A stretch of 64,000 nt of DNA from Bradymonadia bacterium (GTDB lineage: Bacteria > Myxococcota_A > Bradymonadia > UBA7976 > UBA1532): the NCBI GenBank assembly GCA_046290225.1, contig JBKAGE010000035.1:1-64000 (forward strand), given 5' to 3'. The position numbers and the translations under genes were made by a program. How positions within the stretch are numbered: the stretch's first letter is position 1; every line of letters starts with the position of its first letter. Under the pieces are notes generated by a model. It made no database searches. It was not told the origin of the DNA and saw only the letters and a program-made list of their open reading frames with translations. Of the stretch, positions 1 through 64,000 are shown piece after piece.

Positions 1-81
1 CCGGGTATTCGCTGTACTGGGTACGGGTGGTGTTCTCAGATGCCTCGCATCAAGATCCAAAGCGACAATCCAATTGGTACA

Positions 82-346
82 GGGCACGGGCACGAGTTGA
101 TACATACGCTGACCCGTGGTCCTTCCTGGATTCAGGACGAAGGCTGCAACTGAAACTGAGATGATGTGTGTCTGAACGACCTGAGAATTCAGTTCTTGGG
201 GTGTATGGAGGCCAAGACCTCCGATGAGAGACACATGGGGCTGAGTAGAGCCTCCACCATCACACACCCACGAGCGGAGTCATGCAGGGCCACAGGTCCA
301 CACCCGAATCAACTCGTGCCCGTGCCCGTGCCCGTGCCCGTGCCCG
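82..346. repeat. Inverted-repeat (REP/MITE-like) element with a (GTGCCC)n tandem array
   Basis: 82-101 gggcacgggcacgagttgat is the exact reverse complement of 308-327; imperfect complementarity continues inward (about 111-128 vs 281-298); five GTGCCC units at 316-345. Confidence 0.6.
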
Positions 347-398
347 AAAACTCTCTTACCCGCGGAGCGAGGCCACGCACGAGACCAGAGCCCCGGAG

Positions 399-1565
399 CT
401 AACGCCAAAACCCAAGACCCATCCCAAAGTTCTGCCACTCATGCGCCACATCGTACGAGACCGACAAGCGCCAGTCCCACCCCCACGAGATGCGCACATC
501 GCCTCCGAGCGTGCCATGGATGCGGCCCAGCTCGGGATCGAAGCGATCCGGCTCGTGGTACGTGCCCGCGCGCACCACCAGGCGGTTCTCGATCACCTCC
601 GACTCCGCCCCAGCGCGCAGGCTGACGCTGTGGTACTTGCCCGAGCGTTGTGGTTGCTGGTTCAGAAATGAGGCCACCCCCACAGCGTTGTCGGAGGGCC
701 CGGTGACCACCAGATCTGCGGTGAGCATCACATAGCGACGGGGATAGGATGCATCGAGCTTCTCGCTGGGGTTGAAGGGTCGGGGGCCGAAGGCGTAGCT
801 GCCTCCGACGCCCAGCTCCCAGGGCACCAGCAGCTCGTTCGGGATCAAGCGGCCCACCTCATCCGCTTCCGCGCCAGCGTCAGATGGCTCCTTGCTCCGG
901 ATCGGCGTGCGGAGCACCGCCCCCAGCCGCCAGGGCTCGTCTTTGGGGCACCACAACGTGCCAAACTGAAAGCCACCCCCTGTAAGACCCGCCTCGATCT
1001 CCGTCGAGTCGGTCCACTCGAACTCGACGTTGCCGACCAACAAGAAGCCACCGATGATCAGCTCTCGCCCGGGGAACGTATATGCGTAGCCGAAGCCGCC
1101 GAGGAGTTGCCGATACTCCGCGCGGCGGGTATCACCCCCGTCGGGGATGTCGAGCTGAAAGGTCTGGCCGCTCACATGGAAGGCGTAGTTGTGGCGGCGA
1201 TTGAACTTCAGGTTGAAGCCCGCCTGGCTGAAACCTGCCTCCTTGAAATCGACCTGCTGGCCCGAGAGATCGAAGGCCCGATCGTCGCCTTCGGAGAAAT
1301 TCAGCCAAGAAATGGCGAAGTCCCAGTCGAATTCGTCGTCGGACATCTGCAGGGGGCGAAAGGCGATCGAGGCCGGGTTGACCAGATGACCGTCCGCCCC
1401 TTCGGCGACGCCGATGTAGGCGCCACCGAGGCCGATCACCCGGTTCGAACTCACCACCGGCCCTTGAAAGAAATCCACATTGTAGACCTGGTCCTGCGCC
1501 CGTGCCTCACTGGCCAGGCACAACAGGGCCAATGATCCGAACAGCGCCTTGACCGGAGACCTCAT
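399..1565 (-). CDS. Outer-membrane beta-barrel protein, FadL/OmpP1-like
   Basis: Signal peptide MRSPVKALFGSLALLCLASEARA; plug-like motif RVIGLGGAYIGVAEG..NPAS; alternating beta-strands; aromatic C-terminus (GLGFWR). Start moved from 2096 to ATG 1565 (alternative 1580). Confidence 0.7.
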   Translation of the reverse strand: MRSPVKALFGSLALLCLASEARAQDQVYNVDFFQGPVVSSNRVIGLGGAYIGVAEGADGHLVNPASIAFRPLQMSDDEFDWDFAISWLNFSEGDDRAFDLSGQQVDFKEAGFSQAGFNLKFNRRHNYAFHVSGQTFQLDIPDGGDTRRAEYRQLLGGFGYAYTFPGRELIIGGFLLVGNVEFEWTDSTEIEAGLTGGGFQFGTLWCPKDEPWRLGAVLRTPIRSKEPSDAGAEADEVGRLIPNELLVPWELGVGGSYAFGPRPFNPSEKLDASYPRRYVMLTADLVVTGPSDNAVGVASFLNQQPQRSGKYHSVSLRAGAESEVIENRLVVRAGTYHEPDRFDPELGRIHGTLGGDVRISWGWDWRLSVSYDVAHEWQNFGMGLGFWR

Positions 1566-2910
1566 GCGACCTCTTCTCATTGCCTTCACCGCCCTCTGGC
1601 TCCCTTCCTTGTGGGCCTGTGGGAGCACGTGCAAGGACATCGCTGCCCACCAGCGCGAGCTCATGAACCGACCGGCAGAGACCGACGACCCGCACTTTGC
1701 CGTCGGCCTGTCGCTCAAACGCATCAACAGCCTCATCGCCAAACGGGTGACGAAGATCGAGCCGCAACCCATCAAACTCGGTGGGCTCGGGCGGTTCAAG
1801 AATGCCATCGGAAACTTGAGCATCGCACCCAAGCGACTGCAGCTCGTGCCCACCTCGCCCGGGCACGTGGGCGTGAAGGCCACCTTCGACATTCGGCAGA
1901 AGGGCAGCCCGATCTTTGACGTGACGTTCCGCACCGACATCGAGCCCATCCTCGACACCGAGAAGGGCACGATGCGCATCGAGCTCAAGGCCAGCGACTT
2001 CAAGTCGGTGAAGGCCGACTTGTCGCCCAAAGCCGCCGACCGGGTCACCAACATCCTCTGGAAGAAGGTGCCCAAAGGCCTGAAGTTGCTGGGCAAGAAG
2101 AACGTGAAACGGGCCGCTCGAAAGGCCGTCAGCTCGTTGAGCTCTCAGGCCTACAACTTCGTCAAGGGTCCCCTCGCCGCCCACCTGGGCACCCTCGCCC
2201 GCATCGAAGTGGCCATGCCCCCCTTCCCCATCGCCGAGCTGAGCGTGCGGACCAACCGCTACAGCGGTGGCATCCTCGAGGTCGGCGCCCGCACCAGCCT
2301 CGGCGTGCAAGACGGTCTCGAGTCCAATGGCGCCGAGATGAAGTCGAAGAAGACTCAGGCCCTGGTGCGGTTCTCCGGCAACGCCTTCGCCACTCTGGGC
2401 AACTGGTTCCTGAGAGAGGGCATGATCCAGACGCACTACACATCCAAGGGCAAACCCGACGACAAAGGGGCCTACACCCCGGCCTTCGACTGGGTGCATG
2501 GTGACGATCGACCCCTCAAGGTGCACGTCTACAAGAACAAGGGTGAATGCATCCACGCTCGGATCGGCGGGCGCCCCACCCTGGCCATGGCCGAGAAGGG
2601 CAAGGTGAAGGTGGGTGTCGAGGGCGGCGAGATCGAGCGGGTCGACGGCCCTGCGCTCATCGAGATCGCCGGCTGGGCCTACAGCCTGTGGGCCGACGCC
2701 ATCGAGATCAGCAAGGACATCACTGCTCAGACCAGGGTCAAGATCGCCGGCACTCGTTATCAGCTGGGCCTGAGCGAGGCCGAAGTGTTCAACGACGAGG
2801 TGATTTTGGGGCTGCGGGTGGAAGAAGCCCCCAAGGGCAAGTCGAGCGCCCCCAAAGCCTCTGCCCCGCAGTACGCACCTGGCGACTGGATGGCTCGACG
2901 ATGTGAGTGA
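1564..2910 (+). CDS. Hypothetical Lys-rich lipoprotein
   Basis: Lipobox-like SLWAC after a hydrophobic N-terminus; strong GC3 codon bias; start at ATG 1564. Confidence 0.7.
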   Translation: MRPLLIAFTALWLPSLWACGSTCKDIAAHQRELMNRPAETDDPHFAVGLSLKRINSLIAKRVTKIEPQPIKLGGLGRFKNAIGNLSIAPKRLQLVPTSPGHVGVKATFDIRQKGSPIFDVTFRTDIEPILDTEKGTMRIELKASDFKSVKADLSPKAADRVTNILWKKVPKGLKLLGKKNVKRAARKAVSSLSSQAYNFVKGPLAAHLGTLARIEVAMPPFPIAELSVRTNRYSGGILEVGARTSLGVQDGLESNGAEMKSKKTQALVRFSGNAFATLGNWFLREGMIQTHYTSKGKPDDKGAYTPAFDWVHGDDRPLKVHVYKNKGECIHARIGGRPTLAMAEKGKVKVGVEGGEIERVDGPALIEIAGWAYSLWADAIEISKDITAQTRVKIAGTRYQLGLSEAEVFNDEVILGLRVEEAPKGKSSAPKASAPQYAPGDWMARRCE

Positions 2911-5640
2911 TCACCAGCCCGGGCGCCCTGGAGGAGGCATCCCCTGACCCCGGCGCCAGTCCACATACCGCGCCCAGTCGACGTCGAAGGCCGCCGCCTC
3001 TTCCTCAGCCTCTTCTTCGAGCTCTTCCCACCACTCCGGATCAGTCGTGCCTTCGAGATCGGCGATGCGACGCTCGGCCTCGGCGCGGGTGATGCGGCCC
3101 ATCTTCCAGAGGCGGTAGGCGTCGAGCAGAGGCGCCAGCTCGGGGCTGCGATCAGGGCTTCGGAAGTTCATGCGCGCCGACTTCCGGCCGCCAGGCAGGT
3201 TGGGCGGGTTGAAGGTCTCGGGCACCCGACGTGGCACGGCCTCGAAGGGTGTGAAGTCGGGCTCTGCGGTGAACATGTCCCAGAGCGGAGAAGCCGCGGC
3301 ATCGGGGCGACCCAGCGGGGGCACCTGGAAAATCGTCTCGATGGTGGCGAAGACCGACATGAACGATCCGAGCACGTGGCTGATGTGACCTCGTCGCCCC
3401 CAGGGGCTGATCACCAACACGAAGGATCGATGCGCCTCGACGTGATCCTGACAGCCCTGGGGATCATCTTGCAGCACGATGATGGCGGTCTTCGCCCAAT
3501 ACTCACTGTGGGAGACGGCGTCGACGAGCAGCCCCACGGCATAGTCGTTGTCCGCCACCATCGACTCAGGTGTGGGGGCGTCGGGTTGAGTGCCCACAGT
3601 GTGATCGTTGGGCAGCAGAAGGTAGGTGAACTGCGCCAGATCACCCTCGGCGATCTTGTCGGCGACGTACTGAACCTTCTCGGCGTCGAGGGTGCGATAG
3701 TTCACGAAGGGCCCGCCGGGGAACCGGTTGTCCGAGAAACGCACAGCCTTGGTGCCGTCGGCGGCCTCGGCGAGGGTGCCCACGATCTCACCATAGGTGC
3801 GCACCGACACCCCATGATCGTAGAGCCACGTGAACAGGTTGCCCATGTCGGGGGTCACCGCCTCGCTCAGCTGGAACCCCAGGAACTGATCCGTGCGGTT
3901 CTCTTCGATCCACATCCGCTCGGCGTACTCGGTGAGGTGAGTCCCCGTGAGCAGCAGGTGGCCCGTGTCCGAGTTCGGGGCGTTGGTGTAGAAGTTGTCG
4001 CTGAGGGTGAAGGCCTCGGCGAGGGCGTGCAGGTTGGGGGTCACCTCGGTACCCCACCGCAACAGCTCCGGATCGACATCGGCCCGCTCAGGATCAAGAT
4101 CACCAAAGACACAGTCGAAGGTCTTGTTCTCCTTGACCACCAGGATCACGTGCTCGATGGGCGACGCGCGACCAGCGACGGTGGGGATCGGGAAGGCCTG
4201 CCCCTCACATGACACAGGCCACGCTGTGCGCGGATGCTGGAAGTTGGTGCTCACCTGCGCCGTGGTGGCCTCGAGGTCGAGATCTTCGAGGCTGATGTGG
4301 GTGATGCTGCCCTTGATGCGGTTCTTCGCCGAGCGCCCGTCACTGGGCCCGGCGCCACCCCCCTTGCCCTCGGTGACGATCAGCTGCTGTCGCACAGCGT
4401 CCACGGCGACACCGGTGGGGTACCAGCCCGTAGGCAAAGCGCCGAGGGGCTGTAGAGGAGACGCTTGCAACACCGAGACGGCGTTGTCGGCGCCGCGGGT
4501 GGCGTAGAGCCGCCCCGACTCGGCGTCGTAGGCCAGGGCGTTGACGTTGCTGTGGGGCAGAGGCGCGCCCTCGGCGTTCACAAGATCGGTCTCGGCCACC
4601 TGCACCCAGTCGGTGACGGTCTCGGTCTCGGGATCGATCCGCGCCACGACGTCGCTCCCCGATACAGCCGCCCACACCGCCGAGCCATCAGGGGCAGCGA
4701 CGAGCCCCATGGGCGAGGTGGGCAGTGGGAGGGTGTTGCTCAAGGCGCCAGCGTCGAGATCGATGATGGCCAGACTCTCGCCGGCCACGTGGGCGCCGTA
4801 GAGGTGCTCGCCCACCTGGACCACGTCCCACACCGCGCCGCCCCCAGTGGGGAAACGTCGGCTCACCATGCCGCTGGCAAGATCGACCTCGACGATCGCC
4901 CCCTGATCGAACAGCCCCACCCACAACGTGGCCTCGTCAGCAGAGAGGGCCAGACCCGAGGTGTAGCCCTCTGTGTCGATCGACCCTGTAGGCGTCAGCA
5001 GGCCGGCCTCGTCGATGCTGAATCGATCGACGAGGCCGTTGACGCCGCCGCTGGCGTAGAGGGTGCTGCCATCAGCAGTGAGCGCCAGCCCGTGGAACGC
5101 CTGACCGCGATCGAGGGTCTGCAACACCACAGGGCCCTCGGGGGCATCGGTGTCGATCACCAGCAGCTGGCGCTCGTCATTGCTGGTGATGGCCACATAG
5201 GCCACCGCCGCCTGAGGGTGCACCCTCACCGAGGCAGGAAAACCTTCGACGACGAGGTTGGGTCCTGCCGGCGTCGTCGCCCGGCCGCTGAGGGTGAGAA
5301 ACGGCGCCTCCCCCTCGGGATCAGCCCCAGGTCTGCGCAACATGTCTTCAGGTGGCTCGGGTCTGCACGGAGGCCATTCGGCGTCGGGTGGGTCGAGCGC
5401 TGCGTCGCTCACGGGCGCCACACTCATGTCGTGAACCGCCGCATCTATCCCGACATCGCCCTCTACTCCGACATCGGGCACAGGCGCCATGTCGACCTCG
5501 ACACCGGCATCGAACATGGATTCAGACCCGTCACCCACTGAACTGTTATCACAGGCAAACAACAGCAAACAGCTCATCGCCGAAGTCGTCAGGAGGCCCT
5601 TGAGAGCGACGAATTTTTGCGGTGCAAATCGTGTGTTCAT
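2911..5640 (-). CDS. Lipoprotein: YVTN/YncE beta-propeller plus phosphoesterase (alkaline-phosphatase superfamily) domain
   Basis: Lipobox LLFAC; propeller repeats (PTGWYPTGVAVD); phosphoesterase motifs IEHVILVVKENKTFD, SDNFY, LPNDHT, DDPQGCQDHVEAHR. Confidence 0.85.
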   Translation of the reverse strand: MNTRFAPQKFVALKGLLTTSAMSCLLLFACDNSSVGDGSESMFDAGVEVDMAPVPDVGVEGDVGIDAAVHDMSVAPVSDAALDPPDAEWPPCRPEPPEDMLRRPGADPEGEAPFLTLSGRATTPAGPNLVVEGFPASVRVHPQAAVAYVAITSNDERQLLVIDTDAPEGPVVLQTLDRGQAFHGLALTADGSTLYASGGVNGLVDRFSIDEAGLLTPTGSIDTEGYTSGLALSADEATLWVGLFDQGAIVEVDLASGMVSRRFPTGGGAVWDVVQVGEHLYGAHVAGESLAIIDLDAGALSNTLPLPTSPMGLVAAPDGSAVWAAVSGSDVVARIDPETETVTDWVQVAETDLVNAEGAPLPHSNVNALAYDAESGRLYATRGADNAVSVLQASPLQPLGALPTGWYPTGVAVDAVRQQLIVTEGKGGGAGPSDGRSAKNRIKGSITHISLEDLDLEATTAQVSTNFQHPRTAWPVSCEGQAFPIPTVAGRASPIEHVILVVKENKTFDCVFGDLDPERADVDPELLRWGTEVTPNLHALAEAFTLSDNFYTNAPNSDTGHLLLTGTHLTEYAERMWIEENRTDQFLGFQLSEAVTPDMGNLFTWLYDHGVSVRTYGEIVGTLAEAADGTKAVRFSDNRFPGGPFVNYRTLDAEKVQYVADKIAEGDLAQFTYLLLPNDHTVGTQPDAPTPESMVADNDYAVGLLVDAVSHSEYWAKTAIIVLQDDPQGCQDHVEAHRSFVLVISPWGRRGHISHVLGSFMSVFATIETIFQVPPLGRPDAAASPLWDMFTAEPDFTPFEAVPRRVPETFNPPNLPGGRKSARMNFRSPDRSPELAPLLDAYRLWKMGRITRAEAERRIADLEGTTDPEWWEELEEEAEEEAAAFDVDWARYVDWRRGQGMPPPGRPGW

Positions 5641-5700
5641 GCCATCAAAATCGCACAACTTGTGTATTTTCGCGGGAAAAACTCAGGCTCTCCCGGTAAC

Positions 5701-5830
5701 CTGACGAAAGAGTCAGCTGTGGGGGATTCGGGGTGCCCCAATCCCTGGCCTGCTTTGGCAGGCGCGACCGACCGGCTCTTCAGCGCCGGGGGCGAGACGC
5801 CCCCCGGCGCTGAAGAGCCACTTTCCCCAC
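5701..5830. other. Multi-hairpin intergenic element of unknown class
   Basis: Hairpins at 5701-5716, 5723-5745, 5748-5763 and a 19-bp perfect stem 5774-5792/5801-5819. Confidence 0.45.
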
Positions 5831-5900
5831 CCATCAATCAGCAGAATTTCTTGTTGTAGAGCCCCTTGTCTCGGTCCGGGCAAATCTCTCTAATACGTCA

Positions 5901-8039
5901 GTGCGCACCACACTCACCATCACCCGAGCGTTTTGGATCGTACTGCTTGTCTGCCTCGCAGCCTGTGAGGACGATCCGCGATTTGACCCGGAAGATCACT
6001 TCGAAGAGGGCGCCCTGGGGGTGCTCACTCAAGGCATGACCGTCGCAGAAGCTGGGGGCTGCTCCACGAGCATCGTTTCTGGCCTGAGCCGGCAGCTCAT
6101 CGAACAGATCAACTGCCTGCGGCCCAACACCCTCGAAGATTTCAGCCGAGCTGACATTCAGCAAGGGGCCGCGGTGTGGCCCTTTGTTCAGCGTGGTGGC
6201 CGCGACGCCCTCTGGCGGGCCATCGACTCACGGGGCGTGGGCCTGTCGCTCACCTCGGCTCTGCGCACGCTGCCGCAGCAATATCTGCTCTACCGGTGGT
6301 TTCAAGAGGGCCGGTGCAACATCAGCCTCGCCGCCCGACCCGGACGCAGCCGCCACGAGAGCGGCCTCGCCATCGACACCGGGGCCTGGGACGCCTGGCG
6401 CAACGCCCTCAACGCCAACAACTGGCAGTGGTTCGGCGATCGTGACGTGGTGCACTTCGACTATCGAGGGGCCAACACCGTCGATCTCGCCGGGCTCTCG
6501 GTGCTGGCGTTCCAGCAACTCTGGAACCGCAACAACCCCAACGATCAGATCGCTGAAGACAGCGCCTATGGCCCCCAGACCGAGGCCCGTCTGCGGCAAT
6601 CTCCCGCGGCGGGCTTTCCCATCAGTGGCTGTCTGGACGATCCCGGGCCAGGCCCTTCACCTGACATGAGCGTGGGGCCTGATCCCGATCCGCCTGCTGA
6701 CCGCTTCATGACCATGAGCGTGCGCGTCGAGACCATCGCCAACCAGCCTCGAGACTGGCTCGAGACAGGGACCAGCGCGGGCATCTTCGATCTGGTCGAG
6801 GGGCAGCGCTTTCATGTCTGGGTTGATCTGCGCAATGGGACTGGCCGACCGGTCACCCAAGCGGTGACCCTGGGCTACACCGTCGATGCGCCTTACGTCG
6901 ATGCGGTCACGGTGGAGATCCAAACGGATCTGCCCATGGCCAACGGCGGCAACTTCGTGCCTGTGGATCCCAACGCCAACCCCCGGCCCCTGGCAGGGCC
7001 CGACGGCTTCATCGATCTCGGTGTGTTGCAGCCCGGAGAGACCCGCCGCGCCCGCATCACCTTGCAGGGCGTGCAACCCTCCATCGGCCAGATCAGGCAT
7101 GCCCGCGTGCGGGCGTGGGTCCGATCGGTGCCGGGCTTCTACAGCGATCAGCTCACCTGGGACGACGCTGTAGAGCTGAACGAAAACGTCGACCGACTCC
7201 AAGACCTCGCCGAGGTCGACGTGCTGAGCACGAGCCGCTGGCGCTTCGAAGGCCCCAACGCTGGCGATACCGAGGGTTGGCAGACCTGCGACGGCGGGCT
7301 GACGACCAACGACACCGTCGAGCGCGCCCTCGCGCCCAACTCGGGCTGTGTCGACGGGCCACCGTGGATGGCCATCGACACAGATCGCTTCAACGCGGTG
7401 CGCATGGTGGTCCGCCACGGCGCCGCGGCCTCGGGCACCCTGCGCTGGCGTGACGACGCGGGGCAACTGGGCTCGGCACCGATCCAGGTGGAGGGCGGCG
7501 ACTGGCGTACGCTGGTGGTGCCCCTCGAGGGGGCTCAAGGTGACGTGGTGTCGATGCAGCTCGACTGGGGCAACGCCGGGCCCTGGATGCTCGACTTGAT
7601 CGAGGGCACCACTGATCAGGCGCCGCCAGATGATGATGGTGACGGCTGGCCTGCAGGCGAAGACTGCGACGATGACGACAACCGTCGCTTCCCAGGCGCA
7701 CCCGAGCGCTGCGACATGGTGGATGAAGACTGCGACAACCAGGTGGACGAAGGTTTGATGTGCGACGACGCGCCGCCACCGCCTGACGCAGCAGTGCCGC
7801 CAAAGCCTGGCGATCAAGACGCAGGCATGTTCGATCCGGAAGATCCATTCGTCGACCCGGAAGATCCGGGCGCTGGTGGTGCAGGCGGCTCGGGTTTCGG
7901 CGGCTTTGATGGCCCTGGGGCGGACGGCCTTCAGCCCACGGGCTCGGCGAAGCACTTCGGCAACAACTGCCAGACGGGCTCAGGCCCGGGGCTGTGGTGG
8001 CTGATGTGTTTGGCCTTCGTGCTCAGGCGCCGGCGCTGA
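5901..8039 (+). CDS. M15-type Zn peptidase (D-Ala-D-Ala carboxypeptidase-like) with peptidoglycan-binding segment, MopE-like Cys/Asp motif and MYXO-CTERM-like tail
   Basis: Lipobox CLAAC; SRHESGLAID..DVVH; DSAYGPQT; DCDDDD..FPGAPERCDMVDEDCD; C-terminus NCQTG..LWWLMCLAFVLRRRR. Confidence 0.8.
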   Translation: MRTTLTITRAFWIVLLVCLAACEDDPRFDPEDHFEEGALGVLTQGMTVAEAGGCSTSIVSGLSRQLIEQINCLRPNTLEDFSRADIQQGAAVWPFVQRGGRDALWRAIDSRGVGLSLTSALRTLPQQYLLYRWFQEGRCNISLAARPGRSRHESGLAIDTGAWDAWRNALNANNWQWFGDRDVVHFDYRGANTVDLAGLSVLAFQQLWNRNNPNDQIAEDSAYGPQTEARLRQSPAAGFPISGCLDDPGPGPSPDMSVGPDPDPPADRFMTMSVRVETIANQPRDWLETGTSAGIFDLVEGQRFHVWVDLRNGTGRPVTQAVTLGYTVDAPYVDAVTVEIQTDLPMANGGNFVPVDPNANPRPLAGPDGFIDLGVLQPGETRRARITLQGVQPSIGQIRHARVRAWVRSVPGFYSDQLTWDDAVELNENVDRLQDLAEVDVLSTSRWRFEGPNAGDTEGWQTCDGGLTTNDTVERALAPNSGCVDGPPWMAIDTDRFNAVRMVVRHGAAASGTLRWRDDAGQLGSAPIQVEGGDWRTLVVPLEGAQGDVVSMQLDWGNAGPWMLDLIEGTTDQAPPDDDGDGWPAGEDCDDDDNRRFPGAPERCDMVDEDCDNQVDEGLMCDDAPPPPDAAVPPKPGDQDAGMFDPEDPFVDPEDPGAGGAGGSGFGGFDGPGADGLQPTGSAKHFGNNCQTGSGPGLWWLMCLAFVLRRRR

Positions 8040-8064
8040 TCATACTGCGCTGATCACACTGCGT

Positions 8065-9225
8065 TCACCAGCGCCAGACCAGACCACTCGGAGAAGCCTC
8101 GACGCCCGCCTGCGCAGGTGCTACAGGCTCGGGCTCGCCCCCCTCATCGAGCCAGAGACTGGCCCCGAGGATCGCCAGGCCCGCAACACCCACCACGCCT
8201 CCCAACAACAAACGACCATCGCGCTGGCTGTAGAGATCATCGATCTCGCCCGGCGTTCTCCCGGGTGTACGGCCCGCGAGTCGATCATCGTTGTATGCGT
8301 CGGTCCATGACTGCACTTGCTGATCGTCGAGGATGGCGAGGGTGACGAAGGCCAGCCCCGTGGCTGTGAGGGCACCACCACCGATGAGACCTGTCGTCGC
8401 CCAGTCGAAGGGCGTGTCATCGACCACAGCAGTGCCCACGAGCCCCCCAGGCACATCCACCACCCGTTGCTCTCCGGCTTCGAGGCGCATCTCCACAAAG
8501 CTGCGCGCTTCAGAGCCGATGAACGTCAGGGTGTGCGCGCCGGGTTTCAGTTTGAGCACCTGCTCATCGTGAGGTGACGCGATCTCCTCACCGTCGATCT
8601 CTACGGAGATCCCTGTGAGATCACCCTGCATCTTCACCTCTGCAGGCGTGCTGTTCGACACCAGCTCGAACTCGAGCACTTTGGGGGATCCCGCTACATG
8701 CGTGAAAGCACGCCGGGTGTACAGGTGACCATCGAGCGTCAGCTCGATGTTGTATGCGCCGGGCTCAGTGTAATCGGACCAGGGTGAGAGCCCCACTCGA
8801 CGACCATCGATGATGACGCTCGCGCCTTCTGGCACAGTTTTCACTGTCAGTAGAGGTTGCTTGTGTTTGAGCTTTTTGAGGAACTCACTGAACTCTTTAA
8901 TGTACGGCATGGCTTCTTTATTGCGCCAGTGCTCGTTGATCAAGACAGTGTTCCACCGCTCGATTGATTTGATGTCTCTCATCTGTGCATGTGCGCTGAT
9001 GAGTACAATGAGTGGATAAATAGACTGCTCTTGCTCATATGCAAGCTTACATACAGAAGCAGCCTTCTCGTAGTGAGCCGACTCGAACTCTTTCTTGCAC
9101 GTACAGTAGAGAGTCTTGCACTTACCCTTGGACCGGGCTGGTGCCTTTGATGCAGCCCAATTTGGGGCATGTACCAGGATGATGCTCAGGCCGATCAAAG
9201 CCCTGAAGATACGCGACGGCAACAC
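8065..9225 (-). CDS. PEGA-domain protein with N-terminal TPR-like helices and C-terminal hydrophobic segments
   Basis: PEGA motif LTVKTVPEGASVIIDGRRVGLSP..PGAYNIEL; signal peptide; two Gly-rich hydrophobic segments. Confidence 0.8.
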   Translation of the reverse strand: MLPSRIFRALIGLSIILVHAPNWAASKAPARSKGKCKTLYCTCKKEFESAHYEKAASVCKLAYEQEQSIYPLIVLISAHAQMRDIKSIERWNTVLINEHWRNKEAMPYIKEFSEFLKKLKHKQPLLTVKTVPEGASVIIDGRRVGLSPWSDYTEPGAYNIELTLDGHLYTRRAFTHVAGSPKVLEFELVSNSTPAEVKMQGDLTGISVEIDGEEIASPHDEQVLKLKPGAHTLTFIGSEARSFVEMRLEAGEQRVVDVPGGLVGTAVVDDTPFDWATTGLIGGGALTATGLAFVTLAILDDQQVQSWTDAYNDDRLAGRTPGRTPGEIDDLYSQRDGRLLLGGVVGVAGLAILGASLWLDEGGEPEPVAPAQAGVEASPSGLVWRW

Positions 9226-9239
9226 TAGGCGTCTACCTG

Positions 9240-10961
9240 ATGACGCACGTGATCACACACGGGGGTACACGCCTTTTCTGTGAATTTGGCTTCATGTTAG
9301 GGTGCCAACGGGCTGAGGATCTCTTCGAGGTACCAGGCACAGTGTCATCGAAAACCCCAGGGCCGTCGAAACCCCCAGGGCCATCCAGCACCAAGGGCCA
9401 GTCGAGACTCGGCAATGTGATCGGACGGTACACGCTGGAAGGCCTCATCGGCGAGGGCGGATTCAGCGCAGTCTATCGGGCCCGTCGAGTCGACGACAAG
9501 GGGCAACCCATCGGCCTCGCAGCGGTGAAGATACTCGACGCCCGAGAAGGCGAAGCCGCAGAGCGCTTTCTCAAAGAAGCGCAAATCATCGGCCAGCTTC
9601 ACAGCCCGTACACCGTGCGACTCTACGACACCGGCGTCACTGACGAGGGCGATCTCTACCTCGCCATGGAATATCTGCAGGGCGAGTCGCTCTCGCGGCG
9701 TATCCGACGCCAGGGCACCGTGCCATGGGCCCAGGCCCTCGAATTTGTGGGTCAGGTGTGTCGATCGCTCCACGAAGCCCACGAGTTGGGGATCATCCAC
9801 CGCGACATCAAGGGCGACAACATCTTCCTGCACCACGTCGCGGGCGATGTAGTGGCCCGGGTCCTCGACTTCGGCGTGGCCCACCTCGAGAAGAGCGCCA
9901 CCCAGCTCACAGGTGATCACACCCTCATCGGTACCCCCCGGTGCATGTCTCCGGAGCAAATCAAAGGCGGCAAGGTCGATCGTCGATCCGATCTCTACGC
10001 CTTGGGCGTCGTGCTGTATCGCATGCTCACCGGCGAGCCACCCTTCTCCGCCGATACGCCCTATGCCCTCTTCTTCATGCACGTGTACGAGCCACCGGTG
10101 CACCCAAGAGAGCTGGGCCTCGATCTGCCTGAAGGGGTGAACGATCTGGTTCTGCGCCTGCTGAGCAAGAACCCTGAGGGCCGCCCGGAGAGTGCCCTGG
10201 CGCTCTTCCGCGAGTGCAAGGCGTTGATGGCGAACAAGGGCGCCCTCGGTGCACATGGTGCCGTGGGCCGCACCGTGACCGAGATGCCGACCTTTCGCCC
10301 AGGTCTGCCCGCTGAATCTGAAGAGGCGACGATCTCCGAGCTCGATGTGCCCACGGCACTCTCTCAACCGTCAGGCAGCTTCGACGGCGCCACGGTGAAC
10401 GATGACTCGATGCCGTTCGAACACACCTCGGTGGACATCCGCCCCGACGGCCTCGACGATCAGACGCCCATGACCATCTCCGAGGTGGTGAACCCCTTCG
10501 AGCAGCGGTCACCTCGATTCGGATGGCTCTGGAAGGGCGGGCTCACCCTGGTGGCACTGCTCGGAATGATGTGGTGGGCGTGGCCCACCAGGCCCTCGAC
10601 GCAACCTTCGACCCGCTCTGCGGCGGGGCCAGCGAAAGAGATCCCCGCGAACCAGCAGCCGCCCCAACTGCTCGTCCGCCCAGATGCAACCCTCGCCAGG
10701 ATCCCTGCGCCGAAAGCGCTGGCACAGGCAGATGCTGGGGTGGCCCCAGTGGCGCCGCCAGATGCATCTCTCACCGAGCCAGCAGCGGCGCAAAAAGCAG
10801 CCCCCCCGAAAACGGCAGCCCCGAAACATACAGCCCCGAAACGTATAGCTCCGAAAAACACAGCCTCGTCATCGCGACGCTCCACGAGCAAGCGCCGACG
10901 CCGCACCCAAAAATCCAATCTCGAGCTGCCCAAGGGAGTGGGCGTGCCCTCTCTACCCTGA
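9240..10961 (+). CDS. Hanks-type Ser/Thr protein kinase with transmembrane helix (start may be later, 9294 or 9342)
   Basis: IGEGGFSAVY, AVK, HRDIKGDN, DFG, GTPRCMSPE, SDLYALG; TM helix and Pro/Ala-rich tail. Confidence 0.95.
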   Translation: MTHVITHGGTRLFCEFGFMLGCQRAEDLFEVPGTVSSKTPGPSKPPGPSSTKGQSRLGNVIGRYTLEGLIGEGGFSAVYRARRVDDKGQPIGLAAVKILDAREGEAAERFLKEAQIIGQLHSPYTVRLYDTGVTDEGDLYLAMEYLQGESLSRRIRRQGTVPWAQALEFVGQVCRSLHEAHELGIIHRDIKGDNIFLHHVAGDVVARVLDFGVAHLEKSATQLTGDHTLIGTPRCMSPEQIKGGKVDRRSDLYALGVVLYRMLTGEPPFSADTPYALFFMHVYEPPVHPRELGLDLPEGVNDLVLRLLSKNPEGRPESALALFRECKALMANKGALGAHGAVGRTVTEMPTFRPGLPAESEEATISELDVPTALSQPSGSFDGATVNDDSMPFEHTSVDIRPDGLDDQTPMTISEVVNPFEQRSPRFGWLWKGGLTLVALLGMMWWAWPTRPSTQPSTRSAAGPAKEIPANQQPPQLLVRPDATLARIPAPKALAQADAGVAPVAPPDASLTEPAAAQKAAPPKTAAPKHTAPKRIAPKNTASSSRRSTSKRRRRTQKSNLELPKGVGVPSLP

Positions 10962-10966
10962 GTTCC

Positions 10967-13900
10967 ATGCCCAACGCGTTACATCTGCTTCGTTTATCTG
11001 TGCTCTTCGCCGTGGCCGTCTCAGGGTGCAGCCGAGATCCGCTCATTGCCCCCGTCGACCTCGTCGTCGACTTCGAACACACGGCCGCCCGTATCCAAAG
11101 ATGCATCGATGGCCCCACGCCAGGTGAAGAGGCAGCATGCGTCTCCACGCTCTCGGTGCGGATCTCGACCCACCCGATCAATGCCTGCCTCCTGGTCCAA
11201 CGCGGCTCGCACCCGTCGATGCCCATCACCCACCTGCCCATGAAGCTGGTGCTCACCGAGCAGGGCGTGCAGCAACTGAGCTTTGCCGAGGGCGCTCCAG
11301 GGCGCTTCCCTCTCGAAGTGGGTGAGTCGATCTCTGCAGAGCTCTATGTCTTCGGACGAGAAGCCCAAGGCGAGACGCTCTGCGTGGCGGGTGGCCTCGA
11401 GCAAGGCACAGTGTGCGGCCCTGACGGACCTTGCCTGCTGAAATGGGTGCAGCCCATCCTGCCCGTACCCGCCGAGGGCCTCGTCCTCTCGTTTACCCGC
11501 GACGCCGAGTCCGACGTGTGCCAGGTGCAAGGCAGCCTCCTGCTCGCTGGTGAAGTGTGCAATGGCGTCGACGACGACTGTGACACCCTCGTGGACGAAG
11601 GCGAGCTCCCTGGGGTTGGCGGCAACTGCAGCGCTCAAGCCTCTGGCCCGTGCGGCCCTGGTCGCCAGCAGTGCATCGAGGGTCGTCTGCGATGTGTGAG
11701 CACAATGGAGCCGCTCGATCGAGATCTGTGTGGCAACAACACCGATGATGACTGCGACGGCCGCATCGACGAGGCGGATCCACAGGTGGTCTTTACCCCA
11801 ACAGAAGGGGGGCCTCGTGTGGGTCTGGGCGAATCGTGCCAGACAGCAGACGGGTGCGAGGGCGTGACCCTCTGCGCCGAGGGCGGCGCCGAGTTGATGT
11901 GTGGCCCGGATCCGAGCGCGGAGGAGATCTGCAACGGCGCTGATGACGACTGTGACGGCCGCGTCGACGAGCAGATCGAGATCACTCAGGTGACCTGCGG
12001 CGTGGGGGCCTGCGCCGCAAGTGGGGTCCGGGTCTGCAATGGCCAGCTGGAGGATGTCTGCACCCCCGGTGAGCCAGCCCTGGACGATAGAAATTGTGAT
12101 GGCATCGACGATGACTGTGATGGTCAGGCAGACGAAGACTATACCGTCGTTCCGCTGAGCTGCGGACTCGGTGCGTGCGCGCAATCCACGATGACGCAGT
12201 GTCTCGGCGGTGAAGTGATCAACACCTGTGAGCCTCTGGCCCCCCTCGCCGCCGATGACAGCTGCAACGGCATCGACGAAGACTGCGATGGCCTCGTCGA
12301 CGAGGGCTTCCGCGGCGGGCTCACCACCTGTGGCGTGGGTCTGTGCGAGCGTCAGGGGCAGAGCTTCTGCCAAAGCGGCGTTTTCACCGACACCTGCGCC
12401 CCTGGAGATCCGGCGGCGGACACCACCTGCAATGGCATCGACGAAGACTGCGACGGCCAGTCCGACGAGGACTTCGAAGCGGAAGACGTCACCTGTGGCC
12501 GCGGCATCTGCGCACGACAGGGTCAACGCCTCTGCAGGGAGGGCGGCGAGTTGAGGGTGCAGTGCACCCCCGGAGATCCTGCAGGGCAAGACGACAACTG
12601 CAATGCCATGGACGACGACTGTGACGGTCTCGTCGACGAGGGCTTCGAGAGCGAGCTGGTGGCCTGTGGTCAGGGTGCCTGCGCTGCTCAGGGCATCACA
12701 CGATGCGTCAATGGCACCCTCGGCGACACGTGCCGTGCCGGTGAGCCCCAGAACGACGACGACACCTGTGATGGGGTGGACGACGACTGTGACGGCGCCC
12801 TCGACGAAGACTACCAGGCGCCGCCCATCACCTGCGGGCTCGGCATCTGTCATCGCGAGGGGCTCCGTGTCTGTGTCAGTGGCCAGCCTCAAGATGCGTG
12901 TGATCCCGGCGAAGCAGCCCCCAATGACGCCATCTGCAATGGCCAGGACGATGACTGCGATGGGCAGATCGACGAAGACTTCGTCACCCAGCTCACCCGC
13001 TGTGGTCAGGGCATCTGCAGTCGGATCGGGCAGCGCCGCTGTGAAGATGGCGTCGTCCTCGACACCTGCGTACCGGGTGAGCCCGAGCCCTCTGACCTGA
13101 CCTGCGACGGCCGTGACGATGACTGTAATGGCCTGCGCGACGACGGCTATGTGCCCGAGGCCACCACCTGTGGCGTTGGCGACTGCTCTGCCAACGGCCA
13201 GACCATCTGCGTCAACGGCGATGTTCAGAGCACGTGCGTACCCGGGCAAGGGGCCGCCATCGACGCCACCTGCGATGGCGATGATGACGACTGTGACGGC
13301 CTCGTCGACGAGGACCACACCCCGACCCCCACTCAGTGCGGGGTGGGCATCTGCCAAGCCCAAGGGCAGCAGCTGTGCGTGGGGGGTGAGCTCGTCAACA
13401 CGTGCACCCCTCAACAGCCTGATGATTCAGATGATGACTGCAACGCCCTCGACAACGACTGCGACGGCCTCGTCGACGAAGGGTACGGCGAAGAGGTGGA
13501 CTGCGGCGCTGGTGCCTGCGCCACGAACGGGGTGCTGATCTGCACCAACGGGCAGAGCGTGAGTACGTGCCAGCCTGGAGATCCTCAGGACAGCGACAGC
13601 ACCTGCGACGGAGTGGACGACGACTGTGATGGCGCTCTCGACGAAGATTTCGCCCCTCAGGCCATCACCTGCGGACAGGGGCTGTGCACAGCGAACGGGA
13701 CCCGCGTCTGCATCAACGGTGAGATCTCGAACGCCTGCACCCCCGGCACGCCCTTCCCTGGTGACGAGACATGTGACGGTCAGGATGACGACTGCGATGG
13801 CCAGCCTGATGAGGACTACAACACCGCCCCCATCGTGTGTGGCCTGGGTGCCTGCCTGAATCAGGGCCAGCGCATCTGCGAAGGCGGCCAGGTGCTCCGC

Positions 13901-14380
13901 CTGTGTGATCCGCTGCCACCGAGCGACGACATCTGTGATGGCGTGGACAACGACTGTGACGGCGAAACCGATGAGGACTTCCCCACCCTGGGACAGCCCT
14001 GTGTGGTGGGCGTGGGTGAGTGTGCTCGCTCCGGGGTGAAGATCTGCAGCGCCAACGGCAACGAGATTTGGTGCTCGGTCCAGGTGGGCGATCCCTCTGA
14101 GGAACTGTGCGACGGCCTCGACAATGATTGTGACGGCGAGACCGACGAAGATCCGCTGGGTGAAGGCAGGGCCTGCAACGCCGACGCTCGAGGGGTATGC
14201 GCCAACGGCACGAGTGTGTGTGAAGAGGGGGCCCTGAATTGCGAGCCCGGCACGCCCTCACCAGAGGTGTGCAACCGCCAGGACGACAACTGTGACGGCA
14301 TCATCGACAATGTGGATCCCGGCACGGGGCTCGACTGCACGAACGTGGGCCGATCACCTGACCCACAAGAGGTGCCGTGA
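10967..14380 (+). CDS. Large Cys/Asp-rich repeat lipoprotein (MopE-related putative metal-binding repeats)
   Basis: Lipobox AVSGC; about 17 CxGxDDDCDG repeats, mostly about 56 aa apart; start at ATG 10967 just after the kinase stop. Confidence 0.85.
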   Translation: MPNALHLLRLSVLFAVAVSGCSRDPLIAPVDLVVDFEHTAARIQRCIDGPTPGEEAACVSTLSVRISTHPINACLLVQRGSHPSMPITHLPMKLVLTEQGVQQLSFAEGAPGRFPLEVGESISAELYVFGREAQGETLCVAGGLEQGTVCGPDGPCLLKWVQPILPVPAEGLVLSFTRDAESDVCQVQGSLLLAGEVCNGVDDDCDTLVDEGELPGVGGNCSAQASGPCGPGRQQCIEGRLRCVSTMEPLDRDLCGNNTDDDCDGRIDEADPQVVFTPTEGGPRVGLGESCQTADGCEGVTLCAEGGAELMCGPDPSAEEICNGADDDCDGRVDEQIEITQVTCGVGACAASGVRVCNGQLEDVCTPGEPALDDRNCDGIDDDCDGQADEDYTVVPLSCGLGACAQSTMTQCLGGEVINTCEPLAPLAADDSCNGIDEDCDGLVDEGFRGGLTTCGVGLCERQGQSFCQSGVFTDTCAPGDPAADTTCNGIDEDCDGQSDEDFEAEDVTCGRGICARQGQRLCREGGELRVQCTPGDPAGQDDNCNAMDDDCDGLVDEGFESELVACGQGACAAQGITRCVNGTLGDTCRAGEPQNDDDTCDGVDDDCDGALDEDYQAPPITCGLGICHREGLRVCVSGQPQDACDPGEAAPNDAICNGQDDDCDGQIDEDFVTQLTRCGQGICSRIGQRRCEDGVVLDTCVPGEPEPSDLTCDGRDDDCNGLRDDGYVPEATTCGVGDCSANGQTICVNGDVQSTCVPGQGAAIDATCDGDDDDCDGLVDEDHTPTPTQCGVGICQAQGQQLCVGGELVNTCTPQQPDDSDDDCNALDNDCDGLVDEGYGEEVDCGAGACATNGVLICTNGQSVSTCQPGDPQDSDSTCDGVDDDCDGALDEDFAPQAITCGQGLCTANGTRVCINGEISNACTPGTPFPGDETCDGQDDDCDGQPDEDYNTAPIVCGLGACLNQGQRICEGGQVLRLCDPLPPSDDICDGVDNDCDGETDEDFPTLGQPCVVGVGECARSGVKICSANGNEIWCSVQVGDPSEELCDGLDNDCDGETDEDPLGEGRACNADARGVCANGTSVCEEGALNCEPGTPSPEVCNRQDDNCDGIIDNVDPGTGLDCTNVGRSPDPQEVP

Positions 14381-14481
14381 GCGTGGCGCGGCCCACTGAA
14401 ATTGCGATCTCCTTTGGCCAAATCGCATTTGGCCCGATGATGCATACGCGACCTATCGTCTACGGCAAGCATCGAGGCTGA

Positions 14482-16701
14482 ATGCACGATTCCGCACATG
14501 CGCTGCTCATCACCGCCGTTTCTGCCCTCGCTGGAGGGGTGCTGCTCATGGTGGCGGCCCGACGTCTCGGGCTCCCTGCCATCGTCCTCCTCCTCGTCGG
14601 CGGCCTCGCCCTCGGGCCCTTCGGCGCCGGGCTGGTCCAGCCCGAAGCGCTGGGGTACGGCCTGAGCCCGGTGGTCTCACTCTGTGTGGGGCTGATCTTG
14701 TTCGAGGGGGGGCTCAACCTCGACATCGCAGGCTTCAGGGCAGCCCCGGCGGTCATCAGACGCCTGCTCACCATTGGGGTGCTGGTGACCTGGATGGGGG
14801 TGGCCACCACATTGTGGCTGGTGGCCGGCCTGCCCTCGTTCTTCGACGGCATGGTGGTGGCCAGCCTAGTCATCGTCACCGGACCCACGGTCATCGCCCC
14901 GCTGCTCAGGCGTATCCGCGTCACCGAACGACTCAGCCACATCCTGCACTGGGAAGGCGTGCTCATCGATCCGATCGGGGTGTTCATCGCCCTGCTCTGC
15001 TTCGAAGGCCTCGTGCAGGAGAGCGGCGGCATGGCCTTCGCCGATCTCAGCCTGCGGGTGGTCTCTGGCATGGTCTTCGGCCTCATGGGCGGGTGGCTGA
15101 TCCAGTTCTGTCTGGTGCGTCGCCTCGTGCCCCACGACATGATCAACATGTTCATCCTGGGCATGGCGGTGCTCATCTTCGGGGCCGCCGAGGCTCTCAT
15201 CAGCGAGGCGGGCCTGCTCTCGGTGACCGTGGCGGGGTTCCTGCTCGGGGTGCAGCACCCCCCGTGGCTCAAAGAGATCAGGGCCTTCAAGACCGAGATC
15301 GCCGAGATCTGCATCGGCACCCTCTTCATGTTGCTCGCCGCCCGCCTCGATCCGGCCACATTCGCCAACTTCGGCGTCGGCGGCTTCTTGTCGGTGGCGG
15401 TGGTCATGGTGGTGATCCGCCCGATCTCGGTGACGCTGTGCACCTGGGGCCTCGGGCTCTCGGTGAAAGAGCGCGCCTTCCTCGGCTGGGTGGCGCCTCG
15501 GGGCATCGTGGCGGCGTCGATGGCCTCGCTCTTCGCCATCACCCTCGAGAACTCACCGGGTGACGCGGGCCTCGATCCGGCCTTCGTCGAGACCTTCACG
15601 TGGTCGGTCATCGCTGGCACCATCATCGTGCAGGGGCTCTCCGCCGGCATGGTGGCCCGGTGGCTGGGTCTCCAGAGGCCTGATCCCACAGGCTGGCTGG
15701 TGGTGGGCGCCCACGATCTGGGCCGGTCGGTGGCCCGCTTCCTCTCTTCGAAGGGGATCTCGGTGGTGATCATGGACACGGATCGCCGCCGCACCCACCG
15801 CGCTGCAGAAGAAGGCCTGATCGCCATCGAAGGCGACGCCCGAGCTCACGACGAGGTAGAACACCATCCGGCTCTACAGCAGGTGGGCTTCGTCCTCGCC
15901 ATCACCGACAACCCCGATCTCAACTACGTGATTTGCCAGCGCTGGTCTGAAGAGCTGGGGCCCGATCACGTGTACCGCTGGCAACCCCCGGCGCCCGCTC
16001 GGGGGGAGACCTCCCACGTGGAAGGCGGACGCCCGGTCTGGGCGGGTCTGCCCCGACCGTCTCTCCTCGGTGCCGAGCTGAGCAACGGTGAAGCGCGCCT
16101 GGCGATCCGCATGGCCTCTGAGGACAACACTGTCGAGGTGCCTGGGCAACCGCTGCTCTGGGTGCACGAAGGTGCAGTGGGGGTGACCGCCACCGACAAG
16201 CCCGCCACGGGGGCCACGATACTCTCGGTCGACCGAGAGGCGGACTTCCTGCTGCGCAGCCTGCACCACGAGCTGGTGCTCACTCTGGACGACGAGACTC
16301 CGGAGCAGGTGCTTCGTCAGATGATGGAGTCGGTGGTGCAGCGCCATCCCCACGTGCCGCTGCCTACAGTGATTCAGGATCTGCTCGAGCGAGAGCAGGG
16401 CATGCCCAGCGCCCTGGGCCACGAGGTGGCGGTACCCCACGCCTACGTGCCCAACCTGCAGCGTCGAATCTGCGTACTGGCCCGTCTGCAGCACGGCGTG
16501 TCGTGGCAGGCCCCCGATGGCGAGCCCGTGCGGCTGGTCTTCTTGCTGCTCAGCCCTCAGGGCGATCCGGACGGCCACCTGGCCACCCTCGCCGACGTGG
16601 CTCGGCTGGTGCTCAAAGAGGAGATGCGCTCACAGCTGCTGTCGCTGGAAGATGCGGAGAAGGTGGTGGACGTGATCTGGGATGCACACCGCAGCGGGTG
16701 A
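14482..16701 (+). CDS. CPA1 cation:proton antiporter fused to TrkA-N (RCK) and PTS EIIA domains
   Basis: ILFEGG, VTGPTVI, WEGVLIDPIG, APRGIVAAS; VVGAHDLG..IEGDA; C-terminal LEREQ..ALGHEVAVPHA..PDGEPVRLVFLL. Confidence 0.9.
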   Translation: MHDSAHALLITAVSALAGGVLLMVAARRLGLPAIVLLLVGGLALGPFGAGLVQPEALGYGLSPVVSLCVGLILFEGGLNLDIAGFRAAPAVIRRLLTIGVLVTWMGVATTLWLVAGLPSFFDGMVVASLVIVTGPTVIAPLLRRIRVTERLSHILHWEGVLIDPIGVFIALLCFEGLVQESGGMAFADLSLRVVSGMVFGLMGGWLIQFCLVRRLVPHDMINMFILGMAVLIFGAAEALISEAGLLSVTVAGFLLGVQHPPWLKEIRAFKTEIAEICIGTLFMLLAARLDPATFANFGVGGFLSVAVVMVVIRPISVTLCTWGLGLSVKERAFLGWVAPRGIVAASMASLFAITLENSPGDAGLDPAFVETFTWSVIAGTIIVQGLSAGMVARWLGLQRPDPTGWLVVGAHDLGRSVARFLSSKGISVVIMDTDRRRTHRAAEEGLIAIEGDARAHDEVEHHPALQQVGFVLAITDNPDLNYVICQRWSEELGPDHVYRWQPPAPARGETSHVEGGRPVWAGLPRPSLLGAELSNGEARLAIRMASEDNTVEVPGQPLLWVHEGAVGVTATDKPATGATILSVDREADFLLRSLHHELVLTLDDETPEQVLRQMMESVVQRHPHVPLPTVIQDLLEREQGMPSALGHEVAVPHAYVPNLQRRICVLARLQHGVSWQAPDGEPVRLVFLLLSPQGDPDGHLATLADVARLVLKEEMRSQLLSLEDAEKVVDVIWDAHRSG

Positions 16702-16734
16702 TTGCGCGGCCTTTCGCCGTACAGCGGCGAAACC

Positions 16735-16977
16735 TCAGAAGCAGCGGTGGGACGTGTTCATGATGACCGTGCGCAGATCCTCACCGCTCACCCCTTCATC
16801 GAGGGCGATGGAGGTGAGTGCGAGCACCTCGCTGGTGCAGTCGGGATGCAGCACCTTCACCGCCTCGTGCACTGGGCGGCCTGCCTTCACCATCCCCAGG
16901 AAATGACGCGTCTCCAGGCAATGCACCTCGAGCTCTTCGGTGATCAAACGCTCAGCGTGATGAGTGAGGGTGTTCAT
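16735..16977 (-). CDS. Small hypothetical protein (80 aa)
   Basis: GGAGAGG RBS-like sequence before ATG 16977; GC3-biased codons. Confidence 0.55.
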   Translation of the reverse strand: MNTLTHHAERLITEELEVHCLETRHFLGMVKAGRPVHEAVKVLHPDCTSEVLALTSIALDEGVSGEDLRTVIMNTSHRCF

Positions 16978-17240
16978 GATGACCTCTCCAGGGTGTAGGG
17001 CGACGACGACCGGGCTTCGGCTGTCGATGCCATGTGCAAGTGCAAGATGGCTGCGACCATCAGCAAGGGGCGGGCCAAAACAACGCGCGTGTGGTGCGTG
17101 CACCACAGCAAACGGCCTGTGGTCAGGCTTTGCGTGGACACATGATTTTTGAATGAAGATTCAGTCAGTTGCGCAGGTGCGAAATGGGGTTCGCACCGCG
17201 CAGGGCACGTGACGGCAATGTGTGGTGAGTGAGCCTTCAG

Positions 17241-18326
17241 TCAGCTCTTGCCTGATCCACGCCGCTTGGGCGCCCCTTTCACCTTCCAGGCCCTCAGCGC
17301 CTTGAGGGCAGGGCCTGTGAGGCCAGCGTCGATAAGGCTCTCCGGCGCCACAGCGCGATATGCCACAGCACTGCCACCGGCAGGTGTACCCTGAGCAGGG
17401 AACACGTACACCGTCCACTCGAGGTGGGTGAAGGCATGGGTGATCACTCTGGCCTCACCGGTGACCTCGAGCCCGAGGGTCTTCAGCTGGGCGCCGAGCT
17501 GATCAACATCAGCGCCCTCAACTGTGATGGCTGGCAACTCCCACAAACCACCGAGCAATCCCTCTGCAGGTCGCTGGGCCAGCCACACCTCCCCAGCCTC
17601 GGTGAAGCTCAGGCCAGCCACCCGAACGGCCTTCTTCCGCGGTGTGGCTTTCTTCTTCATGGGCAGTCGGTCGATCTCGCCATGGGCCAGCCCCTGGCAC
17701 TGACTGCTGAGCGGGCACAACAAGCACGTCGGTGACTTGGGCGTGCACACCGTGGCCCCGAGCTCCATGAGGCCCTGGTTGAAGTCACCAGGGCGCTTCT
17801 TGGGCACGAGGGCCTCAGCGCGAGCCCACAACCGCCTCTGGGTCGCCGGCGCCCGGGGATCATCGTGGATGCGATCGAAGCGGGCGAGCACCCGCACGAC
17901 GTTCCCGTCGACGACAGGGGTCTGGCGGCCGAAGGCGATGGACATGACCGCCCCACAGGTATACCGCCCGACCCCAGCGAGGGCCCCGAAGGCCTCGGGG
18001 TCATCCGGGATCACGCCCCCATGACGCTCCACCACCTGGGTGGCCCCTTTGTAGAGGTTTCGAGCCCGGGCGTAGTACCCGAGGCCCGCCCACAGGGCCA
18101 GCAGATCATCGAGGGGGGCCGCGGCGAGGTGCCCAGGTGTGGGGTAGAGCCCAATGAAGCGCTCCCAATACGGGATCACGCTCTCTACGCGGGTCTGCTG
18201 GGCCATGATCTCGCTGACCCAGATGCCCCACGGATCTTTCTGCCGCCGCCAGGGCAAATCGCGGTGGCCCTGGTCGTACCAGCTCAGAATACTCTCGCTG
18301 ACGAAGGTGCTGGGTGTGCTTTGCAT
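17241..18326 (-). CDS. mutY: A/G-specific adenine glycosylase
   Basis: RDLPWR, WVSEIMAQQT, WAGLGYYARARNL, HhH GVGRYT, VDGNVVRV, [4Fe-4S] CTPKSPTCLLCPLSSQC, NUDIX-like C-terminus; RBS gaggag. Confidence 0.97.
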   Translation of the reverse strand: MQSTPSTFVSESILSWYDQGHRDLPWRRQKDPWGIWVSEIMAQQTRVESVIPYWERFIGLYPTPGHLAAAPLDDLLALWAGLGYYARARNLYKGATQVVERHGGVIPDDPEAFGALAGVGRYTCGAVMSIAFGRQTPVVDGNVVRVLARFDRIHDDPRAPATQRRLWARAEALVPKKRPGDFNQGLMELGATVCTPKSPTCLLCPLSSQCQGLAHGEIDRLPMKKKATPRKKAVRVAGLSFTEAGEVWLAQRPAEGLLGGLWELPAITVEGADVDQLGAQLKTLGLEVTGEARVITHAFTHLEWTVYVFPAQGTPAGGSAVAYRAVAPESLIDAGLTGPALKALRAWKVKGAPKRRGSGKS

Positions 18327-18445
18327 GGCTCCTCTGATGGTGGGCTCGGTGAACAGGTTGCGCGGAGACCAGACAAACCCCACCTGCCCTTGAGCCAGAC
18401 GCCCGCTCTGTGCAGACTGCCGGCACCTCGACCCATGGAGCGCGC

Positions 18446-19600
18446 ATGCTCATCGACGGCCATCACCTCGGTTATTGCACCAACGTGCACCCCGGCGAGT
18501 CTCTCGACGAGATCGACACCGTGCTGCGACAGCACGTCGCCGAGGTCAAGCGTCGCCTGTCACCTGATCAACCCTTTGGGTTGGGGTTGAGGCTGGGCAA
18601 CACCGCCGCTCAGGGCCTCGATGAAGATCCTGCAGCCCTCGCCCGCCTTGCCAGCACCTGTGATGCGCTGGGTTTCTATGTCTTCACCGTCAACGGGTTT
18701 CCTTATGGCGACTTCGCCGCAGATGCAGTGAAGGCCGAGGTCTATGCGCCCAACTGGCTGCACCAGGAGCGGGTGGCGTACACGTTGCGCGTCGCCCGGG
18801 CCCTCGCGGCGTTGCCAGGACCCACCGAGCGCACCATCAGCACCGTGGCCGGGGGCTTCGGGCCCAGGACCAGCGGCCTCGCCGAGCATCGACAGATCGC
18901 CAGGCACCTCGCCATCGCCGCTGAAGGGCTCGCCGAGATCGCTGATCGCACTGGGGTGCACATCACCTTGTGTCTCGAGCCCGAGCCCTGGACCACGCTG
19001 GAGCGTACCGACGGCGTGATTCGGTTCTTCAGCGATCATGTGCTGCCCTTGAGTCACGCTGATCACCTGGGGCTCTGCTATGACTGTTGTCATCAGGCGG
19101 TCTACTTCGAAGATCCCGCCGAGAGCTTGAGATCTCTCGCCGCAGCGGGGGTGAAAATCGGCAAGATTCAGGTCTCCAGCGCGCTGCACATCGACACCCC
19201 CCGTCGACCGGAGGCCCGGGCGGCCCTGCAAGCCTTCAACGAGCCACGCTACCTGCACCAGGTGGTGGGCAAACCACACGAGGGCCCGCTGCTCCGAGCC
19301 CTCGACCTGCCCGACGTCGCTGATCCTGACACTTCCTGGCTCGACGCCGAGGCGTGGCGGTGCCATTTCCATGTGCCCATCTGGTGGCAGGGCGACGGGG
19401 TACTGGGCACGACCCGCAACGACTGGATGCAGGCGGTGAAGACCGCTGTGGCAGAGGGGCTGTGTCGCCACCTCGAGATCGAGACCTACAGCTGGGGTGT
19501 GATCCCAGAATCGGAGCGGCAGGCCCTCGAGGGGGGTGATCTGCACGCCTGTGTGGCCTCGGAATTCGACGCGCTGTTGAAGGTCCTGGGGGCCCGATGA
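18446..19600 (+). CDS. eboE: Metabolite traffic protein EboE (TIM barrel)
   Basis: YCTNVHPGES, FGLGLRL, TVNGFPYGDF, LEPEP, CYDCCHQAV, EPRYLHQV, WRCHFHVP, HLEIETYSW. Confidence 0.9.
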   Translation: MLIDGHHLGYCTNVHPGESLDEIDTVLRQHVAEVKRRLSPDQPFGLGLRLGNTAAQGLDEDPAALARLASTCDALGFYVFTVNGFPYGDFAADAVKAEVYAPNWLHQERVAYTLRVARALAALPGPTERTISTVAGGFGPRTSGLAEHRQIARHLAIAAEGLAEIADRTGVHITLCLEPEPWTTLERTDGVIRFFSDHVLPLSHADHLGLCYDCCHQAVYFEDPAESLRSLAAAGVKIGKIQVSSALHIDTPRRPEARAALQAFNEPRYLHQVVGKPHEGPLLRALDLPDVADPDTSWLDAEAWRCHFHVPIWWQGDGVLGTTRNDWMQAVKTAVAEGLCRHLEIETYSWGVIPESERQALEGGDLHACVASEFDALLKVLGAR

Positions 19601-20685
19601 GCGCCAGACGCATCATCTATCCGGTCGCCGTAGGGGCCATGGCTGCCGCAGTCTGGTGGATCTCTCCCAAAGAGCAGGAGATGGCACCTCCCCCTGCCCC
19701 CACTCAGCAAACGGCCACTCAACAAACCCCTGAGTCAAGGCCCACGCAGCCGCTCCAAGACCAGGCGCCCGATGCAAAGGGCCCCGACACCATGACGCCC
19801 GATACCTCGACTCCACAGGGTGCAGCCATCACAGCCATCGCAGTGCACGGGCAGCAGATGCTCACCGGTGACGCCACCGGACACCTCTCGGTGTGGGATC
19901 TCGCAGCCACCCCACCCACACGCCGTAGCTGGGCAGGGCACGCAGGTGCTGTCCGCCAGGTGGCCGCTGATGGTGATGGTTGGATGAGCGTGAGCGGAGA
20001 CGGCACCGTCGCGTGGTGGGGGGCCGACACGCGCATCGTCGAGCGCAAGCGCCAGACCGGCCGCATGCTCAATGATGGGGTGCAGGTGGGCCCCCTTGGC
20101 GCGCTCGTCGTCGACGACAAGGGCACCGTGGCCCGCCTCGACACAGAAGATGCCCAATGGCGCGCTCGCACCTTTCACCTGCAAGGGGCCCTCGCCATCG
20201 CGCGCTCGCCCGACGGCAGCCGGGCCATCAGCGGAGGCGTCGACGGCAGCATCGGCCTGTGGAGCATCACAGGTGATCGTCAGGGTGCCTGGATCGGCCA
20301 CACCGGGTGGGTCACCGATGTGGCCTGGGCGCCGGGGCACCTCGTCACCGCCAGCGCCGACAAAACCGTCTCGCTCTGGGCGGCGCCTGAGGGGGCCATC
20401 GACCCGGACCAGCCTCCGAAGCCTCGAGCCACCCTCACCGGGCACACCGACACAGTGCTCTCTGTCGATGTCGCCGGTGACATGCTCGCCAGCGGCGGGC
20501 TCGATGGCACATTGCGATTGTGGTCCCTCACCACTGGCGCTCTCGCACGCCAGACCAACACTGGCGGGCCCATCTATCATGTCGCCTTCAATGGCCCCCA
20601 GGTCATCACCGGGGGTGACGGCAGCGTGAAGCTGTGGCAAATCGACACCCTCGAACTGATCCGCACTCTGGGAGAGACCCCATGA
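19597..20685 (+). CDS. Membrane-anchored WD40-repeat protein
   Basis: GH..V..VA..LVTASADKTVSLW-type repeats; N-terminal TM and Pro/Gln linker; ATGA overlap with eboE. Confidence 0.85.
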   Translation: MSARRIIYPVAVGAMAAAVWWISPKEQEMAPPPAPTQQTATQQTPESRPTQPLQDQAPDAKGPDTMTPDTSTPQGAAITAIAVHGQQMLTGDATGHLSVWDLAATPPTRRSWAGHAGAVRQVAADGDGWMSVSGDGTVAWWGADTRIVERKRQTGRMLNDGVQVGPLGALVVDDKGTVARLDTEDAQWRARTFHLQGALAIARSPDGSRAISGGVDGSIGLWSITGDRQGAWIGHTGWVTDVAWAPGHLVTASADKTVSLWAAPEGAIDPDQPPKPRATLTGHTDTVLSVDVAGDMLASGGLDGTLRLWSLTTGALARQTNTGGPIYHVAFNGPQVITGGDGSVKLWQIDTLELIRTLGETP

Positions 20686-21269
20686 GCTTCGCCCAACTGA
20701 TCGCCGAAGGGGCCACGATAGAGGCCATGGCCGAGCTGCTCGACGGCCTCGATCACGACGGCCGAGTGCAGGCGATCCGCGCAGTGGGCGGCAAAAGCCA
20801 AAAAGCCTTGTGGCAGCGGGCTGAAGGCCATGTGGCGCAGATGCACGACATCGTGCCCCCTGACGTGCCCCCGCTCACCCCGGTGCGGCACTTCGGCAAG
20901 AACTCGTTGCCCCTCTTCAGCCATTTCGAGAAGCGCTTCTGTCGCCCTGCGGAAGATGCTGATGTCTGGTGGGGTTACAACCACCAGCCCAACGCCTGGA
21001 TCACCGGACCAGGCTATTTCTTCTGCAAGGCCTCAGAGGCCGCCGAGCGAGGCGCCGTGGTCGTCGACTACCACCACGTGCCGCCTGCAGGTGCCCCTCT
21101 GCCCGAGGGGTGGCCCGCACCGAAGCCCAACGACAAGGGCCTCAGCCGCCCGGTCTACGGCTTCATGGAAGACTATCTGCGTCGCGTCAGCGCCCACGTC
21201 ACCATCGGACGGGCCTGGCGCCATGGAAAGGCCACCGGCAATTACTTTATTTTGTGCCGAGAGTCTTGA
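20682..21269 (+). CDS. Hypothetical protein
   Basis: ATGA overlap with upstream gene; globular sequence (HFGKNSLPLFSHFEKRFCRP, TGPGYF, DYLRRVS). Confidence 0.75.
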   Translation: MSFAQLIAEGATIEAMAELLDGLDHDGRVQAIRAVGGKSQKALWQRAEGHVAQMHDIVPPDVPPLTPVRHFGKNSLPLFSHFEKRFCRPAEDADVWWGYNHQPNAWITGPGYFFCKASEAAERGAVVVDYHHVPPAGAPLPEGWPAPKPNDKGLSRPVYGFMEDYLRRVSAHVTIGRAWRHGKATGNYFILCRES

Positions 21270-21279
21270 GGAACACCCT

Positions 21280-22107
21280 ATGCGTCACCCCATCTATGCA
21301 GCCCTCGCCCTGAGCCTGATCGCTGGCCCGGCGTGCAACACCAAGCAGCCAGGCACCGAGAGCAGCGCCAAGAACAGCGCCGAGCAGGCCCCCAAGCAAG
21401 CCACCCAGAACGCCGCCCAACAGGCGAAGAAGGGTCCCAAGGCGATCCCGCTGAGCAAGGTGCAGTCCGCGGCGAAGATCCTCGCCGAGGCCAAGGCCAA
21501 CCAGGCCAAGGGCCAGCTGCCCGGGGACAGCCAGGCCAAGCTGGCCAAGATGATGGGTCAGAGCAAGATGGCCCAAAAGAGTGGCAGCCAGCTCGGACAG
21601 CTCAAGGCCGGCACCAACAACCAGCTCGCTCCGCCTCCGGGCACGCCGATGAACAGCCCGCTCATCGAGGCCATCTTCAAGCAGAAGAACATCGACATTC
21701 GCCGGTGTTACGAGCCTGAGCTGTTGCACCAGCGCGATCTCAAGGGCGTGCTGGTCTTCGACATCAGCCTCACCGCAGCAGGCGCGGTCTCCGATCTGAA
21801 GCTGGTGAGCAGCACCCTGAACAACGAGAAGGTGGAGGCCTGCTTGCAGCCGCGCATCAAGAGCTGGGCCTTCCCTGCCCGCTCCACCGATGTCACGGTG
21901 CGCCACACCCTCACCCTGCAGCCCCCCTGGATCAAGCCTCAGGCCCGGGATCTCAAGCGCCTGACCCGCCAGCCCCTGAAGCTGCGGCCACAGGACTTCC
22001 AGCAGCTGCGGAAGAAAGCCCTGGTGGTGCCTTCCCCCAAGAAGGCCCAACCTCAGAAAGCCAGCAACACCCCAGACAGCGCCTCCAAGGCCCCCGCCAC
22101 CCCCTGA
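21280..22107 (+). CDS. Lipoprotein with AgmX/PglI (TonB-C-like) domain
   Basis: Lipobox GPAC; IRRCYEPELL..LKGVLVF..GAV..VEACL..IKSWAFP. Confidence 0.75.
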   Translation: MRHPIYAALALSLIAGPACNTKQPGTESSAKNSAEQAPKQATQNAAQQAKKGPKAIPLSKVQSAAKILAEAKANQAKGQLPGDSQAKLAKMMGQSKMAQKSGSQLGQLKAGTNNQLAPPPGTPMNSPLIEAIFKQKNIDIRRCYEPELLHQRDLKGVLVFDISLTAAGAVSDLKLVSSTLNNEKVEACLQPRIKSWAFPARSTDVTVRHTLTLQPPWIKPQARDLKRLTRQPLKLRPQDFQQLRKKALVVPSPKKAQPQKASNTPDSASKAPATP

Positions 22108-22112
22108 TCGCC

Positions 22113-22901
22113 ATGGATCAAGATCCACGCTTCGGCGGCATCGCCCGCCTCTACGGCCAGCACAGCTTCGAACGGCTGCGACACGCTCGGGTGTGCGTCA
22201 TCGGCATTGGTGGCGTAGGCACCTGGACGGTGGAGGCCCTCGCCCGCACCGGCATCGGCCACCTGACCCTCGTCGATCTCGACGAGATCTGCGTCACCAA
22301 CACCAACCGGCAGCTGCACACCCTCGACGGTGAAGTGGGCAAAGCCAAGGTGCAGGTGATGGCCGAGCGCGTCGCCCGCATCAACCCGGACTGCGTCGTC
22401 ACTCAAGCCCTCGAGTTCTTCACAGCCAAGAGCGCCGATCGACTCTTCGCCGACGTGCTCACCGGGCACGATCTCATCGTCGACGCCATCGACTCTGCTC
22501 GCCAGAAGGCCCTGCTCATCGCTCGCTGTGTCGCCGAGAAGTTGCCCATCGTCACCGTGGGCAGCGCCGGTGGCCGGCGTGATCCTGGTGCCATCGGCCG
22601 CTCGGATCTCACCGCCACGGTGAAAGATCCATTGTTGCGCGAGGTGAGGCGTTATCTACGACGAGAGCACGGGTTCCCCCACGATGGCCCCTGGGGCATC
22701 CCGGCGGTCTACAGCAGGGAGCCCGCTCGATACCCCGACGGCGAGGGCGGCACCTGCGACAGCCCTGTAGACGGCAGCCTGCGCATCGACTGCGCCTCGG
22801 GCTTCGGCACAGCGGCTATGGTGACGGGCACGGTGGGCCTCTTCGCAGCAGCAAGCGCCGTCGATGTGCTGCTCGAGCAACCGCGTCACGCTCAGTCGTA
22901 G
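22113..22901 (+). CDS. tcdA: tRNA threonylcarbamoyladenosine dehydratase (ThiF family)
   Basis: RFGGIARLYG, IGIGGVGTWTVEALARTG, DLDEICVTNTNRQ, DAID, DPLL, DCASGFG. Confidence 0.92.
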   Translation: MDQDPRFGGIARLYGQHSFERLRHARVCVIGIGGVGTWTVEALARTGIGHLTLVDLDEICVTNTNRQLHTLDGEVGKAKVQVMAERVARINPDCVVTQALEFFTAKSADRLFADVLTGHDLIVDAIDSARQKALLIARCVAEKLPIVTVGSAGGRRDPGAIGRSDLTATVKDPLLREVRRYLRREHGFPHDGPWGIPAVYSREPARYPDGEGGTCDSPVDGSLRIDCASGFGTAAMVTGTVGLFAAASAVDVLLEQPRHAQS

Positions 22902-23482
22902 AACATCGCGTCGAGCACGAACCCACCCCCAAAGACCGGCCGGTCGACATCGAAAGTCGAGGCGTCGAAGACGAAGCCGGGTTGAATGCCCGCGCCCCAC
23001 AACCGCACGAGTTCGAAGTGCACGCCTGCCCGAGCGACGCTGGAGATGGCAAAACCCGGATCTTCATAGTCGTCTCCGAGAGCCGACATGTTCTCCAACC
23101 ACCGATAACCAGGCCCTGCGCCCACGCTGAGCCGCCCGATGAGTCGCGTCCCCACCTGCCACCGCATCATGGCCCTCAACGCGATCCCAGGGCTCAGACA
23201 CGACTCTTGATATGCCGGCGCGATCAGCTGGTCGTCTGGTGAGAGCGTCCGAGTCGGGCATGCGCTCCCACCTTCGAGGATGCTGAGCACCTCGCCCCCT
23301 ATCGCGAGAGACGGGCTGATGTTCCAGAGGGCCTGGAAGGCCATGTCCACGCGGAGATCCTGACCGCGGGTGTGGGGGGCGCCGATGATGAGGCCACCGC
23401 CGAGAGAGACCCGATCTTCAGTGATCTCCTGTGAGGATTGAGGCGGTGCGGACAATACGGCCAGAGCGATCAGTGGGAGCAC
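22892..23482 (-). CDS. Secreted small beta-barrel-like protein (paralog 1)
   Basis: Signal peptide; amphipathic strands; ends MFYD; clearly similar to the next ORF. Confidence 0.65.
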   Translation of the reverse strand: MLPLIALAVLSAPPQSSQEITEDRVSLGGGLIIGAPHTRGQDLRVDMAFQALWNISPSLAIGGEVLSILEGGSACPTRTLSPDDQLIAPAYQESCLSPGIALRAMMRWQVGTRLIGRLSVGAGPGYRWLENMSALGDDYEDPGFAISSVARAGVHFELVRLWGAGIQPGFVFDASTFDVDRPVFGGGFVLDAMFYD

Positions 23483-23515
23483 GATGTATCTCCAAAATAC
23501 CAGCGCGTGACACAG

Positions 23516-24082
23516 TCAGTCATAGAACACACAGTCGATGCCAACACCAAAGCCGAGAACGGGCCGCTCGAGCCCCACCGTGGAGGCATCGGCCACCAGT
23601 CCGGGCTGGATGCCTGCTCCCCACACTGTGAGCGGCTCAAGGTAGAACCCAGCGCGGGCAACGGTGGAGAGCACCCACCTGGGCGCGTCCAGCTTGGTCT
23701 CACCCTCAAAGTCACCATATTCTTCTTGATACCCGGGACCCGCACCCATGCTGAGCCGGCCGACAATCGTTCGACCGAATTCAAAGCGCATCATGAGCCG
23801 CAGCGCCTGGGTGTCTCGCCCACAGTAGGGCTCCAAACCAGCGTCCACCTCCTCGAAACAGGCAGGCGGCTGCTCCAGGCTGACGGCAAACTCCCCACCC
23901 ACGAAGAGCCCCCTGCCCGCAGCCCACAAGGCATGAAACGCGAAATCGACCCTCGGATCGCTCCCACCCGTGTGTGGGAACCCCAAAGCGAGGTGATGGC
24001 CGAAGTTCGCCCGTGCTTCTCTTGCTGCTGAGATGTTCTGTGGGGGCACAGCCAGAATGGCCAGCGCCAGCAGAGCAACCAT
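23516..24082 (-). CDS. Secreted small beta-barrel-like protein (paralog 2)
   Basis: Shares PHT.G.D.RVD.AF.ALW, GRLS.GAGPGY, VARAG, WGAGIQPG.V.DAST, RPV.G.G..D..FYD with 22892-23482; RBS gaggagg. Confidence 0.7.
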   Translation of the reverse strand: MVALLALAILAVPPQNISAAREARANFGHHLALGFPHTGGSDPRVDFAFHALWAAGRGLFVGGEFAVSLEQPPACFEEVDAGLEPYCGRDTQALRLMMRFEFGRTIVGRLSMGAGPGYQEEYGDFEGETKLDAPRWVLSTVARAGFYLEPLTVWGAGIQPGLVADASTVGLERPVLGFGVGIDCVFYD

Positions 24083-24159
24083 GGCGCGTCCTCCTCAGCA
24101 TGGATAGAGCCGAGGGCACGCCGGGGTGTCACGTGGTTCGCTCGCAAGAACGCTGTGGC

Positions 24160-24564
24160 CTAAAACGCTTCTTTCGCGCGGGCGTTCTCGATCAGCTGCT
24201 CCAGGGCAGCCCAGTCCACCTTGTTGGCCATGAACTTGCCCGTGATCTTCTTCTCTTTGACGTAGAGCTTGCCGTCGCGCACCGACAAGTCGGAGATGTA
24301 TCTGAAATCATGGCGCTTCTTCACCGGGCCGAGGAGCGCGGGCATCACTACGGCGTCGGACTCGATCCAGAAGAACGGCTTGCTCATGTAAGCCGGCGCC
24401 ATGAGGCAACAGATGAGGCCGGGGATGATCGAGGCGATGTTGACTCGACCTGTCATCACCCCCACGGCGATGCCCAGCCCCAAAGACAAAAGCCCCAGGA
24501 CCAACATGATGATGCCCACAGGCTTGGGGTAGCCCACTCGATGCAAGATGCCATCTTCGCTCAT
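24160..24564 (-). CDS. Small two-TM membrane protein
   Basis: Two hydrophobic helices followed by a soluble domain. Confidence 0.65.
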   Translation of the reverse strand: MSEDGILHRVGYPKPVGIIMLVLGLLSLGLGIAVGVMTGRVNIASIIPGLICCLMAPAYMSKPFFWIESDAVVMPALLGPVKKRHDFRYISDLSVRDGKLYVKEKKITGKFMANKVDWAALEQLIENARAKEAF

Positions 24565-24738
24565 GATGCGCTCCAAATCTCGAAGGGGGAGAGCATGAGG
24601 TGACGCGATGCCCATGGCAAGGGCTGTCGTCGACTCTGCTCGACGACTCTGCTCGACACTGCAGGCACTCGTGTACGCAGGCCTGCGCGCTTCGATCTAT
24701 GCCATCCCCCTGCTATGGTGCCCGGGACCGGGGGCAAC

Positions 24739-26091
24739 ATGAGACACATCTACACCTTCATTGCGCTGCTCTGCGTTTTGCCGTGGGCATCTGCCCACGG
24801 GCAGCGCACCCCACAGGGTGTCTATCTCGACAGCCGCGACCCGTGGATCCTGGCACCGCAAAGACTGGTCAATCGCCAGCTCGACCTGCAGCTCGACCAG
24901 ACTCAACAATCCGGACGCACGCTCTCAAGGCGCTTGCCCGAGGATTTCAACCTCGCAGCTGACGCCCACAGCGCCCTGCGCTTTGCCCTGCCCGGTGAAG
25001 AGCCGGGGACATATCACGGCCTCTATGTGTTCGACGTCTATAGTCGGGTCGCGCCCTTTAAAGGCCTCGAGGTCGGCTTCAATCCGACCTTCTACAATCC
25101 CAGCGCCAGCGCAGGCTATCGCCGTGAGTCTTTGGTGCGCTCCGGGTTGAGCATCTTCATCGAGCACCCTCTGACCCACATCGATGGCGATCCGCTCATC
25201 GGCCGGGCCCTCATCCACGATCTGGGGCCGGTCACTTTGGGGCGAGGGCTCTTTCTCGAAGACTGGCCCGTCGAAGGCAACGCTGGGGGGTTGTACTGGC
25301 GGGGCTGGTCCCTCGACCAAATGATGTTGGGCCGCACGATCTGGGACAATGACGACGTCCTCGTACTCAGCGGCGGGGCCTTCGATCGCACGATCACGCT
25401 CAACATGATGCACTGGCTCTTCTCGACTCGGCGGCCATCGACCTTGATGTCCCTCGCTGGGGGTGGTGCGCCGACCTCTTGGTGGGGACTCGGCGCCGAG
25501 GTGGGCATCAACCTGCGCACTCAAGCCATCGCCGCCCTGTGGCGATCTGATCTGCGACACAAATGGGGTGATCGTGCCTCTGTCCATCTCGGTTATCAGG
25601 GCCGCCACTACGGTGCCACGGTAAGCCCAAACCGGAACTACGCGTTCACCAGCTTGGAGTTCAACCCACCCTGGAGAGAGTACGGATATGTGACCAATGC
25701 CGCAGAGTTCATGGACGCAGCCACTCTGTTCCCTCAGTGGTCTCATACGCTGATGTTCGAAGGTAGCCTGCGCATGATCCAGCGGCTGAGCTTCTTCACC
25801 GACATCGAGGGTTTCTATCGATGGGCAGGCACAGCCCCCGATGCGTCACGCACCTTCCGCAGCCGCGCCGATGGCACGCCGCTCCCTGGCCGTACACTCC
25901 GCTGGTTCCATCGACTGGGCCTCAACTGGCAGCCTTGGGCAGGCAAGCCTCATCGCATCAGAAGCATGGTGGTCAACAAACAGGTCATCGACCGATCGTT
26001 GGGAGTCGTGAAGCCCGCGTACACGCATTATCTACACCGGCGATTTCTCTTCGAGTCGGTCTGGGCTCTAGAGGTGGAGGTACGGCTGTGA
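24739..26091 (+). CDS. Hypothetical secreted or outer-membrane protein
   Basis: Signal peptide ..WASAHG; beta-strand C-terminus ALEVEVRL. Confidence 0.65.
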   Translation: MRHIYTFIALLCVLPWASAHGQRTPQGVYLDSRDPWILAPQRLVNRQLDLQLDQTQQSGRTLSRRLPEDFNLAADAHSALRFALPGEEPGTYHGLYVFDVYSRVAPFKGLEVGFNPTFYNPSASAGYRRESLVRSGLSIFIEHPLTHIDGDPLIGRALIHDLGPVTLGRGLFLEDWPVEGNAGGLYWRGWSLDQMMLGRTIWDNDDVLVLSGGAFDRTITLNMMHWLFSTRRPSTLMSLAGGGAPTSWWGLGAEVGINLRTQAIAALWRSDLRHKWGDRASVHLGYQGRHYGATVSPNRNYAFTSLEFNPPWREYGYVTNAAEFMDAATLFPQWSHTLMFEGSLRMIQRLSFFTDIEGFYRWAGTAPDASRTFRSRADGTPLPGRTLRWFHRLGLNWQPWAGKPHRIRSMVVNKQVIDRSLGVVKPAYTHYLHRRFLFESVWALEVEVRL

Positions 26092-27122
26092 AGTGGTTGC
26101 TCTGGGCGCTGCTCGCCCTCACGGCGGGGTGCAGCATCGATGACCCCTACCCACCTCAAAAAGCGCTGATTCAGGTCAGTCTGTACAGCCCATTGGAGGG
26201 CCCTCTCCGTGTCGCGGTGGTGTGGTCGAGCGATGATGGGCTCTATGTCTCCAGCGACACCCCCCTCGCGTTGAATGCCGATGGCCTTGAAGGCAGCTTC
26301 GAGGCCAGCCTGCCCCCACCTGAGATCCGCGCCCAGCTCTCCATATCAAATCAATACCCCTTCGATCAGTTGCCACAGGTTCAGGGGTCGACTCCCATGT
26401 TGGTGGTGGTCTATCGAGATGATGGCGACGAGCAGCTCACGCTGCCCTCTCCAGGCCAGCTCGATACCAGCCCTGACCTACTGGTGGGCACCTCCTCCAA
26501 TGGCAGCGAGACCGGTCTGGTGCTGATCGATGACTTCGAGACATGGTTCGCAGCTCTGAGCCCTCAACAAACACGCCACTACTATCAGGCAACAGGTGGT
26601 CGCTATACACCGCTCATCGCCAACCCCAGCTACTCTGAGGATGGCGATGTCGTACACCGCCTCTGGATCGGCGGTGATGCCCTTGCCGCTCAAGCACAGT
26701 TGATGTGTGAGGGTGCCTCACCGATTCGTGGCGACACTCCACCCACCCCCCGCACCATTGATCCCCGTGTGCTCGAAGAGGGCTCGCTGGCCACCTTTGG
26801 CATGCTGTGTGGTGGTCGCACCCTCTGTGCGTTGGGTGACGTTATGGAAGCATACACAGCCTTCATCACCCAACCTGGCATTGCTGGCGCAAGCTACAAC
26901 GAATGTTATGACAGCCGGTATTTGGACTACCTCACAGACTCATATCAGGCGCTCTTCAGCTCGATCGTCGTCTATACATGCGACCAGGCATGTCCGTGCC
27001 AGCGCACCTACGCTGACATCGTGCTGATCACCCTCATAGATGATCCCCCACCAGGCTGGCCCTGTACCTCGGAAGATCCTGAAGAGACAGAGGGCGATGA
27101 AGAGACCGAAGAGGCTGAGTAG
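26088..27122 (+). CDS. Hypothetical lipoprotein
   Basis: GTG start overlapping upstream stop, RBS ggagg; lipobox LTAGC; Cys-rich and acidic C-terminus. Confidence 0.7.
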   Translation: MKWLLWALLALTAGCSIDDPYPPQKALIQVSLYSPLEGPLRVAVVWSSDDGLYVSSDTPLALNADGLEGSFEASLPPPEIRAQLSISNQYPFDQLPQVQGSTPMLVVVYRDDGDEQLTLPSPGQLDTSPDLLVGTSSNGSETGLVLIDDFETWFAALSPQQTRHYYQATGGRYTPLIANPSYSEDGDVVHRLWIGGDALAAQAQLMCEGASPIRGDTPPTPRTIDPRVLEEGSLATFGMLCGGRTLCALGDVMEAYTAFITQPGIAGASYNECYDSRYLDYLTDSYQALFSSIVVYTCDQACPCQRTYADIVLITLIDDPPPGWPCTSEDPEETEGDEETEEAE

Positions 27123-27167
27123 CTTCTCTCATCGTGCTACCCCACTCAACCTGAGCGCATTGCACGC

Positions 27168-28151
27168 TCAGTGATGCACTCGCACCGCCTCCGGCGTCTG
27201 CCCCGTCCAGCCTTTGAATGCCCGATAGAACGAGTTGGGCTCCTCGAAACCCAACAGGAACGAGATCTCCGCCGGCGCAAGGGCTGTCTGCGTGAGATAG
27301 TGCCGAGCCAGGGCCTCGCGGGTGGCGTTGAGCACCTGCTGAAACGAGGTGCCCTCCGACTTGAGGCGGCGCTGCAGAGTTCGGGGGCTCACCGCCAGAC
27401 GATCTGCCACAGCATCGACGCTCCCTTGACCACTGGGCAGGCCCTCGAGCAGCACCGCCCGGGCGCGCTCGGCAAAGGTAGCCGTCTCGCCCAACTCTGC
27501 GAGTCGACGCCGCAACTCGGGCTCGAAGATCTGCCACATGGCATCGTTCGCCGTGACGAAGGGCCGATGCATGTCCTCGGCGTCGAAGGTCACCGTATAT
27601 TGCACGCTGATCTCTGGCATCACCCCCATGAAAGACGCCATCGCCGTGAGATCTTCGGGCATGTGTGTCGAGGTCACCGAGACAGGACACACCTCGGAGC
27701 GGGTGCCCAGGCGTACCAGCCACACCATGAAGAGCAGCTCGACCCAAATCAGAGACACTGGCAGCTCGGGGATGTCCGCGGGCCAGGCATATGTGATCAC
27801 CGTGGTCGTCTCTGCGTGCTCGATATCTAGCCGCAGCGGCCCGATGAGGGGCTTGTAGTGTTGAAGGCGTTGCGCCGCTGTAGCCAGGTTGGGACTGCAC
27901 AGCGCCGCGAAGAGCGGCGGCGAGAAGTACTCTGCCCGCAGTACTGAAATGATGTGCAGAGGCAATTGCGGATCAGCAGCCTCAGCCTCGATGGCCTGCC
28001 ACAGGCGATGGTAGGCAGAAGCCTCGAGGCGTTCTCCAGGGCGCGTAAGCAAATCATCGGGCAGCCCCGCCCGGCGCAACACCACCCTGGGGCTCACCCC
28101 AAGCTCGACGAGGAGAGATTGCCAGTTGGCGTCGAGGGCATAGGTGTACAT
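27168..28151 (-). CDS. AraC-family transcriptional regulator
   Basis: C-terminal SPRTLQRRL..GTSF..LARHYL..EISFLLGFEEPNSFYRAFKGWTGQTP. Confidence 0.92.
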   Translation of the reverse strand: MYTYALDANWQSLLVELGVSPRVVLRRAGLPDDLLTRPGERLEASAYHRLWQAIEAEAADPQLPLHIISVLRAEYFSPPLFAALCSPNLATAAQRLQHYKPLIGPLRLDIEHAETTTVITYAWPADIPELPVSLIWVELLFMVWLVRLGTRSEVCPVSVTSTHMPEDLTAMASFMGVMPEISVQYTVTFDAEDMHRPFVTANDAMWQIFEPELRRRLAELGETATFAERARAVLLEGLPSGQGSVDAVADRLAVSPRTLQRRLKSEGTSFQQVLNATREALARHYLTQTALAPAEISFLLGFEEPNSFYRAFKGWTGQTPEAVRVHH

Positions 28152-28963
28152 CAGAACTGGCTCATCACGGCTTTGTCGAAGGCGCGATCCCCGAACCACT
28201 TGCGCACGGCGATCATCGGCCTAGCGTACTTGCCCGCAACATATCGCGTCTTGGGGCGCTTCGCCTTCACCGCCTTGGAGACCACCCGGGCGATGACCTC
28301 TGGCGCGCTGCCATTCTTCGCCTCGTATGCCCCCCGAGTGGCATCAGCCACCTTGTGGGCCAGCTCGCCATATGCGCCATCACCAGAGCGCTCGATCATG
28401 GGATCGGACAACACATCACCAAACTCGGTGAGGATGATGCCAGGCTCGACGATGACCACATCGACACCGAACTGCGCCACCTCGAGCCTCAAGCAGTCGG
28501 ACCACCCCTCCAGCGCGTGCTTGGTGGCGTGGTACCACGCCCCAAGGGGGGTATAGATCTTCCCACCCATGGAAGAGATGTTGATGATCTTGCCGGCCTT
28601 CTGTTCACGCATGTGGGGCAACACGAGCTGGGTGAGCCGCGCCAGGCCGAAGAGGTTCACCTCGAACTGATACCGCGCGTCGTCGATGCTGGTGTCTTCT
28701 ACAGCACCATACAGACCAAAGCCCGCGTTGTTGACGAGCACATCGACACCACCATGCTCACGCTCGATCTGCCCAATGACCCCAGCCACATTGGCATGAT
28801 CAGTGACATCGAGTCGTACAGGGATCGCCCCCTGCTCGGCAAGATCGGCCATCCGCTCCACACGCCGTGCGGCAACGTACACAGTGTAACCATCGGCGAT
28901 CAGTTGAGTGGCAATGCTCTTGCCAATGCCCGAGGAAGCGCCCGTGACGAGTGCAGTCTTCAT
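28151..28963 (-). CDS. Short-chain dehydrogenase/reductase
   Basis: TGASSGIG, NNAG, YHATK. Confidence 0.95.
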   Translation of the reverse strand: MKTALVTGASSGIGKSIATQLIADGYTVYVAARRVERMADLAEQGAIPVRLDVTDHANVAGVIGQIEREHGGVDVLVNNAGFGLYGAVEDTSIDDARYQFEVNLFGLARLTQLVLPHMREQKAGKIINISSMGGKIYTPLGAWYHATKHALEGWSDCLRLEVAQFGVDVVIVEPGIILTEFGDVLSDPMIERSGDGAYGELAHKVADATRGAYEAKNGSAPEVIARVVSKAVKAKRPKTRYVAGKYARPMIAVRKWFGDRAFDKAVMSQF

Positions 28964-29121
28964 GTCGTGTCTCCTGTGTCGTGGTTGATCAGGAGACTAA
29001 TGGGCGAAAGGCGAGACTGAGGCATCAGATGGCGACACAGCGCCATCAAAAGGCGCCAGCCCTCCTCAGCCCGAACACAGAGCCTACTTCAGGGCCGGGC
29101 CGCGGAGGGCTGTAAGGCCAA

Positions 29122-32049
<2,928 letters not shown>

Positions 32050-32274
32050 CGAGAAGCTCCCTTATGGGGAGGTGGGCATGGGGCGGGTATTGTAAGGACG
32101 CCCTTAGACAGCGCAAGGGCCCCACTCAACAAACGCCCCAAGGTATCCCTCAGAATGCCGGGGGACAACAGCCACCGCTCCGGGAACAAACCCATAGAGA
32201 GGGCACCCTGCCGAGCGGCATCTACACGAAAGTCACCTGTAGAAACGCGCCGTCCACGCCGAAGGATTCTACGC

Positions 32275-33084
32275 ATGAACGCTGACACCCGAGAAAAATC
32301 GACAGAGGCGGGTCGCTACAACCCGGGCCTCTTCGAAAATGCCCGCTGGGACGACGCGCCCTCAAAGTGGGAGCTCAAGCGTTTCGAACACACCCTGGCC
32401 CTGATCCCCGAAGAGACCCACACGGTGCTCGACGTGGGCTGCGGTGGCGGCAACCTGACACATCGCATCGCCGAGCGCGGGCATCAGGTGATGGGCACCG
32501 ACTACGCCTTCGAGGGTCTGGCCCGGCTGAGGGTGCCCGGAGTGCGGGCCTCCGCAGATGCGCTGCCGTTCCCAGATGACGCCTTCGACGTGGTGGTCTG
32601 CTCCGAAGTGATCGAGCACCTGCCCTCACCGCTGTTCGAAGATGCCCTGAAGGAGCTCTGGCGCGTGGCCCGCCGCTCGGTGGTGATCACGGTGCCCTAC
32701 CGGGAGACGCTCTCCGACGCCCACACGGCCTGCCCGAACTGCGGCGAGGTGTTCAACGCCCACGGGCACCTGCGCAGCTTCGAGCCTGCGGTGGTGGCCT
32801 CGCTGCTCCCGGGGAACGTGCGCACTTCGGTGCTGGCGAAGCCGCGACGGTATTACGATCCGCGCCTGATGTGGGTGATGCAGAACGTGCTGCACCGCTA
32901 CGGGTACATCGCCTGGGCGGTTTGTCCGTCGTGCGGCAACGACGATTTTTCGACGCTGAAGACAGATCTGGTACGCAAAGGGCTGATGGGCATCAACCAC
33001 GTACTGCACCGCGGAAAGATGGTCACTGGGGGCTGGATCCTCGCCCGCTTCGACAAGCCCGTCAGCGCCCGAGACGACGCTTGA
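32275..33084 (+). CDS. Class I SAM-dependent methyltransferase with two CxxC pairs
   Basis: VLDVGCGGG, LPFPDDAFDVVVCSEVIEHL; CPNCG and CPSCG; real start ATG 32275. Confidence 0.85.
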   Translation: MNADTREKSTEAGRYNPGLFENARWDDAPSKWELKRFEHTLALIPEETHTVLDVGCGGGNLTHRIAERGHQVMGTDYAFEGLARLRVPGVRASADALPFPDDAFDVVVCSEVIEHLPSPLFEDALKELWRVARRSVVITVPYRETLSDAHTACPNCGEVFNAHGHLRSFEPAVVASLLPGNVRTSVLAKPRRYYDPRLMWVMQNVLHRYGYIAWAVCPSCGNDDFSTLKTDLVRKGLMGINHVLHRGKMVTGGWILARFDKPVSARDDA

Positions 33085-34531
33085 CGATCCCCACGAGCTG
33101 GCCCACCGATACGCGCCCCGTGACCTGATAAGCAACGAGCAACACCAGCCCGAACACGCCACCGGCGATCGACAGCCGCCAGAAGTCCCCCAGCTCGGAC
33201 CAGAATCCCAACTGAGACAGCCCCCAGCTCGGTGCCAGCGCCAGGGCCGCCAGTAACACCGTGAAGCCCACGTCGCCCCAGGCCACCACCTTCGCCGTCG
33301 GCGTCTCCATCAGACCGCCGATCACCCAGATGAAGCCGCCGATGATCAGATAGGTGCTGATCACCGTGGCCCAGGCCGCCCCCACCGGGCCCAGCCAGTG
33401 CACCAGCACCACTGACAAGAGCGCGTTCATCCCCAACAGGATCGCCGTGAGCACCGTGATCGTGCGGGTGCGCCCCGCCGCCATCAGCACTGCCCCGTAC
33501 ACCGCGGCGCGGCCTGGGAGCAGCAGCGCATACACACGGAACGGCTCCGCGCTGCCCTCGTAGGCGCTCGAGAACAGCACCCGCATGATCTCCGGGGCCA
33601 TGAGCAGCACGAAGACCATCGTCGGGGCCAGGATCAACATCGACTTGCCCATGGCCCGCTGCCAGAGCGCCACGATCTCCCCCCGCTGGCCGTCGCGATA
33701 CATCCGGGCCATGTCCGGCAGCAGGATCGCAGTGATGCTGCCGGTGATGGCCCCGATGAGGGGCAGCTCCATGGCCCCGTTGGCGTAGATCGCGTAGGCC
33801 TCCGTGCTCGCCGAGGACGACACGATGATCTGATCGAGCTTGCGGGACAGCATGCCGATCATGCTCGCCAGGCCCAGCGGCACCGCGTAACGCAGATGAT
33901 CGAGGCCGTTCGACAACGCAAAGGTGCTCTGCGTGCCCGCCGTCGATCGCCACATCAGCCAGAGGCCTGGGCCTGCGGTGAGGGCAGCCCCCACCACCAG
34001 CGCCGTAATCACCGCCACCGGGGTGGCCCAGATCACGCCTGCGGCGATGACCAGACCCAGAGAGACCACCTGGGAGATCACCGGGAACAGCGCCGACCAC
34101 TGCACCTGATCTCGGGCGATGAGGCAGGCCTGCAGCGCCGAGATCGGGAACATGAACAGCCCGTACGGGATCAAAATCAGCAACGTCAGCGACAGGATGG
34201 GCGTGTCGAAGGCCCAGGCGAGCAGATGATTGCCCCCAAGGGCGATGAGCACGGCGAAGAGGGCGCCGCCTAGGGTGAGGGTGAGCAGATGCTCCGTGAG
34301 CACCCCTCGGGCACGCTCCGGCTCTCGGGGCATGAAGTAGAGCAGGGCCTTGGGCAGGCCGAGCATCAGCAGCGGCGCCACCGTCTCGTACACGAGGCGC
34401 GTCTGTCTCCAGACGCCATAGTCTTCCTGGACGAGCACGCGGGAGAGCACGGCCCCCCCGGCGAGGCCCGCGAGGGCTGCCATGGTGCGGCCGATGGCGA
34501 GGGTGGCGGCTTTGAGGGCCCGTGAGGCCAC
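33062..34531 (-). CDS. Wzx/MOP-family oligosaccharide flippase
   Basis: Many TM helices; LSRVL..DYG, LGLPKALLYF, YAVPLG, KLDQIIV, GPVGAAWAT. Confidence 0.85.
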   Translation of the reverse strand: MASRALKAATLAIGRTMAALAGLAGGAVLSRVLVQEDYGVWRQTRLVYETVAPLLMLGLPKALLYFMPREPERARGVLTEHLLTLTLGGALFAVLIALGGNHLLAWAFDTPILSLTLLILIPYGLFMFPISALQACLIARDQVQWSALFPVISQVVSLGLVIAAGVIWATPVAVITALVVGAALTAGPGLWLMWRSTAGTQSTFALSNGLDHLRYAVPLGLASMIGMLSRKLDQIIVSSSASTEAYAIYANGAMELPLIGAITGSITAILLPDMARMYRDGQRGEIVALWQRAMGKSMLILAPTMVFVLLMAPEIMRVLFSSAYEGSAEPFRVYALLLPGRAAVYGAVLMAAGRTRTITVLTAILLGMNALLSVVLVHWLGPVGAAWATVISTYLIIGGFIWVIGGLMETPTAKVVAWGDVGFTVLLAALALAPSWGLSQLGFWSELGDFWRLSIAGGVFGLVLLVAYQVTGRVSVGQLVGIVKRRLGR

Positions 34532-34537
34532 GGCGAT

Positions 34538-35776
34538 CTACCAGCGCCAGGCGGCGCCGATCTCCAGAAGAAATCGGGTCGAAGTCACGGCGTCAGCCTC
34601 CAGATTGGTGTCCACGCCTTCCAGCTCTCCCGTGAGACCCGTGTCGTGGTGCAGCAATCCCAACAACGCGGTGATCTCGAAGGTGCTGCGACGCGCTCGG
34701 CGCAACTTGAAGGGCCAGGTGCCGCCGACGCCTGCGCCCCAGTGCCAGCCCCAGCCCGAGAGAGACGCGTCCCGCTCGCCGCCACCAGGGCGGGGCACCG
34801 CGAGCTCACCCGAAAGATGGCTGGGGCCCAACCATGTGGTGCCGTAGAGGCGTATCTTGCCCACAGGCAGCACATAGCGCGCCTCGGCGCCGAGATCGAA
34901 CAGCCGGGCCTGACCCGTGTCGCTCACGTCGCTCCGGGTCAAGACGTCGTCGTCGAGCTCGACCGCCGTCCAGCGCAGCCGGCCACCGACCCAGAGATCG
35001 GGCAACGCCTCGTAGAGCATTGCGCCGGTGAAGCCAAAGCCGATGCCCAGACCAGGATCTCCAGAGTCCACGGGAGAGCCTGCTCTGAGGTTGTCGGTCT
35101 CGAAGGTGCCGCCAAAGGTGAAGCTCACGGCGCCTTCGACCTGCAAATGATTCTTGAGCAAGGACCGTCGACGGACTGGCTTGATGAAGGGCTCGGGTTT
35201 GCCTTTCTTCGGGTCCGCCTTTGCCTGAGGTGTCTGGGCTTCTGTTTTTTGGGGCTCAGGCTTTTGAGCACCAGCTTTTTGAGGCCCTGATGCCTGACTC
35301 GCGGGGTTTTTCTCCAACTCAGCGATGCGGGCCTTCACCTCGGCCTCGTCCTCGGCCCCCTGATGACGGGCGAGATAGGCGTGGTAGTGCAGCACCGCCT
35401 TGTCTTTGTCGCCCGACAGCTCCACCGCCCGGGCCAAGTTGAAGAGCAGGTTCGGCGCCGGATCGAAGTTGTAGGCCCGCTGAAATCGATCCGCGGCCTC
35501 GGCGTACTCCCCCGTCTGGAACAGGGTGATGCCCTCTTCGTAATACCGCGACGCCGCCTGCTTCGGATCAGACGTCGCCCCGTCAGCAGGCTGAGCCTTC
35601 TCACCTGTAGGGGGCGGCATGCGCTGGGCATAAATTTCGGGGCTCACCGAGAGCCCGATGACCAGAGCCACAGCCCGGGCCCACGTCGACGACCGCCTCA
35701 CGTGCCTGTGGCCGGGCGGTTGCTCAAATGAAGAACTTTCTTGTGCGACGAAGCCCATGTGCCGTTTCTCGTTCAT
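34538..35776 (-). CDS. TPR plus outer-membrane beta-barrel protein
   Basis: TPR EGITLFQTGEYAEAADRFQRAY..LLFNLARA; beta-strand C-terminal half ending AAWRW; start uncertain. Confidence 0.75.
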   Translation of the reverse strand: MNEKRHMGFVAQESSSFEQPPGHRHVRRSSTWARAVALVIGLSVSPEIYAQRMPPPTGEKAQPADGATSDPKQAASRYYEEGITLFQTGEYAEAADRFQRAYNFDPAPNLLFNLARAVELSGDKDKAVLHYHAYLARHQGAEDEAEVKARIAELEKNPASQASGPQKAGAQKPEPQKTEAQTPQAKADPKKGKPEPFIKPVRRRSLLKNHLQVEGAVSFTFGGTFETDNLRAGSPVDSGDPGLGIGFGFTGAMLYEALPDLWVGGRLRWTAVELDDDVLTRSDVSDTGQARLFDLGAEARYVLPVGKIRLYGTTWLGPSHLSGELAVPRPGGGERDASLSGWGWHWGAGVGGTWPFKLRRARRSTFEITALLGLLHHDTGLTGELEGVDTNLEADAVTSTRFLLEIGAAWRW

Positions 35777-36015
35777 GAGTGCATTGGGCGCTCATCAAAG
35801 GTGGCCCATCAGGGCAACCTGCTTCAGAGGCCTCGCCCTCGAAAGCATGTTGTCCATTTTGAAACCGTGGGCCGTCGTCGGACGTATCGAAGAATAGAGA
35901 CCCCCGATCGTGTTGTCGGGGAAGCACCTTGGAAGTCGCGTTGTCGATGACGAGGTGTTCTCAGTAGACTCGATCGCGATCGGCCGCTCATCGCAGAGGA
36001 TGAGGTCGATCATCA

Positions 36016-39000
36016 TGCAGCGCAAGTTTCCAGCACCCTCGACATCGCCTCAACTCGGGGGCACCGAGGGGTCTGGAGACACCGGTACCTGGAAGAGCCA
36101 GATGTCCAAATCTGCCGCCGCCCTCATCGCCCTGGTCTCTGCTTTCTACCTGAGCATCTCCGCCCACTATGGAGATCAGGGTTGGCAGGTACAGCTCGCA
36201 CCTCACGCCGCGCACGCCGCTGGCGGAGAAGCGGACGAGCAATATGATCTCACGCGACTCGACGTGCTCAACCGGGCGGTGATCCGCATCAAGGAGAACT
36301 ACGTCGACCCCGAGCGCATCGACGAGCGCAAGATGATCGGCGCCGCCATGCAGGCGATCCAGCGCGACGTGGCGGAGCTGCTCGTCGACGTCGAAAAGGA
36401 CGATGACGGTGCCCCGGTGAAGATCACCGTGCGCATCGCCGAGGCCAGCGAGAGCTTCGAGGTGGACGACGTCGACAACCTCTGGAAGCTGTCTTTCAAG
36501 TTCAAGGACATCTTCAAGTTCATCCAGGCCAACCTGAAACATCACAAGAAGCTGCGCGATGTCGAATATGCCGCCATCGACGGCATGCTCAGCACCCTCG
36601 ACCCCCACAGCGTGCTGCTGCGCCCGGAAGATCACCAGGAGATGAAGCTCTCTACCCGGGGCAAGTTCGGCGGACTCGGCATCGTGATCAGCGTGCGCGA
36701 GGGCCAGCTGGTGGTGGTGAACCCCATCGAAGACACCCCGGCGAGCCGCGCTGGGGTCAAGGCCGGTGACAAGCTGGTGCAGATCGGCCTCGACAGCACG
36801 GTGAACATGGCCTTGAGCGAGGCCGTGGACATGCTCCGGGGGCCGCCGAACACCAAGGCCGACATCTGGTTGATGCGGGAGGGCTGGAAGAAGCCCCGCA
36901 AGTTCACCCTCACCCGGGCGAACATCAAGGTGAAGAGCGTCACCTACAAGCCCCTCAAGAAGAAGATCGGCCTCGTACGCTTGCGCAGCTTCCAGGGCAC
37001 CACCGCTCAGGAGCTCAAGGTGGCCATCAAGAAGCTCAGCCGCGAGATGAAGGGCCTCGAGGGCCTGATCATCGATCTGCGGGGCAACCCCGGCGGGCTG
37101 CTCGACCAGGCCATCAAGGTCTCCGACATGTTCATCAAGAGCGGTACTTTGGTGACCACCGTGGGCGTCGGCGACAAGCTGCGCGAGCAGAAGGTGGCCA
37201 CCAAGGCCGAGACCCGGGCCGACCTGCCTCTGGCGGTGCTCATCAACGACGGCAGCGCCAGCGCCAGCGAGATCGTCGCCGGGGCGCTGAAGAACCACAA
37301 CCGGGCGGTGCTCGTTGGTCAGCGCAGCTTCGGCAAGGGCTCGGTGCAGGTCATCTACGACAACAAAGACGACAGCGCCATCAAGCTCACCATCGCCCAG
37401 TACCTCACCCCTGGTGACATCAGCATCCAGTCCGTGGGCGTGGCGCCGGACATTCAGGTGAAGCCCATCACGCTCACCGAGAACGACACCGACTTCTTCC
37501 GGAGCGAGGCCTTCAAGCGGGGCGAGGACGAGCTCGACATGCACCTCGAGCACAAGAGCAGCGAGATCTCGAAGGCCCAGCGGCCCACCCACCGCGTGCG
37601 CTACCTGCAAGACCCCGAGAAGGCCAAGGAGATCGCCGAGAGCCCCAACAAGATCATCGAAGACTTCGAGATCGAGATCGCCACGGCGCTGCTCTCGCAG
37701 ATCAAAGAGAGCCACCGGCCCACCTTCCTCGAGAAGGCTGGCGGGGTGGTGCAGCAGTTCGCCGATCGGGAGCAGGGCAAGATCGCTGATAACCTCGAAG
37801 CCCGCGGCGTGCAGTGGGCAGCGAAGCCCAAGGACTCTGGCAAGAACAAGGCCCAGGGCAGCGTGGCCCTCGAGCTGTCGACCCAGGAGCCCATCGGCGC
37901 CGGCGACGAGTTCACCTTCACCGCCACCATCACCAACACCGGCAAGACCCCCTTCCACCAGCTGCGGGCCTTCTCCCGTAGTCGGAACAGCTTCTTCGAC
38001 GGCCGCGAGTTCCTCTTCGGCACCGTGCCCCCTGGGGCCTCCCGCAGCTGGTCCCTCAAGCTGAAGATGCCCAAGAGCATCCTCACCCGCCGCGACGAGG
38101 TCTGGCTCGAGTTCCGAGACGCCTTCACCGGCGAGGTGGCCGTCAGCCGCACCCTCAAGAAGCCTGGCAAGGCCGTCGTCAAGGGCCTGCCCACGGCGCC
38201 GAGCATCAAGATCAGCACCGCGCAGCTGCCCCGGCCGCGCTTCGCCCTCACATGGCGGGTGGACGACTCCAAGCTGGGGAACAACGACGGCCTGCTGCAG
38301 CGTGGCGAGGAGGCCGAGCTGGTGGTCGGCATCACCAACGTCGGCGAGGGCCGCAGCTTCACCACCCTCGCCACCCTGCGCAACGACAAGGATCAGCCCG
38401 GTGGCCGCGCCGTCTTCATCAAACGCGGCCGGGTGAACCGCGACGACATGAAGCCCGGAGACGAAGGCACCGCCCGCTTCAGCTTCAAGGTCAAAGAAGG
38501 CCTCGATCAGCCCGAGGCGAAGATCGAGGTGAGCGTGATCGACGTCGACATCCGAGTCATCACCTCGGAAGAGGTCACGCTGCCGGTGTACCCCCAGGAG
38601 AAATCTCTCGACGCGTACACCGCTCACCTCGCCCCCCGACGCGGCGGTGAGATCACTCTGCGAGGTGTGGCCCTCGACGCCGCCCCTGCGGTGAAGGTGG
38701 CCCAGGGCCACGTGAAGGCCGACGCCCGCCTCGATGACTGGTACCGCGTGCCCCTCGAGGGTGGCGGCCACGGCTGGGTCTACTCCAAAGAGGTGGTGGA
38801 GGCCACCGCCCCGTCGAGCCCCGCAGCGGTGCGGGCGGCGACCCCCGCGGGCCCGCCGGTGATCAACCTCACAGACCGCTCTGCAGAGGTGGAGACCCAG
38901 GACGACGTGCTGGTGCTCAGCGGTGAAGCCCTGGGCCGCCGCCTCATCAAGGACATGCTCATCTTCGTGAACAACAAGAAGGTGTTCTTCAAGTCGAACC

Positions 39001-39149
39001 AGGGCCTCGGCGGCGACGAGCCCGGGCGCCTGCAGTTCAGCGCTCGGGTGCCCCTAGACAAGGGTGTGAACCGCATCACCCTCATCGCCCGTGAGGACGA
39101 GGAGCGAGCGAGCCAACGTACGGTCATCGTGAACCGCGCCGCCCCCTGA
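36016..39149 (+). CDS. S41 carboxy-terminal protease with PDZ and long C-terminal extension (MXAN_5808-like)
   Basis: LDPHS, GKFGGLGI, IIDLRGNPGGLL, SASASEIVAGAL, SFGKGSVQ, KLTIAQY; start uncertain (35910-36102). Confidence 0.9.
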
Positions 39150-39190
39150 TCGCTCCCTGGTCGACGACGTGCTTACGCCCGAGCGGTCAC

Positions 39191-39964
39191 CTACTCGGGC
39201 GTTTCTGTATGTGCGGCGCCATGCAAGCGCTCGATGAAACGCTCAGCGAGCAGATAGGCGTCACCGGGCCACCGCCCCGAGACATAACGGCCGTCTTCCA
39301 CCACGAAGGCGGCGCGATGATCTGTGCGTGAGCCTCGAGCCATCAGGTGTATCGGTCCGCGCACAAATTGCGCCTTGGCATCTTCGAGGGCCTCTTTCAC
39401 CTCATCTTGCACATACGCCGGGTACGTTCGGTAATAGCGGCCCAGCTTCCAGGCGGTGAGCCAGTACGCGCTGCGCTCCATGTACTTTGGCAGGCAGGTG
39501 GTGCGCGCGCCGTGCAAGATCGATCGCCCACTCTCGGGATCGACGCTGCGGGCGAGGACCAGCACCCCATGGCAGATCGCTGCCACGGGCTTCTCGGTGC
39601 GCCAGAAGCTGGCCACGTGGCGCTGCAACTGCTCGCTGGCCAGATATTGCCGCATGCCCTGGGCGTGACCTCCAGGCAGCAAGAGGCCGTCGAAGTCGTC
39701 GAAGCTGCTCAGCGTCGACCACGCCAGAGGTGACGTGAAGCGCTCGTCGGTGCTCATCTGCTCATAGAACTGCTTGGGCTCGGGATCCGCGCCGAGTTGT
39801 CCGAAGATCACCCCTGACAGCAACAGCGGATCTGCAGCTGGGGTCTCTCCAGACTCTGTGGCGAAGACCACCTCGATGCCCGCGTCGGTGAGCAATCGCC
39901 ACGGCACGGAGACCTCAGTGACGTCGAAATCGCGATCCGGCAAGGGGCAAATCACGCGGCGCAT
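39191..39964 (-). CDS. DJ-1/PfpI family protein
   Basis: DFDVTEVSVPW, LLLPGGH, AAICHG, DGRYVSGRWPGD. Confidence 0.9.
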   Translation of the reverse strand: MRRVICPLPDRDFDVTEVSVPWRLLTDAGIEVVFATESGETPAADPLLLSGVIFGQLGADPEPKQFYEQMSTDERFTSPLAWSTLSSFDDFDGLLLPGGHAQGMRQYLASEQLQRHVASFWRTEKPVAAICHGVLVLARSVDPESGRSILHGARTTCLPKYMERSAYWLTAWKLGRYYRTYPAYVQDEVKEALEDAKAQFVRGPIHLMARGSRTDHRAAFVVEDGRYVSGRWPGDAYLLAERFIERLHGAAHTETPE

Positions 39965-39981
39965 CGTCGTATCCTGTTCAT

Positions 39982-41313
39982 CAATGGCGCGGGAGACCCC
40001 TTCCTTTAGGGAGAGGATGGATAGCGCCGCTCCAAGTTGGTGAGTGGTGCAAGCCCTCTATACAGAGAACGAATGAGCAGGTAAATTAGGCAGGTGGACA
40101 TCAAGCGCGCATACCGATTCAGGTTCTACCCTGGCGACGAGCAGGCGAAGCAGCTTGCCCAGACGTTTGGGTGTGTGCGTTTCGTCTATAACTGGGCACT
40201 CAGGCTACGCAGTGACGCCTGGAAGCATCACCAAGAGAGCATCAGCTACGGCCAGTCCTCCGCAGCCCTCACGGCCCTCAAGAAGATCCCAGAGTATGCG
40301 TGGCTCAAAGACGTGAGCAGCGTGCCCTTGCAGCAGACGCTGCGCCATCTCAACACAGCCTTTGGCAACTTCTTCTCCAAGCGGGGGCGTTATCCGAGCT
40401 TCAAGCGCAAGCACGGGCCTCAACCAGCAGAGTACACCCCCAGCGCCTTCAAGTGGGATGGTCAAACCCTCAAGCTCGCCAAGATGAAGCATCCCCTCGA
40501 TGTTCGGTGGTCGCGTCAAGTGCCCAAGGGCGCTCGGGTAACCACGGTGACCGTCTCCAGAGACGCCGCGGGGCGCTATTTCGTGTCCATGCTCGTCGAC
40601 GACGCCGTAGCACCCTTGCCCAAAGTGAAGGGCCAAGTAGGCATCGACCTGGGGCTGACACACTTCGCCACGCTGTCTACTGGCGAGAAGGTGGACCCCG
40701 CCAACGTATTGAGAAAGCACGAGAAGAAGCTGGCTCGCCTACAGCGACTGTTGGCCAGGAAAAAGAAGGGCTCGAGCAACCGAGCGAAAGCCCGCACCAA
40801 GGTTGCCCGCTTACATGCCCGCATCGCAGACATACGCAGGGACTTCCTGCATCAACTCTCTACTCGGCTCGTGCGCGAGAACCAAGTGATTGCCGTGGAG
40901 AGCTTGTCTGTGAGCAACATGTTGCGCAACCACAGGCTCGCCAAATCAATCGCCGACGCCAGCTGGTCGGAATTCTTGAGACAGCTTCAATACAAATGCC
41001 TGTGGTACGGGCGCACCCTCGTTGCCATCGACCGCTGGTTGCCCTCCAGCAAGCGATGCTCAGAGTGTGGTTATACCCACAAGAAGATGCCGCTCCATGT
41101 CCGGTCTTGGCAGTGCTCCGAATGCGGCGCCGCCCACGACCGCGACATAAACGCAGCACGCAACGTTTTGGCCGCCGGGCTGGCGGTTTCTGCCTGTGGA
41201 GAGTCTGTAAGACCCATCTGCGCTTCCGCGTAGGGAGGCACGGCTTGTTGAAGCAGGAAGCTCCCCGAAGTGACTCGGGGAATCCCCGTCCTTTAGGGCG
41301 GGGAGGATGTCAA
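39982..41313 (+). mobile_element. IS200/IS605-family element, TnpB only (IS1341-like, non-autonomous)
   Basis: Left end: TCAT|CAATGGCGCGG-GAGA-CCCCTTCCTTTAGGGAGAGG; right end: GAAT-CCCCGTCCTTTAGGGCGGGG-AGGATG-TCAA; no tnpA between the ends. Confidence 0.9.
40094..41233 (+). CDS. tnpB: RNA-guided endonuclease TnpB
   Basis: RAYRFRFYP..TFGCVRFVYN; RuvC GIDLG / IAVESL / DRDINAA all present; Zn finger CSEC..CSEC. Confidence 0.97.
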   Translation: MDIKRAYRFRFYPGDEQAKQLAQTFGCVRFVYNWALRLRSDAWKHHQESISYGQSSAALTALKKIPEYAWLKDVSSVPLQQTLRHLNTAFGNFFSKRGRYPSFKRKHGPQPAEYTPSAFKWDGQTLKLAKMKHPLDVRWSRQVPKGARVTTVTVSRDAAGRYFVSMLVDDAVAPLPKVKGQVGIDLGLTHFATLSTGEKVDPANVLRKHEKKLARLQRLLARKKKGSSNRAKARTKVARLHARIADIRRDFLHQLSTRLVRENQVIAVESLSVSNMLRNHRLAKSIADASWSEFLRQLQYKCLWYGRTLVAIDRWLPSSKRCSECGYTHKKMPLHVRSWQCSECGAAHDRDINAARNVLAAGLAVSACGESVRPICASA

Positions 41314-41330
41314 TTGAGATGTTGTGACTC
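41130..41330 (+). ncRNA. TnpB omegaRNA (reRNA) scaffold with guide starting at 41314; 5' boundary approximate
   Basis: Right-end motif GAAGCAGGAA..GGAATCCCCGTCCTTTAGGGCGGGGAGGATGTCAA; by the established TnpB mechanism the guide is the flank ttgagatgttgtgactc. Confidence 0.65.
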
Positions 41331-41394
41331 TGGCCAGTGGAGCCGACGAGAGCAAGGCCTGAGGGGCCCGGGCACACCGCCCCATCATCTACGT

Positions 41395-41435
41395 CAAAAA
41401 AACCCCTTTCACCCTTCGAACAGGCATGCTAGACA
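41395..41435 (+). promoter_or_regulatory. Putative sigma70-type promoter for the msr-msd RNA
   Basis: A-tract 41396-41402, TTCACC 41408-41413, 16-nt spacer, TG-n-TAGACA 41427-41435; predicted +1 near the start of the 5' arm. Confidence 0.4.
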
Positions 41436-41442
41436 CCTGTAC

Positions 41443-41696
41443 AGCTCTTTGAAGGCAGTCCAGGTCTAGCCATCTGGGCGGCGTTGCGCCGTCCTGGAGA
41501 ATGCTTGGTCATGCCACACGAGGAAGGCTATTTCAGAATGTCTCTGATCCCCGTCGCGCACTACTCGTCGGGGCGTCCTGAGGCAACTCCGCCAATCGCT
41601 GTTACGCACCCGACGAGTAGTGCGCGACGGGGGAGAATTCAGTGAGCCTTCCACGTCCCAGGTCTTGAAGTAGCGATTTGCTGCCCTTCGAGAGCT
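41443..41696 (+). ncRNA. Retron msr-msd non-coding RNA, Mx162/Sa163-like, with no adjacent RT
   Basis: Outer arms 41443-41468 / 41671-41696; unpaired G41469 in AGCC; msr hairpin GGGCGGCG-TTG-CGCCGTCC; msd rod 41522-41652 with 24-bp perfect core 41549-41572/41609-41632; motif resemblance to Mx162 is from memory. Confidence 0.75.
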
Positions 41697-41730
41697 TGCC
41701 CAGCGCCGACTCAATCAGCACATGGGCATT

Positions 41731-41777
41731 TACGAAGCCGCTTTAGAGTTCACACTCCGAAGCGGCTTTTGTGTATT
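41731..41777 (+). terminator. Intrinsic terminator downstream of msr-msd
   Basis: Stem AAGCCGCTT / AAGCGGCTT followed by TTGTGTATT. Confidence 0.65.
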
Positions 41778-41835
41778 ACGGCTGCGAACATGCCCACATG
41801 GGCACTCCCAGAACAGCGGCCGGAGATCACCCACC

Positions 41836-42300
41836 ATGCATGACGACGACCAGCAGCTCTGCGCCGGGCCCCCAGAGGGCGAGACCGGTCGAGTGCTCGC
41901 CCTCGACATCGGCGAGCGCACCATGGGCATGGCCATCAGCGACGAGCAGCGCATCATCGCCCAGGGCCTCGACACCATCCGGCGCACTCGCATGGACAAA
42001 GATCTCGCCGCCCTCGCCGAGGTCATCCGTGAGCACGAGATCGTGCGCATCGTCGTCGGATGGCCTCTGCGGCTCAACGGCAAGCCCGGCATTCAGACCC
42101 AGAAGGTGGCCAAAGTGGCAGCCGCCATCGAAGCGCGCTTCGGGTTGCCCATCGACCGATGGGACGAGCGCCTCACCACCGTCGCCGCCCAGCGGGCCCT
42201 CATCGAAGGGAACGTGCGTCGGGAGAAGCGACGGCAGGTGGTGGACAAGGTGGCCGCCACCCTGATCTTGCAGGGCTACCTCGAAAGGCGCAGCACGTGA
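41836..42300 (+). CDS. ruvX: Holliday junction resolvase-like / pre-16S rRNA nuclease RuvX (YqgF)
   Basis: RVLALDIGERTMGMAISD, IVVGWP, WDERLTT, VDKVAATLILQGYL. Confidence 0.95.
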   Translation: MHDDDQQLCAGPPEGETGRVLALDIGERTMGMAISDEQRIIAQGLDTIRRTRMDKDLAALAEVIREHEIVRIVVGWPLRLNGKPGIQTQKVAKVAAAIEARFGLPIDRWDERLTTVAAQRALIEGNVRREKRRQVVDKVAATLILQGYLERRST

Positions 42301-43292
42301 TGCGCCTCATCAAGCGGCTGATTCTGCTCGCCCTCGTCGGCGGTATCGGCATCGGCGCCTATGGCTATGTGCGAGTCACCAACTACCTCGACACCGCCAT
42401 CGGTGCCGCAGGCACCATCGAGACCGTGAAGATCCCCAAAGGGATCACCTTCAAGCGCGCCGTGGCGCAACTCTCCGAGGCCGGCGTCGTCACCGATCCG
42501 ATGGTCTTCGAGTGGTACGCCCGCATGGTCGAGCAGACCGACGTCAAGGCCGGCACCTACGCCATCGACCTGGGCACCACCCCCCGCGATCTGCTCGAGC
42601 AGCTGGGCAAGGGCGGGCTGATCCCGCAGGTGAAGATCACCGTGCCCGAAGGTCTCAACAAGTGGGAGATCGCCGATCTGCTCAGCGAGAAAGGCCTCGT
42701 GGACCGGGCGAAGTTCCTGCAAAAAATCGACGCAGAGAAGCTCGAAGGCCGTTTGTTTCCGGACACCTACCAAATCAGGAACGATGCCACCCTCGACCAG
42801 ATCGTCGCTCGCCTCACAGGGCGCTTCGACGAGGTCTTCTCTGCCACCATCAAGGGCGAGCTGCCCGAAGGCATCGAGAGTCCCGAGGCGTTGCTGACGC
42901 TCGCCTCCCTCGTGGAGAAAGAAGCCCGGGTCGACGAGGAGCGCCCCATCATCGCCCGGGTGTTTCTGAACCGCATCGCCAAAGGCATGAAGCTGCAGAC
43001 TGATCCGACCTGCGTGTACGGCGCCGAGCTCTACACACAGAAGCCCCACCCCCGGTACTGCAAAGACCCGGCGAATCGCTACAGCACCTATGTCATCGAT
43101 GGTCTGCCGCCCTCACCCATCGCCAACCCTGGCGCTGCAGCCATCAAGGCCGCCATGCACCCTGCAGAAGACGATCGGGCGAAGACGCTGCTCTTCTTCG
43201 TGGCGAAGCAGGATGGCTCAGGCCGCCACGTGTTCACCGCGGACTACAAAGATCACGTGCGGGCGGTGAACCGATACCTGCGGGGCAAGTAG
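42300..43292 (+). CDS. mltG: Endolytic transglycosylase MltG
   Basis: N-terminal TM; KAGTY, TVPEG, LEGRLFPDTY, LASLVEKEA, LQTDPT, GLPPSPIANPG. Confidence 0.95.
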   Translation: MRLIKRLILLALVGGIGIGAYGYVRVTNYLDTAIGAAGTIETVKIPKGITFKRAVAQLSEAGVVTDPMVFEWYARMVEQTDVKAGTYAIDLGTTPRDLLEQLGKGGLIPQVKITVPEGLNKWEIADLLSEKGLVDRAKFLQKIDAEKLEGRLFPDTYQIRNDATLDQIVARLTGRFDEVFSATIKGELPEGIESPEALLTLASLVEKEARVDEERPIIARVFLNRIAKGMKLQTDPTCVYGAELYTQKPHPRYCKDPANRYSTYVIDGLPPSPIANPGAAAIKAAMHPAEDDRAKTLLFFVAKQDGSGRHVFTADYKDHVRAVNRYLRGK

Positions 43293-45961
43293 AGCAGCAC
43301 CAGCAGCCACAAAGCCCAGGGAGAGCCTGCCCCCGTGGCGCTGCACCCACCGGAGCCCCCCGAGAGGCTCTGGGCGTCGATCAAATCAGAGAAGCCATCG
43401 TCGTTGGAGTCGGGGTCGAGGGGATCGAGGCCCAAAGCCAGCTCGTCGGCATCTGAGAGGCCATCACCGTCATCATCCGTATCGAGGCCGTCACACACAC
43501 CGTCACTGTCGGTGTCGATGACGTTGCCTTCGTCATCGACCGTGCACGCATCGGGGATCTCCACCTCCGTGCCGTCGATCACGCCGTCACCGTCAGCATC
43601 TCTGTCGAGGGCATCACACACGCCGTCGCCATCGCTGTCGACGAACTCACCCCCACACGCCGCCTCGAGCTCATCATCGACGCCATTGCCGTCCGCGTCG
43701 TCGTCGAGCGGGTCGCACACGCCGTCGTCGTCGCTGTCGACGAAGGCGCCCCCACAAACCTCAACGAGGCCATCGTCGACGCCGTCACCGTCAGCGTCGT
43801 CGTCGAGGGGATCACACAGACCATCACCGTCGCTGTCGACGAACTCGCCTCCGCATGCGGCTTCAACAGCGTCTTCCACACCGTTGCCGTCCGCGTCGCT
43901 GTCGAATCGATCGCAGGTGCCATCGTTGTCGGTGTCGACGAACACCCCACCACAGGCTTGCTCCACCGAATCGTCGACGCCATTGCCGTCCGCATCGCTG
44001 TCGAGCGGATCACAGGTGCCATCGCCATCGTCATCGAAGAACTCACCCCCGCAGGCCACCTCGATCATGTCGTCGACGCCATCGCCGTCCGCATCTGCAT
44101 CAAGGGGATCGCAGATGCCGTCACGATCTGTGTCCACGATGAAGCCCCCACAGGCAGCGGCGAGATCATCGTCGACACCATCACCATTCGCGTCCTCGTC
44201 GAGGGGATCACAGATGCCGTCACCGTCGAGATCGTTGAAGCCACCACCACACGCCTGCTCCAACGCATCGTCGGTGCCATCGCCATCCGCGTCATCATCG
44301 AGGGCGTCGCACAGACCATCTTCATCGGTGTCGACGAACGCTCCGCCACAGGCAGAGATGAGGGCGTCCTCAGTGCCATCCCCGTCCACATCTGGATCAA
44401 GCGCGTCGCACACCCCATCTTCATCGGTGTCGACCAGCTCGCCCCCACAGGCTTCCACCAGGGCGTCGCTGACGCCATCACCGTCTGCGTCACCATCGAG
44501 GGGATCACACACCCCATCACCATCTGTGTCGACGAACTCGCCCCCACAGGCCGCCGCCACCCCATCATCGACGCCGTCACCGTCAGCGTCGCTGTCGAGC
44601 ACGTCGCACACGCCGTCGTCATCGGCATCTGCAGGGGTGTCGTCGGGTGCCGCAGGATCAGAGCCACAGATGCGCTCCAGCTCGTCGGAGGCGCCGTCTT
44701 GATCACCGTCGAAGGTGATGCACAGCGAAGGCTCGTCCATACAGTTCCAGCCCATCTCGACCGCGCACAGGTTAGAGCAGCCATCGCCTGCATCCAGATC
44801 CCCGTCGTCGCACCGCTCCAGGCCCTCTATGCGGCCGTCACCACAAGCGCTGTCGGACTGCAGCGCCCCGATGTCGCAGAAGGGTGTCGGCCGCGGGGTG
44901 CCGACCTGATCACTGACGATGCGCTCTCCCGTGGCATCGCGACAGTCGCTGGCGCTGCGGGCGGGGCTGTCTGCCCGCAGCGGGTAGCCCCGCACGCCCT
45001 CGATGCTCTCGTACGCCCCGATGCCGATGCTGAAGGTGAGGATGTCGGCCCCGACGGTGGGGCAGTTGGTGGTGGCCAGGAACATGTTCTGGCCCAGAGA
45101 GTCGATCCCGCCCACACAGGCGTCGGGGTTGCCTCCGGTGTAGTTGCCCACCAGGCGCACGGTAGAAGACACCCCAGCAGGGCTCTGGTGCACCAGCGCG
45201 CCGCCATCAGGCCCGGCGGTGTTGCCCACGAAGGTATTGTGGGACACCCGCACCTCCACAGGGCTCGCGGCGTCGGTGAAGATGGCCCCGCCGCCGACAT
45301 CGGCGGCGTTCTCGGAGAATGTGCTGTTGACGACGTGTGTGATGCCCCCGCTGGCGGCGACAGCAGCGCCGTTCGTGGCGCGGTTGCGGCGCAGGGTGGT
45401 GTTGCTGATCTCGAGGCGAGAGAGGCCTCCTGAGATGGCCAGTGCACCGCCCACCTCGGCGCGGTTGCCCACCAGGAAGCAGTCGGTCATACGCACGTTG
45501 CCGTTGTTGACGGCCACAGCGCCGCCGCGATCCGCCCCCTCGGCCCAAGGGTCACCTTGGGTCAGGGTGAGTTGCTCGAAGCTCACCTGGGCGTCATGAA
45601 CCTCCACGATGCGGCTCAAGCCCTCACCGGAGATCGACACACCCGGACCGCCCCGGATCGTCAGCTCGTCCCGAACGTCGAGATCGCCACGCAACGCGTC
45701 ATCATCAGATCCCTGGAGCGCGATGACATAGGTCCCCTCGGAGAGCAGGATTGTGTCGGCGCCCGATCCTGCAGGGCACTCACCTTCGTCGACTCCGATG
45801 GGGGCGTCGGCGTTGGCGGCGATGACGGCCTCTCTCAAAGAGCACATGCCATCCTGGCCGTTGAGCACGTCTGCGGTGGTGGTCACCTCGATGTCCAGGG
45901 CCAGGGCGGCCTGGGGTGCGCACACGGCGCCGAGGAGGATGAAGCGCTTGATCGAAGGCAT
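43253..45961 (-). CDS. CSLREA-domain surface protein with beta-helix, myxobacterial Cys-rich repeat, DxDxDG repeats and MYXO-CTERM-like tail
   Basis: DGMCSLREAV; GGA-rich repeats; CGDG..ERCDDG..GDGCS; about 10 units of 33 aa DxDxDGxCD..ACGG; GGCSATG..WALWLLVLL..RR. Confidence 0.88.
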   Translation of the reverse strand: MPSIKRFILLGAVCAPQAALALDIEVTTTADVLNGQDGMCSLREAVIAANADAPIGVDEGECPAGSGADTILLSEGTYVIALQGSDDDALRGDLDVRDELTIRGGPGVSISGEGLSRIVEVHDAQVSFEQLTLTQGDPWAEGADRGGAVAVNNGNVRMTDCFLVGNRAEVGGALAISGGLSRLEISNTTLRRNRATNGAAVAASGGITHVVNSTFSENAADVGGGAIFTDAASPVEVRVSHNTFVGNTAGPDGGALVHQSPAGVSSTVRLVGNYTGGNPDACVGGIDSLGQNMFLATTNCPTVGADILTFSIGIGAYESIEGVRGYPLRADSPARSASDCRDATGERIVSDQVGTPRPTPFCDIGALQSDSACGDGRIEGLERCDDGDLDAGDGCSNLCAVEMGWNCMDEPSLCITFDGDQDGASDELERICGSDPAAPDDTPADADDDGVCDVLDSDADGDGVDDGVAAACGGEFVDTDGDGVCDPLDGDADGDGVSDALVEACGGELVDTDEDGVCDALDPDVDGDGTEDALISACGGAFVDTDEDGLCDALDDDADGDGTDDALEQACGGGFNDLDGDGICDPLDEDANGDGVDDDLAAACGGFIVDTDRDGICDPLDADADGDGVDDMIEVACGGEFFDDDGDGTCDPLDSDADGNGVDDSVEQACGGVFVDTDNDGTCDRFDSDADGNGVEDAVEAACGGEFVDSDGDGLCDPLDDDADGDGVDDGLVEVCGGAFVDSDDDGVCDPLDDDADGNGVDDELEAACGGEFVDSDGDGVCDALDRDADGDGVIDGTEVEIPDACTVDDEGNVIDTDSDGVCDGLDTDDDGDGLSDADELALGLDPLDPDSNDDGFSDLIDAQSLSGGSGGCSATGAGSPWALWLLVLLYLPRRYRFTART

Positions 45962-45994
45962 GGGGCCTCTCCGAGTTCGAAGTCAGGCATCTAA

Positions 45995-46153
45995 GAGCTC
46001 CTAACACAACGGCTCCCATCGCCAGGAATACGATGCACTTCGCGAGAGTCCCGAAGCCATCCTCGACGGGCCATTGGGCTCGCCTGCGGGTGCTTCGGAC
46101 CTCTCACTCGTGCCTCGCGTCCCTGTCTCGGTCCGCCGTTGTGTTAGAACCTC
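45995..46153. repeat. 159-bp palindromic MITE/REP-like element, copy A
   Basis: Terminal IR gagctcctaacacaacggc / gccgttgtgttagaacctc; similar to 49604-49762. Confidence 0.8.
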
Positions 46154-46229
46154 TGAATGTTCGAGTGATTGACAGTCCAACCCATTGGCCGGCAGCCTGT
46201 GGTCCACACACATTCGGGCTGGAGTCTAT

Positions 46230-48188
46230 ATGGCTGGCGACGAGATCAACAGACGACGGTTTCTGGTATACGGCGCCGGCGCCCTGAGCGCTCTGGGGCT
46301 CGTAGGTTGTGATGACGACAGCGCAGGGGCCGAAGCGTCCGGCGGCGCTGGTGGTATGGGGGGAGAGACCTCTGGTGGTGCAGGCGGCGCTGGCGGCATG
46401 GGGGGCGAGGTGGCCTCACCGCCCCTCGCCGACACGGGCCCCGCCCTCGCTGACCGGATCCCCCACAACATCACCTTTGCCAGCAGAGATGAGCTCGATC
46501 TCACGCTCAACCTGATCAGTGGCCACCTGCCCGAGGGGCTCTCCGGCCACGCCTTCGTTGTGGCCCCGGTGCCATACGACGACGTCCGGGCCACCAAGCT
46601 CAACGGCGACGGCATGCTCTACCGCTTCGACCTCTCCCCCGAGGGGGTGAAGCTGAAGAGCGCCCTGCTCAAGACCCCCTGCTATTACGCCGACGAGGCC
46701 ACGGCGGGCACCGCCCACGCCTTCCGGAACTCCGCCATCACCCGCAGCAGCCCCGCCCTGGGCTTCCGAAACCAGCTCAACACCGCCCTGGTGAACATGG
46801 ACGACCGCCTGCTGGCCACCTTCGACGCCGGCCGACCGTGGGAGGTCGATCCTGTGTCGTTGCAGCTCGTGGGCCCCGTGGGGGCGATCCCCGAGTGGCG
46901 GGAGTCAGTGCCGGTCCTCGACGGGGTGTTCCCGCTCTTCACCTCGACGGCGCACCCGGTCTACGACCACCACACGAAAGAGCTGCTGCTGGTGAACTAC
47001 GGCTACGGCGCCGGAGGCCAGTACAGCGACGTGATGATCTGGCGAGGCGAAGGCGCAGTGCACAGCTGGACGCTGGTGGACGACGCTGGCGAGCAGCTGG
47101 CCCTCGACCAGCTGCCCCATCAGCTGGCCCTCACGGAGAACCACCTCATCGTGGTGGAGGCGGCCTTCCTCGTCGAGACGGAGCAGGTCTTCAACCCCGA
47201 CGCCCCTGGGCGCCCTCAGAAGCCGTTCTGCAGGCTGCTCATCGTGCCCCGCTCGGCTCTGGTCGAAGGCGTCGAGCAAGTCACCGCCGTGGTGGCGGAG
47301 CTGCCCATGGAGGCCGCCCACCTCACCGCGGACTACCACGAGCCCGACGGCAACATCGTACTGCACGTGGGCCACATCCCCGGCACCGACCCTTCGGAGT
47401 GGCTCCGCACCGACGATGTGCTGGCCCATGGCGGTGATCCGATCCGTGAGGATCTCGTGGGCTGGCTCGTGGCCAGCAGCGACATCGGCACCTTGGGCCG
47501 CCACGTCGTCGACCCCACCACCGGCGCCGTGGTGGATCACACCCTCACCCAGGACGACGAATGGTCCTGGGGGCTCTCACTGCTCACCCACAACAACTTC
47601 CCGGGGTTGCCTCCAGAGGGTCGCCACCAGGACATCTTCTGGGTGGCCGGCGGCCTCACCGCCGAGGCGCTGTCGGCACGGGTGCTCGATCTCTACGCCG
47701 AGCACCCCCACCGCACGATCCCCGTGGCCGATCTGCCCCTTGAAGAGGGCCGCCCGGCCAACCTGCTCCGCCTCGACGTGGAGACGATGGCCATCGCCGA
47801 CACCTATGCCATGCCCGCAGGGCGCGCGCCCATGTCGCCACAGTTCGTGCCCAAGTCGGGTTCGAGCGATCCCCGTGAGGGCTTCTTGCTGTGCATGATG
47901 TCGTCTGATGACGACCAGACTGAAGGTTCGAGCGGCCAGGAGCTCTGGATCTTCGACGCCCAGAACCTCAGCCAGGGGCCCCTGGCCCGGCTGGGCCACA
48001 CCGACATCAACGTGGCGTTCACGCTGCACACCACCTGGCTGCCAACGCTGAAGGCAGCGAGCCGCACGGACCACCCCGTGGCCCGGGACGAGTACATGCC
48101 CCGTATCGAGGCAATCGAAGACGACGCTGAGCGCGCCGAGATCCTGGCTCTGTTCGAAGCTTCGGTGTTCCCCCACTTCGAGGGCTGA
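46230..48188 (+). CDS. Carotenoid oxygenase (RPE65/CCD) family protein, Tat lipoprotein
   Basis: INRRRFL and lipobox LVGC; NGDGML; four candidate Fe ligands TAHP, LPHQ, AAHL, TLHT. Confidence 0.85.
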   Translation: MAGDEINRRRFLVYGAGALSALGLVGCDDDSAGAEASGGAGGMGGETSGGAGGAGGMGGEVASPPLADTGPALADRIPHNITFASRDELDLTLNLISGHLPEGLSGHAFVVAPVPYDDVRATKLNGDGMLYRFDLSPEGVKLKSALLKTPCYYADEATAGTAHAFRNSAITRSSPALGFRNQLNTALVNMDDRLLATFDAGRPWEVDPVSLQLVGPVGAIPEWRESVPVLDGVFPLFTSTAHPVYDHHTKELLLVNYGYGAGGQYSDVMIWRGEGAVHSWTLVDDAGEQLALDQLPHQLALTENHLIVVEAAFLVETEQVFNPDAPGRPQKPFCRLLIVPRSALVEGVEQVTAVVAELPMEAAHLTADYHEPDGNIVLHVGHIPGTDPSEWLRTDDVLAHGGDPIREDLVGWLVASSDIGTLGRHVVDPTTGAVVDHTLTQDDEWSWGLSLLTHNNFPGLPPEGRHQDIFWVAGGLTAEALSARVLDLYAEHPHRTIPVADLPLEEGRPANLLRLDVETMAIADTYAMPAGRAPMSPQFVPKSGSSDPREGFLLCMMSSDDDQTEGSSGQELWIFDAQNLSQGPLARLGHTDINVAFTLHTTWLPTLKAASRTDHPVARDEYMPRIEAIEDDAERAEILALFEASVFPHFEG

Positions 48189-48190
48189 GC

Positions 48191-48721
48191 TCACTTTTTG
48201 TGGGCCACCATCACCGCCAGCTGCAGGGGCACGCTGCGATCAGGATCATCAGGGTGATAGATCACCGGCACTTCTGAGTGCGCGGGCAGGCGATCTCGCA
48301 CGCAGCTGCAGATCAGCACCTTGCCTCGGCGCATCTGCCCGTCGGGCCCTGGATACTCGTAGTGCAACACCCCCGTGCGCTCATGAGCAGGCTTGAGCAG
48401 CTCGTGCAACATGACCACGGGCTGTAAATGCCCCAGCCGCCCCTGCACCCGGGGGCCGCACTGCACCAGCTCTGCCCAGCGCTGATAGGCCCTGTTGCCC
48501 CCGATCATCGCCGCAAGGGCACCTGCACCGGCGAGCACACCACCGGCGACGAGTCCGAGGCTCTGGCCTGTGGCGAAGCCGAGGGCCCCGAGGGCCCCAC
48601 CGATGAGCACGCACTCCACGCCCACCCGCACCGCGGCGGGGCGCCATGGTCGATCCCGGCGGGCATCTCTGGCGCTGTACGTACGGGGTGGATCTTCGGA
48701 GAGCTTCTTGCCCGCGCCCAT
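48191..48721 (-). CDS. Two-TM membrane protein, DUF3592-like
   Basis: Two TM helices; YEY..DG and VPVIYHPDDPDRS. Confidence 0.6.
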   Translation of the reverse strand: MGAGKKLSEDPPRTYSARDARRDRPWRPAAVRVGVECVLIGGALGALGFATGQSLGLVAGGVLAGAGALAAMIGGNRAYQRWAELVQCGPRVQGRLGHLQPVVMLHELLKPAHERTGVLHYEYPGPDGQMRRGKVLICSCVRDRLPAHSEVPVIYHPDDPDRSVPLQLAVMVAHKK

Positions 48722-48724
48722 CGC

Positions 48725-49033
48725 TCAGCCCTCGTCGGTGGGCTCAGGGTGGATGCGGTCGAGGGTGGCTTCGAGACGATCGAGGGCGCCAGACAGGCCC
48801 TGCACCCGATCGCCGAGACGGGCCACCTCTTCAGTGAGGCCCGCCATATCGGCGCCAGAGGCTGCGCCCACACTCGCCAAGCCCTCGACGACGGCCTCGA
48901 CGGCGGATCGTCCCAGGCGGGCCCTGACATCTGTGCCCCGGACCACCGCCATGAGCACACGGGGATCTCCGGCCACCCGCAGGAGCACGTCGAGGCCCAG
49001 TCGCTTGAGCTTGCCGGAGATGGGGTTGGCCAT
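48725..49033 (-). CDS. Small coiled-coil hypothetical protein
   Basis: Packed between neighbours (2-3 bp gaps); heptad-like C-terminus. Confidence 0.55.
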   Translation of the reverse strand: MANPISGKLKRLGLDVLLRVAGDPRVLMAVVRGTDVRARLGRSAVEAVVEGLASVGAASGADMAGLTEEVARLGDRVQGLSGALDRLEATLDRIHPEPTDEG

Positions 49034-49035
49034 GG

Positions 49036-49554
49036 CTACTTCAACTTCTTCTTCGACGTCTTCTTGAAGGTCTCGCCGGCCTCGGTGAGCGCTGCGAAGC
49101 GTTGATTGGGCGTGTGACAGTGGCTGCAGTCCACTTTTTGCTCCAAAGAGATCGCCCACATCTGCTTCGAGGTCTCCCCCATGGGGGTGTAGGCGTCGCG
49201 CCCGGCGTGACAATCCTTGCAGGCGACGCCGTGGGTCTTGGAGACGTGCATCATCTGCTGACTCACCAGCTTCAAGCGGGCGTCGGGGTAGCTCTTGAAG
49301 TCTTTGCTGTGACAGTGCTTGCAGGGCCGCTTGAGGGCCTTGGTGAACTGCTTCATCTCGCGGCGGCGCATCTTCGGATCTTCGTTTTCGAACCAGGCCT
49401 CGGCCCGGGCATCCCAGTCTACCCCTTCAATCTCGAGGGGCGTCGTGGGCTTGGGCTCCGCAGGTGGCTGAATCGGATCTGCAGCCATCAGCAGCCCGAG
49501 GGCGAGAAAGCCCATGATCAGCGGGGGCATCCAGCGGGTGAGCGACTTCTTCAT
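49036..49554 (-). CDS. Secreted triheme c-type cytochrome
   Basis: Signal peptide; CKHCH, CKDCH, CSHCH, each with an upstream Met-containing helix. Confidence 0.85.
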   Translation of the reverse strand: MKKSLTRWMPPLIMGFLALGLLMAADPIQPPAEPKPTTPLEIEGVDWDARAEAWFENEDPKMRRREMKQFTKALKRPCKHCHSKDFKSYPDARLKLVSQQMMHVSKTHGVACKDCHAGRDAYTPMGETSKQMWAISLEQKVDCSHCHTPNQRFAALTEAGETFKKTSKKKLK

Positions 49555-49603
49555 CGGCCGGCCTTTACGTGTCTGTTCTGCTCAGATACAGCAGTTTGGC
49601 TTT

Positions 49604-49762
49604 GAGGTCCCAACAAAACAGCTCCCGTCGCCAGGGCCGCGATGCACTTCGCGAGACAGCCAAAACCGTCCTCGACGATGCTTCGGCATCGCCTGCGGGT
49701 GTTTTGGATGTCTCACTTGCACCTCACGACCTTGGCTCGGTCCGCTGTGTTGTTAGGACCTC
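49604..49762. repeat. 159-bp palindromic MITE/REP-like element, copy B
   Basis: Terminal IR gaggtcccaacaaaacagc / gctgtgttgttaggacctc; central cgatgc-ttcg-gcatcg. Confidence 0.8.
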
Positions 49763-49966
49763 TTCATCTTGAACCTTTGGGTCTCGAACTCTTGGGAACC
49801 TGCGGCCCACATCGACCATCTCTGGTCATCGGAGATTCATTGCAGGCCCACGTGCACATGAAACAGAGGCCCCGTCGAGGGTTTCTTCCACGTGCCTGTG
49901 CCGTAAGCTTTCGCCCGAGCGCTTTGCCGTAGACCCTGGCAGCCCACACCACTCGAGAGGACCACA

Positions 49967-50905
49967 ATGCGCGTACTCGTCATCATGGACCCCATCCACA
50001 CGGTCCACCCTGACAAGGACACATCCTTCGGCTTCATCCTCGCCGCCCAGGCCCGGGGTCACGAGGTCTTCTACTGCCAGGCGGAAGATCTCTACATCAC
50101 CCCCGGCGAGGGGGCCGGAGCACGCTGCGCAGCGCTCACCGTCCGGCATCAGCTCACCGACTTCTTCGATCTTGGAGAGTGGTCTGGCCGCCCCCTGAGC
50201 GACTTCCACACCATCTGGATGCGGAAAGATCCCCCTGTGGACTGGGTCTACCTGCACGCCACCTACATCCTCGATCAGGCCCCGGCGAGCACCCTGGTGG
50301 TGAACCGCCCCTCGGCCACCCGAGGCGCAAACGAGAAGCTCTACGCCCTCAACTGGCCAGAGTTCTGCCCCGAGACCCTGGTGACCCGCGACGCCGCCCG
50401 CATCACCGCCTGGCTGGCCCAGGGGCAGCCTCTCATCGCCAAGCCCGTGGACGGCCACGGCGGCGCGGGCATCTTCTTGCTCTCCCCCGGTGATCGCAAC
50501 GTACCCAGCATCATCGAGACCCTCACCGAGGAGGGCCGCCGCTGGATCATCGTGCAGGCCTACCTCCCGGCGGCTCGAGAGGGCGACAAGCGCATCATCC
50601 TCATCAACGGCGAGCCCATGGGGGCGATCCTCCGAGTGCCTCAAGACTCGGACCACCGCGGCAACATGCACGTGGGCGGCAGCGCCGTGGCCGTCGACGT
50701 CACGGACGACGAGCGGAAGATGTGCGCCACGCTGGCGCCGAAGCTGCGAGAGGACGGGCTCTACTTCGTGGGCCTCGACGTGATCGGCGGCAAGATGACC
50801 GAGATCAACGTCACGAGCCCCACGGGTATCCGTGAGATCCAATCTCTGGGTGGGCCGGATTTGGGTGATGCGTATGTGAAGTGGATCGAAGGCGTGGTGG
50901 GCTGA
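49967..50905 (+). CDS. gshB: Glutathione synthetase
   Basis: IMDPI..KDTS, WMRKDPP, NEKL, KPVDGHGGAGIF, EGDKRI, RGNMHVGG, GLDVIG..TEINVTSPTG. Confidence 0.97.
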   Translation: MRVLVIMDPIHTVHPDKDTSFGFILAAQARGHEVFYCQAEDLYITPGEGAGARCAALTVRHQLTDFFDLGEWSGRPLSDFHTIWMRKDPPVDWVYLHATYILDQAPASTLVVNRPSATRGANEKLYALNWPEFCPETLVTRDAARITAWLAQGQPLIAKPVDGHGGAGIFLLSPGDRNVPSIIETLTEEGRRWIIVQAYLPAAREGDKRIILINGEPMGAILRVPQDSDHRGNMHVGGSAVAVDVTDDERKMCATLAPKLREDGLYFVGLDVIGGKMTEINVTSPTGIREIQSLGGPDLGDAYVKWIEGVVG

Positions 50906-50922
50906 GGGGAGCGGTCGCCCGC

Positions 50923-51456
50923 TCAGTACTCCGGCGTACCCATGCCGCTGCGGTCCGGCGGCCCGTCGAAGCCCAGGCGCTCCCACAGCTTCTGGGACTT
51001 CAGCCCCCACAACGCCTTGAGCGTGTCGGCGTAGGCCTGCTGATCGAACTGGGGCCGACCATCAGGGCCAGGGTTCTGCGCCGCCCAGGCGAGGTGCCGT
51101 TGGAACACGTTGAGCATCATGTGAATGATGTCGTGTGGGTGATCCTTCTTGCGCAGTCGCATGCGGTAGAAGGTCTGGGCCTCGGGGGGGTTCTGGTTGA
51201 AGATCTGCGAGCCGATGATGATGTGAAACGTGAGGTGCATGAAGGGGTTGCTGCCGTCGGGCAGCTCATCTTCGCCACCGAGCACGTCCATGGTCTCAAA
51301 GATCGGGAACCAGTCGGGGTGATCGGCCATGGACCGCCCGATGAAGGCCTCTTGCCCCTTGAGCTCGATGCCCTGACGCATCTTCTGCCAGATATGGGCG
51401 AGGGTGGGTCGATCCACCCCCTGAAGCTCGAGCACCACCTTGCCATCGTCAGCCAT
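50923..51456 (-). CDS. DUF1841-like protein
   Basis: DHPDW, NPFMHLTFH..QI..PP, HDIIH. Confidence 0.7.
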   Translation of the reverse strand: MADDGKVVLELQGVDRPTLAHIWQKMRQGIELKGQEAFIGRSMADHPDWFPIFETMDVLGGEDELPDGSNPFMHLTFHIIIGSQIFNQNPPEAQTFYRMRLRKKDHPHDIIHMMLNVFQRHLAWAAQNPGPDGRPQFDQQAYADTLKALWGLKSQKLWERLGFDGPPDRSGMGTPEY

Positions 51457-51627
51457 CACGATCTCTCAACACTGTGCGGCAATTGCCGCTTTACACCACA
51501 GCGCGGTCACCACCGCTTTGATGTGTGAAATTATCGATGGCGCAGTGTGGGTGCAAGGCGTGTGGTGTTCTACCCCCTGGTCACCCACCTTCTTTTTGAA
51601 GGCGGGCTGGAGTGAAGTGAAGCCAGC

Positions 51628-52536
51628 TCAGCCCTCTTCAAAATAGTCGAGATCAACACGAACAACGCGAAACACCTCTTGGGCGCTCACCCCCACTTCA
51701 TACTCGATCATCAAATCTGCCAACTGGCTACCATCCACGAGCACGATACTTCCTGGGACTTGCCGTGCGTAACTGTAGGCCCCTTTGCTGAAAGTGCTGG
51801 TCGTGATGAAGACCCCTCGTGTCGCAGTTTGCCCAGCCAGGGCACCAAAGAACTTCTGTATCTCAGGCCGCCCCACGGTACCCTTTGTCCACCGTTTCGC
51901 TTGGATATAGACCTTCTCCAAGCCAAGCCGGTCCAATGTAATGACTCCATCAATCCCCTCATCAGCAGAGGACTGTGTTCTAACCAGATCGTCGCTGGTA
52001 GCTCCGTACCCCATGGCATGGAGCACATCCAATACAAGGGTTTCGAAGAAATCCGGGCTGGTGCTCTTGACCAATTCCAGCAACTCAACACGCAGGCTCT
52101 CTCTCATCTCCTTCATCGCTTCATGAAGGCGCTCAAGAGGACTCTTGGACTCCATCACGGGTGGAATCAGCGCCTCAGCATGCACTGCTGCCTTACTGTC
52201 CTGCTTGTTGATTTTGCAAAGAGACTGAAGCGTGTCAGCATCAAAACCATCAGGGTTATCCGTGAGTGCTTTCACCCCCAATGGAGTAATACGCCAGAAG
52301 CCACGTTTAGCTGACTCGGAGAAACCTGACCTCTTCAATCGATCTTGAGCCCACCCTACTCGGTTCTTGTACACATGCTGTTTCCCACTGGGCAGCATTT
52401 GCCGACGGTCATCATCGGTCAGCTGGAAATGCTCAGCGACAGCAACATATACATCCCTACTTCGAGCGCCATCGGTGGTCGCTGCAAGGATCTGGAGTAG
52501 CGGGTAAATCATCTCATCATAGGTTGGTATAGCCAT
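51628..52536 (-). CDS. mrr: Mrr type IV restriction endonuclease
   Basis: Mrr_N IPTY..PLL..LPSG..NRVGWA..RGFWRIT; catalytic FFETLVLDVL..MGYG, DEGIDG, IQAKRW, GVFITTS. Confidence 0.93.
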   Translation of the reverse strand: MAIPTYDEMIYPLLQILAATTDGARSRDVYVAVAEHFQLTDDDRRQMLPSGKQHVYKNRVGWAQDRLKRSGFSESAKRGFWRITPLGVKALTDNPDGFDADTLQSLCKINKQDSKAAVHAEALIPPVMESKSPLERLHEAMKEMRESLRVELLELVKSTSPDFFETLVLDVLHAMGYGATSDDLVRTQSSADEGIDGVITLDRLGLEKVYIQAKRWTKGTVGRPEIQKFFGALAGQTATRGVFITTSTFSKGAYSYARQVPGSIVLVDGSQLADLMIEYEVGVSAQEVFRVVRVDLDYFEEG

Positions 52537-52672
52537 TCTGTCCCTGCTTCTGTGACTGGCTGCCAACCTACCGAAATCAGCCACCTTCCACACCCACCAT
52601 TGGCCCTCGTGCCTCGAGGTTGCTACCCTCCTGCGTCTTTCAGATCGACCCTTGAATCGCGAGGAGCCCACC

Positions 52673-53401
52673 GTGAGCATCTTCACCGGCACCGCCGCCT
52701 ACTTCGGCGCCCTCGGCCTCATGGCCAAGCATCCCAAGCTCGTCGGCTACGCGTTGATCCCCGCCGCAGTGACCTTCGGTCTATCTCTCGCCGGGGGCTG
52801 GCTCGTGAGCAGCTACATGGACGAGCTCATCGTCTCGTGGCTGGGCAGCGAAGGCGCCTCGGGCTTCTTCGGCACGATCCTCGGGTGGATCGCCGGGGCG
52901 CTCTCGTGGCTCTCCGTGCTCTTCATCACCCCGTGGCTGGTGATGCTCATCGCCTTGCCGCTGTGTGATCCGCTCATCGGCGCCACCGAGGCCGTCATCG
53001 GCGGCAAAGAAGTGGAGGTGGGCATCATCGAGGGCATTGTCAGCGCCCTCAAGAGTACAATCCTGGTGCTACTCGTAGGCCTCGCGGGCTCGATCATCTT
53101 CGGCATGCTGGGGGTGTTGCCAGGCATCGGGCTCATCATCGCCCCCCTGGTCATGTTCGGCTGGACCCCGCTGTTTCTGGCCTTCGATCTCTACGATGGC
53201 TCTCTGAGCCGCAGGAACCTGAGCCCCAAGGGCAAGATCAAGGCGGTCTTCGGCCGCCCCGCCACCGCCTGGGGCCTGGGCATCATCGCCTCGATCCTGG
53301 TGTCGATCCCCATGCTCAACCTCATCGGGCTGCCCCTGAGCGTGGTGGCGGCAGTGCTGGTGGTCTACAAGCTTGAGCAGAAGGGCAAGCTGCCCGCGTG
53401 A
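52673..53401 (+). CDS. EI24/CysZ-like membrane protein
   Basis: Multi-TM; YALIP, ALPLCDPL, LPGIG, IPMLNL; RBS gaggag before GTG. Confidence 0.75.
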   Translation: MSIFTGTAAYFGALGLMAKHPKLVGYALIPAAVTFGLSLAGGWLVSSYMDELIVSWLGSEGASGFFGTILGWIAGALSWLSVLFITPWLVMLIALPLCDPLIGATEAVIGGKEVEVGIIEGIVSALKSTILVLLVGLAGSIIFGMLGVLPGIGLIIAPLVMFGWTPLFLAFDLYDGSLSRRNLSPKGKIKAVFGRPATAWGLGIIASILVSIPMLNLIGLPLSVVAAVLVVYKLEQKGKLPA

Positions 53402-54556
53402 TCACTCACTGGGCTGGAAGATGAAGCGCGCCTCGATCGTGCACTGATGAGAGCCACCATCGAGGGGCTTGGGCACCGGGTCGAACCTCAGCCGCCGCAT
53501 CTTGCTCGCCAAACAGCTGACGATGGACGCCTCACCAAGGCTCTCTTCCGTGACGCGGGCTTCGGAGACCCGCCCGTCGGCGCTGATGATCCACTGCAGC
53601 ACGACATCGCCACGGAGATGAGGGTTACGCCTGAGGCTGCGCTCATAACAATACTGCAGCTGGACAGCTTGCCGCGTCAGCGCCTGCTTCACCGACTCGA
53701 TGTCGCAGGGTCCTTGAAGCACCCGAAAACCTGGGCCGCCCTTCTTCTGAGGTCGCTTCTCTACCTTCTCGAGGCCGGGTCGCCCCCCCTCGGGCCGGGC
53801 CACGGCCACGACAGCGGTGGGCACCTTCGTCCGCGACTTCAGCTGCACCTTGCCCTTTGGCCACTGCGCGAACATCTGTGCTGAAGGCCCACCATCGACC
53901 ATCACCCCGAACTGAGCCCCCAAACCGCCTTCCTTGGCAGACTTCGCCATAAAGCCTGCCAGAGCATTCGACTCCAACGCTGCCCCTCGGGTGCAGAGCA
54001 TGATCACCCGCCCCTGAGCATCGATGGCCAACGCCGCTCGGTGTGCCGACTGCGCTTTCAACTTCAGCGGCTTGCCATCGACGACAGTGCGCGGACCCAC
54101 CTGAATGGCAAATTCGATGTCATCTGATGCCACGAAGTCACGGGTGTGCACCAGGTGCGCCTGGCCCTTCTGTACATAGAACACACCCCAATCCGCCTGC
54201 CGAATCGGGTAGAGCTGCTGGCCGCGATCAATCAACAGCCCCAACGGTGTCGACATCTCATCGAAGAAGTTGCCGTTGACGCCGACGCTCCCCCTCACCC
54301 ATCTCACCATGTCATCCACCGACTCCGCCGAGTGTCCGATCCCCGTCCGGCCCCGCATCCCCGCCGCTGACACGCCTCGAAGCTCAAAGTCAGCCAACTC
54401 AAGCCGCACAGCCTGCACCAAAGTGCCGTCGATGCCTCCAATCCGAAACGTGCGGCTCTCCATCCCCGCAGCCCGCTGACGCCACTCAGAGCCAGCAAAC
54501 GCCAGCCCCGGCAAACACACACACGCCAGCCAAATCACAAAACGCATCAATCGCAC
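53402..54556 (-). CDS. Phosphodiester glycosidase (NAGPA-like) fused to an AgmX/PglI C-terminal domain
   Basis: VNGNFFD..PLGLLI..G, QVGPR, RAAL, VDGGPSAQM; LQYCYERSLRRNPHLRGDV..ISADGRV..CL..LRF. Confidence 0.8.
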   Translation of the reverse strand: MRLMRFVIWLACVCLPGLAFAGSEWRQRAAGMESRTFRIGGIDGTLVQAVRLELADFELRGVSAAGMRGRTGIGHSAESVDDMVRWVRGSVGVNGNFFDEMSTPLGLLIDRGQQLYPIRQADWGVFYVQKGQAHLVHTRDFVASDDIEFAIQVGPRTVVDGKPLKLKAQSAHRAALAIDAQGRVIMLCTRGAALESNALAGFMAKSAKEGGLGAQFGVMVDGGPSAQMFAQWPKGKVQLKSRTKVPTAVVAVARPEGGRPGLEKVEKRPQKKGGPGFRVLQGPCDIESVKQALTRQAVQLQYCYERSLRRNPHLRGDVVLQWIISADGRVSEARVTEESLGEASIVSCLASKMRRLRFDPVPKPLDGGSHQCTIEARFIFQPSE

Positions 54557-54700
54557 CTCTCCAGCAAAGCTCCCAAAGAGACACCCACCCTCAACACAAT
54601 GTTCTCAAGCGAAAAAAGACCACCCCCACCAAGGATCCCCAACGCCCCCCAACACAGCCGCCATTCAAGTCAGAAAAATGTCATGCACGTGCCCCGAGGA

Positions 54701-54868
54701 GGCGCGGAGGTGGCGGCAGTCGTTGTGAGGTCGGTGAGTTTGCGTGCAGGTGGGGTGGCCCAACCGCAGGGGTAGCGAAGGCATTTGCCAGCGCTACCCC
54801 GAGGATTGGAACGCCACACCTGTGCGTGAAATCGCCGGCGTCACGACGGCTGACGCCGCCGCAGCGCC
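54701..54868 (+). repeat. About 170-nt long hairpin element sharing a core with the 159-bp repeats
   Basis: Nested stems 54717-54728/54841-54852, 54730-54737/54832-54839, 54739-54752/54817-54830, ggggtagcg/cgctacccc; core CCGCAGG..CGAGGAT. Confidence 0.65.
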
Positions 54869-54875
54869 GGAGCTC

Positions 54876-56324
54876 CTAGAACAAGCCGCAGGTGGCCTCG
54901 GGGTAGAGGGGGCCGGCGAGGCACATGATGCGCTGGGCCGCAGCGCGGAGCGCCTGCACACCGGCAGCGTTGGGCTCACCACCTGCATCGATGATGCGGT
55001 TCACAGCCTGCAAATCACCCTCGAGCAGGCTGCGGCTGCGGGCGGAGAGGCTCAGGTAGTCGATCAGGCCGTCGTCGGCGAGGGCCGCCTCGAGGAGCAG
55101 CTTCATCGTCGCCGCGTCGCGGGGGTAATCCGTGCCGTTCACCACCGTGGGGTTCGGATCCCGATCCGCGTTGCCCAGGTTGGTGAGCATGCCCACGAGG
55201 TAGTGCGTCTCGAGCACGATCTTGGGGAAGTTGAGCGTGGCCAGCTCATCGGTGGGCTGGTGGTAGTGCTTCGTCTGGCCGTTGGCGATGAACAGCACCG
55301 GAAGGCCCTCGTTGCGGAAGGCGTCGTAGTCACTCCAGGGCTGGTGGCCCAGAGCTGTCTCCTCGATGAGGTGCAGACCACCCGTGTGGATGATCAGGCC
55401 ATCAGGCACCGGGGTCGCGTCCACAGCGTCGGCCACCTGGGGGCTCGTCTCCACCCCGAGGACCACCTGGAAGGGGTAGGAAGGCCACAGATCACCACCG
55501 ACGAGATCGAGGGCGATCATCACGTCGGTCTGCGACAGGGGGTGAATCGGGTGCTCCGCGTAGAAGCGGGAGCCCATCTCCGGCGACAAGAAGGTGGGGG
55601 GCTCCTCTGCATCCCACGAGGCGATGATGATCGACCGCGCCGGGGGGTTCTTCGCCAGCTCGCATGCAGCGGCGACCATGATGGCCACCCCAGCAGCGTT
55701 GTCGTCGGCGCCGTTGCAGATGCCGTTGCAGTCGATGTGATCGTAGTGGGCGCTCACGAGGATGGCGCGATCCGCCTGAGCGGGATCACTGCCTGGGATC
55801 CGACCGATGATGTTCACACCGGGGCTGCCGGTGATCACCTGGTGGTAGGGGTTGTCACCCTGAGGATCGTCACCAAACGGCTCGATGCCGCACTTCTCGT
55901 ACTCTTCGATGATGTAGTTGCGTGCGGCGATGCCACCAGGGCTGCCCTCGTCGCGGCCGGCGCGCTCGTCATCGGCGAGCCACGCGATCATGCGGGTGAG
56001 GTTCTCCTCGTTGATGTGCTCACTGGGCCCAGCACCGCCGGCACCGCCGACCATGCCACCGGCACCCGCCTGGCCACCCGCACCGGCCTCACCGCCAGCG
56101 CCAGCCTGGCCCCCGGCACCGGCCTGACCACCAGCACCGGCTTGACCCCCGGCACCAGCCTGGCCACCGGCGCCAGCCTGGCCACCAGAGCCACCCACGG
56201 CTCCACCAGCGCCAGCTGCGGCGTCGGGGGTGATGTCGGTGGGGGAGGAAGAGTCATCAGAATCACACCCGGCGATCGCCAGAGCGCCGATGAGACCCAG
56301 AGAAGCCAAATGGGTGACGCGCAT
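54876..56324 (-). CDS. M28 family metallopeptidase lipoprotein with (GGQAGA)n linker
   Basis: Lipobox IAGC; SAHYDH, NGADDNAAG, DAEE, WSDY, HYHQPTD. Confidence 0.9.
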   Translation of the reverse strand: MRVTHLASLGLIGALAIAGCDSDDSSSPTDITPDAAAGAGGAVGGSGGQAGAGGQAGAGGQAGAGGQAGAGGQAGAGGEAGAGGQAGAGGMVGGAGGAGPSEHINEENLTRMIAWLADDERAGRDEGSPGGIAARNYIIEEYEKCGIEPFGDDPQGDNPYHQVITGSPGVNIIGRIPGSDPAQADRAILVSAHYDHIDCNGICNGADDNAAGVAIMVAAACELAKNPPARSIIIASWDAEEPPTFLSPEMGSRFYAEHPIHPLSQTDVMIALDLVGGDLWPSYPFQVVLGVETSPQVADAVDATPVPDGLIIHTGGLHLIEETALGHQPWSDYDAFRNEGLPVLFIANGQTKHYHQPTDELATLNFPKIVLETHYLVGMLTNLGNADRDPNPTVVNGTDYPRDAATMKLLLEAALADDGLIDYLSLSARSRSLLEGDLQAVNRIIDAGGEPNAAGVQALRAAAQRIMCLAGPLYPEATCGLF

Positions 56325-56485
56325 GTTTCATCTCCGCTTGAGAAGGCGGGGATGAGAGCAAATCACCGACTGATTTGGAAGAGTGTTACTCCAACAGATA
56401 ATGCAAGCTGGTTGTAATTCAGAAGTATCGTGTTGATGAGACGGGGGTATGTACGCACATCCTCGTGGCAAGCGGAGCTGGGGTG

Positions 56486-57160
56486 TCAGCCGCCCTTCAG
56501 CGCATTCGGGAAGCCATCTGGATAGTTGATCTCGGCATCAGAGCGGCGCACGTATCGTGGCTCCAGGGTGCCCACCGGGGCCGGAGATGAAGCATCGATC
56601 CAGCCATACAGCAAGGCCGCTCGGGGCACGTGCAGCGCCGCCGAAGACGGCACCTTGCAATCAGGGATCAGCTCAGGCCAGCGATCCCGATATTTCACCG
56701 CGCCCGAGCCCAGGAGCACCGGGGGCTCACCTGCAGGGAGGTGTGACGACACCTGCTCTGGCGCGATCACCAGCGGCTCGTCGATGCCTGCCCCTGCAGC
56801 GTAGACCTCGCCACGACCCGCATCCACCAGAGCCAGCACCCGATCGTGGGGCAGCGCCGCCACCAGGGCCTTCCAGGTCTGCACGCCGTAGAGCGGCAAG
56901 TCATGAGCCATCGCCAGGCCCTTCAAGGTGGCCAGGGCGATGCGCAGGCCGGTGAAGCTGCCCGGACCGAGGCCGCAGATCAGGCCGTCGAGATCCGTGA
57001 GCGTCTTGCCCGCCTCGGCGAGCAGGGCGTCGATGGCGCCCAATACCGTGGGGCCATGACCGCGGCGATGGAGCGCCATGCGCTCACCCAGCAACACATC
57101 GTCTTCGAGGAGGGCCACCGACTCGTAGGGTGTGGCCGTCTCAGCGGCGAGATACAGCAT
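56486..57160 (-). CDS. tsaB: tRNA t6A biosynthesis protein TsaB
   Basis: LAAETAT, GLGPGSFTGLRI, DAGRGEVY, LEPRYVR. Confidence 0.95.
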   Translation of the reverse strand: MLYLAAETATPYESVALLEDDVLLGERMALHRRGHGPTVLGAIDALLAEAGKTLTDLDGLICGLGPGSFTGLRIALATLKGLAMAHDLPLYGVQTWKALVAALPHDRVLALVDAGRGEVYAAGAGIDEPLVIAPEQVSSHLPAGEPPVLLGSGAVKYRDRWPELIPDCKVPSSAALHVPRAALLYGWIDASSPAPVGTLEPRYVRRSDAEINYPDGFPNALKGG

Positions 57161-57202
57161 GCAGAAAACTCGGTAGCAGATGCTCGATGATGGGGATTCA
57201 GA

Positions 57203-58915
57203 TCAGCCCGACCAGAGTCTGAACTGTTTGAGAAGATCATTGCCCAGGGCGAAGAAGATCAGCCCGATCAACATCACCCCACCCACGACCTGGATGCCCT
57301 GCTGCACCTTGATGGGCAACGGACGGCGGATGATCATCTCGATCGAGGCCACCAGGATGTGGCCGCCGTCGAGGGCGGGGATGGGCATGAGGTTGATGAG
57401 GGCGAGGCTCAGCGAGACCACCACCATCAAATGCAAGAAGCTCTCGAAGCCTGCCTTGGCGTACTCACCGGCCAGGTAACCGATGGTGATGGGCCCCGAC
57501 AGCTGCTGAGGGCTCACCTGACCCGAGAACATGCCGCCGATGCTGCGCACGGTGTTCGTCACCTGACGCTCCACCATGCGGTTGGCCTCGTACCAGGCGT
57601 AACCGAGGCGATCGACGTTGTCGACGGGGGCACCCTTCACCTGACGGGCTTGATCGGGCAGCCAGCTGAGCCCCATGCGCCACTGCTTGATCTCGCCGGC
57701 GAGGGGATCCTCGAACTTCACCTGCTCGAGGGCCAGGGTGAAGTCGAGCAGCTGGCCATTACGACGCACCGTGAGCTTCTTGGCCTGCTGAGGCTGGTGC
57801 GTCAGGCGGGCGTACATCGAGTACCAGAGGCTCAGAGCCTTGCCGTCGATGGCGGTGATGCAGTCGCCGGGCTTCAGGCCCGGGCCGGCGCTGTGGCCCA
57901 CCGCAGGGGCCTTCGCCGCAGGGCCGCCGGCGTCGACGGTGGTCACACAGGTCTCCACGGCGCCGAGACCCAGAGATTCTGGCGTTCGGGCTGCGGTGGA
58001 CGGCGGCAGCGTGATCTGCACCTTCTTCTTGGCGAAGAGCGACTCGAGTTGCAGGCCCGAGGCCTTCAGCGGCGTGGCCCGCTCCACCTCGAGGACGAGG
58101 GGTGCGTCGGCCGGCGCCTGAATCAGCGCGCTCATCAGCGTCACGTAGTGATCGATCTCTCGATCCCCCACCTTCACGATGCGGTCGAAGGTGGTCAGGC
58201 CTGCCTGGCCCCCGCCCTTTTCCGGATCGACGATGGAGATCGTGGGCGACTTGAAGCGGGCGCTGTACCCGATGCGGTACTGCTTGTGCTCGAAGCCCAT
58301 CACGTCGGTGTAGTTGATCTCTTCCGGGTGGATCTCCAGAGCGATGGGCTCAGCTACGCCAGGGCGCTCCACCTTGAGACGCATGGGGCCCTGATCGGCA
58401 GAGTACTCGTCGACGTGCTTCACCACCTGCCAGAAGGTCGACACGGACTCGCCATCGATCTCGATGATGGCGTCGCCCTCCCGCAGGCCCTCTTGATACG
58501 CAGGTCGCCCAGTGTCGAGGGCCCCCACCACATTGCCCTCGACCTGATCATATTTGCCGCTCAGGCTGAAGAGGGGCACCAGGATGATGAAGGGCAGCAC
58601 GAGGTTCATCACCGGGCCGCCGAGGTAGATCAGGATCCGGATCCAGGGGGGCTTGTCCTGCAGGGTGCGGCCCACCTCTTCAGGCTCGGGGGCTTCACCA
58701 GGCTCGGCGCCGGCGAGGCGCACATAGCCCCCGACGGGCAGCTTGCTGATGCGGTATTCGGTCTCGCCCCGCGTCCAGCTGACGAGGGTGGGCCCCATAC
58801 CGATGGAGAAGACCCTCACCCGCACGTTCGACAGCTTGGCCACGATGTAGTGACCGAACTCGTGGATGGTGATGAGGACCCCAAGGAGAACGACTGTGGC
58901 CAGCAGGGTGATCAT
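57203..58915 (-). CDS. rseP: RIP metalloprotease RseP
   Basis: HEFGH, FSIGMGP, GGYV, PDZ domains, LSGPI, NLMPIPALDGGH. Confidence 0.96.
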   Translation of the reverse strand: MITLLATVVLLGVLITIHEFGHYIVAKLSNVRVRVFSIGMGPTLVSWTRGETEYRISKLPVGGYVRLAGAEPGEAPEPEEVGRTLQDKPPWIRILIYLGGPVMNLVLPFIILVPLFSLSGKYDQVEGNVVGALDTGRPAYQEGLREGDAIIEIDGESVSTFWQVVKHVDEYSADQGPMRLKVERPGVAEPIALEIHPEEINYTDVMGFEHKQYRIGYSARFKSPTISIVDPEKGGGQAGLTTFDRIVKVGDREIDHYVTLMSALIQAPADAPLVLEVERATPLKASGLQLESLFAKKKVQITLPPSTAARTPESLGLGAVETCVTTVDAGGPAAKAPAVGHSAGPGLKPGDCITAIDGKALSLWYSMYARLTHQPQQAKKLTVRRNGQLLDFTLALEQVKFEDPLAGEIKQWRMGLSWLPDQARQVKGAPVDNVDRLGYAWYEANRMVERQVTNTVRSIGGMFSGQVSPQQLSGPITIGYLAGEYAKAGFESFLHLMVVVSLSLALINLMPIPALDGGHILVASIEMIIRRPLPIKVQQGIQVVGGVMLIGLIFFALGNDLLKQFRLWSG

Positions 58916-58919
58916 GGCC

Positions 58920-59738
58920 TCACCTTAGCGCGCCCAGATACACATAGGCGAACGGCAAGATGAAAATGAAGCCGTCCAGCCGGTCGAGGGCGCCCCCGTG
59001 ACCGGGGATCCAGTTGCCGGAGTCTTTGACGTCGTAGGCGCGCTTCATCATCGACTCCACCAAATCACCCACCACACCGAGCAGGGCACCTGCGGTCCCA
59101 AGGATGATGCAGTCCACGATGGTCAGGTAGCTGTGACCCGGGAAGATCTGGCTGCCCACCCAGGCGAGTAGGATGCCCGCGAAGACACCGCCGACCACAC
59201 CCTCGATGGTCTTCTTGGGGCTGATGAGCGGGTAGAGCTTGTGCTTGCCCAGGAACCGGCCCGCGAAGTAGGCCCCAGTGTCGGAGCCGAAGGCGATGGC
59301 CATGACCAGAATCAGCGCCCACTCACCGTGGGGCAGCCGGCGCACCATGTACACATAGGGGAACAGCGTGCCGAGGTAGATCACCCCGAACATGCGCAGG
59401 GCCAGGCGCTGAATGCTGGTCTCGATGGGGGCGGGGTTGCTCAGCCGATGGAACGACATGAGGATCAAACCCAGCGTCATGGCCACCCCATGGCTGTAGC
59501 CACGCCAGAGGTACTCGTAGACCAGGGGCCACATCACCACCAGCAACGTGGCCACGGTGAACATCACCCGGCCCCCAGTGCTCGCCGGCTCGGCCTTGTG
59601 GGTGATGTTGAGGTACTCACCGCAGGCCGCCAGGGTCACCAGGAACAGCGCCACCGCAAGGCCCCAAGGGGGCAGGTAGAGCAGAATCAGAACAATGCTG
59701 GTGGCCATCACCAGCCCGGAGATGATGCGCGCTAACAC
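58920..59738 (-). CDS. cdsA: Phosphatidate cytidylyltransferase
   Basis: DTGAYFAG, ISPKKTIEG, GDLVESMMKR..KDSG..IPGHGGALDRLD. Confidence 0.97.
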   Translation of the reverse strand: MLARIISGLVMATSIVLILLYLPPWGLAVALFLVTLAACGEYLNITHKAEPASTGGRVMFTVATLLVVMWPLVYEYLWRGYSHGVAMTLGLILMSFHRLSNPAPIETSIQRLALRMFGVIYLGTLFPYVYMVRRLPHGEWALILVMAIAFGSDTGAYFAGRFLGKHKLYPLISPKKTIEGVVGGVFAGILLAWVGSQIFPGHSYLTIVDCIILGTAGALLGVVGDLVESMMKRAYDVKDSGNWIPGHGGALDRLDGFIFILPFAYVYLGALR

Positions 59739-60481
59739 TTCGCCGTCCTCTTCACCTGCACCTGCTCACCTGTGAGCCCGAACCGTCGCTGCCGCCCGTT
59801 GAACACCTCGAGGGCCTCTTGAAGGTGGGCGCGATCGAACTCCGGCCAGGGCACCGGGCTGAAGTACAGCTCGGCGTAGGCGGCCTGCCACAGCAGGAAG
59901 TTGCTCAGGCGCTCTTCACCGCTGGTGCGGATGATCAGGTCTGGATCGGGCGTATCAGCGGTGTAGAGCTGTCGAGCCAGGGTGCCCTCGTCGATCTCGT
60001 CGGCCTTGAGCGTGCCCGCAGCCACCTGCTGGGCCACGGCCCGAGCAGCCCGGGCGATCTCTTCGCGACCGCCGTAGCTCAGCGCGAGGGTGAGCACCAT
60101 GCCGGTGTTCTTGCTGCTCGCCCGCATCAGCTCGTAAAGCGGCAGCCGCACAAAGGCCGGCAGCCGCTTCGTCTCGCCGATGGTGGTGAGCCTGATGTTG
60201 TTGTCCAGGATCTCGCGCCGTTGCCCTCGCACATAGTCGAGCAGCAGGCCCATCAGACCGTTCACCTCAGAGGTGGGTCGTTGCCAGTTCTGCTCGCTGA
60301 AGGCGTAAAGGGTCAGGTAGCCGATGCCGATCTCACGACACATGCGCACGATACGATTCACCGCCTCTGCCCCTGCCCGGTGGCCTTCGATGCGGGGCAT
60401 GCCCTGTTGACGGGCCCAGCGACCGTTGCCGTCCATGATGATGGCGATGTGTGCAGGTGAGGGTGGAGTCGGGTGATTCAT
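59732..60481 (-). CDS. uppS: Undecaprenyl diphosphate synthase
   Basis: HIAIIMDGNGRWA, YAFSEQNW, YGGR, DPDLIIRTSGEERLSNFLLWQ. Confidence 0.97.
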   Translation of the reverse strand: MNHPTPPSPAHIAIIMDGNGRWARQQGMPRIEGHRAGAEAVNRIVRMCREIGIGYLTLYAFSEQNWQRPTSEVNGLMGLLLDYVRGQRREILDNNIRLTTIGETKRLPAFVRLPLYELMRASSKNTGMVLTLALSYGGREEIARAARAVAQQVAAGTLKADEIDEGTLARQLYTADTPDPDLIIRTSGEERLSNFLLWQAAYAELYFSPVPWPEFDRAHLQEALEVFNGRQRRFGLTGEQVQVKRTAKC

Positions 60482-60656
60482 AATACGGTGTGTCAATGAT
60501 TGCGATCAGCAAACCTATCGGCGCGAGAACGCGGCATCCTAAACGCCTTCGGGTCAGTTCGGTAGGCGTATTTTTCGTGACGGTGCGCCGCATTGAGCCA
60601 CCCATGTGAGTGAGAGAGGGTCGACGACGAGTATGCGGTGTGGTTATGTGCGAGCT

Positions 60657-61679
60657 ATGAGTGTGGCCCCCGAAGAACTCCTGACAGCCTATCCCATCGG
60701 GACCATTCGTCAGGTGATCCCCATCAGCAAAGGGCTGATGCACACCACCCTCGATGTGAACGCCGAGGCCGGCCGTTTCATCTTCCAGCGGCTGCACCAC
60801 AAGCTCAGCACCCCAGAGATCGTCAACGATTACGCTGCTGTGACGGCCCACCTCGCCGCCAGAGGTGCCGTGAGCCCTCGTCTGGTGACCGCCACGGACG
60901 GGCGGCTGGTCGTCGAAGACGACCAGGGTCGCTGGTGGCGACTGTCCACCTTCATCGAAGGCGACACCCCCACCCGAGTAGATCGACCGGAGCAGGCCCT
61001 CGAGGGGGCCCGTGCCCTTGGGCGGTTCCACACCGTCATGGCCGACATTCCCCACACGTTTGGCTCTCAGCACCCCCTGCACGACATGGAAGGTCACCTG
61101 CGGCGCCTCGAGCAAGCTGCCGCCCGCCCCGAATACCGAGAGGCCCTCGTCGACATCCGCGACGAGGTCGAAGAGGTCGCGGGCAAGCTCTCTGAGGTGC
61201 TGCTCCCCAAGGGGCTGCCTCAGCGGGTGGTCCACGGTGATCCCAAGATCAGCAACATCATGTTCAAGGGTGATCGAGCTGTGGCCATGATCGATCTCGA
61301 CACGTGCATGCGCCACAGCGTGCTCGTCGACCTCGGTGATGCGGTGCGGTCGTGGTGCAAGGGGGGCACCGAAGATGTGAAGCAGGCGTTTCAGCTCGAT
61401 CGGTTCGAGGCCCTCGTGGAAGGTTACGCCGAGACCGGGCCACCCCTCACCGAGGCAGAGCTCGATTTGCTGCCCGAGGCGGGTCGCATGATCACCTTGG
61501 AACTGGCCTCACGGTTTTTGCGGGATGTGCTTGAGGACGAGTACTTCGCCTGGGACGCCGACGCCTATCCGGATCGACGCAGCCACAACCGGGCCCGGGG
61601 TCGGGCCATGCTGCACCTCGCCAACGACATGCAGGCGAAACGCGTTCAGATCGACGCAGTGGTTCAGCGGCTCCGCTGA
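60657..61679 (+). CDS. APH/choline-kinase-like phosphotransferase
   Basis: GLMHTT, FIFQRL, HGDPKISN, IDLDT, DLGD; start at ATG 60657. Confidence 0.85.
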   Translation: MSVAPEELLTAYPIGTIRQVIPISKGLMHTTLDVNAEAGRFIFQRLHHKLSTPEIVNDYAAVTAHLAARGAVSPRLVTATDGRLVVEDDQGRWWRLSTFIEGDTPTRVDRPEQALEGARALGRFHTVMADIPHTFGSQHPLHDMEGHLRRLEQAAARPEYREALVDIRDEVEEVAGKLSEVLLPKGLPQRVVHGDPKISNIMFKGDRAVAMIDLDTCMRHSVLVDLGDAVRSWCKGGTEDVKQAFQLDRFEALVEGYAETGPPLTEAELDLLPEAGRMITLELASRFLRDVLEDEYFAWDADAYPDRRSHNRARGRAMLHLANDMQAKRVQIDAVVQRLR

Positions 61680-61706
61680 CCTGCGCCCACCTCTCAGAGA
61701 AATCTC

Positions 61707-62867
61707 TCAGTAACCCGCCTCTGCGAGCTCCGCCGCCATCGTGCGGTAGAAGCGCACTGCGTCGAAGCCGGTGTCGGCGTCAGCCCCTTCGTTCTTGACC
61801 TGGCCCACCTCGTCGAGGTGATCAGCGGGGATGCAGCCTCGGAAGGCGCCCCACTTGGCACTTTCCACGGTGACCATGCCATCGTTGGGGGTCAGATCGA
61901 AGCCACCGGCGGTGATACCCGCCAGCGGGGCCAGCGTGACGTGCATGCGATCAGAGGTGCCCTTGTGGCGCAGATCGAGATCGCCACAGGCCTCCGCCTC
62001 GCGGCGGGTGTTGGGCAGGCCCAGCACGCTCGAGACCCCGGCCCAGCTCTGATACATCACCCGATCGTCGTCGGCGTGCTCTGCGTTGAAGGCCGCCACG
62101 CCCTCAGTGCTGATGGCGTAGAGCGCCGCCCGAAGATCAGCATCCTCGGAGACCTCGCTGTAGGTACGGCCCCAGAGGGCTGCAAGAGCGTTGAGCTTGC
62201 GATCGAAGACGTCGGGCAGCACCTTCAGGGCGAAGTCGGCCACCGCGGAGCCCTGGTGGGGGCTGGAGATGGTGGTGAGCGTGGCCACCCGGTCGCCGTA
62301 GCCCAGGGCGCTGATCACATAGCGCCCGTCGAGGCCACCCATAGAATGGGCGATGAGGTTCACCTTCTCGGCGCCGGTCTCTTCGAGCACGGCGTCGATG
62401 TAAGGAGCAAGGTGAGCCGCCCGGGTCTCGATGCTGTGATAGGGCGGCACCTCGGCGATGTAGACCGCGTGGCCATCGGCGGCGAGGGCCTCGGGCACCA
62501 GGTAGAAGCCCCAGCGGTTCGAGGGGCTGGCGTCGAAGCCATGGGCCAGCACGATGGGGTAATGGGTTGCCTTGATGTCTGCCGGAGGCTCGAAGAGAGG
62601 CTCGGCGTCGCAATCGGTGTCGTGATCCCAGCAGTACCAGTCACACGAGCCGTCGCCGTACCAGCCCCACCAGTCACAGGGGTCCACCGACCAGTCGGCC
62701 TTGCCGTTGATCGTCGAGTCGGCGGCCTCGGCCTTGGTCGAGGGCAAGCCCTGGGGCGCCTCTGATGCGCCGGGCTGCTCCGGGGCGTCGGTGTCGTTTT
62801 CAGTGCCGCAGGCCACAAGAGCCGTGGTCAGGCAGAGCACACCCGTAACGCGGGCCAGAACATGCAT
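61707..62867 (-). CDS. Triacylglycerol lipase-like alpha/beta hydrolase lipoprotein
   Basis: Lipobox LVAC; YPIVLAHG, AHSMGG, SSPHQGS, NDGMV..SAKWG, DHLDEVG. Confidence 0.9.
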   Translation of the reverse strand: MHVLARVTGVLCLTTALVACGTENDTDAPEQPGASEAPQGLPSTKAEAADSTINGKADWSVDPCDWWGWYGDGSCDWYCWDHDTDCDAEPLFEPPADIKATHYPIVLAHGFDASPSNRWGFYLVPEALAADGHAVYIAEVPPYHSIETRAAHLAPYIDAVLEETGAEKVNLIAHSMGGLDGRYVISALGYGDRVATLTTISSPHQGSAVADFALKVLPDVFDRKLNALAALWGRTYSEVSEDADLRAALYAISTEGVAAFNAEHADDDRVMYQSWAGVSSVLGLPNTRREAEACGDLDLRHKGTSDRMHVTLAPLAGITAGGFDLTPNDGMVTVESAKWGAFRGCIPADHLDEVGQVKNEGADADTGFDAVRFYRTMAAELAEAGY

Positions 62868-62945
62868 CGTTCACCTCCGTGAATGGTGAACTGAGCATAT
62901 GAGCAAATCACAGGCCAGACTTCGAAATGTACATGTAGGCTGATT

Positions 62946-64000
62946 TCAGGGCATCGGAGGGGGCATGACGACCTCTCCAGTGGTCACTGGATCAGCCACC
63001 GCCTCAGCGAGCACCCTGTGTATCGCGGCCTGGAAGGCTGCGACGTCGAGGCTGGGCGTCTCGTGACACCACGAGAAGCGCATCGCGCCATCGGCCACCT
63101 CGGGGGCGACCCCCATGGCCAGCAGCGCCGGGCTGGTCTGTGGTTGCCCTGCGCTGCAGGCCGGCCCTGCGGAGATGGACACCACAGGGGAGAGCAGCTC
63201 CACCGCCAGAGGGGCATCGAGATGGGGAAAGGCCACCGTGCGCACGTGAGGTACGCGGTACTGCCCATCACCGAAGACCACCGGCTGGAAGGGTGCCATC
63301 GCCTCATCGAACCGCACACCCCAAGCCCGAGACATCACCGAGCGATCAGCCGACTCGGAGACCACCAGCTCCACGGCGTGACCCATGGCGGCCACGAGGG
63401 CCACCGGTGGGGTCCCTGAGCGAAATCCCCCCTCCTGCCCACCGCCATACGTGCGCGGCGCCAGGATCTGCGGGTGCGTCGCCCGACCTTTGATGATCAG
63501 GGCGCCGACGCCTTGGGGGCCGTACATCTTGTGGGCGCTGAGGCTGACGAGATCGACCGCCGGGTGAGCCAGGGGACCATGATCGTGGGCGAACCCCTGA
63601 GCAGCATCGACATGGAAGATCAGCTGTCGATCAGCGACGGCCTCGGCGATGGCTTCGATGGGCTGGATGATCCCCGTCTCACCTTGCACGTGTACCACCG
63701 AGATCAGGCACGTGTCGGGTCGCACCCGGGCAGCGATCTCTGCCGGGTCGACCCGACCAGAGGGACCCACTGGGACCGTCTCGACGTCATACCCCGCCCA
63801 GGAGAGGTACTGCAGCGGCGCCTTCACCGAGCTGTGCTCGAGGGGGGTGGTCAGGATGTGAGAGCGGGTACGCCCTGATACACCACCGGCTACGCCGAAG
63901 AGCGCCATGTTGTTGCTCTCGGTGGCCCCGCTCGTGAAGACCACCCCATCAGGAGGACAGCCCACTGCGGCGGCGAGGGTGGCCCGAGCCTGCTCGATGG
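62946..64000 (-). CDS. Group I cysteine desulfurase (IscS/NifS/DndA-like), 5' end beyond the window
   Basis: FTSGATESNN, EH, HVDAAQ, SAHKMYGPQG, GGGQE..RSGT, catalytic loop SAGPACS. Confidence 0.9.
   Translation of the reverse strand, partial: IEQARATLAAAVGCPPDGVVFTSGATESNNMALFGVAGGVSGRTRSHILTTPLEHSSVKAPLQYLSWAGYDVETVPVGPSGRVDPAEIAARVRPDTCLISVVHVQGETGIIQPIEAIAEAVADRQLIFHVDAAQGFAHDHGPLAHPAVDLVSLSAHKMYGPQGVGALIIKGRATHPQILAPRTYGGGQEGGFRSGTPPVALVAAMGHAVELVVSESADRSVMSRAWGVRFDEAMAPFQPVVFGDGQYRVPHVRTVAFPHLDAPLAVELLSPVVSISAGPACSAGQPQTSPALLAMGVAPEVADGAMRFSWCHETPSLDVAAFQAAIHRVLAEAVADPVTTGEVVMPPPMP

What the first reader, a model, noticed from the sequence alone, without database searches (positions are those of the whole stretch)
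41443..41696. Solo myxobacterial-type retron msr-msd with no reverse transcriptase gene
Seen: outer arms agctctttgaaggcagtccaggtcta / tagcgatttgctgcccttcgagagct pair and leave G41469 unpaired at the stem end, opposite G41670; then hairpin GCGGCG-TTG-CGCCGT and GAATGC; then a rod of about 130 nt with a 24-bp perfect core containing GCACTAC/GTAGTGC, ending GGGGAGA..GTGAG..CCCAGGT. Established: this is the retron ncRNA layout. From memory (not aligned here), these short motifs occur in the same order in msDNA-Mx162/Sa163, whose RT gene directly follows msd. The predicted msDNA would be about 165-170 nt. Here the next gene is ruvX and I find no RT-like ORF in the window. Stems are preserved while the sequence differs from the recalled one, which argues against decay. 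Inference: a split retron whose RNA is reverse-transcribed in trans, or a domesticated msDNA/RNA gene.
Basis: partly seen in the sequence, partly recalled or inferred. Interest (0 to 1): 0.9.

Follow-up and report, generated by a model that had tools for sequence, protein, structure and literature searches.

The report
Stand-alone retron RNA gene, enzyme elsewhere
This is a well-conserved, self-contained gene for the template RNA of a retron (a bacterial reverse-transcriptase system), sitting far from the enzyme that should copy it, which suggests a whole retron subtype is naturally split into unlinked parts.

Summary
The structure at 41443-41696 is real (fold z = -8.5). It belongs to a conserved RNA family: 40 of 58 base pairs show compensatory changes across 21 copies.

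It has retron msr-msd anatomy: covarying outer arms, a TAGC priming motif with G41469, a conserved msr hairpin and a 139-nt rod. A covariance model built only from stand-alone copies also finds 10 genuine cis retron RNAs lying directly upstream of type XIII reverse transcriptase (RT) genes.

The window has no RT. The genome has two, both type XIII and both on another contig:
- One ("A-type") carries its own cis RNA.
- The other ("B-type", operon HEAT-HEAT-SWIM-RT) has none.

Across 113 genomes of the class, 19 of 22 genomes with a B-type RT carry the stand-alone RNA, against 3 of 91 without one. In 23 of 24 B-type loci no such RNA lies in the fetched flanks.

Nannocystis exedens carries a tandem pair 5.6 Mb from its B-type RT. 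This fits the 1997 report of Ne160 msr-msd repeats with no RT nearby.

The best reading is a naturally split type XIII retron. The RNA genes have their own promoters and terminators, and their msd stems differ between copies. Reverse transcription in trans is inferred, not shown.

The parts
41407..41435 (+). Promoter-like pair: -35 TTTCAC (41407-41412), 17-nt spacer, -10 TAGACA (41430-41435). The predicted start is near 41442, at the first base of the 5' arm.
   Evidence: Reading. In the stacked upstreams, most stand-alone copies show a cTTGnnn - about 17-19 nt - TAnnnn arrangement at the same distance from the 5' arm. The tool's strict sigma-70 scan found no site here, so this is an inference.
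41443..41468 (+). a2 (5') arm of the outer stem. It ends in CUA, which pairs with UAG at 41671-41673.
   Evidence: outer-arm pairs covary among 11 copies. In one search, cognate arms pair at -27.1 kcal/mol on average against -16.4 for non-cognate arms, and the cognate arm is the best partner in 14 of 27.
41469..41469 (+). Candidate priming (branch) guanosine, inside TAGC.
   Evidence: TAGC is at this position in 19 of 21 aligned copies. The review PMC6868368 (passages read) says the priming G most commonly lies in a conserved TAGC at the inner end of the stem. Priming itself was not tested.
41476..41494 (+). Conserved msr hairpin GGGCGGCG-UUG-CGCCGUCC, the presumed RT recognition element.
   Evidence: Helix 1: 7 pairs, 100% paired in 21 copies, 2 pairs with double changes. 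A near-identical stem occurs in the cis ncRNA of the A-type retron of the same genome.
41518..41656 (+). Long rod (msd template). It has a conserved foot (ACRAGGAAGGCU / AGCCUUCCNUGU), a hypervariable 24-27 bp stem, and a conserved apical part.
   Evidence: In helix 4, all 27 pairs have changes on both sides. Overall 93% of cells are paired, against 35-48% in the slid controls.
41657..41670 (+). Conserved single-stranded 3' segment CCCAGGUCUUGAAG. G41670 is the predicted first templated base.
   Evidence: CCCAGGT is nearly invariant. The template start is inferred from the general retron model in PMC6868368.
41671..41696 (+). a1 (3') arm of the outer stem.
41734..41774 (+). Terminator-like hairpin (GAAGCCGCUU, 16-nt loop, AAGCGGCUU) followed by UUUUGUGU, lying between the RNA gene and ruvX.
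   Evidence: Reading. At least 15 of the 27 copies stacked have a GC-rich hairpin plus T-run shortly after the 3' arm. The tool's scan found none here because the loop exceeds its 8-nt limit.
41836..42300 (+). ruvX, an unrelated housekeeping neighbour.
   Evidence: Pfam RuvX, E = 1.9e-43.
40094..41324 (+). TnpB gene (40094-41233) plus its probable omega-RNA region (41193-41324): an IS605-family insertion just upstream, not part of the retron RNA.
   Evidence: Pfam OrfB_IS605, Cas12f1-like TNB and HTH_OrfB_IS605. Sub-threshold Rfam HgcC, sot0042 and RAGATH-18 matches. The other genomic copy of the RNA has different neighbours.

Best explanation
The element is a functional, stand-alone gene for the msr-msd RNA of a type XIII retron. 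Its reverse transcriptase is encoded elsewhere.

Proposed mechanism:
1. A sigma-70-like promoter starts a + strand transcript near 41442. A terminator hairpin ends it near 41774, before ruvX.
2. The covarying arms (41443-41468 and 41671-41696) pair. This places G41469 at the inner end of the stem.
3. The B-type type XIII RT binds the conserved msr hairpin (41476-41494) in trans. This RT is encoded on contig C79 in the operon HEAT/ARM(PDLC02921)-HEAT/ARM(PDLC02919)-SWIM-RT, which has no ncRNA of its own.
4. The RT primes from the 2'-OH of G41469 and copies the template leftwards from G41670 through the rod to its foot near 41518. The product is a hairpin msDNA of about 153-160 nt.
5. That msDNA works together with the SWIM and HEAT/ARM proteins.

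A second copy in the same genome (C35:465051-465304) has a different msd stem. It would give a second msDNA served by the same enzyme.

Shown here: the structure, its covariation, homology to cis retron RNAs, the absence of a linked RT, the ncRNA-less operon, and the co-occurrence.

Inferred: transcription limits, which RT is the partner, priming, msDNA size, and downstream function.
For: Structure
- Fold z = -8.49.
- Family level, 11 copies: 69 predicted pairs, 42 with compensatory changes.
- Class level, 21 copies: 93.0% of cells paired against 34.9-47.6% when partners are slid. 40 of 58 pairs changed on both sides. 0 of 500 shuffles reach any of the five measures.
- Outer arms: cognate -27.1 against non-cognate -16.4 kcal/mol.
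- The two copies in this genome differ at 22 inner columns. 18 of these form 9 double changes, and all 9 pairs stay canonical.

Retron identity
- Model R1 was built from stand-alone copies only. It finds the cis ncRNA upstream of the A-type RT in G000 (39.7 bits, E = 2.6e-6).
- It does the same in G007, G011, G012 and G020, N. exedens (57.7 bits), and G044, G045, G074 and G078. That is 10 of 12 A-type loci.
- TAGC with the candidate priming G is present.

No linked RT
- RVT_1 matches only on C79. Both RTs are RT_XIII with YADD, NAxxH and VTG motifs.

The B-type operon has no ncRNA
- SWIM and RT overlap in G000.
- With filters off, the best R1 score upstream of the operon (C79:186000-196000) is 9.5 bits.
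- 24 B-type loci were examined. An R1 hit lies in the fetched flanks (up to 8 kb, less at contig ends) in 1, namely G010, 0.9 kb downstream of the RT. The other 23 have none above 16.8 bits.

Co-occurrence, class of 113 genomes
- Stand-alone RNA in 19 of 22 genomes with a B-type RT, and in 3 of 91 without one.
- Those 3 are G020 (a copy lacking the rod), G041 (HEAT_B is on the same contig, which ends before SWIM and RT) and G077 (49 bits).
- 5 genomes with an A-type RT but no B-type: none has a stand-alone copy, while 4 of 5 show the weak cis hit next to the RT.

Large contiguous records
- N. exedens DSM 71 (an 11.27-Mb contig): pair at 9.285 Mb, B-type RT at 3.663 Mb.
- Minicystis rosea (complete genome): RNA at 2.751 Mb, RTs at 0.877 and 15.278 Mb.

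Independent transcription unit
- Promoter-like and terminator-like elements recur at conserved distances.

Weak hint of expression
- Contigs of 181-296 nt from 3 of 3 metatranscriptome runs cover relatives of the element. The tool warns that this does not prove transcription.
Against: - There is no direct evidence of a transcript, of msDNA or of a 2'-5' branch from this locus.
- The pairing with the B-type RT rests on co-occurrence among related genomes, which are not independent observations.
- Three genomes with a B-type RT (G009, G028, G042; 89-91% complete) show no stand-alone RNA, even in the more sensitive search.
- The msr hairpin is nearly the same as in the A-type cis RNA, so the A-type RT of this genome could also use the RNA.
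- The tool's consensus scans found no promoter and no terminator at 41250-41900. Both are my own reading.
- Rfam gave no retron match.
- The published type XIII covariance models could not be run.
- In five B-type loci the SWIM-RT spacing is about 55-280 nt, which leaves room for a small unrecognised element.
Confidence: 0.7

Rival explanations
1. The stand-alone copies are retrotransposed or duplicated relics of a retron RNA region, with no present function. This is the interpretation the 2019 review attributes to Lampson and Rice 1997 for N. exedens.
For: The review passage says Retron-Nex1 (Ne160) has several duplicated msr-msd repeats without an RT within a kilobase, and suggests duplication and insertion by a distant RT. 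Copies sit at non-syntenic places in different genomes. Tandem arrays exist. G020 holds a copy lacking the rod.
Against: The copies include the 5' arm, the priming-G motif and the msr, none of which is part of the msDNA. They also carry promoter- and terminator-like elements. Structure is maintained by compensatory change across the class and in Planctomycetota-labelled genomes, and between the two copies in this genome, 9 of 9 pairs. The B-type operon has no other ncRNA.
Confidence: 0.1
2. The stand-alone RNAs are extra templates for the A-type RT, which already has a cis ncRNA. They would not belong to the B-type RT.
For: The msr hairpin stem is nearly identical in the stand-alone RNA and in the A-type cis RNA of this genome. 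R1 cross-detects A-type cis RNAs.
Against: None of 5 genomes with an A-type but no B-type RT has a stand-alone copy. Several genomes with the stand-alone RNA have no A-type RT in the class search at E <= 1e-80 (G010, G043, G064, G076, G094). The hairpin loop differs (UUG against GAU).
Confidence: 0.1
3. It is a domesticated structured RNA that now acts without reverse transcription, for example as a protein-binding or regulatory small RNA. The B-type proteins would work without msDNA.
For: No msDNA has been shown. Type XIII retrons are inherited vertically in myxobacteria, and a cellular role other than defence has been suggested (PMC7736814, passages read).
Against: All features needed for priming are conserved: the arms, TAGC with the G, and the conserved segment at the predicted template start. 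The B-type RT keeps YADD, NAxxH and VTG. The co-occurrence with that RT would be left unexplained.
Confidence: 0.08

Closest known systems
Retron-Nex1 (msDNA-Ne160) of Nannocystis exedens (Lampson and Rice 1997, known to me only through the review PMC6868368)
   Same: Both have msr-msd copies, repeated in tandem, with no RT nearby. N. exedens DSM 71 carries a tandem pair that scores 188.7 and 198.2 bits with the model built from this window's family. The nearest type XIII RT is 2.1 Mb away. The predicted msDNA of about 153-160 nt fits the name Ne160.
   Different: I could not compare with the published Ne160 sequence because the 1997 paper is not in the library, so the identity of the pair with Ne160 is an inference. 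The review reads the copies as products of duplication or retrotransposition. It does not connect them to an ncRNA-less HEAT-HEAT-SWIM-RT operon, to their own promoters and terminators, or to a distribution reaching Planctomycetota.
Type XIII retrons with a contiguous ncRNA: Retron-Mxa1 (Mx162), Sau1 (Sa163), Mxa2 (Mx65), Nex2 (Ne144) (Mestre et al. 2020, PMC7736814)
   Same: Same protein set: RT_XIII, a SWIM/DEDE protein and HEAT/ARM proteins. Same RNA plan: long arms, an msr hairpin and a long msd rod. Homology between the RNAs is detectable with the model.
   Different: In those retrons the ncRNA lies directly upstream of the RT. In the A-type loci here it sits between SWIM and RT. In this finding it is on another contig, at least about 129 kb from the RT even if the contigs abut, and it is megabases away in N. 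exedens and Minicystis. According to the review, Mx162 and Sa163 have CAGC at the priming G; here it is TAGC. Scores against the cis RNAs are only 34-68 bits, against 150-262 bits among stand-alone copies.
Engineered retrons in which RT and msr-msd are expressed from separate constructs
   Same: The retron RNA and the RT are supplied from separate units. That a retron RT can use a separately expressed RNA is my recollection from the retron-editing literature. The only passage I read describes the RT and Cas9 expressed in trans to a retron-sgRNA fusion.
   Different: Those are laboratory constructs. This would be a natural, conserved arrangement.

Membership tests
Retron ncRNA (msr-msd) | Inverted repeats a1/a2 that pair the 5' and 3' ends of the transcript | tested here: met
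   Arms at 41443-41468 and 41671-41696. The arm pairs covary among 11 copies. Cognate arm duplexes average -27.1 against -16.4 kcal/mol for non-cognate arms, and the cognate arm is the best partner in 14 of 27.
Retron ncRNA (msr-msd) | Conserved priming guanosine at the inner end of the a2 stem, usually within TAGC | tested here: met
   G41469 lies in TCTAGCC directly after the CUA/UAG helix. TAGC is present in 19 of 21 copies. The motif definition comes from PMC6868368. The priming activity itself cannot be tested here.
Retron ncRNA (msr-msd) | An msr stem-loop followed by a long msd hairpin | tested here: met
   Hairpin at 41476-41494 and rod at 41518-41656. 58 pairs, 93% paired, 40 with double changes.
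Retron ncRNA (msr-msd) | Homology to ncRNAs of bona fide retrons | tested here: met
   Model R1 (stand-alone copies only) hits cis ncRNAs directly upstream of 10 of 12 A-type RT_XIII genes at 33.6-67.6 bits. Rfam 15 gave no retron match. The published type XIII models were not available.
Retron (as defined: 'an RT and a contiguous ncRNA gene', abstract of PMC7736814) | ncRNA gene contiguous with the RT gene | tested here: not met
   There is no RVT_1 match in the window or on contig C35. Both RTs are on C79. The same holds in 23 of 24 B-type loci examined, in the 11.27-Mb contig of N. exedens and in the complete genome of M. rosea.
Retron | Production of branched msDNA (2'-5' link) by the RT | not testable with these tools
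   This needs nucleic-acid extraction and PAGE. The RNA-library contigs cannot show it.
Type XIII retron system (protein side) | Clade-10 RT together with a SWIM/DEDE protein and HEAT/ARM protein(s) | tested here: met
   PADLOC matches: RT_XIII E = 1.6e-170, SWIM_XIII E = 1.1e-179, HEAT-ARM_XIII PDLC02919 E = 0, and PDLC02921 at C79:189805-193005. All are on C79, not in the window.
Retron-Nex1 (Ne160) | Repeated msr-msd copies without an RT within a kilobase, in N. exedens | tested here: met
   Tandem pair at N. exedens C1:9284885-9285478 (188.7 and 198.2 bits). RT_XIII genes lie at 3.66 and 7.17 Mb.
Retron-Nex1 (Ne160) | Sequence identity of that pair with the published Ne160 msr-msd, and an msDNA of 160 nt | not tested
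   The 1997 paper is not in the library. My predicted size of 153-160 nt is an estimate from the structure.

The most novel reading that the evidence does not exclude
A whole subtype of type XIII retrons, found in Polyangia-type myxobacteria and in Planctomycetota, may be constitutively split. One HEAT-HEAT-SWIM-RT operon would serve a small set of free-standing ncRNA genes: 1-3 per genome, tandem or dispersed, up to megabases away. The conserved parts of these genes are identical or nearly so, while their msd stems have been replaced wholesale and remain perfectly paired. The msd stem would then be a diversifying specificity module, so that one enzyme makes several different msDNAs.
Probability: 0.35. 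Interest if true: 0.8.

Novelty: new variant of a known kind. Interest (0 to 1): 0.7.

Why it matters
Retrons are defined, and searched for, as an RT with a contiguous ncRNA. The 2026 SPIRE survey looked within 10 kb of each RT (PMC13712802, methods passage).

A conserved subtype whose RNA gene is a separate transcription unit, often megabases away and in several versions, would have four consequences:
1. Such surveys would miss the RNA.
2. It would explain the nearly 30-year-old puzzle of N. exedens msr-msd repeats without an RT.
3. It would give a natural case of one RT serving several templates.
4. It would offer a naturally trans-acting RT and ncRNA pair for retron engineering.

The block replacement of the msd stem between copies points to the stem as the part under diversifying pressure, which can be tested directly.

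My searches of the held library found no description of this arrangement beyond one sentence in the 2019 review. Subscription-only papers, including the 1997 and 2002 Nannocystis papers, were not seen.

Tried and rejected
- Rfam at gathering thresholds over the whole window gave 0 matches. At E <= 10 around the element, only miRNA-like matches to the palindromic rod appeared, plus weak HgcC, sot0042 and RAGATH-18 matches that belong to the neighbouring TnpB.
- The consensus promoter and terminator scan of 41250-41900 found 0 and 0. The promoter and terminator in the report are my own reading of alignments.
- Synteny test: none of the other stand-alone loci has TnpB, YceG, CN-hydrolase or OMP homologues next to it. 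My ruvX query in that call was translated one base out of frame, so it says nothing about ruvX. The frame was corrected.
- Search for a relic ncRNA next to the B-type operon of this genome with filters off: best score 9.5 bits.
- A MITE or repeat reading is rejected. There are only two copies in the genome, and the family is conserved across the class.
- A 6S-like or other known RNA is rejected: no Rfam match.
- Public runs: no run holds half or more of the sampled words, and only assembled contigs were available, so no starts, ends, strand or level can be read. Parts without cover mean nothing.
- Earlier findings of this scan: nothing for this genome or sequence. One note from another genome concerned scattered type XIII retron-RNA relics in Asgard archaea.
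- A script error and a malformed search term were corrected and repeated.
- Three B-type genomes (G009, G028, G042) stayed without a stand-alone hit in a more sensitive search.
- The A-type loci of G018 and G063 gave no R1 hit.

Full report
**1. The observation**

- Arms lie at 41443-41468 and 41671-41696.
- A CUA/UAG helix leaves G41469 (in TCTAGCC) unpaired at the inner end of the stem, opposite G41670.
- The hairpin GGGCGGCG-TTG-CGCCGTCC is at 41476-41494.
- The rod runs from 41518 to 41656 and has a perfect 24-bp core.

As RNA the 254 nt fold to -134.4 kcal/mol. The 200 shuffles average -93.2 +/- 4.85 (z = -8.49), and none reach the observed value. The reverse strand folds about as well because the rod is a palindrome. 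Rfam has no match at gathering thresholds and only noise at permissive ones.

**2. It is a conserved RNA family, read on the + strand**

The genome holds a second copy at C35:465051-465304 (90% identity by BLAST; 242 bits). BLAST found homologues in 8 of 27 other genomes of the family.

An alignment of 11 copies gives 69 predicted pairs, 42 of them with compensatory changes. I built a covariance model, R1, from this alignment.

- R1 finds copies in 9 of 28 genomes of the family, 11 of 31 of the order and 22 of 113 of the class.
- Forward matches score 150-262 bits. Reverse matches score only 24-37 bits, which fixes the strand.
- On 21 class-wide copies, 93.0% of cells pair, against 34.9-47.6% when the partners are slid.
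- 40 of 58 pairs changed on both sides, and 0 of 500 shuffles reach any measure.
- In the variable stem all 27 pairs have double changes.
- The outer arms also covary: cognate duplexes average -27.1 kcal/mol, non-cognate ones -16.4.
- Inside this genome, the two copies differ at 22 inner columns. 18 of these are 9 fully compensated pair swaps.

**3. It is retron-type**

- The priming-G motif TAGC sits at the inner end of the 5' arm in 19 of 21 copies. This is the commonest retron form according to the review PMC6868368.
- R1 contains no RT-linked RNA. Even so, it finds the cis ncRNA directly upstream of A-type type XIII RT genes in 10 of 12 loci (33.6-67.6 bits).
- Those 10 loci are G000, G007, G011, G012, G020, N. 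exedens, G044, G045, G074 and G078. In the six that I annotated, the hit lies between the SWIM and RT genes.
- R1 missed the A-type loci of G018 and G063.

**4. Where the RTs are**

PF00078 matches only two places in the genome, both on contig C79. PADLOC calls both RT_XIII. Both have YADD, NAxxH and VTG motifs.

- System A reads HEAT - SWIM - cis ncRNA - RT (540 aa). The cis ncRNA has 33-nt arms.
- System B reads HEAT/ARM (PDLC02921) - HEAT/ARM (PDLC02919) - SWIM - RT (453 aa). The SWIM stop overlaps the RT start.
- No R1 match lies anywhere in C79:172000-196000 apart from System A's own RNA.

**5. The pairing argument**

I annotated 24 B-type loci by tblastn (RT 52-67% identical to RT_B, against 41-48% to RT_A).

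- SWIM and RT abut (15 nt or less) in 19 loci. They are about 55-280 nt apart in the other 5.
- Only G010 has an R1 hit in the fetched flanks, 0.9 kb downstream of the RT. The other 23 have nothing above 16.8 bits.
- In the class, 22 genomes have a B-type RT, and 19 of them have the stand-alone RNA.
- Of the 91 genomes without a B-type RT, 3 have the RNA. G020's copy lacks the rod. In G041 the contig ends inside the operon. G077's match is weak.
- Five genomes have an A-type RT but no B-type. None has a stand-alone copy.

These genomes are related to each other, so the counts overstate independence.

**6. Geometry**

- In three genomes of another family (G041, G043, G056) the RNA lies next to a PDLC02921 HEAT/ARM gene, 5-8 kb upstream of a HEAT_B (PDLC02919-like) gene. 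SWIM and RT are cut off by contig ends there.
- In two Pirellulaceae genomes the RNA lies about 12-13 kb from the RT, assuming the numbered contig is the named one.
- In G029 it is 100 kb from the RT on the same contig.
- In N. exedens DSM 71 a tandem pair lies 5.6 Mb from the B-type RT. In the complete Minicystis rosea genome the RNA is 1.9 Mb from the nearest RT.
- In this genome the two are on different contigs, at least about 129 kb apart even if the contigs abut.

**7. It is its own transcription unit (inference)**

Stacked flanks show a recurrent cTTGnnn - about 17-19 nt - TAnnnn arrangement that ends about 7 nt before the 5' arm. At least 15 of 27 copies have a GC hairpin plus T-run shortly after the 3' arm. 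In the window these are 41407-41435 and 41734-41774. The tool's strict consensus scan found neither.

Contigs of 181-296 nt from 3 of 3 metatranscriptome runs cover relatives of the element. One contig has conserved ends and a different 138-nt centre. This is only a hint, because RNA libraries can contain DNA.

**8. Wider distribution**

A pattern scan of species genomes found 99 stretches, of which 80 were listed. I searched 71 of those 80 with R1, and 54 hold true matches (89-263 bits). The other 17 are chance matches to the pattern.

- The hosts include four Nannocystis species (each with a tandem pair), Minicystis and Byssovorax.
- They also include many Polyangia, Myxococcales and Nannocystaceae MAGs, and 19 loci labelled Planctomycetota.
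- Four of 5 Planctomycetota genomes checked have RT_B orthologues at 63-67% identity.

**9. Comparison with what is known**

- Type XIII retrons (Mx162, Mx65, Sa163, Ne144) have the same proteins and RNA plan, but a contiguous RNA (PMC7736814).
- The one precedent is Retron-Nex1 (Ne160). The 2019 review says it has duplicated msr-msd repeats with no RT within a kilobase, citing Lampson and Rice 1997. I could not read that paper.
- The N. exedens pair found here is very probably that locus.
- What I did not find in my library searches is the link to an ncRNA-less HEAT-HEAT-SWIM-RT operon, the stand-alone promoter and terminator, the conservation across two phyla, or the block replacement of msd stems between copies.

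**10. Verdict**

I file this as a new variant of a known kind: a split type XIII retron. Confidence is about 0.7 that the RNA is functional and served in trans by the B-type RT. Reverse transcription, msDNA size and biological role remain to be shown.

Noticed in passing
window 40094-41324: A TnpB gene (IS605 OrfB with a Cas12f-like TNB domain) lies directly upstream, with sub-threshold Rfam HgcC, sot0042 and RAGATH-18 matches at 41193-41324. These probably mark its omega-RNA. The piece 41279-41313 recurs in all four metagenome runs laid.
   Followed up: partly
G000 C35:465051-465304 (L041 1501-1754), outside the window: This second copy of the RNA gene lies between a CN-hydrolase gene and an outer-membrane protein gene. 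Its conserved parts are identical to the window copy, but the 18-bp core of the msd stem and both arms are replaced by different sequences that still pair.
   Followed up: yes
L044 1121-2017 (G018); L133 2968-3561 (N. exedens); L147, L105, L154; L079 1501-1960; L166, L161: Tandem arrays of 2-3 RNA genes occur, each with a different msd stem. The third copy in G018 follows the second directly and has no promoter-like element of its own.
   Followed up: partly
L111, L127-L130, L139, L142, L145, L150-L153, L159, L161, L165, L166, L168, L171, L177: The same RNA family (89-195 bits) occurs in 19 loci labelled Planctomycetota. RT_B orthologues there are 63-67% identical, as similar as within the myxobacterial class. 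This suggests either transfer between phyla or strong conservation.
   Followed up: partly
L061 (G016:C11), L063 (G017:C15), L220 (M. rosea 15.28 Mb): A third RT_XIII lineage is about equally distant from the A and B types. In G016 and G017 it has a gap of roughly 740-870 nt between SWIM and RT with no R1 match, so its ncRNA, if any, is of another kind. No SWIM match was seen in the M. rosea locus.
   Followed up: no
L051 1262-1442 (G020:C495): This 181-nt copy lacks the central rod. It is found in a genome (80% complete) where only an A-type RT was detected. It may be a decaying relic or an assembly artefact.
   Followed up: no
L089 10274-13450, L091 3874-7053, L093 11885-15142; G000 C79:189805-193005: The PDLC02921-type HEAT/ARM protein (about 1060-1085 aa) carries a BRCT domain in two of the three f3 proteins scanned. 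In those f3 genomes it is the gene nearest to the RNA gene.
   Followed up: partly
window 41461-41666, run X1: A 296-nt metatranscriptome contig (depth 16.5) matches the conserved ends of the element but has 138 different letters in place of the central 135. It comes from a relative with another msd stem.
   Followed up: no
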